Shown: positions 1 through 64,000 of the stretch, in pieces | Position numbering within the stretch: the stretch's first letter is position 1 | Layout of the letters: each line of letters begins with the position of its first letter | Assembly (NCBI GenBank): GCA_963793305.1 | Contig: CAWBZV010000003.1 | Location: forward strand, 544,001-608,000 | DNA length: 64,000 bases | Direction: 5' to 3' | From: an uncultured Gemmatimonadales bacterium | GTDB lineage: Bacteria > Gemmatimonadota > Gemmatimonadetes > Gemmatimonadales > Gemmatimonadaceae | The notes under the pieces: model-generated | Told to the model about the DNA's origin: nothing | Seen by the model: the letters and a program-made list of their open reading frames with translations, nothing else | Database searches by the model: none | Translations under genes and position numbers: made by a program

Positions 1-1141
1 GGAGACATTAAGATCGTTGGAGAAATCGTGCCGGATCGTGACCATCGTCCGCACATGCTCTTCGTTGTATTGCGCCGTGGGGAGGTTGAGGTTCGTATAC
101 GGTGAGAACGTGGGGTCGATCGACGACAGCAGGTGCGTTCCTTCGACCAGTGGGAGACCGGTCGGCGTGCCGCCGCGGTTGAGCGCGTAGTTCGCCTCGA
201 GCGTGAGGTGCGTTGCAGGATCGAGGGGTGTGGTGAACTTGCCGAACAGCGACGAGGCGTGCTTGTGGTACGGCCGCACGTCCTGGAAGCTCTGGTGCTC
301 GTCGCCCATGAACGACAGCAGGTACCCAGCCTTGCTGCCGGTGGCGATCGGGCCGGTGGCGGTGAAGGCGCCCCGTACGAGTCCCCATTGACCGGTCTGG
401 AGGTCGGCCGTGAAGTGGTTCTCGGGTGTCGGATCCTGCGTAAAAATGCTGACGACACCGGAGATCGCCGTGCGTCCGTAGAGTGCGGAGTTCGGGCCCT
501 TGACGACCTCGACGTGGTCGATGTTGTCGATTGGTGTCGTCAAGATCTGGGCGCTGTTGCGGGCGTCGGTCTGGGGAACGCCGTCGAGCAGAATCAACGT
601 GCCTTCGTTCTCGTCCCCGAACCGCGGAACGCCTCGCAACTGGATCGAGTTGAAGTTCTCGCCGAACGATCCCATGGAGACGCCGGGAACCGTCTTGATC
701 GCTTCCGTGAAGTTCGTCGCCTCCGTCTGGAGGATCATGCTATCGGTCAGCACATTGACGGCGGCAGGAACGTTCTCGCACTTCGGTCGCGGTGCGGGAT
801 GCGGTCACGACGACGCCGGTGAGGGCGGTGGGTACCGGGGTCATGAGGATCTCGACCGCAGTTGCCTGGCCCGCTTGGACCGTGACGCGGCGCTCGAACG
901 GGATCTGTCCGAGCGCGACGACGCTGAGCGTGTAGTCACCGGCCGGAACGTCCGCCAGCGTGAACGTGCCGGCGTCGGAGGTTCGCGCGGTGGCGCCGGT
1001 CTCTCTCAACGACACCGTCGCTCGGGCGATCGGTGTGCCCGCTTCCTTGCGGGCGACGCGGCCTCGGATACTGCCGCTCGGCTGGGCGATCAGCCAGCAG
1101 GGGGTGAGTAGAACGAGTGCGGACAGACGAAGGCGTCGCAT
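1..1141 (-). CDS. TonB-dependent receptor with N-terminal carboxypeptidase-regulatory-like domain; 5' part only, runs off the window; one-base frameshift at ~773
   Basis: Signal peptide MRRLRLSALVLL, GSIRGRV...GDYTLSV domain, TonB-box-like VVVTASR. Removing one base continues VRDVPAAVNV...IDHVEVVKGPNSALYG (plug motif) to the window edge. Confidence 0.85.
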
Positions 1142-1234
1142 GCTCGATCTCCGGTGTGAGCAGTCGGTGGTTTGACGGGGTGCATCCATCGACAACGACT
1201 CAACCGGTCACAACCCTTCATTGTGCACGCCCGC

Positions 1235-1265
1235 TTGTGTAGCATAGTCTAGGGGACTATGCTAC
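1235..1265 (+). promoter_or_regulatory. sigma70-like promoter overlapped by a CsoR/RcnR-type operator
   Basis: TTGTGT(1235-1240)-N17-TATGCT(1258-1263). Perfect 11-bp inverted repeat GTAGCATAGTC-TAGGG-GACTATGCTAC (1239-1265) with a central G-tract, just upstream of a CsoR-family gene. Confidence 0.75.
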
Positions 1266-1271
1266 TCGGGT

Positions 1272-1548
1272 ATGTCTCATGTGTTTCGCAATCGCAAGAA
1301 GCTGGGGCTGCGCGTGGCTCGCATCCGTGGACAGATGGATGCGGTGGCCCGGGCGCTGGAAGAGGGGCACGAGTGCGGCGAAGTGCTGCGGCTCATCGCC
1401 AGCGCGCGCGGCGCGATGAACGGGCTCATGGCGGAAGTGCTCGCCGATCATCTGCGCCACCATGCGTTTCGTGGGGTCCGTCCCGGGTCGGCTGATAACG
1501 AAGCCGCCGACGATGTGATCGAACGTCATCCGCTCGTATCTCAAATGA
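1272..1548 (+). CDS. CsoR/RcnR/FrmR-family metal-sensing repressor; apparent fusion to the ATPase comes from a +1 base at ~1522
   Basis: RVARIRGQ...C.EVL..IASARGAMNGLMAEVL.DH. Deleting one A gives DVIRSYLK*, matching the paralogue end DIIKSYLR*, with the TGA overlapping the ATPase ATG (ATGA). Confidence 0.88.
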
Positions 1549-3536
1549 AGACTGAAACGCTCGAGGACGGGACGGCCGCTCGTCTCGTCCCGCCTGCTCG
1601 ACCCGTCGATCATGACGATCATGATCACGACGATCACGGCCACGAGCACGCCGAGGGCCTCGAATGGCCCGAGCTTGCGCGCATTGCGTTCGTAGCGCTC
1701 GCGGCCGCCGCGGTCTGGTTTCGGGTGTGGGAGCCGTTGTCGAGGGTCAGCGTCATTGGACTCCTCGGTGTGTTGGTCGGCGGCTATCCGATCTTCAAGG
1801 AAGCGTGGGAGAATATCCGCGAGCGCCGGATGACGATGGAGCTGTCGATGACTATCGCGCTCGTCGCGGCGCTCGTCATCGGCCAGTTCTTCACGGCGCT
1901 CGTTATCACCATCTTCGTGTTGATCGCGGAAGTGCTCGAAGGGCTTACCGTCGGACGTGGACGGAAGGCGATCCATGATCTGCTCGATTTTCTGCCACAG
2001 ACCGCGACGGTGCGCCGCACGGGAGGTCCGCGAGAGATCCCCGCGAGCGAGCTCCGCGTTGGCGATATCGTCCTCGTTGCGCCTGGCGCGCGTATCCCGG
2101 TCGACGGGCGAGTCCTGAGCGGCCATTCGTACGTCGATCAGGCGACGATTACCGGCGAGTCCGTGCCGGTCGAGAAGTCTGCCGGTGAGGCGGTCTACGC
2201 CGGGACGGTCAACCAGTCGGGTGCGCTGGACGTATCGGCCGAACGGCTGGGGCGGGACACGAGTTTTGGGAAGATCGTCGAGGCGGTCGAGCGTGCGGAG
2301 CGATCCAGGGCGCCGGTGCAGAAGACCGCGGATCGCTACGCTGGCTATCTCGTGTACTTCGCGTTGGCGTGCGCCGTGGTGACGTTCGTCGTCACGCGCA
2401 ACGTCACGTCGACGATCTCGGTGATCATTGTGGCGGGCGCCTGTGGGATAGCGGCCGGCACTCCGCTCGCGATCCTGGGCGCGATCGGTCGCGCGGCCCG
2501 TGCCGGGGCGATCATTAAAGGTGGGCGCTACCTCGAGGCGTTGTGGAGCGTAGATACCGTGGCCTTCGACAAGACTGGTACGGTTACGGTCGGCGTTCCG
2601 GAGGTGCGCAGAATTCGGCCCGAGGGCGTGGCGGAGCGAGAGGTGCTGGAAGCGGCGGCAATCGCCGAGCGACGGTCTGAGCATCCGTTGGGGAGGGCGA
2701 TCGTTGCCCGTGCCGATGCGGCGGGGGTCCCGGCGGTCGAGCCAGCGACCTTTGAGTACACGCCTGGGCGCGGCGTCGATGCGACGACGGGTAGCGGGGG
2801 CCACATCTTGGCCGGGACCGCGGCATTTCTCGCCGAACATGGAGTCAGCGTACCGCCGACGGCCCATGTATCGAACCGGAATGGTCGGAGCGCGGTGTCA
2901 TCGGTACTCGTAGCGCGCGATGGGCGGATGCTCGGTTCGATCGACGTCGCCGATGCCGTGCGGCCCGAGGCGGCCGGAGCGGTGCGGGCACTGCGGGGGA
3001 TGGGGCTCCGAACCGTGCTGCTTACGGGCGACGTCCGAGCGGTCGCCGACGCTGTGGGCGAAGAACTGCATGTCGACGAGATCGGTGCTGAACTGCTGCC
3101 GGTCGACAAAGCCGCAACGGTCCGCGGGCTGGTCGAGAAGGGCAAGCGAGTGGCGATGGTAGGCGACGGCGTGAATGACGCACCGGCACTGACTGAGGCG
3201 ACGGTTGGCGTTGCCATGGGGTCGGGGACCGACGTCGCGCGTGAGAGCGCTGACGTTGTGCTGCTCGGATCAGATCTGCGTTCGTTCGTCGAGACGGTGC
3301 GCATTGCGCGACGCTGTCAGGCGATCATTCGCTTCAACTTCATCGGAACACTATCCGTGGATGCCCTGGGCGTCGCCCTGGCCGCGTTCGGCTATCTGAA
3401 CCCTCTCATCGCCGCATTCATCCACGTTGCGTCCGAGCTCACGTTCATCCTGAATTCTGCTCGGCTATTGCCCGGGGTATCACGCGAGGGCTCGAAGCTC
3501 GTGGATGGACGGGCTGCTGGGCTACGAGAGGGCTGA
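1545..3536 (+). CDS. Heavy-metal-translocating P1B-type ATPase with His/Asp-rich N-terminus
   Basis: TGES, DKTGT, SEHPLG and GDGVNDAP motifs; DHDDHDHDDHGHEH tract; membrane motif GACGIAAGTP in place of CPx. Confidence 0.93.
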   Translation: MKTETLEDGTAARLVPPARPVDHDDHDHDDHGHEHAEGLEWPELARIAFVALAAAAVWFRVWEPLSRVSVIGLLGVLVGGYPIFKEAWENIRERRMTMELSMTIALVAALVIGQFFTALVITIFVLIAEVLEGLTVGRGRKAIHDLLDFLPQTATVRRTGGPREIPASELRVGDIVLVAPGARIPVDGRVLSGHSYVDQATITGESVPVEKSAGEAVYAGTVNQSGALDVSAERLGRDTSFGKIVEAVERAERSRAPVQKTADRYAGYLVYFALACAVVTFVVTRNVTSTISVIIVAGACGIAAGTPLAILGAIGRAARAGAIIKGGRYLEALWSVDTVAFDKTGTVTVGVPEVRRIRPEGVAEREVLEAAAIAERRSEHPLGRAIVARADAAGVPAVEPATFEYTPGRGVDATTGSGGHILAGTAAFLAEHGVSVPPTAHVSNRNGRSAVSSVLVARDGRMLGSIDVADAVRPEAAGAVRALRGMGLRTVLLTGDVRAVADAVGEELHVDEIGAELLPVDKAATVRGLVEKGKRVAMVGDGVNDAPALTEATVGVAMGSGTDVARESADVVLLGSDLRSFVETVRIARRCQAIIRFNFIGTLSVDALGVALAAFGYLNPLIAAFIHVASELTFILNSARLLPGVSREGSKLVDGRAAGLREG

Positions 3537-3682
3537 CGGTGTCACCTAAGTGATGAGCGCGCATCGCGCACCCCGGTGAGCGGTCCACGCTGGCCGCCCG
3601 TGTCCGCCAGTGTTCTTCTAGTGCGGATCGCGATTGGATTCTAGTCGTGTCATGAATCTGCTGCCTCAATCGCTCAATACGG

Positions 3683-4117
3683 ATGATGCGGAGTGTGCTC
3701 AAGCATTGGGCGCCGGTCGTCGTACTGATCGGCCTTGCCAATAGCGCTTTTTTCTGGTGGGCGCGGATAGATGACAAAATCTGGAAGGTCCGTCACACGA
3801 TCGGTGTGGTGATCATGGTGCCATCCTTCTTGCTGTGGGCCCTCGCTCGGCATCAGCTCGGCGCGTCGTTCGCCGTGCGACCCCAGGCCAGAGCGCTCGT
3901 GACACGCGGTCTCTATTCCAAGATCCGGAATCCGATCTACGTATTCGGCGAACTGCTCAATGTTGGCCTGTTCGTGTTCTTCGGAATGCCGTGGCTCTTC
4001 GTGGTTCTTCCTATCACGATCGCTGTACAAGTGCTCCGGGCCCGGATAGAAGCGCGCGTGCTGGACGCGGCGTTCGGCGACGCCTATCGCGCGTACCGGG
4101 CACGCACCTGGTTCTAA
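3683..4117 (+). CDS. Isoprenylcysteine carboxyl methyltransferase (ICMT/PEMT)-family membrane protein
   Basis: LVTRGLYSKIRNPIY and EARVL...FGDAYRAYRART motifs. Confidence 0.8.
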   Translation: MMRSVLKHWAPVVVLIGLANSAFFWWARIDDKIWKVRHTIGVVIMVPSFLLWALARHQLGASFAVRPQARALVTRGLYSKIRNPIYVFGELLNVGLFVFFGMPWLFVVLPITIAVQVLRARIEARVLDAAFGDAYRAYRARTWF

Positions 4118-4150
4118 TCGTCCGTGGCGCACCCTGACTCTTGAACCCCC

Positions 4151-4714
4151 ATGACCCCGAATTCGGATCGCGTCAAAATCGTCGTCGCGACGCTACTCGG
4201 AGCATCCCTCGTGGTAGCGCTCGTGGGCCTCGTCGGCATTGCCGAAGGCATCCTGCCGGCCAACGCGGATGCGAAGCCGGGAGCACTGGAGAAGTGGGCG
4301 GCGAAGACGTCTCTCAATGCCACGATGGCGCGCGCCACGCGCACACTACATGGCCCCGTCGCCCCTACCGATTCGATGCTCACGGCTGGCGTGCGGCTAT
4401 ACCATACGAATTGCGCCGTCTGTCACGGTGCCTCTGACGGCAAACCCTCGGCGGTCGCGCAGGGCCTGTACCAGAAGCCGCCACAATTCGCCAAGGACGA
4501 TGTCACTGACGATCCGGTCGAGGTGACGTACTGGAAGATCACGCACGGCATTCGGTTCACTGGAATGCCTTCGTTCAGCAGCACGTTGTCGTCCGACCAG
4601 CGCTGGGCGGTCGCGTCCTTCTTGCGATATCAGGATTCGCTGCCGCCCAGTGCGGCAGCGGCGTGGAAGGCGCTCCCCAGCGCGGCTGACAGCGCTACGA
4701 TGACGCAACGCTAG
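4151..4714 (+). CDS. Membrane-anchored monoheme cytochrome c
   Basis: N-terminal TM helix, CAVCH heme motif, distal GIRFTGMPSF Met ligand. Confidence 0.88.
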   Translation: MTPNSDRVKIVVATLLGASLVVALVGLVGIAEGILPANADAKPGALEKWAAKTSLNATMARATRTLHGPVAPTDSMLTAGVRLYHTNCAVCHGASDGKPSAVAQGLYQKPPQFAKDDVTDDPVEVTYWKITHGIRFTGMPSFSSTLSSDQRWAVASFLRYQDSLPPSAAAAWKALPSAADSATMTQR

Positions 4715-4790
4715 TCCGCACGACCTGGCATCTCTTCGTTACTGGGGGAGCGTGTCATAAATCCGCCGCGTCAACCGCTCAATACAGGCG

Positions 4791-5123
4791 ATGCGGCGAT
4801 CTGCGACACAAGCGCGGGCCACCCGAGGCGGGGCGCTAGGCGATGTCCAGCGCCGGCGGATGGCGATCCTGATCGAGTTGCGTGCTGGCCGTCCGCCAAA
4901 GGCGATCGCCAAACGCTTCGGTCTCGACATCCACACCGTGTACAATGTCCGCGCGTACGGCCTGCTGCCCCGGTCCTGGACGTTCTGGCGCATAGGCGCC
5001 ACCGTGTACTGCGACGACGGCAGCGGTGAGCTCGTGCGGTGGAAAACAGCCGATGCGCGCACGGTACGCGTGGGCCGTCGTCGCCTTCAGACGAACGCGG
5101 CTGTCCGTTCAGCGGCTCGATGA
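4791..5123 (+). CDS. Small hypothetical protein with possible helix-turn-helix
   Basis: GRPPKAIAKRFGLDIHTVYNVR resembles an HTH; the ORF fills the gap between convergent genes. Confidence 0.4.
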   Translation: MRRSATQARATRGGALGDVQRRRMAILIELRAGRPPKAIAKRFGLDIHTVYNVRAYGLLPRSWTFWRIGATVYCDDGSGELVRWKTADARTVRVGRRRLQTNAAVRSAAR

Positions 5124-5915
5124 CCCCTCGGCTGACATCGAGATACGGTACGATCCATCGGCCTCCACGACTCCACTCGTGTGTACAATGTCGCCACGAC
5201 GGACAAACACCGCGCGGCCACCGATGCGAATGGATACGTCAGGAAGATCCGCTGGCGTCGGCAACTCGATGTCATACGTCACGCCGGTTGTGTGCGTGTC
5301 GACGACAATCGTGCCGTGCCCAACTGTATAGGTCGAGCCATCCGCGTTTGCCGTGACCGCGACGCGCGTGCCTGCGGCGGGGCGAATGCGTAGCACGCCG
5401 CCCAGCTGGGCGGTGCGGAAGATGAGATCGACACGCCCGTCAGGGACGATCGCGACGCCTCGCGGAGCGACCGGCCCACTGGCGACTGACGGCGCTGTCG
5501 GCAGCACGACCCGAGCAGGTACGGGCTGAGCGGCGTGGCTCGCGCTGACCATGCGGGCGACGAATTGCCGCACGGGTGGAAGGGCTGCCGCAGCCGCAGC
5601 CGCGCTGAGGCATAGGATAATCGCGCCACGCCGAAGCGCTGACCGGGTTGCCGTCTCGGACGGCCTGATGCCGCGTGCCAATCCACGCGCGTCGCGAGCG
5701 CCGGCCTGGCGCTGAATCGACGCGAAGTCGAGGGGCGGAGTCGCGTGGTCGAGGAGGTTAAGCACAGCGGCAACCTCGAGATCGGCGGCCTGCGCCTGGC
5801 GAATCGCGCTCTGGCAATCAGCGCAGGTTCCCACATGCTCATCGGCGGCGACTCCCTTCGCTGCAGCATTCGTCGGATCGAGGGCCGCGCCGAGGTCCGC
5901 GTCGGTCAGATGCAT
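5109..5915 (-). CDS. Zinc-finger (ZAS/zf-HC2) transmembrane anti-sigma factor
   Basis: H...HVGTCADC (HxxxCxxC), central TM segment, overlaps the ECF sigma stop. Confidence 0.8.
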   Translation of the reverse strand: MHLTDADLGAALDPTNAAAKGVAADEHVGTCADCQSAIRQAQAADLEVAAVLNLLDHATPPLDFASIQRQAGARDARGLARGIRPSETATRSALRRGAIILCLSAAAAAAALPPVRQFVARMVSASHAAQPVPARVVLPTAPSVASGPVAPRGVAIVPDGRVDLIFRTAQLGGVLRIRPAAGTRVAVTANADGSTYTVGHGTIVVDTHTTGVTYDIELPTPADLPDVSIRIGGRAVFVRRGDIVHTSGVVEADGSYRISMSAEGSSSR

Positions 5916-6439
5916 GGCACAACTCCTGTCGGTGACTCGGCACCGATGGCCTGACGGAAGACTCGCGTTGCGCGTACCAGCAGAGTGCCCACGCTTCCCT
6001 CAGCGACGTTGACCGCGCGGGCCAGCTCGCGGTAGCTATAGCCCTCGTGGCGGAGGAGCAGCAACATGCGATCGCGTTGGGGCAACGCGTCGAGTGCGGC
6101 CCGGACCCGAGATCGCGCTTCGTGCGCCATCACGCTGGCGTCGGTGGCCTGTGGCTCGTTCACCTGTGCCGCATCGGCGGCATACTGCGCCACCAGCTCT
6201 GCGCGCCGGCGGGCCTGCCGTTGGTGATCGCGAACAAGATTGGTCGACACGGTCGCCAACCAGGCACGCGGATCATCGGGCAAGGCGCCTCTCCGGTGGA
6301 GCCGCGCGAACGTATCCTGCGTCACGTCCTTGGCCAACTCCGGGTCGCCGGTCAAGCGATCGAGGTAGCGGAATAGCGATGCGAACTGCGCGTGATACAG
6401 CGCCGCTACGGCATCCGAGAACGGGTCAGCGTCGGGCAT
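5906..6439 (-). CDS. ECF sigma-70 factor
   Basis: Region 2 (AKDVTQDTF, AWLATVSTNL) and region 4 (GYSYRELARAVNVAEGSVGTLL). Confidence 0.92.
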   Translation of the reverse strand: MPDADPFSDAVAALYHAQFASLFRYLDRLTGDPELAKDVTQDTFARLHRRGALPDDPRAWLATVSTNLVRDHQRQARRRAELVAQYAADAAQVNEPQATDASVMAHEARSRVRAALDALPQRDRMLLLLRHEGYSYRELARAVNVAEGSVGTLLVRATRVFRQAIGAESPTGVVPCI

Positions 6440-6445
6440 CTATGA

Positions 6446-6476
6446 AAGGAACGGCCGAGCGGTCACCGCTGTGACA
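6446..6476 (-). promoter_or_regulatory. Putative ECF (autoregulatory) promoter TGTCACA-N15-CCGTTCCTT
   Basis: Ends 6 nt before the sigma ATG; the same bipartite motif recurs at 8801-8830. Confidence 0.65.
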
Positions 6477-6490
6477 GGCGCGAGGAACGG

Positions 6491-8806
6491 TCAGTACCCC
6501 CAGCTCAGTCCCATGAGCACCGTCCGGGGCATGAGCGTCACTTGGCCCGCCAGGTTCTTATGATTGAAGATGTTGGCGAGGGTGACGAACGTAGAGAGCC
6601 GGCCCCGGGCCGGCCCTGTCTGCCACTGGTGAGCGAGTTGGAGATCGGCGCGCAAGTACGGTGGGAGCCGTGCCGCGTTGGCCCACGACGTCGTGAGATC
6701 GTGGTCGACCGCGCCCGGTCCGGTGATGAGATCATCATCACCGTCATGTCCGAGCGCCGTTCCGTCGACCCCCCCCGAGCGCTGCCCAAATCCTGCCCAG
6801 CCTGCGAGACGGACTTGGGTGAGGCGATCCACCGAAATGCCCAGGGCGGCCGATCCCGTCTGGCCAAGCTCCGACGTCGCGTGATAGCTCACGCCGCCGG
6901 CCGATTCGATCGTGCGCCCCGCGCCATAACCGGCTTGCCAGGAGAGGCGGCCATGCGTGCCGTTGAGCTGCGCGGCGAGTCCGTCGACGTGCGCCGACGC
7001 CCGCGCAAAGCTCGTGGCGGCGAACAGCGAGCGTTGCATGGGGTCGGGGACGGCCAGCCCGGAGAGCGCCCGGACGTAGCCATCGAATGAGAGGCGGGCT
7101 CCGGTGCCGAGCTGGGCGACGATGCCTGCGGTCCCCACGTCGCTCTGCGCGAGCGGCACGCCCCCGGTACCGGCGACGACAGGTAAGTCGACGCCGATCT
7201 CGGCCCCGAGTGGTGACTCTGCGTTGCGCAACGATTGCACCACTTGATGCGTGCGGGCGTATCCGACGGTCCCTATGAGCCCTGACAGCAGACGCAGCTC
7301 ACCATCGACTCTCGGCTCGAGGCGAGTCGTCAGTCCGAGTATTGCCAGACCGCGCACGCCGGTCGTGATGCGCCACGTGCTGTCGGCCGAACCCCAATGG
7401 CGCTCGGCGAACGTCGATACGATCGCCGGAGTTCCTACGAGGGCGAGCGGCGACCGGTTCAAGTCGGTCGTCAGTCCTGGGGAACCCGTCGTGGGGACCG
7501 CGGCATCCAACACCCGGTAACTGTCATTGAGTACTTCGAGCGACGCGCCCACGCGCACTGACGCCCAAGTCAACTGCGTGGTGAGCTCCGCCTGGCTCAC
7601 GCCGTCATCGAGACTGTGTCGCGTGCTGTCAGCCGCCGCGGGAACGGTCGTGCTGAACCGGGCGGCCGACACATGGGATTCCAGCTGGACCTGAGCGCCG
7701 AGGTGCTGGGTCCACACGAGACCAAGCGTGCCGGTGCCCCACGATATGTCGCTCGACGAGTGCGCATCAGACGAGGGACTGTCTGCGTAAGGCGAGGCGC
7801 GATCGCCGCTCGCGACGACGATGACTCGCACGGTCGTGGCACCGGTCGCTAGCTCGGTCGTTGCGACACCGTCGTTCCAGTGGTCGCGCAACGGTCCCGC
7901 ATCGTTCGCCAGCAGATCGTCGTTGCTGTGGCGAACCGCGATCCGGAACCCTCCCGTGGCATCGCCCAGCGCGAGCACATGGGCCCACGTTGCTCGTGTC
8001 GCGGCGGGACCGACAGACGCCGCGCCCGTCGAGCCGAGCACAGGCGGTGCGCGTGTCTCGACATCCAGGACGCCACCCAGTCGGTCGCCAAGGTTCGCGG
8101 GGATTGCGCCATCGTGGACGGTGACGCTGCCAACGGCATCAGGGGTGATGGCGCTCAGGGTTCCACTGCCGTGCACCGGACTCCACACCGGGAGGCCGTC
8201 GAGTCGGACCAAGAGTTGGTCTGATGTACCTCCGCGGTCCATCAGTGAGCCCGGCCAGTCGGGGCGTAGGGCGAGATGCGGATCCGCACTGAGCGTGCGC
8301 ATAATGTCCGGCTCTCCGGTCGACGCGAGCGAGAGTCCGGGGTCGCCGTGCCACGACCACGTATCGCTGTTCTCCCATCCGCCGCCGATCGGCGCCGGGT
8401 GCGCGGCGGTCGGCGATCCGCGCACGCGGACCGAGTCGAGCACGACCATCTGCGGTGATAACGCGATATCGACACGGAGCACGCCACCCGCGGGCACAGT
8501 CACCAGGACGGACATCGTGTCGTACCCGCCGCGCGTGACGCGCATCATGACGGTGCCAGGCGAGACACCGGTGAGTCGATAGCTACCCGCACTGTCCGAG
8601 TACACGGCGGTGTCCAATTGGGGCAGGTCCACGCGCGCGCCAGGGATCGCCGTCCCCAAAGCGCTGCTCCGCACGGCGCCGGCAATTATCGCGTCCCGCG
8701 TCGTCGTGTCACGAGTCATTGGGGATTGGGCCGCAACGGAGAGGGACACGCCGGATGCCGTTGCCAGCACGACGACTCGCAGGCAGCGCGAACTGGCGGC
8801 TGTCAC
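6491..8806 (-). CDS. TonB-dependent receptor-like protein with carboxypeptidase-regulatory-like domain (start uncertain)
   Basis: Signal-like segment, AIPGARVDLP...GSYRLTGV domain, plug-like LLVRLDGLPV, barrel C-terminus ANIFNHKN...PRTVLMGLSWGY. Confidence 0.78.
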   Translation of the reverse strand: MTAASSRCLRVVVLATASGVSLSVAAQSPMTRDTTTRDAIIAGAVRSSALGTAIPGARVDLPQLDTAVYSDSAGSYRLTGVSPGTVMMRVTRGGYDTMSVLVTVPAGGVLRVDIALSPQMVVLDSVRVRGSPTAAHPAPIGGGWENSDTWSWHGDPGLSLASTGEPDIMRTLSADPHLALRPDWPGSLMDRGGTSDQLLVRLDGLPVWSPVHGSGTLSAITPDAVGSVTVHDGAIPANLGDRLGGVLDVETRAPPVLGSTGAASVGPAATRATWAHVLALGDATGGFRIAVRHSNDDLLANDAGPLRDHWNDGVATTELATGATTVRVIVVASGDRASPYADSPSSDAHSSSDISWGTGTLGLVWTQHLGAQVQLESHVSAARFSTTVPAAADSTRHSLDDGVSQAELTTQLTWASVRVGASLEVLNDSYRVLDAAVPTTGSPGLTTDLNRSPLALVGTPAIVSTFAERHWGSADSTWRITTGVRGLAILGLTTRLEPRVDGELRLLSGLIGTVGYARTHQVVQSLRNAESPLGAEIGVDLPVVAGTGGVPLAQSDVGTAGIVAQLGTGARLSFDGYVRALSGLAVPDPMQRSLFAATSFARASAHVDGLAAQLNGTHGRLSWQAGYGAGRTIESAGGVSYHATSELGQTGSAALGISVDRLTQVRLAGWAGFGQRSGGVDGTALGHDGDDDLITGPGAVDHDLTTSWANAARLPPYLRADLQLAHQWQTGPARGRLSTFVTLANIFNHKNLAGQVTLMPRTVLMGLSWGY

Positions 8807-8830
8807 AAACCGGCCGCCCGACCGTTCCTT
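8801..8830 (+). promoter_or_regulatory. Putative ECF promoter TGTCACA-N14-CCGTTCCTT
   Basis: Same -35/-10 elements as the site before the sigma gene, and the same 6-nt distance to the ATG (8837). Confidence 0.65.
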
Positions 8831-8836
8831 CGAGGA

Positions 8837-9589
8837 ATGATCCACGCTGCGCTCATTGTCTCGGTCGTCGCCAGTAATGTTCGGGTGGCACAGCGCCCCC
8901 TGGATGCTGCCATGCTCCAGGTGTCGACCGCAACTGCCGCGGATACGGTTCTCCCGTCGTCGATCGTCGTGGACCCGGATACCGAGCCCAACGGAACCGG
9001 CGTTCCGCCGGAGGGTACGGCGTCGACGGCCGGCCCTCGTGCCTCGCCATCGGGATTCAGGCGCGACGCACATGGGCCGTCGATGGCTGACACAATCCCG
9101 CCTCGATCGAAACGACCGCGAGCCATTGAGTATAGCGATTGGTACTACCGGCGCCTGACCATGCACCGCATTGCCAGCTACGCCGAACTCCCGCTGTTCG
9201 CCGGCGAGTACGTCCTGGGCGAGCGCTTGCTGCACTACACGCAATACGAGCGTGCGCCGTCCGGTCTCAAGACTGCACACGTCCTGGTCGCTGGCGGGCT
9301 GGGGACGCTGTTCGCGTTCAACACCGTGACGGGTGGTTGGAATCTGTGGGAGTCACGCAAGGACCCCGCCGGTCGCACCCGACGCATACTGCACACGGTG
9401 CTGATGCTCGCGGCCGACGGGGGTTTTTTCGCGACGGCGGCGGCAGCCAACGGTGGCGGCGAGCACCACGATCAACTGGGCAACCAGCCGTTCAGGCCGC
9501 CGAACAACCAGCTGCACCAGAGGCTGGCCGAAGTGTCGATGGGCATCGGGTTGGCGGGCACCGTCATGATGTGGGCGTGGAGGAACTGA
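8837..9589 (+). CDS. Hypothetical membrane protein, 4 TM helices each led by a His (possible b-type heme protein)
   Basis: LTMHRIASY, KTAHVLVAG, RILHTVLML and QLHQRLAEV precede hydrophobic helices; low-complexity N-terminus. Confidence 0.65.
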   Translation: MIHAALIVSVVASNVRVAQRPLDAAMLQVSTATAADTVLPSSIVVDPDTEPNGTGVPPEGTASTAGPRASPSGFRRDAHGPSMADTIPPRSKRPRAIEYSDWYYRRLTMHRIASYAELPLFAGEYVLGERLLHYTQYERAPSGLKTAHVLVAGGLGTLFAFNTVTGGWNLWESRKDPAGRTRRILHTVLMLAADGGFFATAAAANGGGEHHDQLGNQPFRPPNNQLHQRLAEVSMGIGLAGTVMMWAWRN

Positions 9590-10099
9590 GTGCATAGTGC
9601 CATTCAGGCCCTCGCACATATTTTCGCACCGTGGCAGTCGTTGTATAGCAACTCCAAGGTCGTTTCGGATGTTGTCACCTACACGCACCTCGCAGGATTG
9701 TTGTTTGGCGGCGGGTTCGCCGTGGCCGCTGATCGCGCCGCGCTGCGGTTGAGTCGCGGAGCTCCGGAGAACCGGCGTCAGTTGTTGGACCATCTCGCGG
9801 CGGTCCACCGTCCGGTTCTGTTCGGCCTTGGGGTCATGGTGGTGAGCGGCTTCCTGCTGTTCACGGCGGACGTCGAGACGTTCGCTGCGTCGCCCGTGTT
9901 CTGGACCAAGGCGACGCTGGTGGCGCTGCTCATCGGCAATGGCTACCGGTTGATGCGAACCGAGCGCGCGCTCCGGACAAGCTACCACCCCCAAAACGGC
10001 GACCGTCTGTGGCGTCGATTGCGGGGTACAGCCATTGCTAGCATGGCGCTGTGGGCGGCGGTGGTACTCGCCGGCACGGTGCTGAACAGTATCAGTTGA
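9590..10099 (+). CDS. Hypothetical 4-TM membrane protein
   Basis: Four hydrophobic segments (YTHLAGLLFGGG, VVSGFLLF, FWTKATLVALL, SMALWAAV); abuts the previous stop. Confidence 0.7.
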   Translation: MHSAIQALAHIFAPWQSLYSNSKVVSDVVTYTHLAGLLFGGGFAVAADRAALRLSRGAPENRRQLLDHLAAVHRPVLFGLGVMVVSGFLLFTADVETFAASPVFWTKATLVALLIGNGYRLMRTERALRTSYHPQNGDRLWRRLRGTAIASMALWAAVVLAGTVLNSIS

Positions 10100-10108
10100 G
10101 GAGATGAG

Positions 10109-10615
10109 ATGGAGCAGACGTCCACATGCGCGCAGTGCATCTTGCGCGATCGGCGCCATTTCCTGCGTGAGGCGGCAGGCGCGGCGATCGCCGCGCTCGT
10201 GGCGATTGGCCTGCCGCGGAGCGGAGCTGCGGCGCTTCCTGTGAGTGTGCTCTCGACGCGCGAGCGCGGGATCGACGGCCCGCGCTACCCCGTGCCCGCG
10301 ACCGACGGCGTGCAAATCGACCGCGACAATCAGGTGATCCTCGTTCGGTGGCAGAACGCGGTCTATGCCTTCAATCTGTCCTGTCCCCACCAGAACACCG
10401 CGCTGCGTTGGGATGGGGCGGACGGGCGATTTCAGTGCCCCAAACATCACTCCAAGTACCAGCCGGACGGGACGTTCATCGAGGGACGGGCGACGCGCAA
10501 CATGGACCGTTTCACTGTCCAGCGCGACGCCGACATAATCGTCGTGGATGTCGACGCCATGCACAAGAGTGACGAAGATCAGGCGACTTGGACGTTCGCC
10601 GTCGTACGCCTGTAG
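10109..10615 (+). CDS. Tat-exported Rieske [2Fe-2S] protein
   Basis: DRRHFL twin-arginine motif; CPHQ and CPKHHS Rieske boxes; RBS GAGGAG. Confidence 0.9.
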   Translation: MEQTSTCAQCILRDRRHFLREAAGAAIAALVAIGLPRSGAAALPVSVLSTRERGIDGPRYPVPATDGVQIDRDNQVILVRWQNAVYAFNLSCPHQNTALRWDGADGRFQCPKHHSKYQPDGTFIEGRATRNMDRFTVQRDADIIVVDVDAMHKSDEDQATWTFAVVRL

Positions 10616-10687
10616 ACGACACATCCTGGAGGAACCACGACCGAATCGCTATGCGGGGCGACCGCCAAACACGTCTTCGTCTGTACG

Positions 10688-11368
10688 GTGCTCTTGGCGG
10701 GACGAGTGGCCGCTCAAGACTCGACCTCAGTGCCGGTCTGGCGAGATGCCGCGATCGGCGGCGCGTTCTTTGCCGCGGCGGCCGTCGTGTCGCCGTTCGA
10801 TACCCGGCTTGCGGTGGCATCGCAGCACGCCTCGCTGCAGCGGAGTACTTTCTTGCGCGACGGAGCAAACGGGTTCGACGCCGTGGGTGTACCGGGCACG
10901 TTCGTGCTGGCCTTGGGGTTTTACGCGGGCGGGTGGTTGGCCCACGATCGCGGCATCGCGACGCTGGGCCTGCACGGCGGCGAGGCGCTCGCCGTGAGCG
11001 GTGTGGTGACAGAACTCGTGAAGGGTTTCGCAGGTCGGGAACGACCCTTTGTCGACATTCACCATGCGGGCACGTTCCAGTTCGCCGCGGGGTTTCGATC
11101 GGACGCCCGGGCGTCGCTCCCGTCGGAGCATACGACGGCGGCGTTTGCGATGGCTTCGGTGTTGGCCGCGGAGTCGGCTCGCCGGTGGCCCCACGCCTCG
11201 CGATGGATCACGCCGGTCGCGTACACCGTCGCCTCACTCGTCGGTGTGGCCCGCGTCTACAAGAACCAGCATTGGGCGAGCGATGTGTTGGTCGGTGCTG
11301 GGATTGGCACGGCGACCGGTTTGTTGGCTGTCCAGTACCGTCCGGATCAGATACTGCTACCGCGGTGA
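10688..11368 (+). CDS. PAP2-family phosphatase (start uncertain)
   Basis: KGFAGRERP, SLPSEH and ARVYKNQHWASDV motifs. Confidence 0.88.
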   Translation: MLLAGRVAAQDSTSVPVWRDAAIGGAFFAAAAVVSPFDTRLAVASQHASLQRSTFLRDGANGFDAVGVPGTFVLALGFYAGGWLAHDRGIATLGLHGGEALAVSGVVTELVKGFAGRERPFVDIHHAGTFQFAAGFRSDARASLPSEHTTAAFAMASVLAAESARRWPHASRWITPVAYTVASLVGVARVYKNQHWASDVLVGAGIGTATGLLAVQYRPDQILLPR

Positions 11369-11592
11369 CATGCAGGTCGGAGAGGGGCAGGTGACGTTCT
11401 CAGGGATGTCGCGCTCGGAAAAGCGAGCCGTGCGCATCTCTCGACCGGCGAGCGATCGAGTGTCGCGCGAGCGTCCACGCGATGAGCGGTAGCCCGACGC
11501 CGCTCGGTACGAGGCAGTACGCGAGCGTCAGAAGATAACACGAACCCAGCTCGGCACGAGCGGTCGGCGCAAGGTCTCGTCCGACTTTCTGT

Positions 11593-12780
11593 TCAAGGAG
11601 CCGTTTCGGTTGTCGGTCCCGCGGGCCATGGCTCTGCCGTCTCGCCGTCTGGCTCGGGGGCTGCTCCCACATCGGATTCGACGGCTCGCAGCTGGAGCGC
11701 GAACACACTCCCGCCTTCGGGCCGTGGCCGGTACACGACGGTCCCACCCTGGGCCAAGGCTAATTGTCGGGCGATGGCGAGTCCGAGCCCAACGCCACCG
11801 GCGTCTGGCGCCGTGTCGGACGGCCGATAGAATGCCTCGAAGATGCGCTCACGCTCGGCTGCCGCGACGCCGGGCCCGCGATCTGCGACGGCGATGACGA
11901 GCCAACGATCCTGGCGCTGGACCTCGATCGTGATCGGAGTCCCCGCGGGAGAGTACTTGGCCGCGTTCTCCAGCAGATTCGACAACGCCCGCAATGCGTG
12001 GGTGAAGTCGAAGTGGCCCGTCAGCGCCGGTGCGGTCCAGTCTATCGTGAACTCGATCGGGTGGCCGGCCAACACGCCCTGCGCGCGGCGGACCGCCGCG
12101 CCGACCAGGTCCTCCGCGGTATTGAGCTCGGCGTGCACCGGCAGAGCGCCGCCGCGGATGCGCGAGAGATCGAGTACGTTCTCGACGAGATGGATCAAAC
12201 GGTCGGCCTGTTCCGCGATAATGCCCGCCGCAGCCCGGACCGCCGTCGCCGCGTCGGGTTCGGGCGCTCGCGTGATCTCCTCCGATAGAGCCCGGACCGT
12301 CGCGAGCGGTGTCCGAAAATCGTGGGAGACCGACGCGAGCAGGGTGTCCTTGAACCGCGCGGACTCGCGCAGCGCCTCGGCGTGCTGCACCTCGCGTGCC
12401 AGGCGGGCGACCTCGGCGGCGCGCTCCCGCGCTTCGGCCTCGCGCGCGCGGGCGCGCGCCAGGAGCTGCGTCGTGACGACGGCTGTGACCAGAAAGGCGA
12501 TGAGCACGAGCCAGTCGAGCGGTTTGGCGACCGCGATCTCATCGTACGGGAGCTGGAACCAGTAATCGATCGCCCCGAACGCGAGGGCCGCCAATGTGAA
12601 CCCGAGGGGCCGGCCGCCAGTGACGCTCGCGCCGAGAACGATGAGGAGGTAGACGAGCACGACATGCACTTGCTCGATCTGCGTGCGCGCATGGACCAAT
12701 CCGGCTGTGACCACGCCGAGTGTCACCAACCAGCCGACCCAGAGCGCGACGCGCGAACGCGTCCAATATCGACCAGTCAC
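11593..12780 (-). CDS. KdpD-like sensor histidine kinase, short form (DUF4118-type TM domain + HisKA + HATPase)
   Basis: 4 TM helices with AIDYWFQLPY, H-box SVSHDFRTPL, NLLENAAKYS, DRGPG, GLGLAI; GTG overlaps the regulator stop. Confidence 0.88.
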   Translation of the reverse strand: MTGRYWTRSRVALWVGWLVTLGVVTAGLVHARTQIEQVHVVLVYLLIVLGASVTGGRPLGFTLAALAFGAIDYWFQLPYDEIAVAKPLDWLVLIAFLVTAVVTTQLLARARAREAEARERAAEVARLAREVQHAEALRESARFKDTLLASVSHDFRTPLATVRALSEEITRAPEPDAATAVRAAAGIIAEQADRLIHLVENVLDLSRIRGGALPVHAELNTAEDLVGAAVRRAQGVLAGHPIEFTIDWTAPALTGHFDFTHALRALSNLLENAAKYSPAGTPITIEVQRQDRWLVIAVADRGPGVAAAERERIFEAFYRPSDTAPDAGGVGLGLAIARQLALAQGGTVVYRPRPEGGSVFALQLRAVESDVGAAPEPDGETAEPWPAGPTTETAP

Positions 12781-13472
12781 GATGCGGCGTCTCCCGCGAA
12801 CCGGTAGCCGACGCCGGACTCGGTGATGATCAACTCCGGCGCGGCCGGGTTTGACTCGATTTTGCGCCGGAGATTCGTGATATGGACGCGCAGGTACAGC
12901 CGCGCATCGCCGTATCCGCGACGCCAGACCGCGTCGAAGAGCTGCTGGTGCGTCAGCGTGCGTCCGCGGTTCGCCACGAACGTCCGCAGCAGATCCCACT
13001 CGATGCGCGTGAGCCGAACCGGCACGCCATCACGGGCAACCGTCCGTGCGCCAAGGTCGATGACGAGCGTTCCGATCGTCACGGCGCGCTCGGCCCACTC
13101 CGTGCCTTCACCCTGCGCGCGTCGCAGTTGAGCCCGGACGCGAGCCGCGAGCTCGTCCATGCCGAATGGCTTCGTGACATAATCGTCCGCGCCCGCGTTC
13201 AACAGCGCGACCTTCTCCGACTCGGCGTGCCGTGCCGAGAGCACGAGCAGCGGAACACGCGACCAGCGCCGGATCTCCTCGCAGACCGCGATGCCCGACA
13301 TATCGGGCAAGCCGAGATCCAGGATGATCGCGTCCGGCCGCGCCGCCGCGGCGATGTCCAAACCCGTCGCGCCCGTGGCCGCTTCCAGCATCTCGGCCGG
13401 CAATGCCGCGAGCGCGCGCCGGACCGCGCGGCGGATTTGCGGCTCATCATCGATGACGAGAACGACGGTCAT
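12777..13472 (-). CDS. KdpE-like OmpR-family response regulator
   Basis: IDDEPQIRR, ILDLGLPD, GADDYVTKPF, YLRVHITNLRRKIE, ESGVGYRF. Confidence 0.92.
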   Translation of the reverse strand: MTVVLVIDDEPQIRRAVRRALAALPAEMLEAATGATGLDIAAAARPDAIILDLGLPDMSGIAVCEEIRRWSRVPLLVLSARHAESEKVALLNAGADDYVTKPFGMDELAARVRAQLRRAQGEGTEWAERAVTIGTLVIDLGARTVARDGVPVRLTRIEWDLLRTFVANRGRTLTHQQLFDAVWRRGYGDARLYLRVHITNLRRKIESNPAAPELIITESGVGYRFAGDAAS

Positions 13473-13514
13473 GGGTACGCGAACGATACGCGTCGTGGTG
13501 CTTCTCTCGCGCCC

Positions 13515-13581
13515 CTTTGTGAAATCTTAGCAGCCCTCAGCCGATTCTTTGCGGCGGCTTAGTGACGGGCCATCGTAGAGT
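13515..13581 (+). promoter_or_regulatory. Five helically phased CTYWG direct repeats plus TAGAGT -10 element
   Basis: CTTTG 13515, CTTAG 13526, CTCAG 13536, CTTTG 13547, CTTAG 13558; TAGAGT 13576-13581 lies 6 nt before ATG 13588. Confidence 0.55.
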
Positions 13582-13587
13582 CTGGGT

Positions 13588-14794
13588 ATGCCGACGAGAA
13601 GAACGGCGATCGCCGCGGCCGTCGTCGTAGCGATCGTCCTTGCCGCCCTACTGATACTCGGCATCCGGGACGGCGTGAAGACGACGTTCGAGCACCGGAC
13701 AGGTATCGCCGGCGACACCAGAGACCGGGCCGTCGGAACCGACGGTCGAGCTCACGCCGAACCAGTTGCAGTCGATCACGATCGCTCCAGTCGGCACGTA
13801 CCTCTTTCCCGTCGACAAGCACGCGGTCGGCAGCATCGACTACGACGAGAACTTGTCGGTCCAGGTCTTCTCACCGTATCAAGGGAAGATTCTGGCGACG
13901 TTCGCGGAACTGGGCGATGAGGTCCAGAAGGGACAGTCGCTCTATACGATCGACAGTCCCGATCTCATTCAGGCAGAATCGAACGTGATCGGCGCGGCCG
14001 CCACGCTGGAACTGACGACGAAGGAGCTCGCGCGGGCCAAGTCACTGTACGGACCCGACAGCGGTGGCGTCTCGCAGCGGGAGTACGAGCAGGCGGTGTC
14101 GGACCAACAGACCGCACAGGGCGCGCTGCAAGCTGCGCGCAGCGCCGTCCGCGTATTCGGGAAGTCTGACGTTGACATTGACCGTATCGTCGACAGTCGC
14201 AGGATCGATCCCGCGCTCGTCGTGCCGAGCCCCATGGCGGGTGAGGTGACATTGCGGAACGCCCAGCCGGGGCTTCTCGTGCAACCGGGCAACGCGCCGG
14301 CGCCTTACTCGGTGGCGAAGGTCACGACCAAGTGGATGTTGGCCAACGTGCTCGAAAGCGACAGTCCGCTCTATCACGTCGGCCAGACGGTGCAGGTCTC
14401 CATCATGGCCTACCCCGGTCGGACATTCGGAGGCACGATCTCCCGGATCTATCCGACGGTCGATCCGAACACGCACCGCGTCACGATACGGTCGGAGATC
14501 GCGGACCCTGCGGACGAGCTCCGTTCCGGGATGCTCGCGGACTTCGTCATCCGGATCCACGCCCCGACGCCGGCGACCGCGGTCCCAACCACCGCGGTCG
14601 TTCGCGAAGGCGACGGTGCGATGACCGCCTGGGTGACAGCGGACCGTCGCCGGATAACCCAGCACGTCGTGAGAGTGGGGCAGCAACTCGACGGACAGTA
14701 TCAAATTCTCGACGGTCTCGCACCCGGCCAGCTGGTGGTGACCGAGGGCGGCGTGTTCTTGAGCAACATGCTGCAAGCGCCCCCGAGCGATTGA
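13588..14794 (+). CDS. RND efflux membrane-fusion (periplasmic adaptor) protein; one-base frameshift at ~13687
   Basis: N-terminal TM anchor; after a 1-base correction it reads into VFSPYQGKI...LGDEVQKGQSL...DSPDL and VDPNTHRVTIR. Confidence 0.88.
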
Positions 14795-14800
14795 CCGGCT

Positions 14801-17800
14801 GTGTTCAAGGCGATCGTCGCATTCTGCTTGAGCCGCAGGCCGATCATTCTGATCGGCCTCGCGATGTTCGCCGGCGCGGGATATGTGGCGTTTCGAGCGC
14901 TCGACATTGAAGCCTACCCGAACCCGGCGCCGGTGATCCTCGAGATCACCGCGCAGGCGCCGGGTCTCTCGGCAGAAGAGATGGAGCGGTACTACACGCG
15001 GCCGATCGAGATCGGACTGTACACGACCCCCGGCATCAACGTCATTCGGTCGACATCGTTCTACGGCCTGTCATTCGTACGGGTCGTCTTCAAGTACGGC
15101 GTCGACTATCACTATGCCTACGCCCAGGCGGCGGTGGCCCTGCAGCAGAACGTGACCCTCCCTGGCAACCTCGTTCCGCAGATCCAGCAGAACAGCGGGA
15201 CCGGGGAGATCGTGCGATACCAGGTGGTGGGTCCAAAGCATTTCGGGATCGCCAACCTACGCACCGTACAGGACTGGATCGCGGCCCGCCGCCTCCTCAC
15301 GATCCCGGGCATCGTGGCGGTCAACAGTTGGGGCGGCCCGACAAAGGAATTTGAGGTCCAGCTCGACCCGAGCCGCCTCGAGGCGTACAAGATCACGGCG
15401 CCTCAAGTGATGGCCGCGCTGGCGAACGCCAACATCAACGTCGGCGGACGCGAGATCCGCGTGGGCCAGCAGTCCGTCAACATCCGAGGCGTGGGTCTCA
15501 TTGATGATGGCGGCGCGGATGATCTGACCAAAGGCTACAAGGTGGACGACATCGAGAACGTCGTCCTGACGCAAGAGAACGGCGTCCCGGTGCTGGTGCG
15601 CGATGTCGGCATCGTCGTCGTGGGCGACCGGCCGCGGCTCGGCATCCTCGGGCGTGACCGCGACGATGATGTGGTGGGGTCGATCGTCGTGATGAGCCGA
15701 ACCGAGCAAACCGCGAACATGGTGCCGAAGGTCGACTCGGCGATCGGCAAGATGAACTCCGACGGCTCGCTGCCGGCAGGGGTCAAGCTCGTTCGATACT
15801 ACGATCGTTCATCGCTGATCGGCGTGACGACCCACACGGTGTTGGACAACCTGATCTTCGGGTGCGTGCTCGTTTTCCTGATCCAGTGGGTGTTCCTGGG
15901 CGATCTCCGGAGCGCGCTTCTCGTCGGGATCAACATCCCGTTCGCGCTCTTGTTCGCGGTCATTCTCCTCGTGCTCCGCGGCGAGAGTGCCAACCTGCTG
16001 TCCGTCGGCGCCGTCGACTTCGGTATCATCGTGGACTCGGCGGTGATCCTGGTCGAGAACATCTTCCGGGTTTTTCAGAGCAGCCCGAAGGATCGCGACG
16101 CCATGTTGCGACGCCTGACCACGGGCGAGCACGGGTCGGATCCGACGCGGTCCGAGGGGTCGTCGCCCGACGACAAGCCCCAGTGGACGGACCGATTGCG
16201 CCTCATCCTGCTGAGCGCGTTGCAAGTGGATCGGGCGGTGTTCTTCTCGGCCGTGATCATCGTCGCCGGGTTCGTGCCGCTCTTTACCATGCAAGGCGTG
16301 GAAGGGCAGATCTTCGGCCCGATGGCGCGCACGTATGGCTACGCACTCGCCGGCGCCCTGCTCGCCACGTTCACGGTCACGCCGGTGCTGGCGTCGTACC
16401 TACTCCCGCAGCGCGTGAAGGACACCGAGACGATGGTCGTCCGGTTCATCGACCGATTGTACACGCCCGCGCTGCGGTATGCGTTGACCCACCGCCGACG
16501 CGCTGTCGGGGTCGGTCTGGCGTTCGTGGCCGGCGCTCTCCTGCTGACCACGCAGCTGGGCAGCGAGTTTCTGCCGCAGCTCGAGGAAGGCAACTTTTGG
16601 ATCCGAGCGTCCATGCCGACGACGCTATCGCTCCAGGACGGTGAGGCGGCGGCGCGACGCATGCGGCTCATTCTGCTCCGGCACCCCGAGGTTATCACGG
16701 TCGTCTCGCAGCACGGCCGGCCCGACGACGGCAGCGACGCATCGCCCTTCTCGAACGTCGAGCTGTTCGCGCCGCTCGAGCCCTTCGATCAGTGGCCCGG
16801 CGGACTCACGAAAGAGAAGCTGACCGCTCAAATCCAGTCCGAGTTTCAGAGCGAGCTGCCGGGGGTCTTCTTCAACTTCTCCCAGTACATTGAGGACAAC
16901 GTCGAGGAGGCGATGTCCGGCGTCAAAGGCGTGAACTCGGTCAAGATCGTCGGCCCCAACCTCGACACGTTGACCGCGCTCGCCACCCGCGTCCAGGACG
17001 AGATGAGCCGGGTCCGCGGGATTACCGATCTCGGGATCTTCCCGGTTCTGGGCCAGCCGAACCTCAACATCACGGTGAACCGCGCCCACGCCGCGCGATA
17101 TGGTTTGAACGCCGGCGACGTCAACGCGCTCGTGCAGACGGCCCTCGGCGGCACCGTGGCCACGTCCGTGCTGGAGGGTGAGCGTCAGTTCGACCTGGTC
17201 GTGCGTTTTGCGTCCGACTCCCGCGATGACATCGAGAAGATCCACAACATCAAAGTCGGCTTTCAGACTCCGACCGGGACGGCCGCCTATGTCCCGTTGA
17301 GCGAGCTGGCGACGATCACGCTGGATAACGGCGCATCGTGGATCTACCACGAGAGCACGCAACGATTCATCCCGGTCAAATTCAGCGTGCGCGGCCGCGA
17401 CCTGGGCGGCACGGTGGCGGAAGCTCAGTCGCGCATTGCCAAGCACGTCATCCTGCCGACCGGCTACCGAATGGTCTGGGCCGGTGAGTTCGGCGAGCTG
17501 CAAGCGGCGAAAGCCCGATTGGCCATCATCGTGCCGATCAGTCTCGTATTGATCGTCGGGCTTCTATACGGTCTGTTCAATTCGTGGCGCGACAGTGCGC
17601 TCGCGCTCGCCGGCATTCCCTTTGCTGCGGCCGGCGGCGTGCTGGCGCTGTTCGTGGCGGGGCTCCACTTCAGCATATCAGCTGGCATCGGCTTCATCTC
17701 CCTCTTCGGGGTCTCCGTCATGAACGGTGTCCTCATGATCACGTACTACGAGACGGAGATCCGCCAAGGTGGTACGCCGACGGACGCGATGTTCCGCGCG

Positions 17801-18028
17801 GCATCCACGCGCATGCGGCCGTTGCTCATGACCGCACTCTCGGCGTGCCTCGGACTCTTGCCGGCCGCGCTGTCGACGGCGATCGGGAGCCAGGTCCAGC
17901 GTCCGCTCGCCACCGTTATCGTCGGCGGCATGCTGCTGGGGCCGATCATGCTGCTGCTCGTTGTTCCGGCGCTCTGCATGGTGTTTCTGTCACGCGATAC
18001 GGCTCACACGCTGGCCGAATCGCCATGA
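14801..18028 (+). CDS. CusA/CzcA-family heavy-metal RND permease
   Basis: 1075 aa; LDIEAYP, GAVDFGIIVDSAVILVEN, GSEFLPQLEEG, RMRPLLMTAL, GSQVQRPLATVIVGG. Confidence 0.95.
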   Translation: MFKAIVAFCLSRRPIILIGLAMFAGAGYVAFRALDIEAYPNPAPVILEITAQAPGLSAEEMERYYTRPIEIGLYTTPGINVIRSTSFYGLSFVRVVFKYGVDYHYAYAQAAVALQQNVTLPGNLVPQIQQNSGTGEIVRYQVVGPKHFGIANLRTVQDWIAARRLLTIPGIVAVNSWGGPTKEFEVQLDPSRLEAYKITAPQVMAALANANINVGGREIRVGQQSVNIRGVGLIDDGGADDLTKGYKVDDIENVVLTQENGVPVLVRDVGIVVVGDRPRLGILGRDRDDDVVGSIVVMSRTEQTANMVPKVDSAIGKMNSDGSLPAGVKLVRYYDRSSLIGVTTHTVLDNLIFGCVLVFLIQWVFLGDLRSALLVGINIPFALLFAVILLVLRGESANLLSVGAVDFGIIVDSAVILVENIFRVFQSSPKDRDAMLRRLTTGEHGSDPTRSEGSSPDDKPQWTDRLRLILLSALQVDRAVFFSAVIIVAGFVPLFTMQGVEGQIFGPMARTYGYALAGALLATFTVTPVLASYLLPQRVKDTETMVVRFIDRLYTPALRYALTHRRRAVGVGLAFVAGALLLTTQLGSEFLPQLEEGNFWIRASMPTTLSLQDGEAAARRMRLILLRHPEVITVVSQHGRPDDGSDASPFSNVELFAPLEPFDQWPGGLTKEKLTAQIQSEFQSELPGVFFNFSQYIEDNVEEAMSGVKGVNSVKIVGPNLDTLTALATRVQDEMSRVRGITDLGIFPVLGQPNLNITVNRAHAARYGLNAGDVNALVQTALGGTVATSVLEGERQFDLVVRFASDSRDDIEKIHNIKVGFQTPTGTAAYVPLSELATITLDNGASWIYHESTQRFIPVKFSVRGRDLGGTVAEAQSRIAKHVILPTGYRMVWAGEFGELQAAKARLAIIVPISLVLIVGLLYGLFNSWRDSALALAGIPFAAAGGVLALFVAGLHFSISAGIGFISLFGVSVMNGVLMITYYETEIRQGGTPTDAMFRAASTRMRPLLMTALSACLGLLPAALSTAIGSQVQRPLATVIVGGMLLGPIMLLLVVPALCMVFLSRDTAHTLAESP

Positions 18029-18297
18029 CAATAGCCAACATTCTGATCGCGGCGGTCGCGGTGCTGATCCCACCGGCGAAACGGCCTCCCGTCCACGCGC
18101 CGCCGCGGATCATTGTCACGCAACCCCGCCGGGTCACGGCGCCGAGTGCCGCGCATCGTCCGATCGTGCCACAACGACCACAGTCGCCGCCGAGTATCCA
18201 ACGTCGCGCATTTGGCGCGGGCTCCATTGGTGGTGCGCCGTCCGGCCCGCATGGAACCGCCGCGATCAAGGGAATGCCGAGGGTTCGGAAGCGGTGA
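18025..18297 (+). CDS. Small Pro/Arg-rich hypothetical protein with N-terminal hydrophobic segment
   Basis: ATGA overlap with the permease stop and GTGA overlap with the next gene's start. Confidence 0.55.
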   Translation: MTIANILIAAVAVLIPPAKRPPVHAPPRIIVTQPRRVTAPSAAHRPIVPQRPQSPPSIQRRAFGAGSIGGAPSGPHGTAAIKGMPRVRKR

Positions 18298-19754
18298 CCA
18301 GGCGGTTCTTCGTGCCCGCGTTGCTATTCGTGGCCGGTTGCGCCGTCGGTCCGAATTTCCGCAAACCGCTCACGCCCGAGGCGAGCGGATACACGCCCGT
18401 CCCGCTTGTGCAGACCAGTCCGACGCCGAATGTCGCCGGTGGCGAGCCACAGAAATTCACCGAAGGGATCGACATTCCGGGTGACTGGTGGACGATGTTC
18501 CACTCACAACCACTCAATGATCTCATCGAGCGCGCGCTCGCCAACAGCCCGGATGTGAAAGCCGCGCAGGCGGCGCTCACGGCCGCGAATGAGCAAGTCT
18601 GGGCGAAACGTGGCGGCTACTATCCCAATGTCGCCGCAGGATTCTCGGCGAGTCGCAACAAGACATCGGCGCAGATCTCGCCGACGCCGAACTCGGGTGC
18701 GTTGTACTACAGCCTGTACACACCGCAAGTCAGCGTGTCGTTCGTTCCCGATGTCTTTGGGCTCAACCGGCGATCGGTGGAATCACTCGAGGCACAGGCC
18801 GGCGTGGCGCGGTTCCAGCTCATCGCGACGCACATCACGCTAAGCGCGAATATCGTCACGGCGGCGATCCAGGAGGCATCCGTGCGCGCGCAGATCGACG
18901 CGACGCGCCAACTTCTGAGCGTCAGCACGAGCATGCTCAAGATCGTCCGCGACCAGTTCGCGAAAGGGTATGCGAGCCGCCTCGATGTCGCGGCGCAGGA
19001 GTCGCAGGTGGCGCAGGTCACCGCCACGTTGCCGCCGCTCCTCAAGCAACTGGCGCTCGAGCGTGATCTGCTCACCGCGCTATCCGGCGGGTTCCCGGAT
19101 CACGAGCTATCAGAGACGTTCACGCTCGCGAGCCTGCAATTACCCCAGGAGTTGCCCGTCAGCCTGCCATCGCAATTGGTGGAGCAGCGCCCTGACGTGC
19201 GTCAGGCGGAGGAAAACCTGCACGCCGCTAGCGCACAGATCGGGGTCGCTGTCGCGAACCGGCTGCCAAGCTTCACGCTCTCCGGAACGTACGGAACGCA
19301 GTCGCTCGACCTCGGCAATCTGTTCGCGACCGGCGCCAGCGTGTGGACGCTCGCCGCCGGTCTCTTCCAGCCGATCTTCCAGGGCGGCACGCTGCTGCAT
19401 CAAGAGCGAGCCGCCCGGGCGGTGTACGAGCAGGCGGCGCAGCAGTATCAGAGCACGGTTATCACGGCATTTCAGAATGTCGCGGACGCGTTGAACGCGC
19501 TCGTCCAGGACGCTGAGGCGCTGAAGGCCGCGGCGCAGGCTGCCGCCGCCGCCAAAGTCACGCTCGATCTGGCGACGCGCCAAATGCAGGTGGGCTACGC
19601 CAGCTATCTAACGTTGTTGAGCGCGGAGCAGGCCTACCAACAAGCGCTGATCGGACTCGCGGAAGCCCAGGCGAACCGCTACGCCGATACCGCGGCCTTG
19701 TTCCAAGCGCTCGGCGGCGGCTGGTGGCATCGCGCGGACTTGACGTCGAATTAA
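18294..19754 (+). CDS. NodT/OprM-family outer-membrane efflux lipoprotein
   Basis: Lipobox VAGC, AVGPNF, WWTMF, RPDVRQAEENL, LFQALGGGW. Confidence 0.93.
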   Translation: MTRRFFVPALLFVAGCAVGPNFRKPLTPEASGYTPVPLVQTSPTPNVAGGEPQKFTEGIDIPGDWWTMFHSQPLNDLIERALANSPDVKAAQAALTAANEQVWAKRGGYYPNVAAGFSASRNKTSAQISPTPNSGALYYSLYTPQVSVSFVPDVFGLNRRSVESLEAQAGVARFQLIATHITLSANIVTAAIQEASVRAQIDATRQLLSVSTSMLKIVRDQFAKGYASRLDVAAQESQVAQVTATLPPLLKQLALERDLLTALSGGFPDHELSETFTLASLQLPQELPVSLPSQLVEQRPDVRQAEENLHAASAQIGVAVANRLPSFTLSGTYGTQSLDLGNLFATGASVWTLAAGLFQPIFQGGTLLHQERAARAVYEQAAQQYQSTVITAFQNVADALNALVQDAEALKAAAQAAAAAKVTLDLATRQMQVGYASYLTLLSAEQAYQQALIGLAEAQANRYADTAALFQALGGGWWHRADLTSN

Positions 19755-20035
19755 TGGCTGCACATAGCGTTCGCGAGCGGCGAAAGCTGGTGAATCGCAT
19801 GCGGCGGATCGCCGGGCAGATCGCCGCGGTTGAGGAGTTACTGGATTCGGGCGCGGATTGTGAGCGGGCGTTGCATGTGCTCGCCGCCTGCCGCGGGGCC
19901 ATCAGCTCGATCATGGCCGAGATTCTTGAGGATCACATCGTTTACCACGTACTGGTGCCGAACGCCGGCGAGAACTCGCGCGAGCGACAAGCCGCGGAGC
20001 AGCTCGTCGACATTATCAAGAGCTACCTGCGCTAG
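19754..20035 (+). CDS. Second CsoR/RcnR/FrmR-family repressor
   Basis: NRMRRIAGQI...DC...LAACRGAISSIMAEILEDH...IIKSYLR; TAATG overlap with the upstream stop. Confidence 0.9.
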   Translation: MAAHSVRERRKLVNRMRRIAGQIAAVEELLDSGADCERALHVLAACRGAISSIMAEILEDHIVYHVLVPNAGENSRERQAAEQLVDIIKSYLR

Positions 20036-20607
20036 TCAGTGACGGGTCGTGTGACTCACGCGAGTAACGCGTTGTTGCCGAGCACGACCGGCACCGACCG
20101 AAGCCCGTTTCGAGATCGGTCGAACACGGTGACACGCCGAGGCGTCTGTGCCGGACATAAAGAAATCGTTAAATCCATGTCGTCAATGGGTTTTGAATTA
20201 GCCACGGCTTGGATCGTGCAAATCGCCGCGGTACGGCAGACTCGGAAGGCGCGTGAAGATCCAGAGTGACGAAGCTTCTCCCGAAGATGAGAATAGACGG
20301 CGCGAGAGTGGCGGGAGTCTGCGCGTGCAGGTCGAGGCGCTGGACGTCGTGTTGGTCCAGGCCCACGACGGCGGCGAGTACGACACCGTACAACTGGGAA
20401 GCGGCGAAGTCCGGGTCTTGCTGTCGGCCCGTTTCCGAGCCCGTTTCTCCCGGCAAACTCCGTCATTCGGGGCAGGGAACCACGGCGCCGATGCCCGGTT
20501 CTCCTCTGGACGCCATCAAGTTGACGGGCTTTCGATACCCCTTAGCTTGGTTTGCAACCAGGAGGTCAGGACATCGCGAGTGTCAGGTTCTCCGAGGCCT
20601 GCACGTC

Positions 20608-21073
20608 TTACGCGTACAAGTCGAGGGGCCCCGGCGTCACCGTAGTTTGCCCAACTTCGATCAGATATGCATCCGGATCGCGCATAACAGCGCATCTCCG
20701 TCGCATGGACTTTCGGCTCGGTGATGAACTGCGCTCCGCGCGATGACCACAGGTCATAGCAACGCTTGATATCGGCGACGCGAAGATTGAGAAAGTAGCT
20801 GAGGACGTTCCGGATCGCGCGGAGGCGCGGCGAGCACCTTGGGTTTGTCATCGGTCGGGCCGCCTCCGACATTGTTGATGATCCAGATATTTCCCACTCG
20901 CAAGAATGTCGGTTTTCCCTCAGGACGGTCCCGCCCGGCACGTCGCGATAGAGCGCAACCGAGCGGGGCACATCTCGAACGACGAGCGTATTCGTGACGA
21001 TGAGCCGAGTCTCCGAGTCGTTCTCGTCTGAGCCACCGCGAACCCCGCCGCGATGTGCATCACGCGTGGTCAT
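20608..21073 (-). pseudogene. VOC/glyoxalase-family gene with three frameshifts
   Basis: Segments LVVRDVPRSVALY, GGGPTDDKP, FLNLRVADI...GAQFITEP and MRDPDAYLIEVGQ require three frame changes. Confidence 0.75.
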
Positions 21074-21176
21074 GCTGGCTGATGAGTGGTTCGAACCGGC
21101 GGTCGGGGACGAGCCACATCACGGCCACCGCTACGAGAATCCCATCCGAGACAATCGTAGAGAAGAACGCCGAGGC
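21060..21176 (-). pseudogene. 3' remnant of a TMEM175/DUF1211-family gene
   Basis: Reads AFFSTIVSDGILVAVAVMWLVPDRRFE; I recall WLVPDRR as the typical bacterial DUF1211 C-terminus. No 5' part is visible. Confidence 0.55.
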
Positions 21177-21742
21177 GAATCGCGCATGTCGCACAACCAG
21201 ATCCGAGTGTACGACCCAGACGGGCTACTAGCCGATAAACATCCCTAGGGATGATGGCATCAGGACACTAGCCCTCATCCGGCTATCGATATGCTACGCA
21301 GCTGGTGCCTAACGTGATTGCGCGTGGTGGTCGCAGCGGCGGCCAAGGCGTCCGGATCGTGGGTCGTGATTCGGACGGCGCCGCCGCGTGGCAGGTCGGA
21401 CACTGCGTACGTGATCGCGTTGCGCTTGGCGGCCAGCAACCATTGATTGATGCCGCCCGAGCGTCGAGCGATCGCGGCCTCCCTACCTTGAAGCGAATAC
21501 AGGAGAAGCTCGCTCGCTGACAACCCGCCCTGGTGCGGCACCTCGTCCTTCCGCGCGGCGGAAGCGCTCATCGGCGAGACACGGGCTTCCTGAGGTCGGC
21601 CGCTGGACTGCACGCTGCTCTCTTGCAGCCGCCATCGCGCTGGCGCGGGAATGCGTCGAGGCAGCAGGCCGTCGGTGAGTCCACTGCCGCGTCTCGACAC
21701 CGACCTCGCGAGGGCACACGCAAATGGACGGCGATGATTACG

Positions 21743-22372
21743 TCAATACAGACCGGCGTAGCACAGGACGGCCACATAGTGACACACACTGCCGCCAAGG
21801 ACGAACACGTGCCACATCGCGTGCGCGTAGCGACGCGGGAGAGCATAGAACGCGACGCCGCCGGTATAGAACAGACCACCGGCCACCAGCCAGAGCACGC
21901 CACCGAGTGGCACGTGGGCAAGCATCGGCTTGATCGCCACCACGATGAGCCAGCCCATCAGGATGTAGGTCACAGTCATCGCCCGCGTCATGCATCGCCC
22001 AGCAACGGCGGTGCACGTCACGCCCGTTGCTGCCAGTGTCCAGATGATCGCACACAAACTCCATCCCCACGCGCCCCGAAGATTGAGCAGTGCGAACGGT
22101 GTGTATGTGCCCGCGATCAGGAGGTAGATGGCCGCATGGTCCAGCACCCGTAGCGTGTTCTTGGCCCGCGGATGGGGAATCGCATGGTACAGAGTGGACG
22201 CCGCGTAGAGCGCGACGAGCGTCACGGCGTAGATCGCGTCACTCGACACCCAGAGTGCATTGTGCCGGCCGATCGTGAGCGCGAGCAGCGTCACGCCGCC
22301 GGCGACACTCGCCACGAGTCCAACCCCATGCGTGACGCTGTTGGCGATCTCCTCGCCGAGCGTATAAGCCAT
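21743..22372 (-). CDS. Hemolysin III / PAQR-family membrane protein
   Basis: EEIANSVTHG, STLYHA, DHAAIYLLIAGTYTPF, HAMWHVFVLGGSVCH. Confidence 0.93.
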   Translation of the reverse strand: MAYTLGEEIANSVTHGVGLVASVAGGVTLLALTIGRHNALWVSSDAIYAVTLVALYAASTLYHAIPHPRAKNTLRVLDHAAIYLLIAGTYTPFALLNLRGAWGWSLCAIIWTLAATGVTCTAVAGRCMTRAMTVTYILMGWLIVVAIKPMLAHVPLGGVLWLVAGGLFYTGGVAFYALPRRYAHAMWHVFVLGGSVCHYVAVLCYAGLY

Positions 22373-22761
22373 GGGTACGGAGTATCGTCCGCGGAAGGCT
22401 GCCACGGTAGCGCGAGTCCGACCAGCTGCGCGACCTCGCCTTTCGCCTTCCGCATTTCGTATCGCCGTGTCATGGCGGGGTTGGCGTGTCTCAATGTGTT
22501 CGCCCGCATCTGGCGGCAGCGTAAGGTTTGGCATGTGAGCGGCAGCGTGCGGCCGGCTATATCGTTGCCCAACGGTGGAATGGTGCCATCTCCGCCAACG
22601 TCGCATAGGAAATTGCAGAAATCCGGCGGTAACTTGCTCGACGCGCTCTGCGACGTGTTCGACGTCACGCTTGGCGAGCTTCTGGAGCACGAGAGAAAGG
22701 GTACGTCGCCGTCGCGGATGCGCCTAACACGTTGGGGTCTCCCCCGAGGCATGGCACCAAT

Positions 22762-23067
22762 ATGATCGACTTGCGCGTGGTCGAGGGAGCCGTGCGAATC
22801 AAGATTCGCGTGCAGCCGAAGGCGCGGCGGAGCGGGATAGATGGCGTGCACGGGGATGCGCTCAAGGTGCGTGTCGCCGCACCGCCGGTCGACGGCAAAG
22901 CGAACGCCGCCGTGGTTGCTCTGCTGGCCCAGGAGCTCGGCGTCGCGCGCAGCGCGGTATCGATCACCGTGGGCGAGGGGTCGCGCGACAAGGTCGTCGA
23001 GATCCAGGGCGTTTCGGTTGAGCAGATGCGGCGGGCACTCGATCGAGCGCTAGCAACCGCTGAATGA
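22762..23067 (+). CDS. DUF167 (YggU-like) protein
   Basis: RVQPKARRS...LKVRVAAPPVDGKAN...GEGSRDK. Confidence 0.9.
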   Translation: MIDLRVVEGAVRIKIRVQPKARRSGIDGVHGDALKVRVAAPPVDGKANAAVVALLAQELGVARSAVSITVGEGSRDKVVEIQGVSVEQMRRALDRALATAE

Positions 23068-23151
23068 GGTGGTTGGGATGTCAGGATTCCCCTGACAGAA
23101 GTGTCGGGCATTCCCGGACACCGAGTCACACGAACGCCCATAAATATCCGG

Positions 23152-23894
23152 ATGCACATCTTCGTCGTCGGGAGCGACGGGCGACGATCCTCCGCCGGTG
23201 CCATTCAGGTAGCGGACCGCCTGGCTCGGCGGAGTGGTGGCACGGCCCAGCTTGTGACCGTGGGCGATAGCGCAATGAGCCGGGTGGCATCCGCCCTCCT
23301 TGACGACTTGGTCACTTCGCCAACCGACTGGACGCACACGGTGGTTGCCGGCGATGTCGTGGACGTCCTCGCGCGCACCGGCGGACCGTCGCTGCTGGTC
23401 GTTGGCCTGCCGGTGTCATCACCTCGGCGCACGGTGCTTGCCCTCGCTGCCGCGGCCGGCGCTCCCATGTTGTGTTCCTCCTGAGGTCTCAGAGCTGCCG
23501 CGGTGTGCCGTCCTGGCAATGGACTTCGGACGGACCAGTCTTCGCGCCGCTGCCGTCGCGCTCCGGTTGCTCAAGCGTCCCGGGCGCGCATACACGGTAT
23601 CCGCGGAAAAATTGACAACCGCAGGATCCTCTGAGCCGCACCTTGACGTATTGCTCGACGCGTTCGAGGACCAGCTCGGACAGCCCCGAGACATCACGAT
23701 GGGCCGCCGCCGGATTGCCGGCGACCCCGTGTCAGCGATCCTGGATACGTCGGCAAGAGGAAGCAGATCTCATCGCGCTCGGCCGCTCTGGCTGGTCCCG
23801 ATCGTCACGCACCCAATCGGACCACCTCGGTCATGTTGCGCAGGCGGTGCTGCGCTTGGCGTCGTGCAGTGTCCTCCTCGCGCCCCCGAGTTGA
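23152..23894 (+). pseudogene. Tandem-domain universal stress protein, two frameshifts (~23472, ~23750)
   Basis: VVGSDG..S..A; AVLAMDFGRTSLRAA; GDPVSAIL; ADLIALGRSG...LGHVAQAVLRLASCSVLLAP, spread over three frames. Confidence 0.7.
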
Positions 23895-23907
23895 GCGCCC
23901 GTCTGGC

Positions 23908-23925
23908 GTTGAACCCACGTTCAAT
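23908..23925. promoter_or_regulatory. 18-bp TetR-type palindrome GTTGAAC-CCAC-GTTCAAT
   Basis: Same length and geometry as the two boxes at 35841-35890; followed by GTAGACT (compare GTATAGT at 35859). Confidence 0.55.
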
Positions 23926-23936
23926 GTAGACTGATC

Positions 23937-24875
23937 TTGTCCGCCCGACTCGAGACTCCCGTCCGTATGCGTCAGCCTCCGCCCGCCGACTTATCGCCGC
24001 CTCTCTCGCGCACGACCGAGCTCAATAAGCTCTTGCGGCAGCTCGCGCCGAGGCTCGGCAAAATCGCTGGAGGACGCCTCGACGTCGCGGTCATATCGAG
24101 CCCAGGTCCGGCGTACGTGACGGGAGACGACGTGACCCTGGCGCAGCTGGTTATCACGGCTGTCAGCCGCGCCCGCGAGCATGCGCTCCCGGGTGCCTGG
24201 ATCGTAGCCGCCGTGACGCCCGAGGTGATGCTCGGCGACGGCGTTGCCCGTCTTGGCCCGCGGGCGGGCGAGTCGGTTATGCTCTCGCTGTGCGGTAGTG
24301 GGATCGACCCCGTCGCTTGGGACGAATGGTCCGAGACGGCAAACCAATGTGGGAGCGTCGAGGTCGACATCGTGCCGGGCCTCGGTTCGGCAGCTCACGT
24401 CTATTTTCCTGTCGAGTCGCGAGGCCAATCGCTGATGGCCCGTGGCGGAGGCGGCGCATCGTCACGACGCACGGTTCTGGCGTGGCTCGCCGACGCCGGC
24501 TCCGGTGGACTCACACGCGATTTGCTGGATGCAACGGGATTCCACGTCCGGTCCGTCACGACGGCGGCCGAGGTCCTGTACCAACTGTCGGCTCGATCAT
24601 CGGATGCCGACATCCTCTTGGCTGACGTGGCGCTGGATCCGAGTCTCGTGGCGCCGGTCACGGATGCGTTGAGCCGCCTGCATCCGGGCATGCCGATCGT
24701 CCGCGTTCGTGCGGACCAGAGCGCCGAAGGGCATGTCGTGCGACTCGATCCTGAGCCGGACCCCACCGCGATGGCCGCGGCCGGACCAGCGAGCTCGGCG
24801 CGGGCGTTGGTGAGTGTGCTGCGGCACGAGCTCGCGGGACGCGGACGAAGCGCGCGCGCTTCCGCCTGGAGTTAG
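23937..24875 (+). CDS. Degenerate HATPase-like + receiver-like protein (C-terminal part of a hybrid kinase)
   Basis: LAQLVITAV, VMLSLCGSGID, GSVEVDIVPGLGSAAHVYFP, then receiver-like GFHVRSVTTAAE...ADILLADV. No H-box and degenerate N/G boxes. Confidence 0.6.
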   Translation: MSARLETPVRMRQPPPADLSPPLSRTTELNKLLRQLAPRLGKIAGGRLDVAVISSPGPAYVTGDDVTLAQLVITAVSRAREHALPGAWIVAAVTPEVMLGDGVARLGPRAGESVMLSLCGSGIDPVAWDEWSETANQCGSVEVDIVPGLGSAAHVYFPVESRGQSLMARGGGGASSRRTVLAWLADAGSGGLTRDLLDATGFHVRSVTTAAEVLYQLSARSSDADILLADVALDPSLVAPVTDALSRLHPGMPIVRVRADQSAEGHVVRLDPEPDPTAMAAAGPASSARALVSVLRHELAGRGRSARASAWS

Positions 24876-24893
24876 TTCCCTGGTTTCTTCAGT

Positions 24894-25571
24894 ATGCAAT
24901 TGACGCTGCGGCAAGCAGCCTCATATCTCAACGTGCCCGAGGGCACGGTCCGCAAGTGGATCAGCGCGCGTGGCTTGCCGGTGCACCGCGTCAACGAGCG
25001 TCTCCACTGCAACGCGCTCGAGCTGTGGGAGTGGGCAGTCGAGCAGGGCATTCCGGTTTCCGAGAAGCTACTCGAGCAGGCGCGTCGCGCACCGGAGGAG
25101 GTCCCGCCGATATCGGCGCTCCTAGCGACGGGCGGCATCCATCGGGATCTGGACGGCGCGACCACCAAACCGGACGTGCTGCGCGCGCTGGTCCTCGCGT
25201 TGCCATTGCCGGCCGAGGTCGACCGCGAATTCCTCATCTCGGTGCTCGAAGCGCGCGAGGCACTCGGCTCGACGGGCATCGGCGACGGGATCGCCATTCC
25301 CCACGTGCGCAACCCGATCCTGCTCCATGTGACGAAGCCATTCGTCGCGCTCGCCTTGCTGCGGCATCCCGTGGACTTCGATGCCGTGGACGGCAAGCCG
25401 GTCAACGCGCTCTTTCTCGTCGTCAGCCCGACCGTGCCGGCGCATCTGCGCATCCTCGCGCAACTCGGCGCGCTCCTCCGCGATCCGGAGTTGAGACGCC
25501 TGCTGCACGCGAATGCACCGACCGCCGCGCTGACTCAACGGATCGCCGCGCTCGAGGCGCCATCGAAATGA
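24894..25571 (+). CDS. Excisionase-like HTH fused to PTS IIA (Ntr/fructose type) domain
   Basis: LTLRQAASYLNVPEGTVRKWI HTH; REALGSTGIGDGIAIPH phospho-His motif; DFDAVDGKPV. Confidence 0.9.
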   Translation: MQLTLRQAASYLNVPEGTVRKWISARGLPVHRVNERLHCNALELWEWAVEQGIPVSEKLLEQARRAPEEVPPISALLATGGIHRDLDGATTKPDVLRALVLALPLPAEVDREFLISVLEAREALGSTGIGDGIAIPHVRNPILLHVTKPFVALALLRHPVDFDAVDGKPVNALFLVVSPTVPAHLRILAQLGALLRDPELRRLLHANAPTAALTQRIAALEAPSK

Positions 25572-27502
25572 TCGCGCTCGGCATCGGTGTCCTCTCGTGG
25601 CTCCTCGGCGCCGGCGCGGCATTCGTGTTTCGGCGGCGTCGAGTCGCGGCCGTGATCGGCGTGAGCAGCGCGGTTGCGGGCGGCGCGGCCATCTGTCTCG
25701 CAGGAGCGCGAGCACTCGTCACCGGTGCGGCGGAGACGTGGAGCGGGCCGTGGAACGTCCCGGCCGGGGCCCTCGCGTTCCGGCTCGATCCGCTCGCGGC
25801 CGTGTTCCTGCTGCCGATCGCGGTAATCGGCGCGCTCTGCGCAGTCTACGGTGTCGCATACCTGCGTCGTCACGCTGGCGGCGGCACGATCGGTGGCTCG
25901 CTCGCCGCGTACAACCTGCTGCTCGCGAGCATGGCGGTCGTCGTCACGGCGAGTAACCTCGTCCTGTTCCTCGTGGCCTGGGAGCTCATGACGCTCTCCT
26001 CATGGGTCCTCGTCGTCAGCGACCACGAGATCGCCGCGGTGCGAGCAGCGGGTCGGCTCTATCTCATCGCCGGCCATATCGCCACGGCGGCCCTCGTGCT
26101 CTTGGGGCTCCTGCTGGCGGCCGATCGCGGGACGTTCGCGATCGAAAGCACTACCGTCCACGGCCTGCGCACGCTGCTCTTTCTCCTCATGCTCGTCGGA
26201 TTCGGGACGAAGGCCGGCATCGTGCCCATGCACGTCTGGCTACCCGATGCGCACCCGGCGGCGCCATCCCATGTGTCGGCGCTCATGTCCGCCGTCATGA
26301 TCACGATGGGATTCTACGGGCTCGCCCGATTCTTACCCGTCCTCGGACCCCCGGAGCTCTGGTGGGCATACCTGCTCATGACCCTCGGCGCGGCTGGCGC
26401 TGCCTGCGGCGTCCTCTTCGCCATTGCCCAGGACGACGTCAAGCGGTCACTCGCCTACTCCACGATCGAGAACGCGGGAATCGCGACATTCGCGATGGGA
26501 CTCGGCCTGCTCGCGACCGCGCTCGGCCAACCGCTCCTCGCCGGACTGGCGTGGACCGCCATGCTGCTCCACCTCTGGAATCACGCCCTCGCCAAAGCGC
26601 TCGTCTTCCTCGGCTTCGGCGCCGTCGCCCAGGGCGCCCACACTCGTCGGCTCGACGCGCTCGGCGGCATGCTGGCGCGGTGGCGAACCGTGGGCGCAAC
26701 CCTCATCCTGGGCGCCGGCGCCATCGCGTCGTTGCCAGGGCTCAATGTCTTCACCAGTGAATGGTTGATCCTGCGCGGCCTCGTGCTCGGCGTGCTCACG
26801 CTCAAGGGCGCGCCGCTCGTCGCGATGCTCGTCGGCCTCGGCGCGCTCGCGCTCACGGGCGGCGTGGCGATCACGTGCTTCACCCGACTCGTCGGGATCG
26901 GGCTCTTGGGCGTGCCCCGCACGGCGGCCGCCGCGACGGCCGTCGAGCCGGGATGGGCGATGCGGGCGCCGATGCTCGCCCTGGCCGCCGGCTGCCTGGC
27001 GCTCGCGGCCCTTCCCATGTACGCCGCCGGCGCTCTGGCCCCTGCCGTGCTCACCATCGCACCTGGGGTCGATGTCGCGGGAGCGCGCGTCGCGGTGCAA
27101 CCGCTCGCCGTGCTTCTCCCCCTCATCGCGGTTCTGGCGGGCGTCGTATTGATCGTCCGCATCGCGCTGGGCCGCCCCGGGCTTGCGCGCCAGTCGGCCA
27201 CGTGGGCCTGTGGGTACGCGGACGTGCGCCCATCTATGGAGTACACCGGGACATCGTTCAGCGAGCCGCTGACACGGCTCGCCGATCCGCTCCTGCATAT
27301 GCGCATCGAGTATAGCCCCGAGCGCGCACGCTGGACGTCATCGACGCCCGATCGGGCGCTGGTCGGATTCTACGAACCCGTGTTCACCGCGATCGGTCGC
27401 GCTGGCGCCCGCGCTCGACGGCTCGCATCGCCGCGCATCACGACATCGATCCTCCTGATCGTGCTCACGATCCTGGCGCTCGTGGGGCTGCTCTTTCTGT
27501 GA
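25568..27502 (+). CDS. hyfB: HyfB/NuoL-like antiporter subunit, copy 1 (Ehr complex)
   Basis: FLVAWELM, GFGTKAGIVPMHVWLPDAHPAAPSHVSALMS, NHALAKAL, WACGY. Confidence 0.85.
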   Translation: MIALGIGVLSWLLGAGAAFVFRRRRVAAVIGVSSAVAGGAAICLAGARALVTGAAETWSGPWNVPAGALAFRLDPLAAVFLLPIAVIGALCAVYGVAYLRRHAGGGTIGGSLAAYNLLLASMAVVVTASNLVLFLVAWELMTLSSWVLVVSDHEIAAVRAAGRLYLIAGHIATAALVLLGLLLAADRGTFAIESTTVHGLRTLLFLLMLVGFGTKAGIVPMHVWLPDAHPAAPSHVSALMSAVMITMGFYGLARFLPVLGPPELWWAYLLMTLGAAGAACGVLFAIAQDDVKRSLAYSTIENAGIATFAMGLGLLATALGQPLLAGLAWTAMLLHLWNHALAKALVFLGFGAVAQGAHTRRLDALGGMLARWRTVGATLILGAGAIASLPGLNVFTSEWLILRGLVLGVLTLKGAPLVAMLVGLGALALTGGVAITCFTRLVGIGLLGVPRTAAAATAVEPGWAMRAPMLALAAGCLALAALPMYAAGALAPAVLTIAPGVDVAGARVAVQPLAVLLPLIAVLAGVVLIVRIALGRPGLARQSATWACGYADVRPSMEYTGTSFSEPLTRLADPLLHMRIEYSPERARWTSSTPDRALVGFYEPVFTAIGRAGARARRLASPRITTSILLIVLTILALVGLLFL

Positions 27503-29421
27503 GTGTCGTCGCCGTCAGCGTCGGTCTCATCCTGGCTGGCGGCCTCGCCGCACTCGTCGAGCCGCGACTGTTCCGCCTGCTGGTCGGCCTCGGATGCCTC
27601 GTCGGCGCCGGAGCCGCGATCGCGTCCCTCGTTGGGGTCGACATTCAGGATGCGCGAGTGCCAGCCGCAGTCCCCGGCGGCCCGTGGGTCTTCGGACTGG
27701 ATGCGCTGTCTGGTGCGTTTCTGTTGGCGATCACGATCGTCGGCGCCGCGTGCGCGTTCTACGGTGTCCCGTACCTTTCGGGCGCCGGAGCGCGCCGCGC
27801 TCACGCACTCGTGGCGCTGCTCGTTGCCGACATGGCGGTTCTCGTCACCACCCGCGCGGTGCTGCCGTTCCTGATCGCATGGGAGATCATGGCCATCGCG
27901 TCGTACCTGCTCATCGTTTACGAGTATCAACGACGGGAAGTGCGGCGCGCGGGCTTGCTGTTTCTCGTCGCCACGCACGCGAGCACGCTGGCCCTCTATG
28001 TGTTGTTCGCGCTGTGGGGGCGTGAGGCCAAAGACTTGACGTTCGCCGCGCTCGCGGCGAGCGCACCGGGCCTTCCCGCGGGCGGCGCGGTGGTGCTCAC
28101 CCTCGCACTCGTCGCGTTCGGCATCAAAGCCGGCATCGTGCCGTTTCACATCTGGCTCCCGGAGGCCCACGCGGCGGCTCCGTCGCACATCTCCGCGCTC
28201 ATGTCCGGCGTTGTCATCAAGATGGGCATCTACGGTGTGATGCGGGTGATCGCCCTCTTGGGCGTACCGCCAGCCTGGTGGGGCTGGCTCGTCCTCGCAC
28301 TCGGGGTCGTCTCCGGCATCCTGGGCGTCGTCTGGGCACTGGCGCAGCACGATGTGAAGCGCCTCCTCGCCTTCCACAGCGTGGAGAACATTGGGATCAT
28401 TCTTTTCGGCGTCGGCGTGGGCGCGCTCGGGCTCACGTACGGATTGCCGATCGTAGCCGTATTGGGATTCGCGGGGGCGATCCTGCACACCCTCAACCAC
28501 GCGCTCTTCAAGAGTTTGTTGTTCCTTGGCGCGGGTTCGGTGATCCACGCGACGGGGACACGCGACTTGGACCGCCTTGGCGGCCTTGCCCCGCGCATGC
28601 CGCTCACGGCGATCGCGTTTCTCGTGGGCTCGGCCGCGATCGTCGGCCTGCCGCCGCTCAACGGCTTCGTCAGCGAGTGGCTGATTTACCGCTCGCTGCT
28701 CACGAGCGGCGTCGCGGCGAGCGAGATACGGATCGCCGTGCTGGCGGGCGGCGCGCTGGCGCTCATCGGTGCGCTCGCGCTGGCCTGCTTCGCCAAAGTC
28801 GTGGGCGTAATATTCCTCGGGCGCGCGCGCGATGCCGCGGTCGCCGTCGCGCACGAGTCGCCGCGTGGCATGACATCGCCGTTCGTCGCGCTCGCCCTTG
28901 CCTGCATAGCCATCGGGGCGGCGCCGGCGTTGGTGGTGCCGTCCGCGTTCCGCGTTGGGACGTTGCTCACTGGCGGATCGGCCGCACCGTTCGCATCCGG
29001 CGGTGATCCAGCCTCGGCCACGCTCACGATCGGCACATTCGCGTTGTGGGCCGTGCTCGTCTTCGCGTTCGTGTTCCGCGACTCGTGGTACAAGCGACCC
29101 ACGGTCGAGACCTGGGGATGCGGCTATAGCCTGCCCAATGCGCGCATGCAGTACACCAGCTCGTCGTTCGCCGCTCCGCTGGTCACGGCATTCCGCGCGG
29201 TCGCGGGCGTGCACACGCAGCGGTCGGCGCAGCGGTTTGCTACGCACGCCACCGATCCGGTGCTCGACGGCATTGCGCTGCCGGCGTGGGCGAGCATCCG
29301 CGCCGCGGCGCGCTGGTTGCACCCGTTCCGACGCGGCGGTCTGTCGCGCTCGCTCCTGTACGTGGTCGCCGCCATGCTCGTCGTGCTCCTCTACCTGACC
29401 CTCACCGCTCGCGCTGCATGA
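27499..29421 (+). CDS. hyfB: HyfB/NuoL-like antiporter subunit, copy 2 (Ehr complex)
   Basis: KAGIVPFHIWLPEAHAAAPSH, KRLLAFHSVENIG, NHALFKSLLFL, PPLNGFVSEW, TWGCGY. Confidence 0.88.
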   Translation: MSVVAVSVGLILAGGLAALVEPRLFRLLVGLGCLVGAGAAIASLVGVDIQDARVPAAVPGGPWVFGLDALSGAFLLAITIVGAACAFYGVPYLSGAGARRAHALVALLVADMAVLVTTRAVLPFLIAWEIMAIASYLLIVYEYQRREVRRAGLLFLVATHASTLALYVLFALWGREAKDLTFAALAASAPGLPAGGAVVLTLALVAFGIKAGIVPFHIWLPEAHAAAPSHISALMSGVVIKMGIYGVMRVIALLGVPPAWWGWLVLALGVVSGILGVVWALAQHDVKRLLAFHSVENIGIILFGVGVGALGLTYGLPIVAVLGFAGAILHTLNHALFKSLLFLGAGSVIHATGTRDLDRLGGLAPRMPLTAIAFLVGSAAIVGLPPLNGFVSEWLIYRSLLTSGVAASEIRIAVLAGGALALIGALALACFAKVVGVIFLGRARDAAVAVAHESPRGMTSPFVALALACIAIGAAPALVVPSAFRVGTLLTGGSAAPFASGGDPASATLTIGTFALWAVLVFAFVFRDSWYKRPTVETWGCGYSLPNARMQYTSSSFAAPLVTAFRAVAGVHTQRSAQRFATHATDPVLDGIALPAWASIRAAARWLHPFRRGGLSRSLLYVVAAMLVVLLYLTLTARAA

Positions 29422-30329
29422 GCGTCGCCCAGGCCGTCGCCCTCGCGGTGTTGCTCCTCGGCGCGCCCGCTCTCCCGGGGATCGCGACCAAGACGAAAGC
29501 GGTGCTCGCTGGCCGGCGCGGGCCGCCGGTGCTGCAGCTGTACTATGACCTGGGAAAACTGGTTCGCAAGGGCTCGGTGTATAGCACAACGACCACGTGG
29601 GTCTTTCGCTTGGGGCCCATCATTCTGGTGGTCTCCCTGCTCGCCGCGGCGCTGTTGTTGCCACTCGACGGACGAGTCGCGCCGGCTCGATTCAGCGGCG
29701 ACCTCGTCGCGTTCGCCGGGCTGCTCGCCTTGGGCCGCTTCGCGCTCGTGCTCGCCGGACTGGACACCGGATCGAGCTTCGAGGGTATGGGGGCGAGCCG
29801 CGAAGTCACGTTCGCGAGCTTCGCCGAGCCCGCGCTCTTTCTCTGCTTCGCCGCGCTCGTGCTCGCGACCGGTGACGCCTCGCTGTCCGGCATGCTCGGC
29901 GCGCCGATCGGTGCGGCATGGTCGCACGCCCCCGCCAGCTTGAGCCTCGTGGGCTTGAGTCTCTTTGTGTTGCTCCTGGCCGAGAATTCGCGCGTCCCGG
30001 TCGACGATCCGGCGACGCATCTCGAGCTCACGATGATCCACGAGGTGATCGTGCTCGACCACAGCGGGCCGGACTTCGCACTCATTCTCTATGGTAGCGC
30101 GCTCAAGCTCGCCTTGTTCGGCGCGCTCCTGGTCGGCGTCTTCGTGCCGCGCGCGACGCTCGGGGTGCCGGTCGCCATGGTGCTGCTCGCGCTCGGCCTC
30201 GCGTTCGTCGGCGTCGCCGTCGGTATCGTCGAGTCGGTGATCGCGCGGCTTCGTCTCACGCAAGTCCCGACGCTCCTCACCGGATCCGCCGTCATCGCGC
30301 TCTTTGGTATCGTCCTCTTGCTCCGCTAG
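29418..30329 (+). CDS. hyfC: HyfC/HycD (NuoH-like) membrane subunit
   Basis: GRRGPPVLQLYYDL, DTGSSFEGMGASRE, AENSRVPVDDPATHLELTMIHE. Confidence 0.9.
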   Translation: MSVAQAVALAVLLLGAPALPGIATKTKAVLAGRRGPPVLQLYYDLGKLVRKGSVYSTTTTWVFRLGPIILVVSLLAAALLLPLDGRVAPARFSGDLVAFAGLLALGRFALVLAGLDTGSSFEGMGASREVTFASFAEPALFLCFAALVLATGDASLSGMLGAPIGAAWSHAPASLSLVGLSLFVLLLAENSRVPVDDPATHLELTMIHEVIVLDHSGPDFALILYGSALKLALFGALLVGVFVPRATLGVPVAMVLLALGLAFVGVAVGIVESVIARLRLTQVPTLLTGSAVIALFGIVLLLR

Positions 30330-30331
30330 CC

Positions 30332-30982
30332 ATGGCCCATACCCTCCCGCACGCCACGGCGCTCGTCCTGCTGCTCGTCGTACTCACGGACCTCGCCGTG
30401 CTTGGCACGATGCGCCTGAGCACGTGCATTCGCGCCCTCGCGGTCCAGGGCCTCTTGCTCGGGTTCCTTCCGATTCTCATTGCGCCCACGGTATCGCTCC
30501 ACGCCGTCGGTCTCGCGATCGGTACCATCGCGGTCAAGGCCGTGGCGCTGCCATTGTTTCTGGTGTGGGCGATCCGTGAGGCCGCCGTGCGCCGGGAAGT
30601 CGAGCCCACGATTGGCCCGATCGCGTCGCTGCTCCTCGGCGCGGCCGCCGTCGCTCTCGCGTTTGCCATCGCCGCGCGGCTGCCGGAACCGCCTGGGTCG
30701 GAGGCGCTTCTCGTGCCGTATTCGCTGGCGACGCTGATCATCGGATTCATCGTGCTCACGACCCGGCGCAAAGCGGTGACGCAGGTCGTCGGGTATCTCA
30801 TACTCGAGAACGGCATCTATCTCTTCGGCCTCACGCAGACCGAAAGCGTCCCATTCCTGCTGGAGCTCGGCGTCCTGCTCGACGTCTTCGTCGGCGTGTT
30901 CATCATGGGCATCGTCGTGTTTCACATCAATCGCGAGTTCGACTCGCTCGACTCGGCCCGCCTGACGGAGCTGTCGGACTGA
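30332..30982 (+). CDS. hyfE: HyfE-like membrane subunit
   Basis: QVVGYLILENGI, ELGVLLDVFV, IN..FDS.D...L. Confidence 0.88.
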   Translation: MAHTLPHATALVLLLVVLTDLAVLGTMRLSTCIRALAVQGLLLGFLPILIAPTVSLHAVGLAIGTIAVKAVALPLFLVWAIREAAVRREVEPTIGPIASLLLGAAAVALAFAIAARLPEPPGSEALLVPYSLATLIIGFIVLTTRRKAVTQVVGYLILENGIYLFGLTQTESVPFLLELGVLLDVFVGVFIMGIVVFHINREFDSLDSARLTELSD

Positions 30983-32418
30983 TGCGCCTGATCGCCCTGA
31001 TCGCGCTCCCCGTCGTGGGCGCCGGCGTCGCCGCGCTGGTCGCGCGCCGGGCGACCGCGTGGCGTCTCGGCGTTCTGATCACCACGACCGCGGTGCATGC
31101 CGCACTGGTGGCGTCACTCTGGTTGGCGCCTTCCTCGGGGGCACTCGGCGGCTGGCTGTCGGTCGATGCGCTGGGCCTCATCGTGCTCACGCTGACAACG
31201 ATCCTATTTTTTCTCACCGCACTGTACACGGTTGGCTATCTGGCGCGGGAGACGCCGCGCGGGGGGCGCGTGTTCGTGAGCGGGCTGCTCGGGTTCCTGG
31301 CCGCTACGTCGCTCGTCGCGCTGAGCCAGCATCTCGCCATGCTGTGGGTCGGAATGGAAGCGACGACGCTCACCGTGGCGCCGCTCATCTTCCACCGTCA
31401 CGACCGCCGCTCGCTGGAAGCTGTGTGGAAATATCTGCTCATCTCCTCGGTCGGGATCGCGCTCGCGCTCCTCGGGACGTTTCTGCTGGCGACCGCACAG
31501 GCCAACGTCCCCGGGCGTGCTCTCATCCTCGGCGACCTCGTGGCCCACGCCGGCGAGCTCCACGCATCCTGGCTCCGCGCCGCGTTCCTGTTCCTGCTCG
31601 TGGGGTTCGGAACGAAGATGGGACTCGCGCCGATGCACACGTGGAAGCCCGATACGTACGGCGAGGCGCCGAGTCTCGTGAGCGGCCTCATGGCCGGCGC
31701 GCTCACGAGCTGCGCGTTTCTGGGCGTCGCGCGGATCACCCAGGTCGCGATGGCGGCTGGTCTCGGCCCCTTCATCCAGCCGGTGTTGATCGGCTTCGGG
31801 CTCCTCTCGCTATCGGTCGCCGCGGCCTTCATGCTCGGCCAGGGCGATGTCAAGCGATTGCTCGCCTATTCGAGCGTCGAGCACATGGGCCTTCTCGTAC
31901 TCGGCCTCGGCTTCGGGGGGATCGGCGCGTACGGCACGGTGCTCCATCTGCTCAACAATGCCTTGTCCAAGGGGTGGCTCTTTCTCGTCGTCGGTAACGT
32001 CGTCCTCGTCACCGGAAGCTCCGCGGCCGCCGCGAATCGTGGACTGGTTCGCACCCTGCCGATCTCTGGGGCGCTGCTCGTGCTCGGCCTCTTCGCCGTG
32101 ACTGGATCCCCGCCGTTCGGCCTCTTTTTGAGCGAGTTCACGATCCTGCGGGCCGCCGTCGCCACGGGGCAGCTCTGGGTCGCCGCCGCGGTGCTCATCC
32201 TGCTGGCCATCATCTTCGTCGGCATGGCGACGATGATCCTCAACATGGCGCTCGGCAACCCTGAGTCGGCGGAGGCGCCAGTCCGTGAGAGTCCGTGGCT
32301 CCTGATCGGACCGGTCGTGCTGGCCGCTATCGTCCTCATGCTCGGCGTCTACCTTCCCGGCCCACTCCAGAGTGCCCTCACCCACGCGGCCGTCTCGCTG
32401 GGAGGCGCGGCGCCGTGA
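30982..32418 (+). CDS. hyfF: HyfF (NuoM/N-like) antiporter subunit
   Basis: WVGMEATTL, SLEAVWKYL, GFGTKMGLAPMHTWKPD, KRLLAYSSVEHMG, GSPPFGLFLSEF. Confidence 0.9.
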   Translation: MRLIALIALPVVGAGVAALVARRATAWRLGVLITTTAVHAALVASLWLAPSSGALGGWLSVDALGLIVLTLTTILFFLTALYTVGYLARETPRGGRVFVSGLLGFLAATSLVALSQHLAMLWVGMEATTLTVAPLIFHRHDRRSLEAVWKYLLISSVGIALALLGTFLLATAQANVPGRALILGDLVAHAGELHASWLRAAFLFLLVGFGTKMGLAPMHTWKPDTYGEAPSLVSGLMAGALTSCAFLGVARITQVAMAAGLGPFIQPVLIGFGLLSLSVAAAFMLGQGDVKRLLAYSSVEHMGLLVLGLGFGGIGAYGTVLHLLNNALSKGWLFLVVGNVVLVTGSSAAAANRGLVRTLPISGALLVLGLFAVTGSPPFGLFLSEFTILRAAVATGQLWVAAAVLILLAIIFVGMATMILNMALGNPESAEAPVRESPWLLIGPVVLAAIVLMLGVYLPGPLQSALTHAAVSLGGAAP

Positions 32419-33926
32419 GGCGATTTGAGGACCAAGAGCTCCGCAATCGCCGCGCGATCCCGCTCAACGCGGTCCCGGTGCAGCCGGTCGAGCGGTTTCG
32501 GCAGATCGTACTCGACGCGGTGGCCGCGGACTGGCGTCTCGTCTCGTTCTTCGGCATGCCTGAGGGCGGCGAGGCGACCCAGCTCATCGCCGTGCTCGCC
32601 CACGACGCGACGGGACAACTCGGCGCCGCGAGCGCGCGGGTCATCGAACGGTTCACCGCGCTCACGCCGGACTGTCCTCAAGCGCACGTCTTCGAGCGCG
32701 AAATCGCCGAGCAGTGCGCGATCGTACCGGAGGGCCATCCGTGGCTCAAGCCGCTCCGGCGTCACTTACCCGACCACCGCGCCGAATGTCGCGCGGCGGT
32801 GGTGCTCGACCCGGAGCGGTACGAGTTCTATCGCATCGAGGGCGAGGAGGTCCATGAAGTGGCCGTGGGGCCGGTTCACGCGGGGATCATTGAGCCGGGG
32901 CATTTTCGATTTCAGGCGCACGGCGAAGAAGTGCTGTTTCTCGAGATCATGCTCGGCTATCAGCACCGAGGCGTGGAACGGTTGCTGGAGACCACGCCGC
33001 GCGAGCGCGCGGTGCTGGTCGCCGAGTCGATCGCTGGTGATACGGTGATCGGACATGCGAGCGCGTATTGCGGCGCGATGGAAGCGCTCGCCAGGAGCCG
33101 GAAGACGCCGCGGGCGCAGACGATCCGCGGCATCGCGCTCGAGCTCGAGCGACTGGCGAATCACATCGGGGACCTGGGTGCGATCGCGGGCGATGTGGCG
33201 TATCAGCCGGGTGCCGCGTTCTTCGGCCGCATGCGCGGCGAGTGCCTCAACCTGCTCATGACCATCTCCGGCAACCGCTACGGCCGTGGTCTCATCCGGC
33301 CCGGCGGCGCGGGATTCGACATCCGGCCCGACATGGGAGCCGCCGCCCAGGACAGGCTCGCGCGTCTGCGCGACGAGTTGGCGCCGGTCGCGACGCTCAT
33401 GTTCGAGACGGCGACAGTGCAGGGACGACTCGACGGCGTTGGCATCGTCCCGCGCGACCAGTGCGTCGAGCTCGGATTCGTGGGCCCGGTCGCGCGATCG
33501 TGTGAGGTCGCGCGCGACGTGCGCCACGACCACCCGTATGGGATCTTCCGCTTCGCCCATATCCCGGTCGCGACGGCGTGGGCCGGCAACGTCCAGGCGC
33601 GCGTGCTCGTGCGGTGGCTCGAAGTGGAGCGTTCCCTGGCGTTCGTGCTCGAACAGCTGAACGAGATGCCGCGCGGCGATCCGCGCGTCGAGTGCGGCGA
33701 GCTTCGGCCCGACGAGCTCGCGGTTGCCCTGGAGGAAGGGTGGCGCGGCGAGATCGTGCATGTCGTCATCACCGACTCGCAGGGCGGCGTCCGCCGTCAC
33801 AAGGTCACCGACCCATCCTTTCACAACTGGACGGCGGTGGCACTGGCGCTCCCTGGGAATCAGATCTCGGACTTTCCGCTCTGCAACAAGAGCTTCAACC
33901 TGTCCTACGCCGGACACGACCTCTAG
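32415..33926 (+). CDS. Ehr large subunit (NuoC/D fusion, HyfG/HycE-like) lacking NiFe-binding CxxC motifs
   Basis: VGPVHAGIIEPGHFRF, LGYQHRGVE; L1 position reads ESIAGDT; C-terminus DFPLCNKSFNLSYAGHDL. Confidence 0.9.
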   Translation: MRRFEDQELRNRRAIPLNAVPVQPVERFRQIVLDAVAADWRLVSFFGMPEGGEATQLIAVLAHDATGQLGAASARVIERFTALTPDCPQAHVFEREIAEQCAIVPEGHPWLKPLRRHLPDHRAECRAAVVLDPERYEFYRIEGEEVHEVAVGPVHAGIIEPGHFRFQAHGEEVLFLEIMLGYQHRGVERLLETTPRERAVLVAESIAGDTVIGHASAYCGAMEALARSRKTPRAQTIRGIALELERLANHIGDLGAIAGDVAYQPGAAFFGRMRGECLNLLMTISGNRYGRGLIRPGGAGFDIRPDMGAAAQDRLARLRDELAPVATLMFETATVQGRLDGVGIVPRDQCVELGFVGPVARSCEVARDVRHDHPYGIFRFAHIPVATAWAGNVQARVLVRWLEVERSLAFVLEQLNEMPRGDPRVECGELRPDELAVALEEGWRGEIVHVVITDSQGGVRRHKVTDPSFHNWTAVALALPGNQISDFPLCNKSFNLSYAGHDL

Positions 33927-33929
33927 ACT

Positions 33930-34595
33930 ATGTTCGACTTTCTTCGCACGCGGCTCGCGCAAGGCACCCGAACATCGCCCTTTCCGAAGGGTGGCGCGGA
34001 TTTTCCCGAGCGGTTTCGCGGGTTACCGGTCCTCGAGGCGAACGTGCCCCGCGATGTTGGCGCGTGTCTCTTCAGCCCCGAGGAGGGCGCGTACACACGC
34101 GACTATCGAATGGCGAGCGCCACGCGCCAGGATCTCGTCGCGACGACGGGAGAGCTCCAACTGGCCGGCGCTCTCGACGAGCGCATGCGCCGGCTGTTCG
34201 GGCGGTCCTTGAGGCTCCGGTCGGTCGTCGCGGGCAGCTGTGGTGGTTGCGAGGCCGAGCTAGTGGCGCTGGGCAACGTCGTGTTCGATCTCGGACGGTT
34301 CGGTGTGCAATTCGTCGCGTCACCCCGGCACGCGGATGGTCTCGTGATCACCGGTGTGGTGAGCCGCAATATGCGCCTGGCACTCGAGAAGACCTACGAA
34401 GCGACGCCGGAGCCCCGGCTGGTGATCGCCGTCGGTGCCTGCGCGATTGCCGGTGGTCCGTTTGCGGGAAGTCCAGAGATCCAAGGTGTGCCGTTGGAGA
34501 TCCCCGTCGATCTCTACATCCCGGGATGTCCGCCCCATCCGCTCACGGTGCTCGACGGACTGCTCCGACTCCTGGATCGACTGCCGCGCGCTTGA
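33930..34595 (+). CDS. Ehr small subunit (NuoB/HyfI-like Fe-S protein)
   Basis: GSCGGCEAE, ASPRHADG, GACAIAGG, IPGCPPHP. Confidence 0.92.
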   Translation: MFDFLRTRLAQGTRTSPFPKGGADFPERFRGLPVLEANVPRDVGACLFSPEEGAYTRDYRMASATRQDLVATTGELQLAGALDERMRRLFGRSLRLRSVVAGSCGGCEAELVALGNVVFDLGRFGVQFVASPRHADGLVITGVVSRNMRLALEKTYEATPEPRLVIAVGACAIAGGPFAGSPEIQGVPLEIPVDLYIPGCPPHPLTVLDGLLRLLDRLPRA

Positions 34596-34823
34596 TCAGG
34601 GACGCCAGGAAAGCGCGTACAGCTCTTCGTCGGAGAGGCTCCGCCAGTCAGCCGGATAGGAATGCACACGCCGCATCACCGTTCCCGACAGGAAGACGAG
34701 CGTGCGCGTCTGGTGAGCCCACGGGTGTGCGGCCGTCTCGACCTCGAACACGCGCCAGCGCGTCGTGCCGCCGAGGATCTCGCGCGACCGCGAAACCGAA
34801 TACGGCTGCGAGTGATCCTTCAT
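34596..34823 (-). CDS. Small hypothetical protein
   Basis: 75 aa, WRVFE...LVF...MRRVHSYPADWRSLSDEELYALSW; ATGA overlap with the upstream GAF gene. Confidence 0.65.
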   Translation of the reverse strand: MKDHSQPYSVSRSREILGGTTRWRVFEVETAAHPWAHQTRTLVFLSGTVMRRVHSYPADWRSLSDEELYALSWRP

Positions 34824-35290
34824 TGCGTGGAATCACCACGCTGACTGCGGCGTGCCGCGAGGGTCCACGCGAGCAGCGATGCGACCCGTTTGACGATCCC
34901 CGCCTCGGCCCACGTGAACCGTCGCGGGTCCGTCGCGTGCACGCTCAGGACGCCGTACTGCCAGTCGCCCGCGACGATCGGGGTGCACACGCTGCTGACG
35001 ACGCCGCAGCGCCGAAGCAAGGCGTCGTCGAGGCGACGGGTGCCTCCGACGTTGTCGAAAATGACCGTGTCGCCCGCCGCGAGTGTCATCCCGGCCTGAG
35101 TCGTGTCGCGTGCCGCGATCGGTGCGCCATCCATGACCCCGGCGGGCCAACCGAGGCCCGCCCGCATGCTCAGGATCTCGCCCGCGGCATCGAGCTCGAG
35201 AATCTTGGCCAGCGGCACGCCGAGCTCGCGTGTCAACTCATGCAAGGCCGCCTCGAGGAGCGCCTGTTCGTCCGACGTGCCGCCGCTCAT
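34820..35290 (-). CDS. Stand-alone GAF-domain protein (paralogue 2)
   Basis: LGVPLAKILEL...RAGLGW...QAGMTL...YGVLSVHATDPRRFT. Confidence 0.8.
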   Translation of the reverse strand: MSGGTSDEQALLEAALHELTRELGVPLAKILELDAAGEILSMRAGLGWPAGVMDGAPIAARDTTQAGMTLAAGDTVIFDNVGGTRRLDDALLRRCGVVSSVCTPIVAGDWQYGVLSVHATDPRRFTWAEAGIVKRVASLLAWTLAARRSQRGDSTQ

Positions 35291-35826
35291 GCGACCGGAG
35301 TTTCGTTGCGGCGCCGCCGGATGCCAATCGCTATAAGCCCGGCGGCGCGATTCACGAACCGGGTCTCCGTCGGCGTGAAATGGCGGCGCGTCATCGTGTG
35401 CACGCTGAGGACGCCGAATGGCCGTTCGGGCGCACCGATCACGGCGCTCAAGCCGCTCACCACCCCGTGGCGCCGGAGGAGCGTGGCGTCGGCGAACCGG
35501 TGGGTGCGGCCCAGGTCCTCGCAAACGACCGGTCCGCCCAGGCGCAGGGTGAGCCCGGCCTGCGACCGCGAGCCGAGCGGGACGCGCGCCCGACCGACGG
35601 TTCCGGGTTCCCACCCGACGCCGGCCACCACGAGCAGCCAGGGCGACGACGTTTCGAGCTCGAGCACTTTGCCGTAGGGCACGCCGAGCGTCACGACGAC
35701 GACGCGCACGGCGGCGTCCAAGAACTCGAGCTCGGTGCTGGCTCCCGATCCGAGCGCCTCGATGCGCTCGAGCGCCGGCTCCCAGTGTGCGTCCGTTTGG
35801 GCGGCGGCGGCCAGTTCGGTACTCAT
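35287..35826 (-). CDS. Stand-alone GAF-domain protein (paralogue 1)
   Basis: LGVPYGKVLEL...AGVGW...QAGLTL...FGVLSVHTMTRRHFT. Confidence 0.82.
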   Translation of the reverse strand: MSTELAAAAQTDAHWEPALERIEALGSGASTELEFLDAAVRVVVVTLGVPYGKVLELETSSPWLLVVAGVGWEPGTVGRARVPLGSRSQAGLTLRLGGPVVCEDLGRTHRFADATLLRRHGVVSGLSAVIGAPERPFGVLSVHTMTRRHFTPTETRFVNRAAGLIAIGIRRRRNETPVA

Positions 35827-35840
35827 GCGACGCCTCTGTT

Positions 35841-35890
35841 ATTGAACGTCGAGTCAATGTATAGTGAGAGCCATTGACCGGCGAGTCAAT
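35841..35890. promoter_or_regulatory. Two 18-bp TetR/BetI-type operators in the divergent promoter
   Basis: ATTGAACGTCGAGTCAAT (35841-35858) and ATTGACCGGCGAGTCAAT (35873-35890), with TATAGT between them. Confidence 0.72.
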
Positions 35891-35976
35891 ATCAGGCGGC
35901 GGCCAGGTCGGCGGGCTCGTGCACAGCGTCGGGCGCGGGGTATCTTCTTGAGCCTGGGATCCAAGAGGAGTGACCT

Positions 35977-36618
35977 ATGCCGGGACGGAAGGCGCCGGAG
36001 ACAGAGCGCCGAGCGCAAATCATGCGGGCGGCGTTCGAGGTGGCGGCGCGCGACGGGTTGGAGGGACTGACGGTCCGCAAGGTGGCGACGCGTGCGCGAC
36101 TGTCGAGCGGGCTCGTGCTGTTCCATTTCAGCACGAAGGAGCAGCTTATCGTCGCCCTACTGGATTGGGTCCTGGCGACGACGACGGTGCTGCACATCAC
36201 CGAGGACATCGCGAGCATCCCGGCGCCGCTCGACCGGTTCATTGCGTTGCTACAACGCGAGATGCATCGGCTGTCGGCCGAGCCACGCCGCATGCGCGTG
36301 TTCTTCGAGTTCTGGGTCATGGGGATCCGGCATCGCGCCGTGGGCGCCCGAATGCGCACGGAGCTGCGCCGGTACCGGGAGGCATTTCGGCCGATGGCGG
36401 AAGAGGTGCTGCGAGCAGAGCCCGGCCGATTCGCGCACGTCACGCCCGCGGGGTTGGCCGCGGTCGGCGTGAGCTTCATCAAGGGATGCGCGGTCCAGTC
36501 TATGATCGACGCCGAGCACTTCGATATCGCCGATTACCTCGCGGCCGCCCAGGGATTGGTGGGGCAACTTGGCGTCGCTCGGCCGAACGCGCGTCTCCGG
36601 CGCGTCCCGGGCAAATGA
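35977..36618 (+). CDS. TetR-family (BetI-like) transcriptional regulator
   Basis: RRAQIMRAAF...LTVRKVATRARLSSGLVLFHFSTKEQL; RBS GAGGAG. Confidence 0.92.
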   Translation: MPGRKAPETERRAQIMRAAFEVAARDGLEGLTVRKVATRARLSSGLVLFHFSTKEQLIVALLDWVLATTTVLHITEDIASIPAPLDRFIALLQREMHRLSAEPRRMRVFFEFWVMGIRHRAVGARMRTELRRYREAFRPMAEEVLRAEPGRFAHVTPAGLAAVGVSFIKGCAVQSMIDAEHFDIADYLAAAQGLVGQLGVARPNARLRRVPGK

Positions 36619-37175
36619 GCGAGGCGGTCGTCGGCGTGGTGGCGGCCTTTGTCCCGTTGGCCGCGCTGTGGTTCATGCGGCGCCGAAGGCCTGTGGACGG
36701 CACATTGGCCGAACAGGAGGCGGTCGAGGTGGCGGCCGTCGCGGCGGCCGCGCGTGTCCTGCCGCAGGGGGTCGATGTGTTCGACGTTGGTGAACCGTGG
36801 GGTCTCTACACGCTCGGCGCAGTGGTCGATGCTGTCGGCGAAGTGCCTCGCGCCATCATCGTGCGCCTCAGGCGGATGCGGGCGATCGACGCCGGCGGCG
36901 CGCAGGTGCTCGCCGACCTGCTATCGCGCTGCCGTCGTCAGCGGACACTGGTCATCCTCAGCGAGATGCCGGTAGCGGTACGGCTGGCGATTGCGCAACG
37001 GGCGGTGGGCCGCGGCGCGCTCGTGGCCGACTCGCTGGATGTTGCCATCGCGCGCGCGTGGATGTACCTCGGCGGCGCCATGCACGGCGCGGCTAGTCCC
37101 GTCGCCGGTGCCCCGCCGCACGCGGAGCCTCGAGACCCGAGCGGAATCTCGGATTGGGTGCGGCGTTCACCGTAG
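36615..37175 (+). CDS. Membrane-anchored STAS-domain protein resembling the C-terminus of SulP transporters
   Basis: TM helix ending WFMRR, LPQGVDVFDV, AIIVRLRRMRAIDAGG; ATGA overlap with tetR. Confidence 0.65.
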   Translation: MSEAVVGVVAAFVPLAALWFMRRRRPVDGTLAEQEAVEVAAVAAAARVLPQGVDVFDVGEPWGLYTLGAVVDAVGEVPRAIIVRLRRMRAIDAGGAQVLADLLSRCRRQRTLVILSEMPVAVRLAIAQRAVGRGALVADSLDVAIARAWMYLGGAMHGAASPVAGAPPHAEPRDPSGISDWVRRSP

Positions 37176-37760
37176 GCGGAGCGATCAGCGCGGCGCTGCG
37201 CGATGCGGGTCGTGGACGGATTCAGGTTCTCGACATCGCGGCGCTGCGACGCGTCGCGGCAACGGTGGAAGAGAAGCCGCGCTAGTCGGACGCCAGCCGG
37301 ACCGATTCTCTCGCTTGTCGAGCGATGGGGTGGCGTAGGAGTGCCCATCCGATGAATGGCACCCCGACCGTGCTTGGCAGGAGCCAGTAGGCGATCGGCG
37401 GGAGGTACCCGGCGACAACCCGACGTCCGCAACGTTTGCTAGACCGCTAATGCGGCCTACGACCAGAAGTACATTCCCTGCTCTCTGGTCGATTACATGA
37501 GTAGCACCGTGAACGGCATCGGACGATTTTGGGATGCCGTTTCGTACATCTGGGGCGTGATCACAAGACGCGTTGAACTCTGAACGAGCGTCTGCACGAA
37601 TCGGTTGTGTTGTAAGACCGCTGGGCGGGGCTCACGTCCTTAGTTAGTGTCGCTCGCTCTTAAGTGGTCGGTGTCGCCGACGGGCCGGTTCGTATGAAGC
37701 ATGCTGTTGGCCGTGGTTAGTGTGATTCTCGCGAGGACGGCACCACACGGTGGTATCCAT

Positions 37761-38645
37761 TTACCAAGGACGATAGGGCGTCGATGAAATCCTGACGTCA
37801 AACCCTGTCAAGCCCTTAGATCGCAATAGGCCTACCGCAGCTTGCTTCGCAAGCTCCGCGTGCGGACCTGGACCCACGATAACGTCCGCTATCTGTAGGT
37901 TATTGGCGCCGGGCGTTAGTGCGACGTACGGAATAATCCCTGTTCTGCCGTCTCGAAATAGGGGAGGAGTCACTCCCACGAGCTGGCGCCACTGGATCAA
38001 GCGCCATTCCTGTTCCTCTTTGAAGCTGTGGTGTTTGAATGATGCGGCGAGGAGCAGTACCCCGTTGAGAAATTGACTGCCATGTAGATCCCAGAGTTCG
38101 GTCGGATCTGGTTTGGCTTTTTGTTGTCGGGCCTCACGGAGAACGGAATTGACCAAGAGTTGTAGGAGTGCCATTTGCTCGGTCTCGTCATACACGCATG
38201 GTATGAACAGGCCTTCCGCCTCCCGTAAATGTGTCGACGAAAGACCCACCGCGAATCCGCCGCTCGGCGGGGCGTACGCTCGCCATTGAGACAACTGATC
38301 TTCCGCTTCGGAGAAGGCCGCTGCGAAGAATTGATACCCGTGTGCGGTAATCGATAGAGCTTTGAGGCAGGAGTTGTAGACCTGTTTCTCGGCCTCGTTC
38401 GGATTGGCGTCTCGCCAGAGGGTCAGATACTTCTCGACGAAACTGTGAGCGAGATCGAACTCCCTCGAGTCGTTCAGATATCTGATGTCCGTGGCCCAGA
38501 TCTTTCCAGTCTGCACGATACCGAGTAGCCCCTGTGGAGACGTGTAGTGGTACACCACCGGTCGCGAGGGTCGCCGGAGCTTCTCGAGTACGGCCTTGTA
38601 AGGACCATTGAGCGCCGGCGAGGAAGGATTGTTCGCCGCAGTCAT
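37761..38645 (-). CDS. DUF2971-domain protein
   Basis: VYHYTS, WATDIRYLNDSRE, DQLSQWRAYA, KHHSFKEEQEWR; lower GC than its surroundings. Confidence 0.8.
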   Translation of the reverse strand: MTAANNPSSPALNGPYKAVLEKLRRPSRPVVYHYTSPQGLLGIVQTGKIWATDIRYLNDSREFDLAHSFVEKYLTLWRDANPNEAEKQVYNSCLKALSITAHGYQFFAAAFSEAEDQLSQWRAYAPPSGGFAVGLSSTHLREAEGLFIPCVYDETEQMALLQLLVNSVLREARQQKAKPDPTELWDLHGSQFLNGVLLLAASFKHHSFKEEQEWRLIQWRQLVGVTPPLFRDGRTGIIPYVALTPGANNLQIADVIVGPGPHAELAKQAAVGLLRSKGLTGFDVRISSTPYRPW

Positions 38646-38733
38646 GGGGGTGGGTCTTTGGATTTACGACGGAGGTTGTCGGGACAGGTTCAACGCTTAC
38701 CGGAGCTGTGCCGATTGCGACTCCACGGTCGCC

Positions 38734-39480
38734 TCAAGGGCTCGCGATTGTTGTGAGGAGCAGCTCTTGGCATTGGCCTCGCGCGAGATCGAACAGGCAC
38801 GCTCGATCAAAACGCGACGCGTACGTGGCATTGCGCACAGTGGTAGTAACGTGAGTCCAGGTAGATGGATTTGTATCCGAGTGGATGAGAAGGAGCCATA
38901 GGCAAGCATACGTCTCTCGGTATTCCTTGGCTCTCTCGCTTTTCCTTTCTATGCGACGTTGAATCTCGTCTTTTGTGAGTGGTGGCACCTCGTGCATGTC
39001 GCCATCTCGCCAGTCGCCTCCGCTGAGTTCAGATGCCCATGCGACACTCACACGCAGGATAGGCCAGTCATCCTCGGGGGCCATCTCGAAGTCGACGGCT
39101 GAATCGGATTGGGGCATATGCTGCGACACGAAGTCGCATAGACCGGCTGCCAGCCGATGCCGGTCTCGTGGCAAGCTGTCGGGTTTCCAGCTAACCCATA
39201 CGTGCAGAGGGGGCCGTCCAGTTTGCAGCCATAAGGCTCGTGCGCGCAGAAGAACTTGATTCCTGAGCGAATCGGCCTCTCGGCGGACCTGACCGGAATC
39301 GCCTCCCGGGTTCAAGTCAGTGAGCTCGATTCCGTGCAGCGACCCATCTGCACCTACGACCACAATATCTGGCTCAGGTGGGTTCGGTTGCCGGATGTCG
39401 CCAAGAGGTGCGCCACGAAATGCGCACTGAAATCGGCGAAATTGCTGCAACTCACGATCTTGCTTCGTGTGTTCCGCCAT
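38734..39480 (-). CDS. Hypothetical protein with PD-(D/E)xK-like motif
   Basis: PEPDIVV...HGIELTDL; later K...Y...WLLL. Confidence 0.55.
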   Translation of the reverse strand: MAEHTKQDRELQQFRRFQCAFRGAPLGDIRQPNPPEPDIVVVGADGSLHGIELTDLNPGGDSGQVRREADSLRNQVLLRARALWLQTGRPPLHVWVSWKPDSLPRDRHRLAAGLCDFVSQHMPQSDSAVDFEMAPEDDWPILRVSVAWASELSGGDWRDGDMHEVPPLTKDEIQRRIERKSERAKEYRETYACLWLLLIHSDTNPSTWTHVTTTVRNATYASRFDRACLFDLARGQCQELLLTTIASP

Positions 39481-39961
39481 GATTCACGCCAGCAGGGCGG
39501 GCAGTTTGGAGACAATTAAAGGTAGCACCGGTCGAGCAGCACAACCGACGGTTTCGCGAAGAAAAATACTACTTACGTGGGGGCACAGTTGCGCGGCACG
39601 TCGACAAAACGCCGATCCGGAACGCCGGTCGCTCGTTTGGTGGGGATCGACACTAGTTATGAGTAGTGTAGTCGTCGAACTATACCCGGTGGACGCGGTG
39701 TCGCCGCGAACGATAGGAGGGCATTGTATGTCGATAGAAATAACTGTTTTGTCGGGCAGCCTTGGGCTGTTACCGATTGCAGCACCAGTGAACGGCAGCT
39801 ACTCAGGCTCGTTAGGCCGATAAACTGAAAGCAAAGGGGGCGCTAACACAGGCCCCTTTTGTGATTTCCAAGGGCTGGCGTCGAGGGGCGGGCGCGATCG
39901 AGTATTCTTCGTGTGGGCACCTCAACTCTAAAGAATACGTGCAACGGGGTTCCCGAGTCGC

Positions 39962-40651
39962 ATGGCCCGCCACATGAGCGCTGACAAGGTTCGGGCCGAA
40001 CACATCGCCGCTTTTGGCGACGAGCTCGGGGCCATCTATCATGCGCTGCACAACGACGTAGTCTGGCTGCATATCTGCTGGCAGCAATACCGCCTCTTGT
40101 ACGGCACGAAACCCGAGCGCATTGACCTGCTGAACTCGGCTGGGCCAATGTTCTTTCGGATCGTGCAAGATATGCTGTTTGAGCAGACCCTCTTGGATAT
40201 CAGTCGGCTGACTGAAAGGTCCAAGATGGGGAAGCATGCACATCTGACCCTCCAGCGTCTCGTGGAGTCTCTACCAGCGGGCAACTTGCAACCTGCTGCT
40301 ATGGAGACCTTAACCGAGGCGATCAATGCGGCGGCCTTTGCACGCGAATGGCGCAATCGGCGAATCGCCCATCGTGAACTCGATCTGGCGCTCGATCGCG
40401 CAGCAAGTCCACTCAGCCCCGCCAGCCGCGCCACGGTAGACGGCGCGCTGGAAGCAATAGGGGCTGTGCTGAACGTCGTCAGCCTACACTATCAGCAAAC
40501 GGAAACTGTCTTCGACGGGGTCGGTAACATGGGCGACGCGACGCAACTGCTTTTCATTCTGAGAGACGGCGTTCGAGCGCGTCGCGAAGCCATAGAACGA
40601 ATGAGCGAAGGGCGGCCGAACGATTCAGACCTCGACCACGATCCCGTGTGA
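39962..40651 (+). CDS. HEPN-domain (AbiU2-like) protein
   Basis: Helical protein with LLDISRLTE and the Rx4-6H motif WRNRRIAH. Confidence 0.72.
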   Translation: MARHMSADKVRAEHIAAFGDELGAIYHALHNDVVWLHICWQQYRLLYGTKPERIDLLNSAGPMFFRIVQDMLFEQTLLDISRLTERSKMGKHAHLTLQRLVESLPAGNLQPAAMETLTEAINAAAFAREWRNRRIAHRELDLALDRAASPLSPASRATVDGALEAIGAVLNVVSLHYQQTETVFDGVGNMGDATQLLFILRDGVRARREAIERMSEGRPNDSDLDHDPV

Positions 40652-40882
40652 CCCGGTGCCATTCTACGAATCTTGTTGAGCGTCTGCGTCACAGTCGGTG
40701 CCGATGCCGGTTGACGATGCTTCTTGCTGCTCGAGACAGGGAAGGGTGAGACGGGGCGGGTGATATGGCGGGTGGCAGGGGGGCCAACCGGGGTGGTTCG
40801 GGTGCGATCGCGGAGGGTGCCAGTTCGGGTTGAGTACGGTTCTGGACACTCAAGCTTTCTGAAGTAACTTCAGGCTTGTCTT

Positions 40883-40933
40883 GGCCAGGTTCTGAAAATC
40901 CGCGTGTCGGCGGTTCGATTCCGTCCCTGGCCA
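40883..40933 (+). tRNA. tRNA-Phe(GAA) fragment/pseudogene lacking the D-arm and the 5' strand of the anticodon stem; possible att site
   Basis: CTGAAAA anticodon loop (40892-40898), TCCGCGTGTC, T-arm GGCGG-TTCGATT-CCGTC, acceptor 3' CCTGGCC-A. GGCCAGGT at 40883 is the matching 5' acceptor strand. Confidence 0.85.
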
Positions 40934-41189
40934 TTCCCTAACAGCATCGATCACAACGATTTCGCGAGTGGCCCACATGGGCGCTCGCGTTTGCGTGTGA
41001 CGGGTTTTGTGTCGGAAAGGCCACAAAAATCCACGTATCAGCCCATCCGCTCGACGCGCAACGCTGGTTTGATCTGCGAACGATGTCGGGTTCTGCGTTC
41101 TTGAGGCAGCCGAAACCGGCGTGTCTGCGTACCCATCGCCTCGAAGGCTGGTGTATCGAGCGCGTGTCCCACGCTGGCTCTCACTCCCT

Positions 41190-42290
41190 ATGACTCCATC
41201 CCGTACGGTTCTTCCCGAGCGCAATCTCGACATTCTCCGTGCGATCGCGGTGCTCGCGGTGCTGGTCAATCATGTCTTCGATGCGTACGGCAGTTCCAGT
41301 TCACTCGGCGGATGGTTCGGTCGCGCTGGCGTTCTGACATTTTTCGTTCACACGTCGCTCGTGCTGATGTCGTCGATGGAGCGACAGGGCACGGACAATG
41401 GGTGGGTCACACGATTTTATGTGCGTCGGGCATTCCGGATTTATCCGCTGGCCATCGTGGCCACCCTGATCGCCGCCGGATTTCGTATCACCCACGCGGT
41501 GCCAGTGGTGCATCATCCAGAGGTAGCACCGGTTCCAAGTCCCTTCGTGTTGGTGGCGAATTTGGCGCTGGTACAAAATCTCGTCGGGGCACGAGACATT
41601 CTGAGTGTGACGTGGACCTTGCCGGTTGAATTGCAAATGTATGTGCTGTTGCCCGTGTGCTATGTGCTCGCGCGACGCGATCAGCCGTTGTCCAACCTGC
41701 TCAAGCTGACGATGGTCGGTGGTGCGATTGGCCTGGGCATCCAGTATGCTCGACGGGCGTTGCATGACAATCCACACGCGTTTGGCCTGGCGCTTCGCAC
41801 ACCGCCCAATCTCTGGAAACTGACCGTCTTCGAGTTCATGCCCTGCTTTATGTGTGGGGTGTTGGTCTACAGTTTCTTGCGTCGGGGATGGAAGCCGGGT
41901 ATTCCGTGGCAATGGTGGGTGCCACTCATTGTCATCAACATGTGCGCAGGGGGGCTCATCGACCACTATTACCAATACAATCTGTGGCTGCAATGGGGGT
42001 ACTGCGCCATCGTCGCCGTCATCATTCTTTCCATACAAGAAATCCCCGAGAATTGGTTGAGCCATCTCGGACACGAATTTGCCAAGTACAGTTACGGCAT
42101 CTATCTCTTGCACATCATTGGGATGTGGGTAGGACTCACGGTGCTCGGCATGCTGCCGGTGTGGGTGGAATGGATTGTCGCGGGGGGTGTGACCGCCATG
42201 CTTCCCGTGCTGGCGTATTACACGATTGAAATGCCGGGCATTCGATTGGGACAACGTCTCACTCGCGTCCGTGTTCTGAACCGCCCGTAG
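41190..42290 (+). CDS. Acyltransferase-3 (OafA/YrhL-like) membrane protein
   Basis: LDILRAIAVLAVLVNH, FYVRRAFRIYP, WTLPVELQMY, YSYGIYLLH, YYTIEMP. Confidence 0.9.
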   Translation: MTPSRTVLPERNLDILRAIAVLAVLVNHVFDAYGSSSSLGGWFGRAGVLTFFVHTSLVLMSSMERQGTDNGWVTRFYVRRAFRIYPLAIVATLIAAGFRITHAVPVVHHPEVAPVPSPFVLVANLALVQNLVGARDILSVTWTLPVELQMYVLLPVCYVLARRDQPLSNLLKLTMVGGAIGLGIQYARRALHDNPHAFGLALRTPPNLWKLTVFEFMPCFMCGVLVYSFLRRGWKPGIPWQWWVPLIVINMCAGGLIDHYYQYNLWLQWGYCAIVAVIILSIQEIPENWLSHLGHEFAKYSYGIYLLHIIGMWVGLTVLGMLPVWVEWIVAGGVTAMLPVLAYYTIEMPGIRLGQRLTRVRVLNRP

Positions 42291-42545
42291 ATAGCGTGCC
42301 GGGCCAGTGGTCCAACCATGGGAAATTGACGACCTCGTTCTCGGTCGGGATCGCGCGCGCGCGATGAGGTAATCGCTCGCTCACCTTGAGCATTGTGCGG
42401 GCAGTACGCCGTCTTCCCAGCCCAGTATCTCGAAGGGCTTGCCCGCGATGACGTAGCGTACTCCGATACGATTCAAGTACGCGACAGCGCTGTCGGCGGA
42501 CGTGCCCTTTGGAAGATCACGATGCTTCACGCCCCAGGCGAGGGG

Positions 42546-42579
42546 TTGCATCCCAAAGCCGACATATGTAGAGTATGTC
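42546..42579 (+). promoter_or_regulatory. Leaderless-type promoter with PadR-like palindrome
   Basis: TTGCAT-N17-TAGAGT ends 5 nt before the ATG; inverted repeat GACATA-N7-TATGTC (42561-42579). Confidence 0.6.
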
Positions 42580-42897
42580 ATGCCTCGGCTGCCCAACACC
42601 TCGCCTCAGACCCTCAGCATTCTCGAACTTTTGCTTGAGTCGCCGCGCTCATGGCACTACGGCTATGCGCTCAGCCAACTCACAGGTCTCAAGTCTGGAA
42701 CGCTCTATCCGATTCTCCTGCGTCTTGCGGATCAGGGCTGGCTCGAGACCCGCTGGGCCGAACCAGAACAACCCGGCCGTCCGCCACGCCATACCTACCG
42801 CCTTACGGGAGCAGGCGCGAAGGCGGCGCGAACGAAGCTCGCTGAGGCGGCACCTTTGAGAATGACTCGTCGCCTCGCCCCTGTGCCAGGGAGCTGA
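42580..42897 (+). CDS. PadR-family transcriptional regulator
   Basis: YGYAL...SGTLYPILLRL...GWLE.RW...RPPRHTYRLT. Confidence 0.92.
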   Translation: MPRLPNTSPQTLSILELLLESPRSWHYGYALSQLTGLKSGTLYPILLRLADQGWLETRWAEPEQPGRPPRHTYRLTGAGAKAARTKLAEAAPLRMTRRLAPVPGS

Positions 42898-42899
42898 CA

Positions 42900-43803
42900 A
42901 TGCAGATGCACGGGCTCCTCGAACGTCTCGCCAATGTCTTGGCTCGACGACTGCTCAGCTGGCTGCACCGACGAGTTGAGCCTGGGTCGCGCGAGTGGCT
43001 CGACGCGCTCACAGCAGAATCGGAATGCGCCGACGACGGTTGGCAACGACTACGCTGGGCGTTGGGCGGAGTGCCACTCGTGTGGACCATCAACCAGCGC
43101 CGTCAAATGAACGAACCTCCCCGCGGCACCATGCGCGCACGAATCGTTCGCGGCGTCGCGAATATCGCGGCCATCGCGGGCGGGTTTGCAGTGATAATCC
43201 CAGCGACGTACCTCGCGACGTACTTCTTTCGCTGTCACCTCTCCTTCGGAAATCAACCGGGAGGATGCCAGGAACATCCTTTCGTCTTCGCCTCAATCAC
43301 CATCGGCGGCGGAGTGCTCGGCATGATCATCGCGTTTGCGTTGCGCGCAAGACTCGCGGCGTATTGGTGGGCCGTGGTTTCTGTGTTCAACACGGTGGGA
43401 TCTGTTTGGTATCTCCGCTCCGGCATCGTCGACTTGCCGCGGTATGGGGCAACGCAGTCGGCGATGCTGATGGCGGCGACCTTCGGCGTAGTTCTGGCCG
43501 CGATCATGCGAGAAACTCCTTGGACGGAGACTGACCACGGTCCCGTGCAGGAACGTCGGCGACAGCGCCGGGGCTCCTGCATCCCTTCTGAGCCGGCACC
43601 GTATCACCGCGCACCTCATCGCGGGTACGATCAGCTTCTCCATGGCGGATGCTCTTATTCGCATGCGCGGCCGTCCTCTCGTTGCGGATAACGTGAACCA
43701 CTATGCGGTCCTCGGGTCCGCCATGTTCGCGGCGATCCTCGCCGGACTGATCCGCCGACACTGGAGCCGACTCTCGGCCAAGGGCACCATCGTTCGACTC
43801 TGA
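42900..43803 (+). CDS. PadR-associated membrane protein; one-base frameshift at ~43552
   Basis: REWLDAL.AE...RLRWALGG N-terminus and several TM helices. Removing one A restores two more TM helices ending at TGA 43801-43803. Confidence 0.65.
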
Positions 43804-43816
43804 TCTACAGCCCCCA

Positions 43817-44260
43817 ATGGAGACCCGTATGAAGCGTGAGCGCGCGTTGCAGGTCGTCCTGGTCCTGGCGGGTTTGTATTATCTCACCTGGGCCTTCATC
43901 ACGTTCGATATCCTGTGGCACTCCAGTTGGCTTCAGGGCCATCAGGATGCCTTGCCGATGTTCACGAGCGTTAACGGCGTGCTCGGGGTCTTTCTGTTGC
44001 TGGCTGTCAAGCAGCCGGCAAGTCATCGCTCCCTGATCGCCTACGGGGCTTGGTCAAGCCTTGCCCATGCGTTCACGATGACAATCCAAACAGCCGAGGC
44101 CTGGACGCATGGGATTCACAGAGCCGACAGTCCCCAGGACATCGTGATCAATGGCGCTGTTGGAGTCTTGCTCCTTGTAGTCCTTGTAGGCCTTCCGGCA
44201 CAAGAACCAGCGCTGGCCCGCCCTGCCCCTGTCAGTGGGCCGCGCATGGCCGAAGCGTAA
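43817..44260 (+). CDS. Small membrane protein (DUF6632-like)
   Basis: RERALQVVLVL...LGVFLLLAVKQPASHRSLIAYGAWSSLAHA; family assignment from memory. Confidence 0.65.
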   Translation: METRMKRERALQVVLVLAGLYYLTWAFITFDILWHSSWLQGHQDALPMFTSVNGVLGVFLLLAVKQPASHRSLIAYGAWSSLAHAFTMTIQTAEAWTHGIHRADSPQDIVINGAVGVLLLVVLVGLPAQEPALARPAPVSGPRMAEA

Positions 44261-44379
44261 AGCGACTGGTCTGTCGCGGCGCGCAATCACTTCGCGAGCG
44301 CCGTCATTGGCGCTCGCGTTGTTGTGTGGCAGTTTTTGTGGTCCAGCGGGGAGTTGAGGCGGAGATGAGCGTTCGTTGA

Positions 44380-45363
44380 GTGGCAATGGGCAGTGTGCGC
44401 GTGTCGCTCACTCGATCGCCACACTCTCCGAGAGGTCTCATGATTCTGGTCATTGGATCCCGCGCCGCGCTCACGAGCGTCGCCGTCGCGGTCCTCGTCA
44501 TAGACGCCTCCGCGCTTCGCGGCCAGGGGCCATCGGGTGAGATCGGAAGTCGGCTGCGGGTCTCGGTGGCCGATCAGCCCGAGCTCGTCGGCACGGTCCT
44601 CGGCCGACGTGATGGCACCCTGTACCTGCGACGGGTGTCGAACGCCAACGGCGTGCCGGACACGATTGGCATCGAGCAGGCGACGATACGCAGCGTCGAA
44701 GTCAGCCACGGCACCCGCGGCCACGTCCTCCCCGGGATGCTGATTGGCGGTGCCGCCGGCGCTGGCCTCGGCGCGGCGGTCGCTGCTTGCAACAATTGCT
44801 TTGGCGGGTCCGTAGCCGGTGCGATACTCGGCGGAGGAAGTGGACTCCTCATCGGCGGTGTGCTCGGGGCCCTGACTCGCAGCGAGCGCTGGGTGCCCAT
44901 CGCGCCGAGCGCCGTGGGAAGGTCCACAACCGAATGCAGTGCCGGAACGGTACTGCGCGTCACGGTGATCGGTCGGCCGGAACCGCTCGTCGGTACCTCG
45001 CTCGGATCACGCGACACCAAGCTGTACCTGGTACGGGCGTCACCCCGTTATGGCGCGCCCGGCACGATTGCTATCGATCAGTCGACGATCCAGCACGTCG
45101 AGGTCCGCGATGGCACCAACGGGCACGCCCTCGCCGGAATGCTGATCGGCGGTGCCGCTGGCGCTGGTCTCGGCGCGGCGGCCGACCGCGTTCCTTCGGC
45201 CGGTGTGATCATCGGTGGGGGCGGCGGTCTCCTCTTGGGCGGTGTGGTCGGAGCCCTCATCCGGACTGACCGCTGGACGCCTATCCTACCAACGATTGCG
45301 TGGCAGTCTGCACCGGGACGAGGCGCGCGAATGGTGTCGCTCGGAGTCCACATCCCATGGTGA
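44380..45363 (+). CDS. Glycine-zipper protein made of two tandem repeat units (start uncertain)
   Basis: Twice: LRV.V...PE.LVGT.LG.RD..LYL...TI..VEV..GT.GH.L.GMLIGGAAGAGLGAA...GGG.GLL.GGV.GAL.R..RW.PI. Confidence 0.7.
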   Translation: MAMGSVRVSLTRSPHSPRGLMILVIGSRAALTSVAVAVLVIDASALRGQGPSGEIGSRLRVSVADQPELVGTVLGRRDGTLYLRRVSNANGVPDTIGIEQATIRSVEVSHGTRGHVLPGMLIGGAAGAGLGAAVAACNNCFGGSVAGAILGGGSGLLIGGVLGALTRSERWVPIAPSAVGRSTTECSAGTVLRVTVIGRPEPLVGTSLGSRDTKLYLVRASPRYGAPGTIAIDQSTIQHVEVRDGTNGHALAGMLIGGAAGAGLGAAADRVPSAGVIIGGGGGLLLGGVVGALIRTDRWTPILPTIAWQSAPGRGARMVSLGVHIPW

Positions 45364-45389
45364 GCCCACGTTTTCTGGAGGATGTCCAC

Positions 45390-46439
45390 GTGTACCAGCG
45401 GAACGTCGTCTCCCGTATTCTGACCGTCAGCGCACTGGTGATTGGCTGCTCGTCCTCGCCAACAGCGCCGGTCGTACCGCGGCCGACCGTGTTGGCCAAC
45501 TCCATTGTTTTCTATAGCACTCGGCAACCCGCCGGCCTGTACGCGATGCACGCTGACGGATCGAGTCAAGTTCTCCTCACCACAGATTCCGACGCCAGTA
45601 ATGGCGTGCGTGTGTCGCCGGACGGCAAGCATCTTCTGCTCACCATCGACTCCACGGTCTCCAACCCCGGCGGTCCTCCAATCGGGCTCTTGAACGTCGC
45701 CGTGATGAACCTGGACGGGTCGGGGCTCACCCGGTTGACGCAGAGCGCAGCGGGGTTTCCCATCCCCACGGGTTTCATTAACGCTGAGGCGGATGCGTCG
45801 GGTGGCGTGAGCGCGGCGTGGTCTCCCGACGGCAAGAAAATTGTCTTTACCGCCGCGCGCGATGGCTATCAGCCAAGCCTCTTCACCATGAATGCCGACG
45901 GATCGGGGCAGACGCGTCTCACCGCCAATCCAGCGCCCGATTCGGTGAGCCCGTCGTGGGATTTGGAGCCGGCATGGTCGCCCGACGGCCAGACCATTGT
46001 GTTCTATCGCTTGGTAGAAACGCGCCAAGCGGGGATCGTGCTCCAATCGCTCATGACGATTCATCCAGATGGATCCGGTCTCGCGTCCATACCCGGCGTG
46101 GGTGAGCAGGCCGTCGATCCGGCGCCATCCTGGTCGCCCGACAGTCGCCACTTGGCCTTCGATGGGGTCGTGAATGGGGTAAACGGTCTCGTCGTTAGCA
46201 ACGCCGACGGCTCGGCCGCGAGGATTCTCGTGTCCGGCCCGCTTGGGCACTCGGCGTCGTGGGCCCCGGACGGCAAGAGCATCGCGTACGAAGACGTCTG
46301 CTACTCCGGATGCCCCAACACTGGGTATGTGGTGAACGACACACAGATCTTCAGCATCGCGGCGAATGGCGGAGGCGCACGGCAGCAGTTGACGACGGTC
46401 GACGCGAACTCACAGCCGGTGTACAGCCCGTTGCCATAG
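45390..46439 (+). CDS. TolB-like PD40 beta-propeller lipoprotein
   Basis: RBS GGAGG, lipobox VIGC, repeated WSPDG and MNADGSG motifs. Confidence 0.88.
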   Translation: MYQRNVVSRILTVSALVIGCSSSPTAPVVPRPTVLANSIVFYSTRQPAGLYAMHADGSSQVLLTTDSDASNGVRVSPDGKHLLLTIDSTVSNPGGPPIGLLNVAVMNLDGSGLTRLTQSAAGFPIPTGFINAEADASGGVSAAWSPDGKKIVFTAARDGYQPSLFTMNADGSGQTRLTANPAPDSVSPSWDLEPAWSPDGQTIVFYRLVETRQAGIVLQSLMTIHPDGSGLASIPGVGEQAVDPAPSWSPDSRHLAFDGVVNGVNGLVVSNADGSAARILVSGPLGHSASWAPDGKSIAYEDVCYSGCPNTGYVVNDTQIFSIAANGGGARQQLTTVDANSQPVYSPLP

Positions 46440-46475
46440 GCCCGATTCCGTCCGATCGTAGTCCGGCGACCCCCT

Positions 46476-47006
46476 TTATGAGCCCCGCGCCGTGGGCGGC
46501 AGCAGGCCGTTCAGCCGCGAGTAGATCGCCATCTGGCTGTAATGATCGGCCCAGTCCTCCGTTCTCTCCGACATGAGCGCCGCCCGCGTCAACTGAACCC
46601 CGAACGCCGAGACACGTCCGCCCAGACCGGAATCGTTGAGATGGGCGGCCACCTGATCGCAGAGGGCGAAGCTCTCGCGGAGCCGGGCCACGAGCTTGGC
46701 CTTGTCGTCCGCCGGCGTGAGTTTGGCTCGGCCGGGTGCCTGTACATTCCCGATCGGCGCGCACGCCTCGTCGTTGTCTCCCGCGACGTGCAATACGACT
46801 TCGCCGAAGGTCATTTGCGCGGCCGTCGGCTTGTAACCGTACTTAGCCGCGGGCATCTCCTCGGCCGTGGCCACCAAGTTCTTCTCCAGGCGGGTGAGAG
46901 TGCCGCGGAATGAGTCGGACACGGGCGCCGGTGCCGGCGACTGCGCCGCGGCGAGGGCTGGCAGAAACGCGCTTGCGAGAATAAGGACAGGGCTGGTGAT
47001 TCGCAT
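46476..47006 (-). CDS. Secreted DinB-family protein
   Basis: Signal peptide, AEEMPAAKYGYKPT, TFGEVVLHVA, DHYSQMAIYSRLNG. Confidence 0.85.
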   Translation of the reverse strand: MRITSPVLILASAFLPALAAAQSPAPAPVSDSFRGTLTRLEKNLVATAEEMPAAKYGYKPTAAQMTFGEVVLHVAGDNDEACAPIGNVQAPGRAKLTPADDKAKLVARLRESFALCDQVAAHLNDSGLGGRVSAFGVQLTRAALMSERTEDWADHYSQMAIYSRLNGLLPPTARGS

Positions 47007-47046
47007 GAGAGGGCTCACGTGGGGAGAAAGCAAATCTGTATCGAGG

Positions 47047-47793
47047 TTAGACGCCTACGCTCGCGCGCCAGCATTCGGCGATCAGCGCGTGTCCGGGCGG
47101 TGTCGGATGGACTCCGTCGGCAATCCAGTACGTCTTTTCGACGCGCTCGGCCGCTGACGTGAATCGGGCCTGAAGCGGAACGAATGTCGCGCCCACGCGC
47201 TGCGCCACGCGGCTCGCGACCGCACGACGCTCCTCGAACTCGGGAAACCACGTGGCATCGACCGCGCCCGTCTGCAACACGAACGGCTCCATGACGACGA
47301 GACGAGCATTGGGCAGCGCTTGCCGGGTGCCTTCGAGGAGTGCGACGTACCCTTTTTCGTAATCCGCGATGGTGCCCGTGTAGCCGTGCGTCCGCGTATG
47401 CCAGAAGTCGTTCACGCCGACCAACACGCTCACGATGTGCGGCTGCAACGCGATCGTGTCGTCCGGCCAGCGCGCTTGGAGATCCGGGACCTTGTTGCCG
47501 CTGACCCCTCGGTTGAAAAACTGCAGCCGACGATCAGAGTACGACTCGAGAAGAGCGGCGGCCAAGAGCAGCGGATAGCCGGTGCCGAGTCCGGACGCGA
47601 TGTTGGGTTGGGCGCCTGTAGTCCGATCGCGGCCAGCGTCCGTAATCGAGTCGCCCTGGAAGAGAATGCGCGTGCCAACCGCGAGGTCCGCTCTTCGCGG
47701 CTCTACTTCCGGCTGAGTGTGGCCAGCGCAGGCTATCGCCAGCGTTGACGCGGCGGCAGCCGCGAACTCCCGACGCGTGATACGCGAAGCCAT
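47047..47793 (-). CDS. SGNH/GDSL hydrolase with Tat signal
   Basis: TRREF; FQGDSIT, NRGVSGN, GVND, DGVHP. Confidence 0.92.
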   Translation of the reverse strand: MASRITRREFAAAAASTLAIACAGHTQPEVEPRRADLAVGTRILFQGDSITDAGRDRTTGAQPNIASGLGTGYPLLLAAALLESYSDRRLQFFNRGVSGNKVPDLQARWPDDTIALQPHIVSVLVGVNDFWHTRTHGYTGTIADYEKGYVALLEGTRQALPNARLVVMEPFVLQTGAVDATWFPEFEERRAVASRVAQRVGATFVPLQARFTSAAERVEKTYWIADGVHPTPPGHALIAECWRASVGV

Positions 47794-47795
47794 CG

Positions 47796-49152
47796 CTAGC
47801 GACGCACCAGCGGCCGCCGTCCGCGCCGAAGCCGCGTGGCCAACGCACCAGCCGCGGCGTGATACTCGCCACGCCCGGCCGCGAGCCGCTGCGACAGCTC
47901 GCCAAGCCGCGCGACCGTCGCAACGAAGTCCGCGATCTCCGGCGGCACGTCGTCGGTCCGCGCCGCGAGCGGTACCGAGTCGCGCGGCGCGCCGCGCAGC
48001 GCGTCGAACGCCCGCCGCGCGAAACGCGTTAGCCCGTGCTTCTCGGCCAGCCGCGCCAGCCGCATGTACGCGTCGCGCGCCGCGTCCGCGCCGTCGAACG
48101 CCAGCCAGCCGTCGCCGAGCTCTTCGAGATAGATCGCGAGAAGTCGAGCGGGCAAAGGGATCTTGTCCAGCGTCGCGCGATGCTGGTCGAACGAGTCGCG
48201 ATGGTTATCCGCCGCCGCGAGCATCAGCAGGTTGATGCACGCCGTCCACCGAATGCTCCGCTCGCGCGCCGTCAAGAAGACCGTCTGGCATGCGCTCCGG
48301 GCCTGGTCGTGCAAGCCCATTCTATAGAATACGACGCCAATGTCGCCGAGGAGCCGGCTCTGCCCCTCGCGGGCAGCGGTGTCGCCCGTGCGGAGCCACA
48401 CAGAACGTCGCCTCCATCGCCCGCTCGTGCCAACGCAGCGCCTCCACGAAATCGCCGCGCTCGCGAGCCGCGTTCCCGCGCTCGTGCGCCGCGCGCGCGA
48501 TCAGGCACTGGTCCCCGAGTGACTCGGCGCTGGCGAGCACGGAGGTCGTCCACGACTCGGCGTCCTCGATGTTGCCGCGCATGCACGCGAGACTCGCACG
48601 CGCGATCTTGAGGTTGAGCGCCGGGCGCACCTCGCCGTAGCGAATCGCGCGCGCGATCCCGAGCTCGAACTCCGTGTCGGCGCCATCGAAATCGCCCGAC
48701 TCGCGGAGACAGTAGCCGAGGCGCAGATGAGCGGTCGCCAGGTCGAAACCCGGGCAGGATTCACCGCAGTCGACGATGCGACGGTAGACGGCGATCGCAA
48801 GATCGAAGTGCCCGCTCTTGTGCAACCGCTGCGCGTAGCCGACGAGCGCGATCAGCGTGCTCTCCGGTGGGATGAACCCCTGCAGCGTGTCGACAACGCC
48901 CGTGAGCGCCATCCGCATCAATGGCGACGGCACGCTCGCCACCGCGCGGCGGAGCATATCCATCTTCCGCACCCCCGGCCGCCGGCGCGGACTCCGCGGC
49001 GCGATGCAGGCGTCAGCGCACTGGAGCACCATCCGACCCGCGTGCAACGCATGCCACGTCGGGCTTCCCTTTCGCCCGCGACTGAGCGTGAGCGAGAAAA
49101 CCTCGTAGGGATCGAACGGCGCGGTCGCGGACAGTGGGGAAGTGGGGCCCAT
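47796..49152 (-). CDS. Tetratricopeptide-repeat protein; one-base frameshift at ~48404
   Basis: TPR-like helices (AHLRLGYCLRESGDFDGA, AAHERGNAARERGDFVEA, LLGDIGVVFYRMGLHDQA); a 1-base deletion joins ORFs 48322-49152 and 47796-48401. Confidence 0.75.
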
Positions 49153-49167
49153 GGGTGTGAGCCCGGA

Positions 49168-49281
49168 CTAGTAAGTGCCAGCGCCCGATGTGGCGCCGCC
49201 ACCCGAATCCGCGCGGACGACTCGAGGACAGGCGGCGCTCAGGATCAGGGCGAGCAGCGTGAGAAAAAGTACACGGTGCAT
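49168..49281 (-). CDS. 37-aa putative secreted peptide precursor MHRVLFLTLLALILSAACPRVVRA-DSGGGATSGAGTY
   Basis: Hand-translated (below the ORF-track cutoff). Basic N-terminus, hydrophobic core, VRA cleavage-like site; stop lies 15 nt before the TPR gene start. Confidence 0.65.
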   Translation of the reverse strand: MHRVLFLTLLALILSAACPRVVRADSGGGATSGAGTY

Positions 49282-49413
49282 ATGCGGTCAATATCGTGTC
49301 AGCGGTCGCGAAGCAACAGTCACAGTTTTTTGCCGTCCGCTCAAGCGAATCGCGTACCTGGCGAATGTTACATGGCGCGACTATATCGAGAGCGTCCCGA
49401 AGAGGAGACTGTC

Positions 49414-50482
49414 ATGAAGCGCTTGGCCGTAGCTCTCGTCGCCTTGCTCCCGACCGCCGCACGCGCCCAGGAATCGTCGCCGCCGGAAATCGCGTATCGC
49501 TCCGTGCCGGACTTCCTCCAGCTGCCCGCTGAACGTCTCCTTCGGCGAGGTCGCCGGCGTCGCGACCAACTCCAAAGGGCACATCTTCGTGTTCTCCCGC
49601 GGCAACACGACCGGCCCGGCCTATGGGGCCGCCGCGGCGCAGCTCTACGAATTTGGGGCGGACGGCAAATACATCCGCGAAATCGGCCACAATCTCTACG
49701 CGTGGTCGTTCGCGCACTCGGTGCGCATCGACAAGCAGGACGACATCTGGGTGGCCGACAAAGGGTCGGATATGGTGATCGAGTTCAACCCGGCCGGGCG
49801 CGTCGTGATGGTGTTCGGTCGCAAGCAGGAAGCGTCGGACGAAGGCACCGCACCGCTCAAGCACCCGACCCCGCCGCTGCCGCCCGTTGACGGGCTGTTC
49901 CGACAGGTGACCGATATGGCGTGGGATGCGGCCGGCAACATCTATATCAGCGACGGCTACATCAACTCCCGCATCGCGAAATTCGACAAGGACGGCAACT
50001 GGATCAAATCCTGGGGCGAGCCGGGGAGCGAGCCAGGTCAGTTCAACACGCCGCACAATATCGCGGTCGACGCCAATGGCAACATCTACGTGGCGGATCG
50101 CGGCAACCGCCGCATACAGGTCTTCGACGGCGACGGCAAATTCCTGCGACAGATCACCATCGACGTTCCCATCCGCCCCGACGCGCGGCCCGCCATCGGC
50201 AACAGGCCCACGCAGGCCACAGGCACCATGGCGCCCGGCGCGCCGTGGACAGTGTGCATCACCCCGCCGCCGAACCAGGTGCTGTTCACGTCCGATGCGT
50301 TCCCCGGGAGGATCTACAAGCTCAGTCTCGATGGAAAAGTGTTGGGCTGGCTCGGGGAGTCCGGCAAAACTCTCAAGAAGTTCGGGTGGATACACGCCCT
50401 CGCGTGTCCGTCGGAAAACGAGCTGTATGTCGCCGAGTTGCTGAACTGGCGCGTGCAGAAACTCATTCTGTCGAGACCGTAA
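49414..50482 (+). CDS. Secreted NHL-repeat protein (peptidyl-alpha-hydroxyglycine lyase-like); one-base frameshift at ~49532
   Basis: RBS GAGGAG, signal peptide, AHSVRIDKQDDIWVAD, YISDGYINSRI, FNTPHNIAVD, YVADRGNRRIQVFD. Confidence 0.9.
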
Positions 50483-50553
50483 CACCGTGTTGTTCAAAGC
50501 CGTGGGCTTCTGTGCTGTAGTATTCACTACCGTGGGGTCGCTAATGTCGGCGC

Positions 50554-50832
50554 GTGCCACCCCGGAAGCGGTCCGTCGGCGACCTCAAGCCACTCGGTAG
50601 CGTCTTTCGCGCCCTGCGCAAGAAAACAGGCTTGAGCCAGGAGCGTCTGGCACTCGACTACGATCTCGATCGCGCCGCGGTCAGCTCTCTCGAACGGGGC
50701 AAGACCAACATCACGTTCAGTCGCATGCGCGACACGCTAACCGCGCTGGGCGCTTCCTGGGAGACGTTCGGGCGCGCGATGGATCAGGAAGCCCCGCTCC
50801 CGCCCCGGAAATCGCTCCGCCGACGAAGATGA
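50554..50832 (+). CDS. XRE/Cro-C1 HTH regulator
   Basis: RALRKKTGLSQERLA...DRAAVSSLERGKTN; short palindrome GTAGT-ATTC-ACTAC at 50517-50530 upstream. Confidence 0.85.
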   Translation: MPPRKRSVGDLKPLGSVFRALRKKTGLSQERLALDYDLDRAAVSSLERGKTNITFSRMRDTLTALGASWETFGRAMDQEAPLPPRKSLRRRR

Positions 50833-50975
50833 CAGAGTGGACGGATCCGCGGCATAGAACAACACGCTGACGACGCATCAATGCGGCGAAGCACATCCGA
50901 CCACGCATTGTGTACGGCTCGTCGCTCTCCGCAAGGCACAATATCGTTCCGACTTCTCTCGCCCGGGGAGGGGCC

Positions 50976-51203
50976 GTGACCAAGTTCAAATTTCGTCGCT
51001 GTACTTTCGAGCAGCACACCATCGTCGATGACGAAGGCCGCGTGATCGGACACATCCGCGTCACGCCCAACGCCATCCTCTGGAAATCGCCCGGCACATC
51101 ATCCTGGTACGTCGTCCCGCTCGGCGTATTCGCGGAATACGCCAAGCGGAGCGGCAGTAAGTGGCGTGGCCGTGGCCGGTTCGTTATTGCACCGCCGCGG
51201 TGA
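50976..51203 (+). CDS. Small basic hypothetical protein
   Basis: RBS GGAGGGG, GTG start, 75 aa (HTIVDDEGRVIGHIRVTPNAILWK). Confidence 0.55.
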   Translation: MTKFKFRRCTFEQHTIVDDEGRVIGHIRVTPNAILWKSPGTSSWYVVPLGVFAEYAKRSGSKWRGRGRFVIAPPR

Positions 51204-51234
51204 CGGGAGGATGGTTCACGACCGTCACCGTGAT
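51184..51234 (-). repeat. Orphan copy of the last 16 codons + stop of the CocE/NonD gene (direct repeat of 54242-54292)
   Basis: Both encode [16 protein letters not shown]. 45/51 nt identical; the 6 differences are synonymous third positions; 26-nt perfect block. Confidence 0.95.
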
Positions 51235-51300
51235 GAGCTATACGTGGCCGAGTTGCTGAACTGGCGCGTGCAGAAGCTCGTGCTGCAGCCGTTACACTAA
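51235..51300 (+). repeat. Orphan copy of the 3' end of the NHL gene (direct repeat of 50420-50482)
   Basis: ELYVAELLNWRVQKLVLQPLH* versus ELYVAELLNWRVQKLILSRP*; 29-nt perfect block (51247-51275 = 50432-50460). Confidence 0.95.
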
Positions 51301-51338
51301 CCGCTTAGCGAAACGCCACCCCCGTGCGTCTACCGGGG

Positions 51339-52595
51339 ATGCGACATGCCCACACTCTCGCGACCCTCGCCCTGATCGGCTGTTCCGGCGGTAACACCAC
51401 CCCGACGCCGCCGGTCACCAAAACCATAGCCGGCATCGCCGTCACCGGCCAACCGGTCAAAGTCTTCGATCACAATACCGACCAACAGTCGCCGAACAAC
51501 ATCCCGGACGCGCAGACCACGGCGTGGAAAGAGGCTGACGGCACCGTCAACCTCATGATCGCCGCGTCCGATGCCTATCGGATGCGCGGGCCGGACTTCG
51601 CGCACCTCGTGATCGACCCGCACATGATCTATTCGTCCGACGCCAGCGCGGGCCAGATTCCCGAGAATCTCGACAACTACGCCCACTGGCTGATGGGCCC
51701 ATACTCCCTCGACGGCCAGACCTTCTACTCGATCACCCACAGCGAGTGGTACGCCTGCCTCCTCGACAACGACTGCTCGGCCAACGGCTACGTGTCACAA
51801 GGCAATAGCTGGGTCGCGAGCTCGAACGCGTTCGTGTCCCACGACGGCGGTGCCTCGTGGCAGCTCAACACCGCCGGCGGCACCCACATTGCGTTCGACC
51901 CGGGGTACCACTGGACCGGCACGCTCGCGTTCCAGGACACGATCTGGGCCTACGCCGACAATCACACCGGGACGTTCCAGCCGACCCGGGTCGTTCACGA
52001 AGGCTCGTACTTCTACTGCATCGCGTTCTACATCCACCGCGACTTCACCCAGATCAATCCGTCGCAGGGCGTCTACAGTGCGCCAGTCGATGCCACCGGC
52101 TACGTGCTCCTCCGCACGGCCGACATCACGAGCGCCGCTGGCTGGCAAGCGTGGACCGGCGGAAGCACGTTCCAGCCCGTGGCCAACGGCCAGTTCCAGA
52201 CGTTCTCGCCACTTGAGAACGGCTCGCCACTGAGCGCGGCGCCGCCACAGATCATTGACGACACGACCGCCAAGCAGTACATCCTGATCTTCACGCTCTT
52301 CGGCGGCAGCAACCCCGTGTACTATATGACGACGACGTCCCTCGCGAATCCGTCGTGGAGCGACGCCGCGACGATCAGCGGCACGGCGAGCCTCGTCACC
52401 GATCCCGCCGGCAATGTGGTCGGGTTCAATGACGGCAACTACACGTCGATCATCGACACGAGCTCTCCGGGATACAATTTCGAGTTTACGGGCGGGAGCC
52501 CGATGCTATTCTATAGCACGTTCCCGGCGAACTACGGCGGCGACAACATCGCGCGCGACCTCTATCGCGTCCAATTGTCGATCACGTACCGGTAG
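51339..52595 (+). CDS. Hypothetical lipoprotein, beta-rich (possible propeller glycoside-hydrolase-like fold)
   Basis: Lipobox LIGC, Asp-box-like SHDGGASW, strong coding bias. Confidence 0.7.
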   Translation: MRHAHTLATLALIGCSGGNTTPTPPVTKTIAGIAVTGQPVKVFDHNTDQQSPNNIPDAQTTAWKEADGTVNLMIAASDAYRMRGPDFAHLVIDPHMIYSSDASAGQIPENLDNYAHWLMGPYSLDGQTFYSITHSEWYACLLDNDCSANGYVSQGNSWVASSNAFVSHDGGASWQLNTAGGTHIAFDPGYHWTGTLAFQDTIWAYADNHTGTFQPTRVVHEGSYFYCIAFYIHRDFTQINPSQGVYSAPVDATGYVLLRTADITSAAGWQAWTGGSTFQPVANGQFQTFSPLENGSPLSAAPPQIIDDTTAKQYILIFTLFGGSNPVYYMTTTSLANPSWSDAATISGTASLVTDPAGNVVGFNDGNYTSIIDTSSPGYNFEFTGGSPMLFYSTFPANYGGDNIARDLYRVQLSITYR

Positions 52596-52661
52596 TCGGC
52601 GCGTGTAACAGATTCTGTATCACGACGTGCCGTGCCCCATTCTTGCAGGAGTGCCAACCCC

Positions 52662-53126
52662 ATGAAAAACATCCTTGGCATCTTCGCCACCTGCATCGGG
52701 CTCGCGGGAGTCGCCGCGACGGCGAGCGCCCAGCCGTTACCGGGTGCGCATCCGTATTACCTGCATGCCCTGACCGACCTTCGCGCCGCGCGATGGTTGC
52801 TCTACCATCAAAGCGGCGATGCGAAAGTGTACGCCGGCGAAGATGAGGGTATTCGCGAGATCGACGCTGCGATCGGCGAGATGAAGCGGGCGGCGATTGA
52901 TGACGGAAAAGATATCAACGATCATCCGCAGCTCGATGTGAACGACCACGGCAGCCGCCTGCTCAAGGCGATGGAGAACCTGAAGCAGGCGCACGCCGAC
53001 GCCGATCACGAAGAGGACAATCCGCAGCTGCAGGGGCTCAAGCACCGCATCATAGACCACATCGACAAGGCCCAGCACGCGGCGGGTGTAGCCCACCAGC
53101 AGTGGCTCGACGAGATGAAGAAATAA
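52662..53126 (+). CDS. Secreted His-rich helical hypothetical protein
   Basis: RBS AGGAG, signal peptide ending ASA, HPYYLHALTDLRAARWLL. Confidence 0.75.
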   Translation: MKNILGIFATCIGLAGVAATASAQPLPGAHPYYLHALTDLRAARWLLYHQSGDAKVYAGEDEGIREIDAAIGEMKRAAIDDGKDINDHPQLDVNDHGSRLLKAMENLKQAHADADHEEDNPQLQGLKHRIIDHIDKAQHAAGVAHQQWLDEMKK

Positions 53127-53209
53127 CGCGGTGCTCGCCCGCTGTGCTATTGTACCGCGCGGCCCCCAATTACCGTTTTCGACGCGCATGTTGCGTCGTG
53201 ACAAACGAG

Positions 53210-54205
53210 CTAACGCACGCGCAGCACCAGCTTTCCCACAATGTGCCCCTGCGCGAGGCGCTCATGCGCTTTCGCGGCGTCCGCTAGCGCATACTCGCCC
53301 GCGATCGGCACACGCACGCGCCCTTGCTCGATCGCGCGTGACAGATGCTCGAACTGCTTCACACCCGGCACGCCATCGTATGGCGTCGTCTCGATCCCGC
53401 GCCGCCGCTTGGGCACCGGGTCGATGCCATTGGGATACGCCAGACGCCCACCGGCGCGCAATGACTTGATGCAGAGCTCCAGCACCTCGCCACCAGCGAG
53501 CCCCAGTACCGCGTCGGCGCCGTCCGGCGCGAAGCGGTGGATCGCGGCGGCGAGGTCGCCCGAGTGCCCATTGACTGCTTCGTCCGCTCCCAGACTCTTC
53601 ACGAGCGCGACGCCGTCCTGGCCTGAGCCGATCGCCAGCACCCGCGCGCGGCGCAGCTTCGCGAACTGCACCGCGAGCGTGCCCAAGCCGCCCAATGCGC
53701 CGTATATGATCAGGGCCTCGTCGTGCTTCACATGCAAAGCGTCGTCGATGCCCTGAAGCGCCGTGAGCCCAGACGCCGGAGCCGCGCCAGCTTGTACCAT
53801 GTCCAGCGGCTTCGGCACCGCCGCCGCGTTGTCCGCGGGTACCGCGACATACTCGGCGTAGAATCCGCCCTTGGTGGTGTCCCACACGAACCCGTAGACC
53901 GGCTCGCCGAGTGTGAACCGGCGCACGCGCGAGCCCAACGCGGCTACTGTGCCGGACCCGTCCGTGCCAAGCACGAGCGGATAGCGCAATGGCTTCTCGG
54001 TCGGCGACCAGCCACCGCGAATGTCCGCGTCCCACTTGGCGACGCCAGCGGTATCGACCGCAATCAGAATCTCGTGCGCGTCGGGCACCGGAACCGGCAG
54101 CGAGTGCACCGAGAAAACCTCGGGGCCGCCGGCGCGGTCGATCGCGGCCGCGCGCATCGTCGCCGGAATGGCCGCGCGCGCTTGGGGAACGGTCTTCGTC
54201 ATCAT
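53210..54205 (-). CDS. NADP-dependent oxidoreductase (MDR/quinone-reductase-like)
   Basis: MRAAAI, LGTDGSGTV, GFYAEYV, GALGGLGTLAVQFAK, GHIVGKLVL. Confidence 0.92.
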   Translation of the reverse strand: MMTKTVPQARAAIPATMRAAAIDRAGGPEVFSVHSLPVPVPDAHEILIAVDTAGVAKWDADIRGGWSPTEKPLRYPLVLGTDGSGTVAALGSRVRRFTLGEPVYGFVWDTTKGGFYAEYVAVPADNAAAVPKPLDMVQAGAAPASGLTALQGIDDALHVKHDEALIIYGALGGLGTLAVQFAKLRRARVLAIGSGQDGVALVKSLGADEAVNGHSGDLAAAIHRFAPDGADAVLGLAGGEVLELCIKSLRAGGRLAYPNGIDPVPKRRRGIETTPYDGVPGVKQFEHLSRAIEQGRVRVPIAGEYALADAAKAHERLAQGHIVGKLVLRVR

Positions 54206-54241
54206 ACCGTTCGTCCTGCAATAAGCGCGCGCGGGACCAGC

Positions 54242-56168
54242 TTATTGCACGGCGGCCGTCACCGGTGGATGGTTCACGACCGTCACCGTGATCGACGACG
54301 GATACTGCTTCGAGTGATGTACGACATTGTGCGCCACGACTGGGTTCGTCTCGTCGTAGTTGTTGCCACCCGTGTTCAAGTTCCGGTCGAACCGAGGGAA
54401 GTTCGAGCTCGACACCTCGATCCGAAGCTTGTGCCCCGTGTCGAAGTAATCACTCGTGCTCATGGGCCCGAGCGCGACCTTGTAGACCTTGCCGGGCTCC
54501 ATCCACACTTTCTTGTCGTATCCCTCACGATAGCGAACGCGCTGGATCGTCTCGTCCAGGTTATAGGCGCGACCGTCCGGATAGACGTTCGATCAGCTTC
54601 ACCGTGAAATCCGTGTCCTTGCGGTCAGATGACACGTACAGGTTCACCGAGATCGGACCCGAGAGCTCCGTCGGCTTCGTGAACGCGTCGGTCGTGTACA
54701 CCAACACATCCGGACGCGTCTCCATCTTCCGCTGATCATACGAGCCCGCCAACGTCCCCGGCTGACAACAGACATTCCCGCCGTAGCTCGGTACCGGGTT
54801 CATGGGATCGTAGGTGAACGTCTCGGGTTTGTCGGCGCCAGCGGTCTTCGGCGACAGAGCGCCACTCGCATTCAAATAAAACGTCATCGGCTCCGCGCCC
54901 TTGGGCGGCCACGTATCCGACGTCTGCCACTTGTTGAGCCCCATCGTGTAGTAGCGCACGTGCGGCAACGTATCCAGCAAATGGTTGTCCGCGCCGTTCA
55001 AGAAATGGTCGAACCACGAGTACACGAGCGAGTCGTACCCGTAGCGCGCGTCGCCCATCCAACGCTCGCCCACCACCGTCGAATCCGTCGCGCGCTTGTA
55101 GGCGCAGTGACCGACCGGCGCGATCACCACGTACTGATTCTTGGCGATCTCCGGAGACGCGGTCTTTCGGACGTGATTGAACAGCTCCAGGTTCGGGCTG
55201 ATCGACACGTCGTACCACGACATGAACCACAAACTCGGCACCTTGAACGGCATGTCGTCGTGATACAACCCGCCCCGATACCACGCCGAATCGTTCGGCG
55301 TCCGCTGAATCATGTCGCCGCCCGTCGCGATCCCCTTGACCGAGTCCGCGAAAATCCCCGGCGGTCCATCGATCGCCTTGAAGATGTCCTGCTCCGGCAG
55401 ATGCTTGAACGCTTCCGGCCAATCCACCCTCGGCGCGTGCGGCGCGAGGTCGTAATACCGCGACTCCTCCTCGAGCTGCTGCGACGTCATGCCCGACCGG
55501 AACGCCGGACGCCCCGGCGTCTGCTCGCCGTACAACCAATCAATAAAGAGCATCTGCACCGCGCCGCCACGATACCAGTTGCCCTGCTCATAGAAGGGCC
55601 CCACCCGACCGACACCGGCGCCAAACCCCTGCGGCACCATCGCCGCATGACCCGGCGCACCCAACGCCGCCACCCCCATCTGCCACTCGGCCGTCGATGA
55701 ACACCCCAACGTGCCGAGCTTGCCGTTGGACCACGCCTGCGTCGTGATCCACTGAATCGCATCGTAGCCGTCCGTGCGCGGCGGCCCCAAAATATCCCAC
55801 GTGCCCTCGCTCCAGAACTTGCCACGCTCGTTCTGCACGACATACGCGTAGCCGCGCTTGACCGCATCCAAGGCCGCCGTCGCGTCGCGCGGCACGCCAT
55901 ACTGCACGTCGTACCAGTTGAAGTTGTACGGCGTGCGGACGAAAATCGTCGCGTATTTTCCGTCGCCCTTGGGACGGTAGACATCGGTCGACAGGTGAAC
56001 GCCGTCCCGCATCGGAACCATCAGCTTATGCTCAACAGTCGCGATCGACTCGAGATCCGCGTACGTCTTCGAACGCTGCGCGAGCTGCTCGGGCGTCGGT
56101 GCAGCGGGTTGGGCAGCAGCCTGAACCGCGGTGGCGAGCAGGGCAGCGGAAAGGAACAGGTGGCGCAC
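54242..56168 (-). CDS. CocE/NonD-family hydrolase; one-base frameshift at ~54588
   Basis: [33 protein letters not shown]; corrected [29 protein letters not shown]. Confidence 0.92.
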
Positions 56169-56252
56169 GGTAACTCCCTAATGAAATCGCCTTGAGCTCG
56201 ATGTCGACAACCTGTATACAACCAGACAAATACGCGACAACTCTCGGGCGCG

Positions 56253-57683
56253 TTGACCGAAGCACACTGTCCATCGGTGAGCCGGACTGAACGCTCCGCC
56301 CAGGTGCTCGCCGTGGCGATCCTCGCTCTCGCCGCGGCCGGCTCCCTCACGGTGCTCATCTATGCCATCGGGCACATTCCTCCGACCCGTGGCCTCTATG
56401 TCGTGCTCTACGATGTCACCCCCACGATCGTGCTGCTCGCCGCTGTGGCCGGCCTCGTCGCGCGCGGCGCAACGCGACTCGGGGTCGCGAGCTGTGTCGT
56501 CGCCGCGGGCCTCGCGTGTTACGTCGCCGAAGCGACGCTCGCGATTCGAGAGGGATCGTACCTCCCGTACGTGCCCGCGATGCGGACTCCCCGACCGCCA
56601 TGGCTCTATGGGCCGTGGGACGCGCGCTCGCGCCTCGCCGTCATCCTGGATCTGCGCGCCCGCGGCGTTGACGCCTACCCGGCCCCGAATCGACTGGAGC
56701 AGATGGCCGTGTACCGCGCCGAGGGTGCGGGGCTGTCCCTCTATCCGCTCGGTGGCATCGCGAATGTGCCGACCGTGTTCTGCAACGAGAGCGGCGCGTT
56801 CGCGAACTACGCGAGCGACGGCCGTGGGTTCAACAATCCGCCGAGCGCCTGGCGAGACGGAGCAGCCGACGTGGTGGTGATCGGCGACTCCTTCGCGCAC
56901 GGCGCGTGCGTGGACACATCGGTGACGATCGCCAGCGATATCCGACGGACGTACCCCGCCACCGTGACGCTCGGCATGGCTGGGAGCGGACCACTGCACG
57001 AGCTCGCGACGCTCCGCGAATACGCGACCACTCTCCGCCCTCGTGTCGTGGTCTGGCTCTACTTTTCGGAAAACGACTTCTCGGATTTCGAGGAAGAGCG
57101 CTCGGACGGCATGCTCGCTCGGTATCGCGAGCGCACGTTTCGACAGGGCTTGCTCTCCCGGCAACCGGAGATCGACTCGGTCCTGCGAGTGCACTTCGAC
57201 GGCACGATCGCCCGACAGACCACGGCGGCGCACCACCCATGGCTGGAGAATGCCAAGGGATTTCTCCTGCTCCAGCACGTTCGCCGGCATGCGTTCCCTC
57301 TCCTGGTTGTGCACGGCGCCGTGCCGTCCGACCTTCCGTGCTCGGCCGATCGATTCAGTCAGGTCGTCGACGTGATCGCGAACGCGCAAGCCGAGGCGGC
57401 AACGTGGGGAGGGAAATTCTATTTCGTGTATCTCGCGGAATGGGGACGCGCCGACCTGATAGACCATTGCGCACCCCGACGCGAGGCCTTGCTGAGGGCA
57501 CTCGACCGGCGCGGCGTGCCATTGATCGATCTCGAAGCGCGCTTCGCCATCGCCGACTCAGCGCAGCGGCTACTCTGGCGGCCTCACGCCGACGCGCACT
57601 ACACGCCGGCCGGATACGCCGTTGCCGCTCAGACCATCCTGGACCGCCTCGAGGCCGATCGCGCCGTGTTGACGGCCAAGTAG
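56253..57683 (+). CDS. Membrane-anchored SGNH-like (AlgX/AlgJ-like) protein
   Basis: N-terminal TM helices, IGDSFAHG, ENDF, DAHYTPAGY. Confidence 0.7.
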   Translation: MTEAHCPSVSRTERSAQVLAVAILALAAAGSLTVLIYAIGHIPPTRGLYVVLYDVTPTIVLLAAVAGLVARGATRLGVASCVVAAGLACYVAEATLAIREGSYLPYVPAMRTPRPPWLYGPWDARSRLAVILDLRARGVDAYPAPNRLEQMAVYRAEGAGLSLYPLGGIANVPTVFCNESGAFANYASDGRGFNNPPSAWRDGAADVVVIGDSFAHGACVDTSVTIASDIRRTYPATVTLGMAGSGPLHELATLREYATTLRPRVVVWLYFSENDFSDFEEERSDGMLARYRERTFRQGLLSRQPEIDSVLRVHFDGTIARQTTAAHHPWLENAKGFLLLQHVRRHAFPLLVVHGAVPSDLPCSADRFSQVVDVIANAQAEAATWGGKFYFVYLAEWGRADLIDHCAPRREALLRALDRRGVPLIDLEARFAIADSAQRLLWRPHADAHYTPAGYAVAAQTILDRLEADRAVLTAK

Positions 57684-57715
57684 CGCGCGGCGCGTGGTCG
57701 GGTTTTCTTTCGCGC

Positions 57716-59808
57716 ATGCGTTGGGCGATACTGACTCTGGCGCTCGCTGCGGGCGTCGCCCAGGCGCAGCAAGGCCCAGCCGTCACGCGGTTCGTCGACT
57801 CCGTCCTCGCGCGCATGACGCTCGAGGAGAAAGCCGGACAGCTCAATCTCGTCCGCGGCGAAGGCACCCTCACCGGTCCCGCCTCCCGCGCCGGCAGCGA
57901 CTCGGCCGTCCGCGTGGGACGCATCGGTCTCTTCTATGGCGTGCGCAGTCTCGCCGCGACGCGCCACCTGCAGCGCATCGCCGTCACCGAGACGCGGCTC
58001 CACATCCCGCTCCTCTTCGCCGACGACGCGATCCATGGGTATCGCACCATCTTCCCCGTGCCGCTCGCCGAAGCCGCGAGTTGGGATCCCGATGCGGCCG
58101 AACGCTCGGCGCGCATCACCGCCATCGAAGTCGCCAACGATGGCATCCAGTGGACGTACGCGCCCATGGTCGACATCGCGCGCGATCCCCGATGGGGACG
58201 CATAGTCGAAGGCTCCGGCGAAGATCCGTATCTCGGCTCCGTGTTCGCCGCCGCTCGGGTCAAAGGGTTCCAAGGGGCCAACCCGCGCGTCATCGCCACC
58301 GCCAAACACTTCGTCGCGTACGGCGCGGCGGAAGGTGGCCGGGACTACAACACCGCCAACGTCTCGGACTCCACGCTGCGCGACGTGTACCTGCCGCCGT
58401 TCAAGGCCGCGGTCGACGCCGGCGCGATGTCGGTCATGGCGGCGTTCGACGCGCTCGACGGCGTGCCCATGCACGCGAATCGACGGCTCATTACGGGCGT
58501 CCTGCGCGACGAATGGCATTTTGGTGGGGTCGTCGTCAGCGACTACACCGGGATCATGGAGCTCATGCGACACGGCGTCGCCGGACTCGCCGGCCGAGGC
58601 GGCCGAACGGGCCATCAACGCCGGCGTCGACGCGGATATGGTCAGCGAGATCTACGTGAACGAGCTGCCCGGGCTCGTGCGCTCAGGGCGCGTCAAGGTC
58701 ACTACTATAGACGCGGCCGTCCGGCGGGTGCTACGAGCCAAGTACGAGCTCGGGCTCTTTCAAAATCCCTATCGATACGGGGACTCGACGGCGTCCGACA
58801 CGCTCTATCGCTCCGAGGCTCGCCGCATCGCGCGGGAGTCTATCGTGTTGCTCGAAAATCGGCAGCACACGCTCCCGTTCTCGAAAAACATCAAGACGCT
58901 GGCGGTCATTGGGCCACTCGCCAGCGACTCGGTATCGGCCCTCGGTCCATGGGCGGCCATCGGGAATCCCAACGAGGCCGTCAGCGTGCTCGCTGGAATA
59001 CGGCGGGCCGTGTCGAGCGAGACCCGCGTCGTATTTGGACCAGATCCCAACGCGGACGCGATCGTGCTCGTCCTCGGCGAGACGAGCGACATGAGCGGCG
59101 AGGCCAGCAGCCGCGCGTTCCTGGATCTGCCTGGCGATCAAGAGGCGCTGGCCGAGGCGGTTATTGCTGCCGGGAAACCGGTTGCCGTCGTGCTACTCAA
59201 TGGGCGGCCGCTCTCAGTCGGTTGGCTGCACGAGCACGCGCCCGCGATGATCGACGCGTGGTTCCTGGGGTCCGAGATGGGCAACGCCGTCGCCGAACGT
59301 CTTGTTCGGCGACTATAACCCCGGCGGGAAACTTCCCGTCACGTTCCCGCGAACCGTCGGACAGGTGCCCATCTATTATGATCACCTGCCGACTGGCCGG
59401 CCGCCCGATCCCAACGAGCACTATACGTCCAAGTACATCGACGAGCCCTGGACGCCGCTCTACCCGTTCGGATATGGGCTCAGCTATACGACGTTCGGAT
59501 ATGATGCGATGACCGCGCGCATAGAGAACGACAGCCTGCGGGTATCAGCCGTTGTCACCAATACGGGCGACCGCGATGGCGACGAGGTGGTGCAGTGCTA
59601 CACGCATACCCTGGTCGCGCACGTCAGTCGGCCAGTCAGGGTGCTACAGGGCTTTCAGCGCATCCATCTCTCGTCAGGCGAACACCGCACGCTGACGTTT
59701 GCGATCCCGCGGAGCCGCCTCGGCGTAGACGAGCCGACGACGGTCGACGTATACGTGGGACCGAATTCGGTTGAAGGACCTCCGATCCACACGACGGTCC
59801 GGCCGTAG
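57716..59808 (+). CDS. bglX: GH3 beta-glucosidase (BglX-like); frameshifts at ~58583 and ~59296
   Basis: MTLEEKAGQL, RDPRWGRIVEGSGEDP, KHFVAYG, VVSDY, MSGEASSR, FGDYNPGGKLPVTFP, PLYPFGYGLSYT. Confidence 0.92.
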
Positions 59809-60444
59809 CACGACGAGATCATAGGGGGCGAGCGCCCGCGGCAAACCCCATGGCCGCGGATACCGCGTCAGCCATAACGTCGGATCCGCGAGCGCGGCCG
59901 CAACGCGCTGGCGGCCACCCTGGAAATCGACCTCGGGATCGACGCCGGTCAGCGCTCTCCACGCGGCGTCCGTCCACACGTGCATGCGCGGTATCACGGC
60001 GAGCACCCGGCCGCCCGTACGGGTCACCCGCAACGACTCGCGGAGACACGCGGCCGGATCGGGCATGAACTCGAGCGCGCTGATGATGACCACCGCGTCG
60101 AAACTCCCGTCCGCGAACGGCAGCGCCTGCCCGCTCGCCTGCGCCGCCATCACCGAAATCCCGTCGGCGCTATAGGAGCGCACAACGGCAGCACCGCGCG
60201 AATGGACGTCAATGCCGACCAGCGTCCGCGCGTGACGAGACAGCTCGTGGAAGAAAATCCCGCTGCCGTACCCGATCTCCAACACCGCGTCGGACCTCGG
60301 CGGAAGCACGTCCCGCACCCACCGCAACCGCTGTCGCAGCATCCAACCGGCGCCGCCCGTGTAGTACTGCGTCACGAAATCGACCGGACCGGTTACGGGG
60401 AGATGTCCCCGCGCGGGGAGATGAAGTGGCGACGACAACGGCAT
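59674..60444 (-). CDS. Class I SAM-dependent methyltransferase
   Basis: VLEIGYGSG, ALPFADGSFDAV, LRVTRTGG; its 3' end overlaps the convergent GH3 gene. Confidence 0.85.
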   Translation of the reverse strand: MPLSSPLHLPARGHLPVTGPVDFVTQYYTGGAGWMLRQRLRWVRDVLPPRSDAVLEIGYGSGIFFHELSRHARTLVGIDVHSRGAAVVRSYSADGISVMAAQASGQALPFADGSFDAVVIISALEFMPDPAACLRESLRVTRTGGRVLAVIPRMHVWTDAAWRALTGVDPEVDFQGGRQRVAAALADPTLWLTRYPRPWGLPRALAPYDLVVLRPDRRVDRRSFNRIRSHVYVDRRRLVYAEAAPRDRKRQRAVFA

Positions 60445-60492
60445 CCCTGGCGTACTATGGCAATCGGCGGGCCGCGGCATAGCTTGGTGGCC

Positions 60493-62177
60493 ATGCAACG
60501 ACAACGCCTCCTCGTGCTCGCTTCGCTCGCCCTCGTCGCTTCACGCGCCGACGCGCAAGGTGACGCGTCGACCCGACGGCCGATCACCATGGCGGGACGG
60601 TCAGCCGTCTATGCACCCCACGGCGTCGTCGCCACGAGTCAGCCGCTCGCGAGTGCTGCCGGGCTCGCTGTGCTGGAACACGGTGGAAACGCCATCGACG
60701 CGGCCGTGACTGCGGCGGCGGTCCTTGGGCTGGTCGAGCCCATGATGACTGGGCCCGGCGGTGACGTCTTCGCCATCGTCTGGTCGGCGAAAGACCACAA
60801 GCTCATCGGGCTCAATGCGAGCGGGCGAGCGGGGTCCTTGATGACACGCGAAGCGCTCATCGCGCGTGGCCGCACGTCGGTGCCGCACTCCAGCGTGGAA
60901 GCGGTCATCGTGCCGGGCGCCGTCGCCGGATGGCAAGCGCTCCTCTCGCGCTACGGCACCCTCACGCTCGCCCAGGCACTCGCGCCGGCGATCAAGCTCG
61001 CCGATGGCGGGTTCCCTGTGTCGCCCATCATTGCGCGCGACTGGAATGCCGCGGCTGAGTTGCTGAAAAAAGATGAAGGGGCGCGAAAAACTCTTCTGAT
61101 CAACGGCGATCACACACCGGCCGCCGGCGAGTGGTTCAGCAACCCCGATTATGCGACGTCCTTGAAAGCAATCGCCGCGAACGGGCCCGGCGAGATCTAC
61201 GGCGGGCCACTGGGACAGCGCATCGTCGATCGCGTCAAAGCACTCGGCGGGTTCCTGACGCTGGACGACATGAAAAAAGAGAAGGCGACCTGGGTCGAGC
61301 CCATCTCGGTCCCGTTCAAGGGATACAGAGTCTGGGAGCTGCCGCCGAACAACCAAGGCGTGGCGGTCCTCGAGATGCTCCGCATGCTCGACGCCGATGA
61401 CCTGACGCGCGCTCGGCTACAACTCCCCCGCCTATCTGCACCGCCTCGTCGAGGCCAAGAAGCTCGCCTACGCCGACCTCGCGCAATACGTCGGCGATCC
61501 CGACGCGATGACCGTCCCCGCCTCACACCTCTTCGCCGACGATTTTGTTGCGCAACGCCGAGCGCAGCTCGATGCGGCGACGAGCGCGACGGATCGGGTC
61601 GATCCCGGTCCGGCGGCGACGCGATCCGAGACGATCTACCTAACGGCCGCCGACAAAGACGGCAACATGATCTCGTTTATCAATAGCCTGTATGATGAAT
61701 TTGGATCGGGCGTGGTGGTGCCGGGCACCGGGTTCGCGCTCGAAGACCGCGGTGCGGGATTCACGCTGCAACCGGGCATGGCGAATACAGTGGCGCCGGG
61801 CAAGCGGCCGTTCCATACGTTGATACCGGCGTTCGTCACGAAAGACAACGAGCCGTACCTGAGCTTCGGCCTCATGGGCGGTGCGATGCAGGCGCAAGGC
61901 CACGTGCAGGTGTTGCTCGATCTCCTCGTCTTTCACATGGGACTCCAGGAAGCCATCGATCAGCCGCGGTGGCGACACTTCAGCGGCAAGCAGCTCGGCC
62001 TCGAGACCGCATTCCCCGACGCCACGCGCAACGCGCTCGTCGCGATGGGACACGAGCTGCTCCCCGACAGTGCGCTGGTTGGCGCATTCGGGGGCTCGCA
62101 GAATGATTCGCAAGCTCGCCCGCGGCTGGGAAGCCGCGTCCGACCCGCGCAAAGACGGCGAAGCAGTCGGGTACTGA
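60493..62177 (+). CDS. ggt: Gamma-glutamyltransferase; frameshifts at ~61410 and ~62102
   Basis: GGNAIDAAV, ELPPNNQG, nucleophile-Thr region ETIYLTAADKDGNMIS, PGKRPFHTLIP, MGGAMQAQGH, ASDPRKDGEAVGY. Confidence 0.93.
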
Positions 62178-62179
62178 TC

Positions 62180-63085
62180 GTGAAGAAGAAAGTCCGCATC
62201 ATCGGCGTCCCGCTCGACCTCGGGGCGAGTCGGCGCGGCGTCGACATGGGCCCGTCGGCGCTCCGCATCGCGCGGTTGGCCGAGCGCATGCGGGAGCTCG
62301 GCTTCGACGTCGAAGATCGCGGCAATGTCGTCGTCGGCCAGCGCGAGCAACTGGCGGGGATCGGGCAGGATGCCTACACGGCCATCGCCGACGTCTGTCG
62401 CGCGCTCGCCGTATCAACGGCCGAAGCCGTGCGCGATGGCGTGAGCCCGCTTGTTCTCGGCGGCGATCACTCGCTCGCCATGGGATCCGTCGCCGGTGTA
62501 GCCACGGCGCTCGCCGAGCGGAACGAGAGGCTCGGCGTGATCTGGCTCGACGCGCACGGCGATATCAATACGCCCGAGTCGAGCGAAAGCGGCAACATCC
62601 ATGGCATGCCGCTGGCCCATCTCCTGGGCCAAGGGGACGAGCGACTCTCGCGCATCGCCAAGCCGTACCCCGCGATACGCGAGGAGAATCTGGTGATGGT
62701 GGGACTACGGGATCTCGACCAGGCCGAACGCATCACGATCGGCAAGCTCGGCATCGCCGCCTACACCATGCGCGATATCGACCAACGAGGACTCGCGACC
62801 ATTATGGCCGAGGCGATTCAGGTGGCGAGCAAGGGTACGGGCGGGATCCACGTGTCGTGCGATCCCGACTGGATCGATCCGATCGAGGCGCCAGGAGTCG
62901 GAACGCCCGTGCGGGGCGGGGCGACGTTTCGGGAAGCGCACCTCGCGCTTGAGATGGTCGCGGACTCCGGGATGATGGTCTCGATGGACCTGGTCGAAAT
63001 CAATCCCGTGCTCGACGATCGGAACCGGACGGCCTCACTCGCCGTCGATCTGATCGTCAGTGCCTACGGCAAACGCATTCTGTAA
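62180..63085 (+). CDS. rocF: Arginase
   Basis: GVDMGPSALR, LGGDHS, DAHGDIN, SGNIHGMP, APGVGTPVRGG, VEINP. Confidence 0.93.
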   Translation: MKKKVRIIGVPLDLGASRRGVDMGPSALRIARLAERMRELGFDVEDRGNVVVGQREQLAGIGQDAYTAIADVCRALAVSTAEAVRDGVSPLVLGGDHSLAMGSVAGVATALAERNERLGVIWLDAHGDINTPESSESGNIHGMPLAHLLGQGDERLSRIAKPYPAIREENLVMVGLRDLDQAERITIGKLGIAAYTMRDIDQRGLATIMAEAIQVASKGTGGIHVSCDPDWIDPIEAPGVGTPVRGGATFREAHLALEMVADSGMMVSMDLVEINPVLDDRNRTASLAVDLIVSAYGKRIL

Positions 63086-63778
63086 GAACGCCAGCACGCG
63101 CTGCCACGCCTCCGGCGCATGCACCGCGGCCTGCGGCGTCCCCGCGAATCGGAAGAACGCATGCCCCTCCTCACGGTACATCGTGAGCGAGAACGCCTTC
63201 TCGTTCTCAATCAGGGTATCCTGAATCTTCTGAATGTCAGGCCCGGGAATGCTCTCATCCATGCCGCCAAACACGAGGAAGAGCGGCGACTGGATCTGGG
63301 GCGTGTAGTCGAGCATCGGCGGGCGACCGTCGTACGGCGACCGCACGATCTGCGAGCCATAGAACGAGATCGCCGCCCGAATGTCGTCGAACGTCGCCGT
63401 CATAAACGCGACGGACCCACCCCAGCAGAACCCCCACGTCGCCACTTCGCCCGACGCCTCAGCCTGTCCCCTTACCCAGTCGATCGCGGCCCGGATGTCC
63501 GACCGGACGTCATCATGCGACAGCTGATTGACCGCCGCGCGCCCGCGTGCCATCCCGTCCTTGTCGTACGGCGCCAGGAAGTTCTTGTCCGTCCGGTGGA
63601 ACAGCGCCGGCAGAACCGCCAGATACCCCTCGCCCGCCATCATGTCGGCGATGTGCTGGAGCTCGGGAGTGATCCCGAAGATCTCCTGCAGCATGATGAC
63701 CGCCGGAAATGGCCCGTTACCCTCCGGCCGGGCGACGTACATGGGCATCGCCCCGTCGCGAGTCTCGATCTCGATCAC
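63035..63778 (-). CDS. Dienelactone hydrolase family protein
   Basis: QEIFGI, GFCWGG nucleophile elbow, GHAFF; TATAAT lies 5 nt before the GTG. Confidence 0.92.
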   Translation of the reverse strand: MIEIETRDGAMPMYVARPEGNGPFPAVIMLQEIFGITPELQHIADMMAGEGYLAVLPALFHRTDKNFLAPYDKDGMARGRAAVNQLSHDDVRSDIRAAIDWVRGQAEASGEVATWGFCWGGSVAFMTATFDDIRAAISFYGSQIVRSPYDGRPPMLDYTPQIQSPLFLVFGGMDESIPGPDIQKIQDTLIENEKAFSLTMYREEGHAFFRFAGTPQAAVHAPEAWQRVLAFLQNAFAVGTDDQIDGE

Positions 63779-64000
63779 GCCCTATTATAACGCGCTACAG
63801 TCACGTGGAACGCCTCGGCCACGAGTGCGGTATGCGCTGCCGCAGCGCCGCCCGACGACATATGGGCGCAGGCGATCTGCTGTACCGAACATCGCCGAAG
63901 CCCATATGTCGTCGGGCCCCCCCGCGACTCAGCCCTGTCCGAGCTCCCCGGCAAGATCGATGACCCGGGCGATCCGGTCGGTAGCATGCCGCCAATTCTC

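Follow-up and report, generated by a model that had tools for sequence, protein, structure and literature searches.

A spacer-free pair of spare gene ends between an NHL-repeat gene and a CocE hydrolase gene as the probable scar of an additive slot-allele acquisition

Introduction

In homology-facilitated illegitimate recombination (HFIR; de Vries & Wackernagel 2002, Prudhomme et al. 2002, and Meier & Wackernagel 2003, as cited in PMC5361080 and PMC2884548), DNA from a diverged donor is anchored by homology in one place and joined illegitimately in another, with no site-specific recombinase. HFIR has been proposed for dimorphic loci (PMC2884548) and for displaced effector ends (PMC5361080). 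The latter are the C-terminal displacements and orphan modules of rhs, cdiA, and T6SS effector-immunity loci (Kirchberger 2017, PMC5361080, where Jackson 2009, Poole 2011, and Koskiniemi 2014 are cited on such modules). There, a new 3′ end and its cargo are placed behind a conserved gene body, the old end is kept downstream, and this retained handle can recombine later with the live gene. Replacement-type variable segments and dimorphic loci between conserved genes were described by Touzain et al. (2010, PMC2884548); as presented there, unrelated alternatives occupy one position between backbone genes and are exchanged via the flanks. In tyrosine-recombinase islands at the 3′ ends of tRNA or protein genes, direct repeats of the 3′ end bracket the cargo and the gene remains intact.

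Here, we describe a locus in a 64,000-nt stretch of DNA (the window) from an uncultured Gemmatimonadales bacterium. The host is a soil bacterium, and an NHL-repeat gene and a CocE hydrolase gene lie tail-to-tail at this locus. Between them stand two cassettes, X and Y, together with a spare 3′ end of each gene. The locus resembles HFIR products in having one homologous anchor in a flanking gene, one probable illegitimate joint, and a diverged donor. It also resembles the rhs, cdiA, and T6SS displacements described in PMC5361080. However, the locus contains no toxin, immunity, or secretion genes and no array, and its displaced tip is only 66 nt long, domain-free, and fused to a tip of the convergent gene. 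Whereas the dimorphic loci of PMC2884548 are clean replacements, this locus holds both alternatives head to tail, as would an additive intermediate. In contrast to tyrosine-recombinase islands, there is no integrase on the contig, the repeats are alleles that have diverged and do not form an identical att core, and the length of the spare end varies across NHL loci. Single spare 3′ ends recur both in this genome and at NHL loci.

Results

The features of the locus are collected in Table 1. The spare CocE end B′ (51 nt) directly adjoins the spare NHL end A′ (66 nt) with a spacer of 0 nt, and the order on the chromosome is A-X-B′|A′-Y-B, with the displaced NHL end lying downstream of the new end and its cargo. 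The repeat search returned A and A′ (50420–50470 and 51235–51285) as a direct repeat of 51 nt at 88% identity, and the same length and identity were obtained for B′ and B (51184–51234 and 54242–54292). These pairs were the top two direct-repeat families by length within 49000–56500, with longest identical runs of 29 nt (A/A′) and 26 nt (B/B′). Homology between B and B′ begins precisely with the CocE stop codon, and that of A/A′ extends past the 51-nt core, with small indels, up to the NHL stop region. The homology of the slot is bounded at both ends by the stop codons of the two genes, and the sequences to the left of A and to the right of B have nothing in common with the junction partner. 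The B′|A′ joint is precise, and the contexts of the live copies share no sequence across it. No further B′|A′ copy was found in the genome itself. A sequence-only reading of the window, made before this analysis, had already placed A′ and B′ at these coordinates and described their fusion as spacer-free, and both the repeat search and the alignments bore this out.

Table 1. Features of the NHL-CocE locus (window coordinates)
Feature	Position	Strand	Remarks
NHL-repeat beta-propeller gene, live copy	49415..50482	+	Pfam NHL and DUF5128 propeller; ATG at 49415; signal-like N-terminus as read
A, live NHL 3′ end, duplicated handle	50420..50482	+	51-nt 88% repeat; encoded tail ELYVAELLNWRVQKLILSRP, then stop
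Cassette X	50483..51183	+	701 bp; XRE/HTH_3 regulator and small ORF of no family
XRE/HTH_3 regulator of X	50554-50832	+	Pfam HTH_3, 8.6e-9
Small ORF of X	50976-51203	+	Enters B′ by 20 nt; no family match
B′, spare CocE 3′ end from stop codon	51184..51234	-	51-nt 88% repeat; 16 residues as in the live end
A′, spare NHL 3′ end fused to B′	51235..51300	+	Encodes ELYVAELLNWRVQKLVLQPLH, then stop; equals C-terminus of homologue P0002
Cassette Y core	51324..53126	+	Y1 and Y2; no Pfam, NCBIfam, or PADLOC match for either
Y1	51324-52595	+	423 aa; no family
Y2	52632-53126	+	164 aa; no family
1.1-kb indel at CocE stop	53139..54248	-	Carries zinc-ADH/quinone oxidoreductase gene 53210-54205; Pfam ADH_N, ADH_zinc_N
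B, live CocE 3′ end, duplicated handle	54242..54292	-	51-nt 88% repeat with B′
CocE/NonD hydrolase gene, live copy	54242..56168	-	TIGR00976, 222.8 bits (cut-off 66.3); Peptidase_S15, PepX_C

The NHL gene is highly conserved and patchily distributed. It is colinear with its homologue P0001 (98%, 356 aa), and in this assembly it carries a 1-nt frameshift at 49532; the contigs from runs X1, X2, and X4 lack that base. Similarly, the CocE gene is frameshifted by 1 nt at 54588 in this assembly, the base being absent from the X1 and X4 contigs, and its orthologue in a genus-mate (G005) is a single open frame. Pfam and NCBIfam matches confirmed the NHL, XRE, oxidoreductase, and CocE identities given by the sequence-only reading. 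Y1 and Y2 look exported, and the terms lipoprotein and secreted protein used for them are candidate labels taken from the N-terminal sequences as read. The regulator and the small ORF had been correctly assigned to X, but the boundary drawn for this cassette requires correction, as the small ORF overlaps B′ by 20 nt. Cassette X is single-copy in its own genome, and its small ORF had no match among 60 family genomes. The GC3 of X is 0.74–0.76, compared to 0.83–0.87 for the flanks and Y1. Family profile searches detected no toxin, immunity, Rhs, PAAR, or VgrG domains in any ORF at the locus, in contrast to polymorphic-toxin orphan arrays, whose displaced cargo is a toxin tip and an immunity gene.

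Spare NHL 3′ ends behind intact NHL genes were found at 2 of 153 other loci (L102 and L105). The spare end of L102 is 110 nt long (86%, with 13 of 18 differences at third positions), and that of L105 is 357 nt long (88.5%, 30 of 51), with a predicted membrane protein gene in between. At least four further single spare 3′ ends occur in this genome. Direct repeats of a gene 3′ end around cargo are the classical signature of an integrative element, and A and A′ flank cargo in this manner. The locus could accordingly be the remnant of a site-specific element that was aimed at the NHL 3′ end and supplied a new end for it, its integrase having been lost later. The recurrence of spare ends in L102 and L105 agrees with such an origin, as does one tRNA-fragment repeat pair of this kind in the genome (C5:316345/321531). 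We nevertheless consider it very unlikely. The tyrosine recombinase profile PF00589 had 7 matches genome-wide but none on the 1.57-Mb contig C3, and none lies in the cargo. With lengths of 66, 110, and 357 nt, the three spare NHL ends indicate no fixed att core, and the repeats show the silent-site differences of alleles and not a common, identical core. In addition, the far end of X is a homologous CocE end and not the end of an element, and X measures merely 701 bp.

The two members of each repeat pair differ at 6 of 51 positions. Across the two 51-nt cores, the spare and live ends differ at 12 sites, and 11 of these are third codon positions (P=4.7e-5). All 6 differences between B and B′ are synonymous third-position changes, and both copies encode the same 16 residues and stop. 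Moreover, P0002, an NHL protein from elsewhere (96% identical), has a C-terminal tail that is exactly the one encoded by A′. Because of this third-position bias and the shared tail, the spare ends must derive from a live allele that had diverged and not from a local duplication. The contig of P0002 (11,054 nt) was not among the contigs of the clusters of Y1 homologues. A local tandem duplication of the interval from the NHL end to the CocE end, followed by divergence and differential replacement of its contents, would yield exactly A..B′|A′..B through a single illegitimate joint. This explanation is very unlikely, as the repeat search revealed no similarity between X and Y, and non-coding spares should decay at all codon positions, yet the changes are concentrated in the third. 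The intact B′ peptide and the occurrence of the A′ tail in a live allele elsewhere also contradict it.

In G005, the NHL gene is followed by ~590 bp with an unrelated 147-aa ORF and then by the CocE gene, and both flanking genes are conserved (81–82% nt). The same slot thus holds a third cargo, an other-cargo allele of the kind that the sequence-only reading had proposed to look for. Among the genomes compared, all of them beyond the near relatives of the window, no X-only or Y-only allele was seen. The stop-to-stop gap between NHL and CocE appears to be a variable slot with cargo differing by lineage. The third-position differences, the P0002 tail, and the third cargo in G005 support the proposal of the same reading that two alleles of one intergenic slot, here running from stop to stop, form a cointegrate. 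Variation was also observed among related strains. In the X1 and X2 contigs, which lack the oxidoreductase gene, 53138 and 54249 are separated by 41 nt of other sequence. The X4 contigs contain the joints 53131>54242 and 53144>54243, but also include a ~90% contig that retains this gene. The oxidoreductase gene is therefore present or absent among the related strains in X1, X2, and X4. It had previously been counted as part of Y; the lipoprotein and secreted protein do form the core of this cassette, but the oxidoreductase gene belongs to a separate 1.1-kb indel with no counterpart in sister strains. In X4, Y-like contigs were found at 90–95% identity, and X was nearly without coverage. This coverage and the lower GC3 of X hint that X is the incomer.

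The sequence-only reading had interpreted the locus as an integrase-free either/or cassette swap, in which the spare ends serve as standing handles and X or Y is shed as a circle that can re-enter. Its topology is right: recombination of A with A′ would retain Y, that of B′ with B would retain X, and each deletion would restore a single-cargo allele with both genes intact. The slot of relatives holds alternative cargo, and the spare ends retain 26–29 nt of perfect identity. Its statement that no integrase lies nearby also held, as PF00589 is absent from C3 and Pfam searches detected no recombinase or transposase domains in the cargo or in neighbours within ~10 kb. The hallmarks of an integron (IntI integrase, attI, and attC-bounded cassettes) were not recognised: there is no tyrosine recombinase on the contig and no attC-like repeated element among the repeat families of 49000–56500. 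The swap itself, however, is very improbable. The expected joints 50470>51285 and 51234>54292 were absent from the assembled contigs of 4 runs, which drop rare variants and so provide weak evidence against rare forms; ongoing switching at a low level may escape them. Regarding the features of a programmed switch (shufflon, invertible, or phase-variable), no recombinase and, within the same limits of those contigs, no alternative joints were seen. The composite A-X-B′|A′-Y is unaltered in a ~1% diverged strain (see below). The handles are short, 51 nt at 88%, and their identical runs of 29 and 26 nt are near the RecA recombination limit of roughly 30 bp in E. coli that is cited in PMC2884548. 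The fused pair is also the only one among 252 local repeat pairs in the 5.7-Mb genome, which the sequence-only reading had proposed to scan for others. Neither CocE nor a fused pair was present at any of 160 other NHL loci; the 80 metagenome loci among them were covered, and second NHL pieces were seen only in L102 and L105. Finally, the released circle of 815 bp or 3 kb would carry no replication or transfer function.

A contig from the independent run X1 (record 1; 7,888 nt, depth 10) was colinear with the window over 49000–53138, with 41 substitutions and 1 gap. It spans 51234|51235 with >2 kb on either side, and X and the Y core are contiguous in it. Since the oxidoreductase gene is missing from this contig, it represents a different strain, ~1% diverged. 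Logan contigs are assembled from 31-letter words. The repeats should not have collapsed in the X1 assembly because their identical runs (29 and 26 nt) are shorter than these words. The B′|A′ junction is genuine, inherited DNA. Concatenation or mis-joining of the contigs of two co-occurring strains at 51234|51235, a chimera that the sequence-only reading had wished to see checked and that could be suspected from the state of the genome assembly (26 contigs, 5% contamination, visible 1-nt indel errors) and from the two 97% variants of the locus on separate contigs of G005, is extremely improbable, as the junction is spanned in another strain and the two sides of the join have no common stretch able to mislead an assembler.

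Discussion

We interpret the composite as the scar of one additive event, composed of a homologous exchange and one illegitimate joint, and not as a working device, with a probability of roughly two in three. An ancestor would have met the DNA of a relative that was ~12% diverged at silent sites and carried other cargo in the same slot. The incoming slot allele would have come to stand beside the resident one, not in its place, with X stacked onto a Y-bearing slot. The likeliest donor would be a linear piece that ran from the NHL body through A and X into the donor CocE end, of which it included the first 51 nt. This piece may have paired homologously within the recipient NHL gene, while an illegitimate joint connected its other end with the recipient chromosome at a point 66 nt ahead of the recipient NHL stop. 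The old NHL tip, A′, would thereby have been displaced downstream and the donor CocE tip, B′, trapped against it. The mirror event, with Y incoming and anchored in CocE, would give the same product, as would a single crossover with a circularised fragment. From the scar, we infer the order of events, the pathway (homologous recombination and end-joining), and the role of X as the incomer.

Such a route would correspond to HFIR and follow the logic of 3′-end (C-terminal) displacement. A homologous anchor is present (gene ends at 88%, with NHL and CocE conserved in G005), the old gene end is retained downstream, and the donor is a diverged lineage and not a local copy. Two differences from HFIR, as portrayed in the sources cited above, should be considered. 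Knowledge of HFIR comes from experiments with species that are naturally competent, whereas here it is deduced from a scar, and ComEC was not found in the genome (92% complete). Natural transformation, the described setting of HFIR, is therefore unsupported here. Furthermore, the incoming piece would be the homologous slot of a relative with a gene end (B′) as its far end, which gives rise to the fused pair. Ku is encoded at C3:468680-469225. Recombination between the short and diverged handles could later remove X or Y, though presumably seldom.

The fused pair is a legible scar, which would report that the incoming DNA came from the same slot of a related genome, that it entered by one homologous and one illegitimate joint, and that its cargo was added, not swapped. 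Additive intermediates are rarely caught, and they link the replacement of islets via their flanks to net gain without mobile-element enzymes. Tentatively, allele stacking of this kind, with no integrase, may regularly bring genes into the genomes of this soil lineage and of others. The conserved genes bordering a slot would then serve as anchors and end-joining, for which Ku is present, would close the other side. If this speculation is true, the NHL gene would have served repeatedly as an anchor in different lineages, leaving three independent spare ends (66, 110, and 357 nt), and spare 3′ ends would be datable scars that identify the donor allele. The later resolution of stacked forms to either cargo would be a slow, passive form of the swap discussed above. 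Should long-read soil genomes turn out to contain many spare 3′ ends, these would offer a simple sequence signature for counting and dating integrase-free acquisitions. No special importance is evident for the cargo (the small regulator, the ORFan, Y1, Y2, and the oxidoreductase); Y1 has 117 homologues at E <= 1e-5, the best of them at 95%.

Layout of the NHL–CocE interval

The genome (5.72 Mb in 26 contigs, 92% complete, 5% contamination) carries the window, which has a GC content of 65%, on the 1.57-Mb contig C3. In a repeat search over positions 49000-56500, no direct-repeat family was longer than A/A' and B'/B, each of 51 nt with 88% identity; A and B are the live 3' ends of the NHL and CocE genes, and A' and B' are their spare copies. 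This confirmed the layout of fused spare ends that had been described from the sequence alone, with B' and A' in contact with zero spacer. The similarity between B and B' starts right at the CocE stop codon, and that between A and A' extends up to the NHL stop region, so the variable part is exactly the stop-to-stop gap. It holds cassette X between A and B', and cassette Y between A' and B.

Features of the NHL–CocE interval (window coordinates) and spare 3' ends found elsewhere (contig or locus coordinates)
Feature	Position	Strand	Remarks
NHL beta-propeller gene	49415-50482	+	live copy
HTH_3/XRE regulator	50554-50832		cassette X
Small ORF	50976-51203		cassette X; no family
B', spare CocE end	51184-51234		
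A', spare NHL end	51235-51300		
Y1	51324-52595		cassette Y; no family match
Y2	52632-53126		cassette Y; no family match
Zinc-ADH/quinone oxidoreductase	53210-54205	-	
CocE/NonD hydrolase gene	54242-56168	-	
FtsX permease spare end	C6:62055/62481		
Spare 3' end	C5:1030041/1028254		
DoxX spare end	C5:1197344/1205056		7.5-kb cargo without recombinase: propeller-phosphoesterase, HlyD, ABC ATPase, two FtsX permeases
FkbM methyltransferase spare end	C3:811971/807137		IS110-family transposase within cargo
tRNA-fragment pair	C5:316345/321531		duplication of the classical island kind
Spare NHL end, locus L102	3714-3832 / 3993-4110		110 nt, 86%; ~170 nt between
Spare NHL end, locus L105	7519-7897 / 9389-9767		357 nt, 88.5%; 404-aa gene between

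Nothing suggests a functional element in the fused ends: their RNA fold was no better than that of shuffles (z = -1.5), terminator-like sites numbered 2 against 2.2 expected, and promoters numbered 0. A 23-nt inverted repeat (50483-50505 / 50847-50869, 83% complementary) flanks the XRE gene and begins directly past the NHL stop; its length was not above that of other chance pairs in the same repeat list.

Origin of the spare ends

Between B and B' there are 6 differences, all at third bases of codons and all synonymous; the two copies encode the same 16 amino acid residues. Of the 6 differences between A and A', 5 are at third positions, and the sixth is Ile>Val. Together, third positions account for 11 of 12 differences (binomial P=4.7e-5). 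Decay in place would hit all codon positions. The copies diverged as coding sequence, each in a different genome. The homologue search returned an NHL protein, P0002 (96% identical to that of the window), with the C-terminus ...ELYVAELLNWRVQKLVLQPLH, which is exactly the tail encoded by A'. The closest homologue, P0001 (98%), has a different C-terminal end, and the C-terminal tails vary across the 14 relatives read. The homologues of Y1 include P0121, at 95%; none of the Y1 clusters contains a contig of 11,054 nt, the length of the one that encodes P0002. Because of the match to the P0002 tail, and because no further copies of the ends or of X were found in the own genome, we conclude that the spare ends derive from a second allele of this gene pair. 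When the NHL protein of the window was compared with P0001 and P0002 in a mosaic test, the matches interleaved and a clear crossover point was absent. The third-position bias and the P0002 tail support the proposal, first made in the sequence-only reading, that two alleles of one slot have been joined here. The locus is a real and telling scar of recombination, with two alleles of a variable slot placed in tandem.

To produce the order A-X-B'|A'-Y-B, a single homologous exchange and a single illegitimate joint (B'|A') would suffice. The simplest route would be homology-facilitated illegitimate recombination (HFIR). A fragment donated by a relative that carried the X allele would pair in the NHL gene. 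Its other end, which reaches 51 nt into the donor CocE gene, would be attached to the recipient at a point 66 nt ahead of the NHL stop, and the old tip would be displaced. The same product would arise from the mirror event, in which Y comes in and is anchored in CocE, and from Campbell-type integration of a circularised fragment; in their product, these two would look the same as HFIR. There are weak hints that X is the incoming cassette: in X4, one of four sequencing runs (X1-X4), Y-like contigs were present at 90-95% identity with X nearly uncovered, and GC3 is lower in the X genes (0.74-0.76) than in the flanks and Y1 (0.83-0.87). A passage in PMC2884548 suggests HFIR for dimorphic loci between backbone genes, and one in PMC5361080 suggests it for displaced T6SS effector ends and rhs tips, where the old 3' parts are retained. 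The scar is best placed among these HFIR or 3'-end displacement scars; its distinctive feature is the fusion of the ends of both convergent flank genes.

Recombination between A and A' (an 815-bp deletion) or between B' and B (a 3,058-bp deletion) had been proposed to make the locus an either/or system that swaps cassettes without an integrase. The geometry of this proposal is correct, and these handles could passively resolve the locus to X-only or Y-only, but nothing points to a working system. The handles are short and diverged, near the limit for RecA recombination, which a passage in PMC2884548 places at roughly 30 bp in E. coli. The would-be circles lack a replication or transfer function, the genome holds no second instance, and the composite has been stably inherited over ~1% divergence. 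Recombined joints were also absent from the contigs of the four runs, a weak argument as contigs lose rare forms. The absence of an integrase nearby was borne out: of the 7 PF00589 matches in the genome, none lies on contig C3, and no recombinase or transposase was found among the cargo and neighbour ORFs within ~10 kb, which include DinB, GDSL lipases, TPR, GH3 glycosidase, methyltransferase, arginase and dienelactone hydrolase. A Ku gene lies on the same contig; ComEC was not found in the genome (92% complete).

The joint in a second strain

An artefact needed to be considered because 1-nt indel errors are visible in the assembly. A 1-nt frameshift interrupts each flank gene, at 49532 (NHL) and 54588 (CocE). 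The extra base at 49532 is absent from the X1, X2 and X4 contigs, and that at 54588 from the X1 and X4 contigs. The GH3 glycosidase gene downstream (57.7-59.8 kb) is likewise broken across several frames. The frameshifts in the three genes look like assembly indel errors and not pseudogenes.

The evidence for a contig bridging 51234|51235 comes from run X1. Its contig of 7,888 nt (depth ~10) follows 49000-53138 colinearly, differing by 41 substitutions and one gap; it thus runs through A, X, B'|A', Y1 and Y2 and leaves >2 kb on each side of the joint. Beyond 53138, the same contig resumes at 54249 after 41 other letters and extends as far as 55955. Its source is a different strain, ~1-2% diverged and without the oxidoreductase. 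Repeat copies share identical runs of at most 29 and 26 nt, which is shorter than the 31-letter words used in building contigs of this sort. A chimeric assembly of two strains, the artefact that would have undone the sequence-only reading, is thus ruled out by the colinear passage of the X1 contig through the joint, and the composite locus is inherited. Run X3, from another study, yielded a 393-nt contig with one mismatch over the NHL-stop/X boundary.

The oxidoreductase segment (53139-54248) is a separate 1.1-kb present/absent polymorphism directly at the CocE stop codon. The X1 and X2 contigs lack it and have 41 other letters in its place; in X4 it is absent in some contigs and present in a ~90% relative. 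A short TATTG motif lies at both of its edges. A third, degenerate CocE end at 53147-53165 was rejected, as its alignment score of 16-20 is at chance level (41% of background windows reach 16), which leaves TATTG-type microhomology only.

Variability of the slot among relatives

CocE loci were taken from 11 related genomes, of which one, G012, is marked as unpublished. Within the flank read, NHL was found at the CocE 3' end only in G005; the contig of G001 stops inside CocE. The slot of G005 holds a third, unrelated type of cargo (~590 bp, with a 147-aa minus-strand ORF). This locus is present as two 97% variants on separate short overlapping contigs, C5 (L021) and C286 (L010), and the G005 assembly seems to be broken at the slot by strain heterogeneity. 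One X4 contig joins 51526 to 52529, with 1,002 nt inside Y1 missing; this represents a deletion variant of Y1 from a relative of 90-95% identity, or else another organism.

Of 5 genomes of the window's genus (G001-G005), 1 contained an NHL orthologue (E <= 1e-30), and NHL proteins of 79-85% identity occur in MAGs assigned to several phyla, mostly Acidobacteriota (loci L111-L190). This patchy distribution fits either an NHL gene that has itself moved horizontally or errors in binning. X-only and Y-only alleles did not turn up in collection scans (metagenomes with NHL, genomes with Y1 and NHL) from which close relatives of the window may be missing; the scans returned NHL relatives of <=85% identity only and no Y1 relatives, and none of 80 metagenome loci, all with NHL at <=85% identity, carried CocE, X or Y beside it. 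Among 106 NHL loci that have 1.2 kb of sequence on each side, 611 pairs had common upstream sequence and 235 of these also had common downstream sequence; the 3' side of NHL is somewhat more variable than the 5' side.

Spare 3' ends elsewhere

Whole-genome self-comparison in 24-kb windows yielded 252 local direct-repeat pairs, whose gene context was read in this high-GC genome from ORFs picked by GC3. B'|A' was the only true fused pair among them, so the search for further fused 3'-end pairs in the genome came back empty. Three other geometric matches to a fused pair, at ~70% identity, lie inside internally repetitive giant ORFs and were rejected. Single spare 3' ends recur downstream of intact genes in the own genome and are oriented as displacement would predict. 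Should such ends turn out to be common, they would offer a signature by which gene gain without an integrase could be counted.

Of 153 other NHL loci with downstream sequence, 2 (L102 and L105, on unrelated metagenome contigs) have an intact NHL gene followed by a spare NHL end. Third positions hold 13 of 18 differences in L102 and 30 of 51 in L105. The product of the gene between the L105 copies was read as a predicted membrane PP2C/SpoIIE-type phosphatase. The three spare NHL ends measure 66, 110 and 357 nt; these unequal lengths speak against a fixed att site and in favour of recombination inside a conserved anchor.
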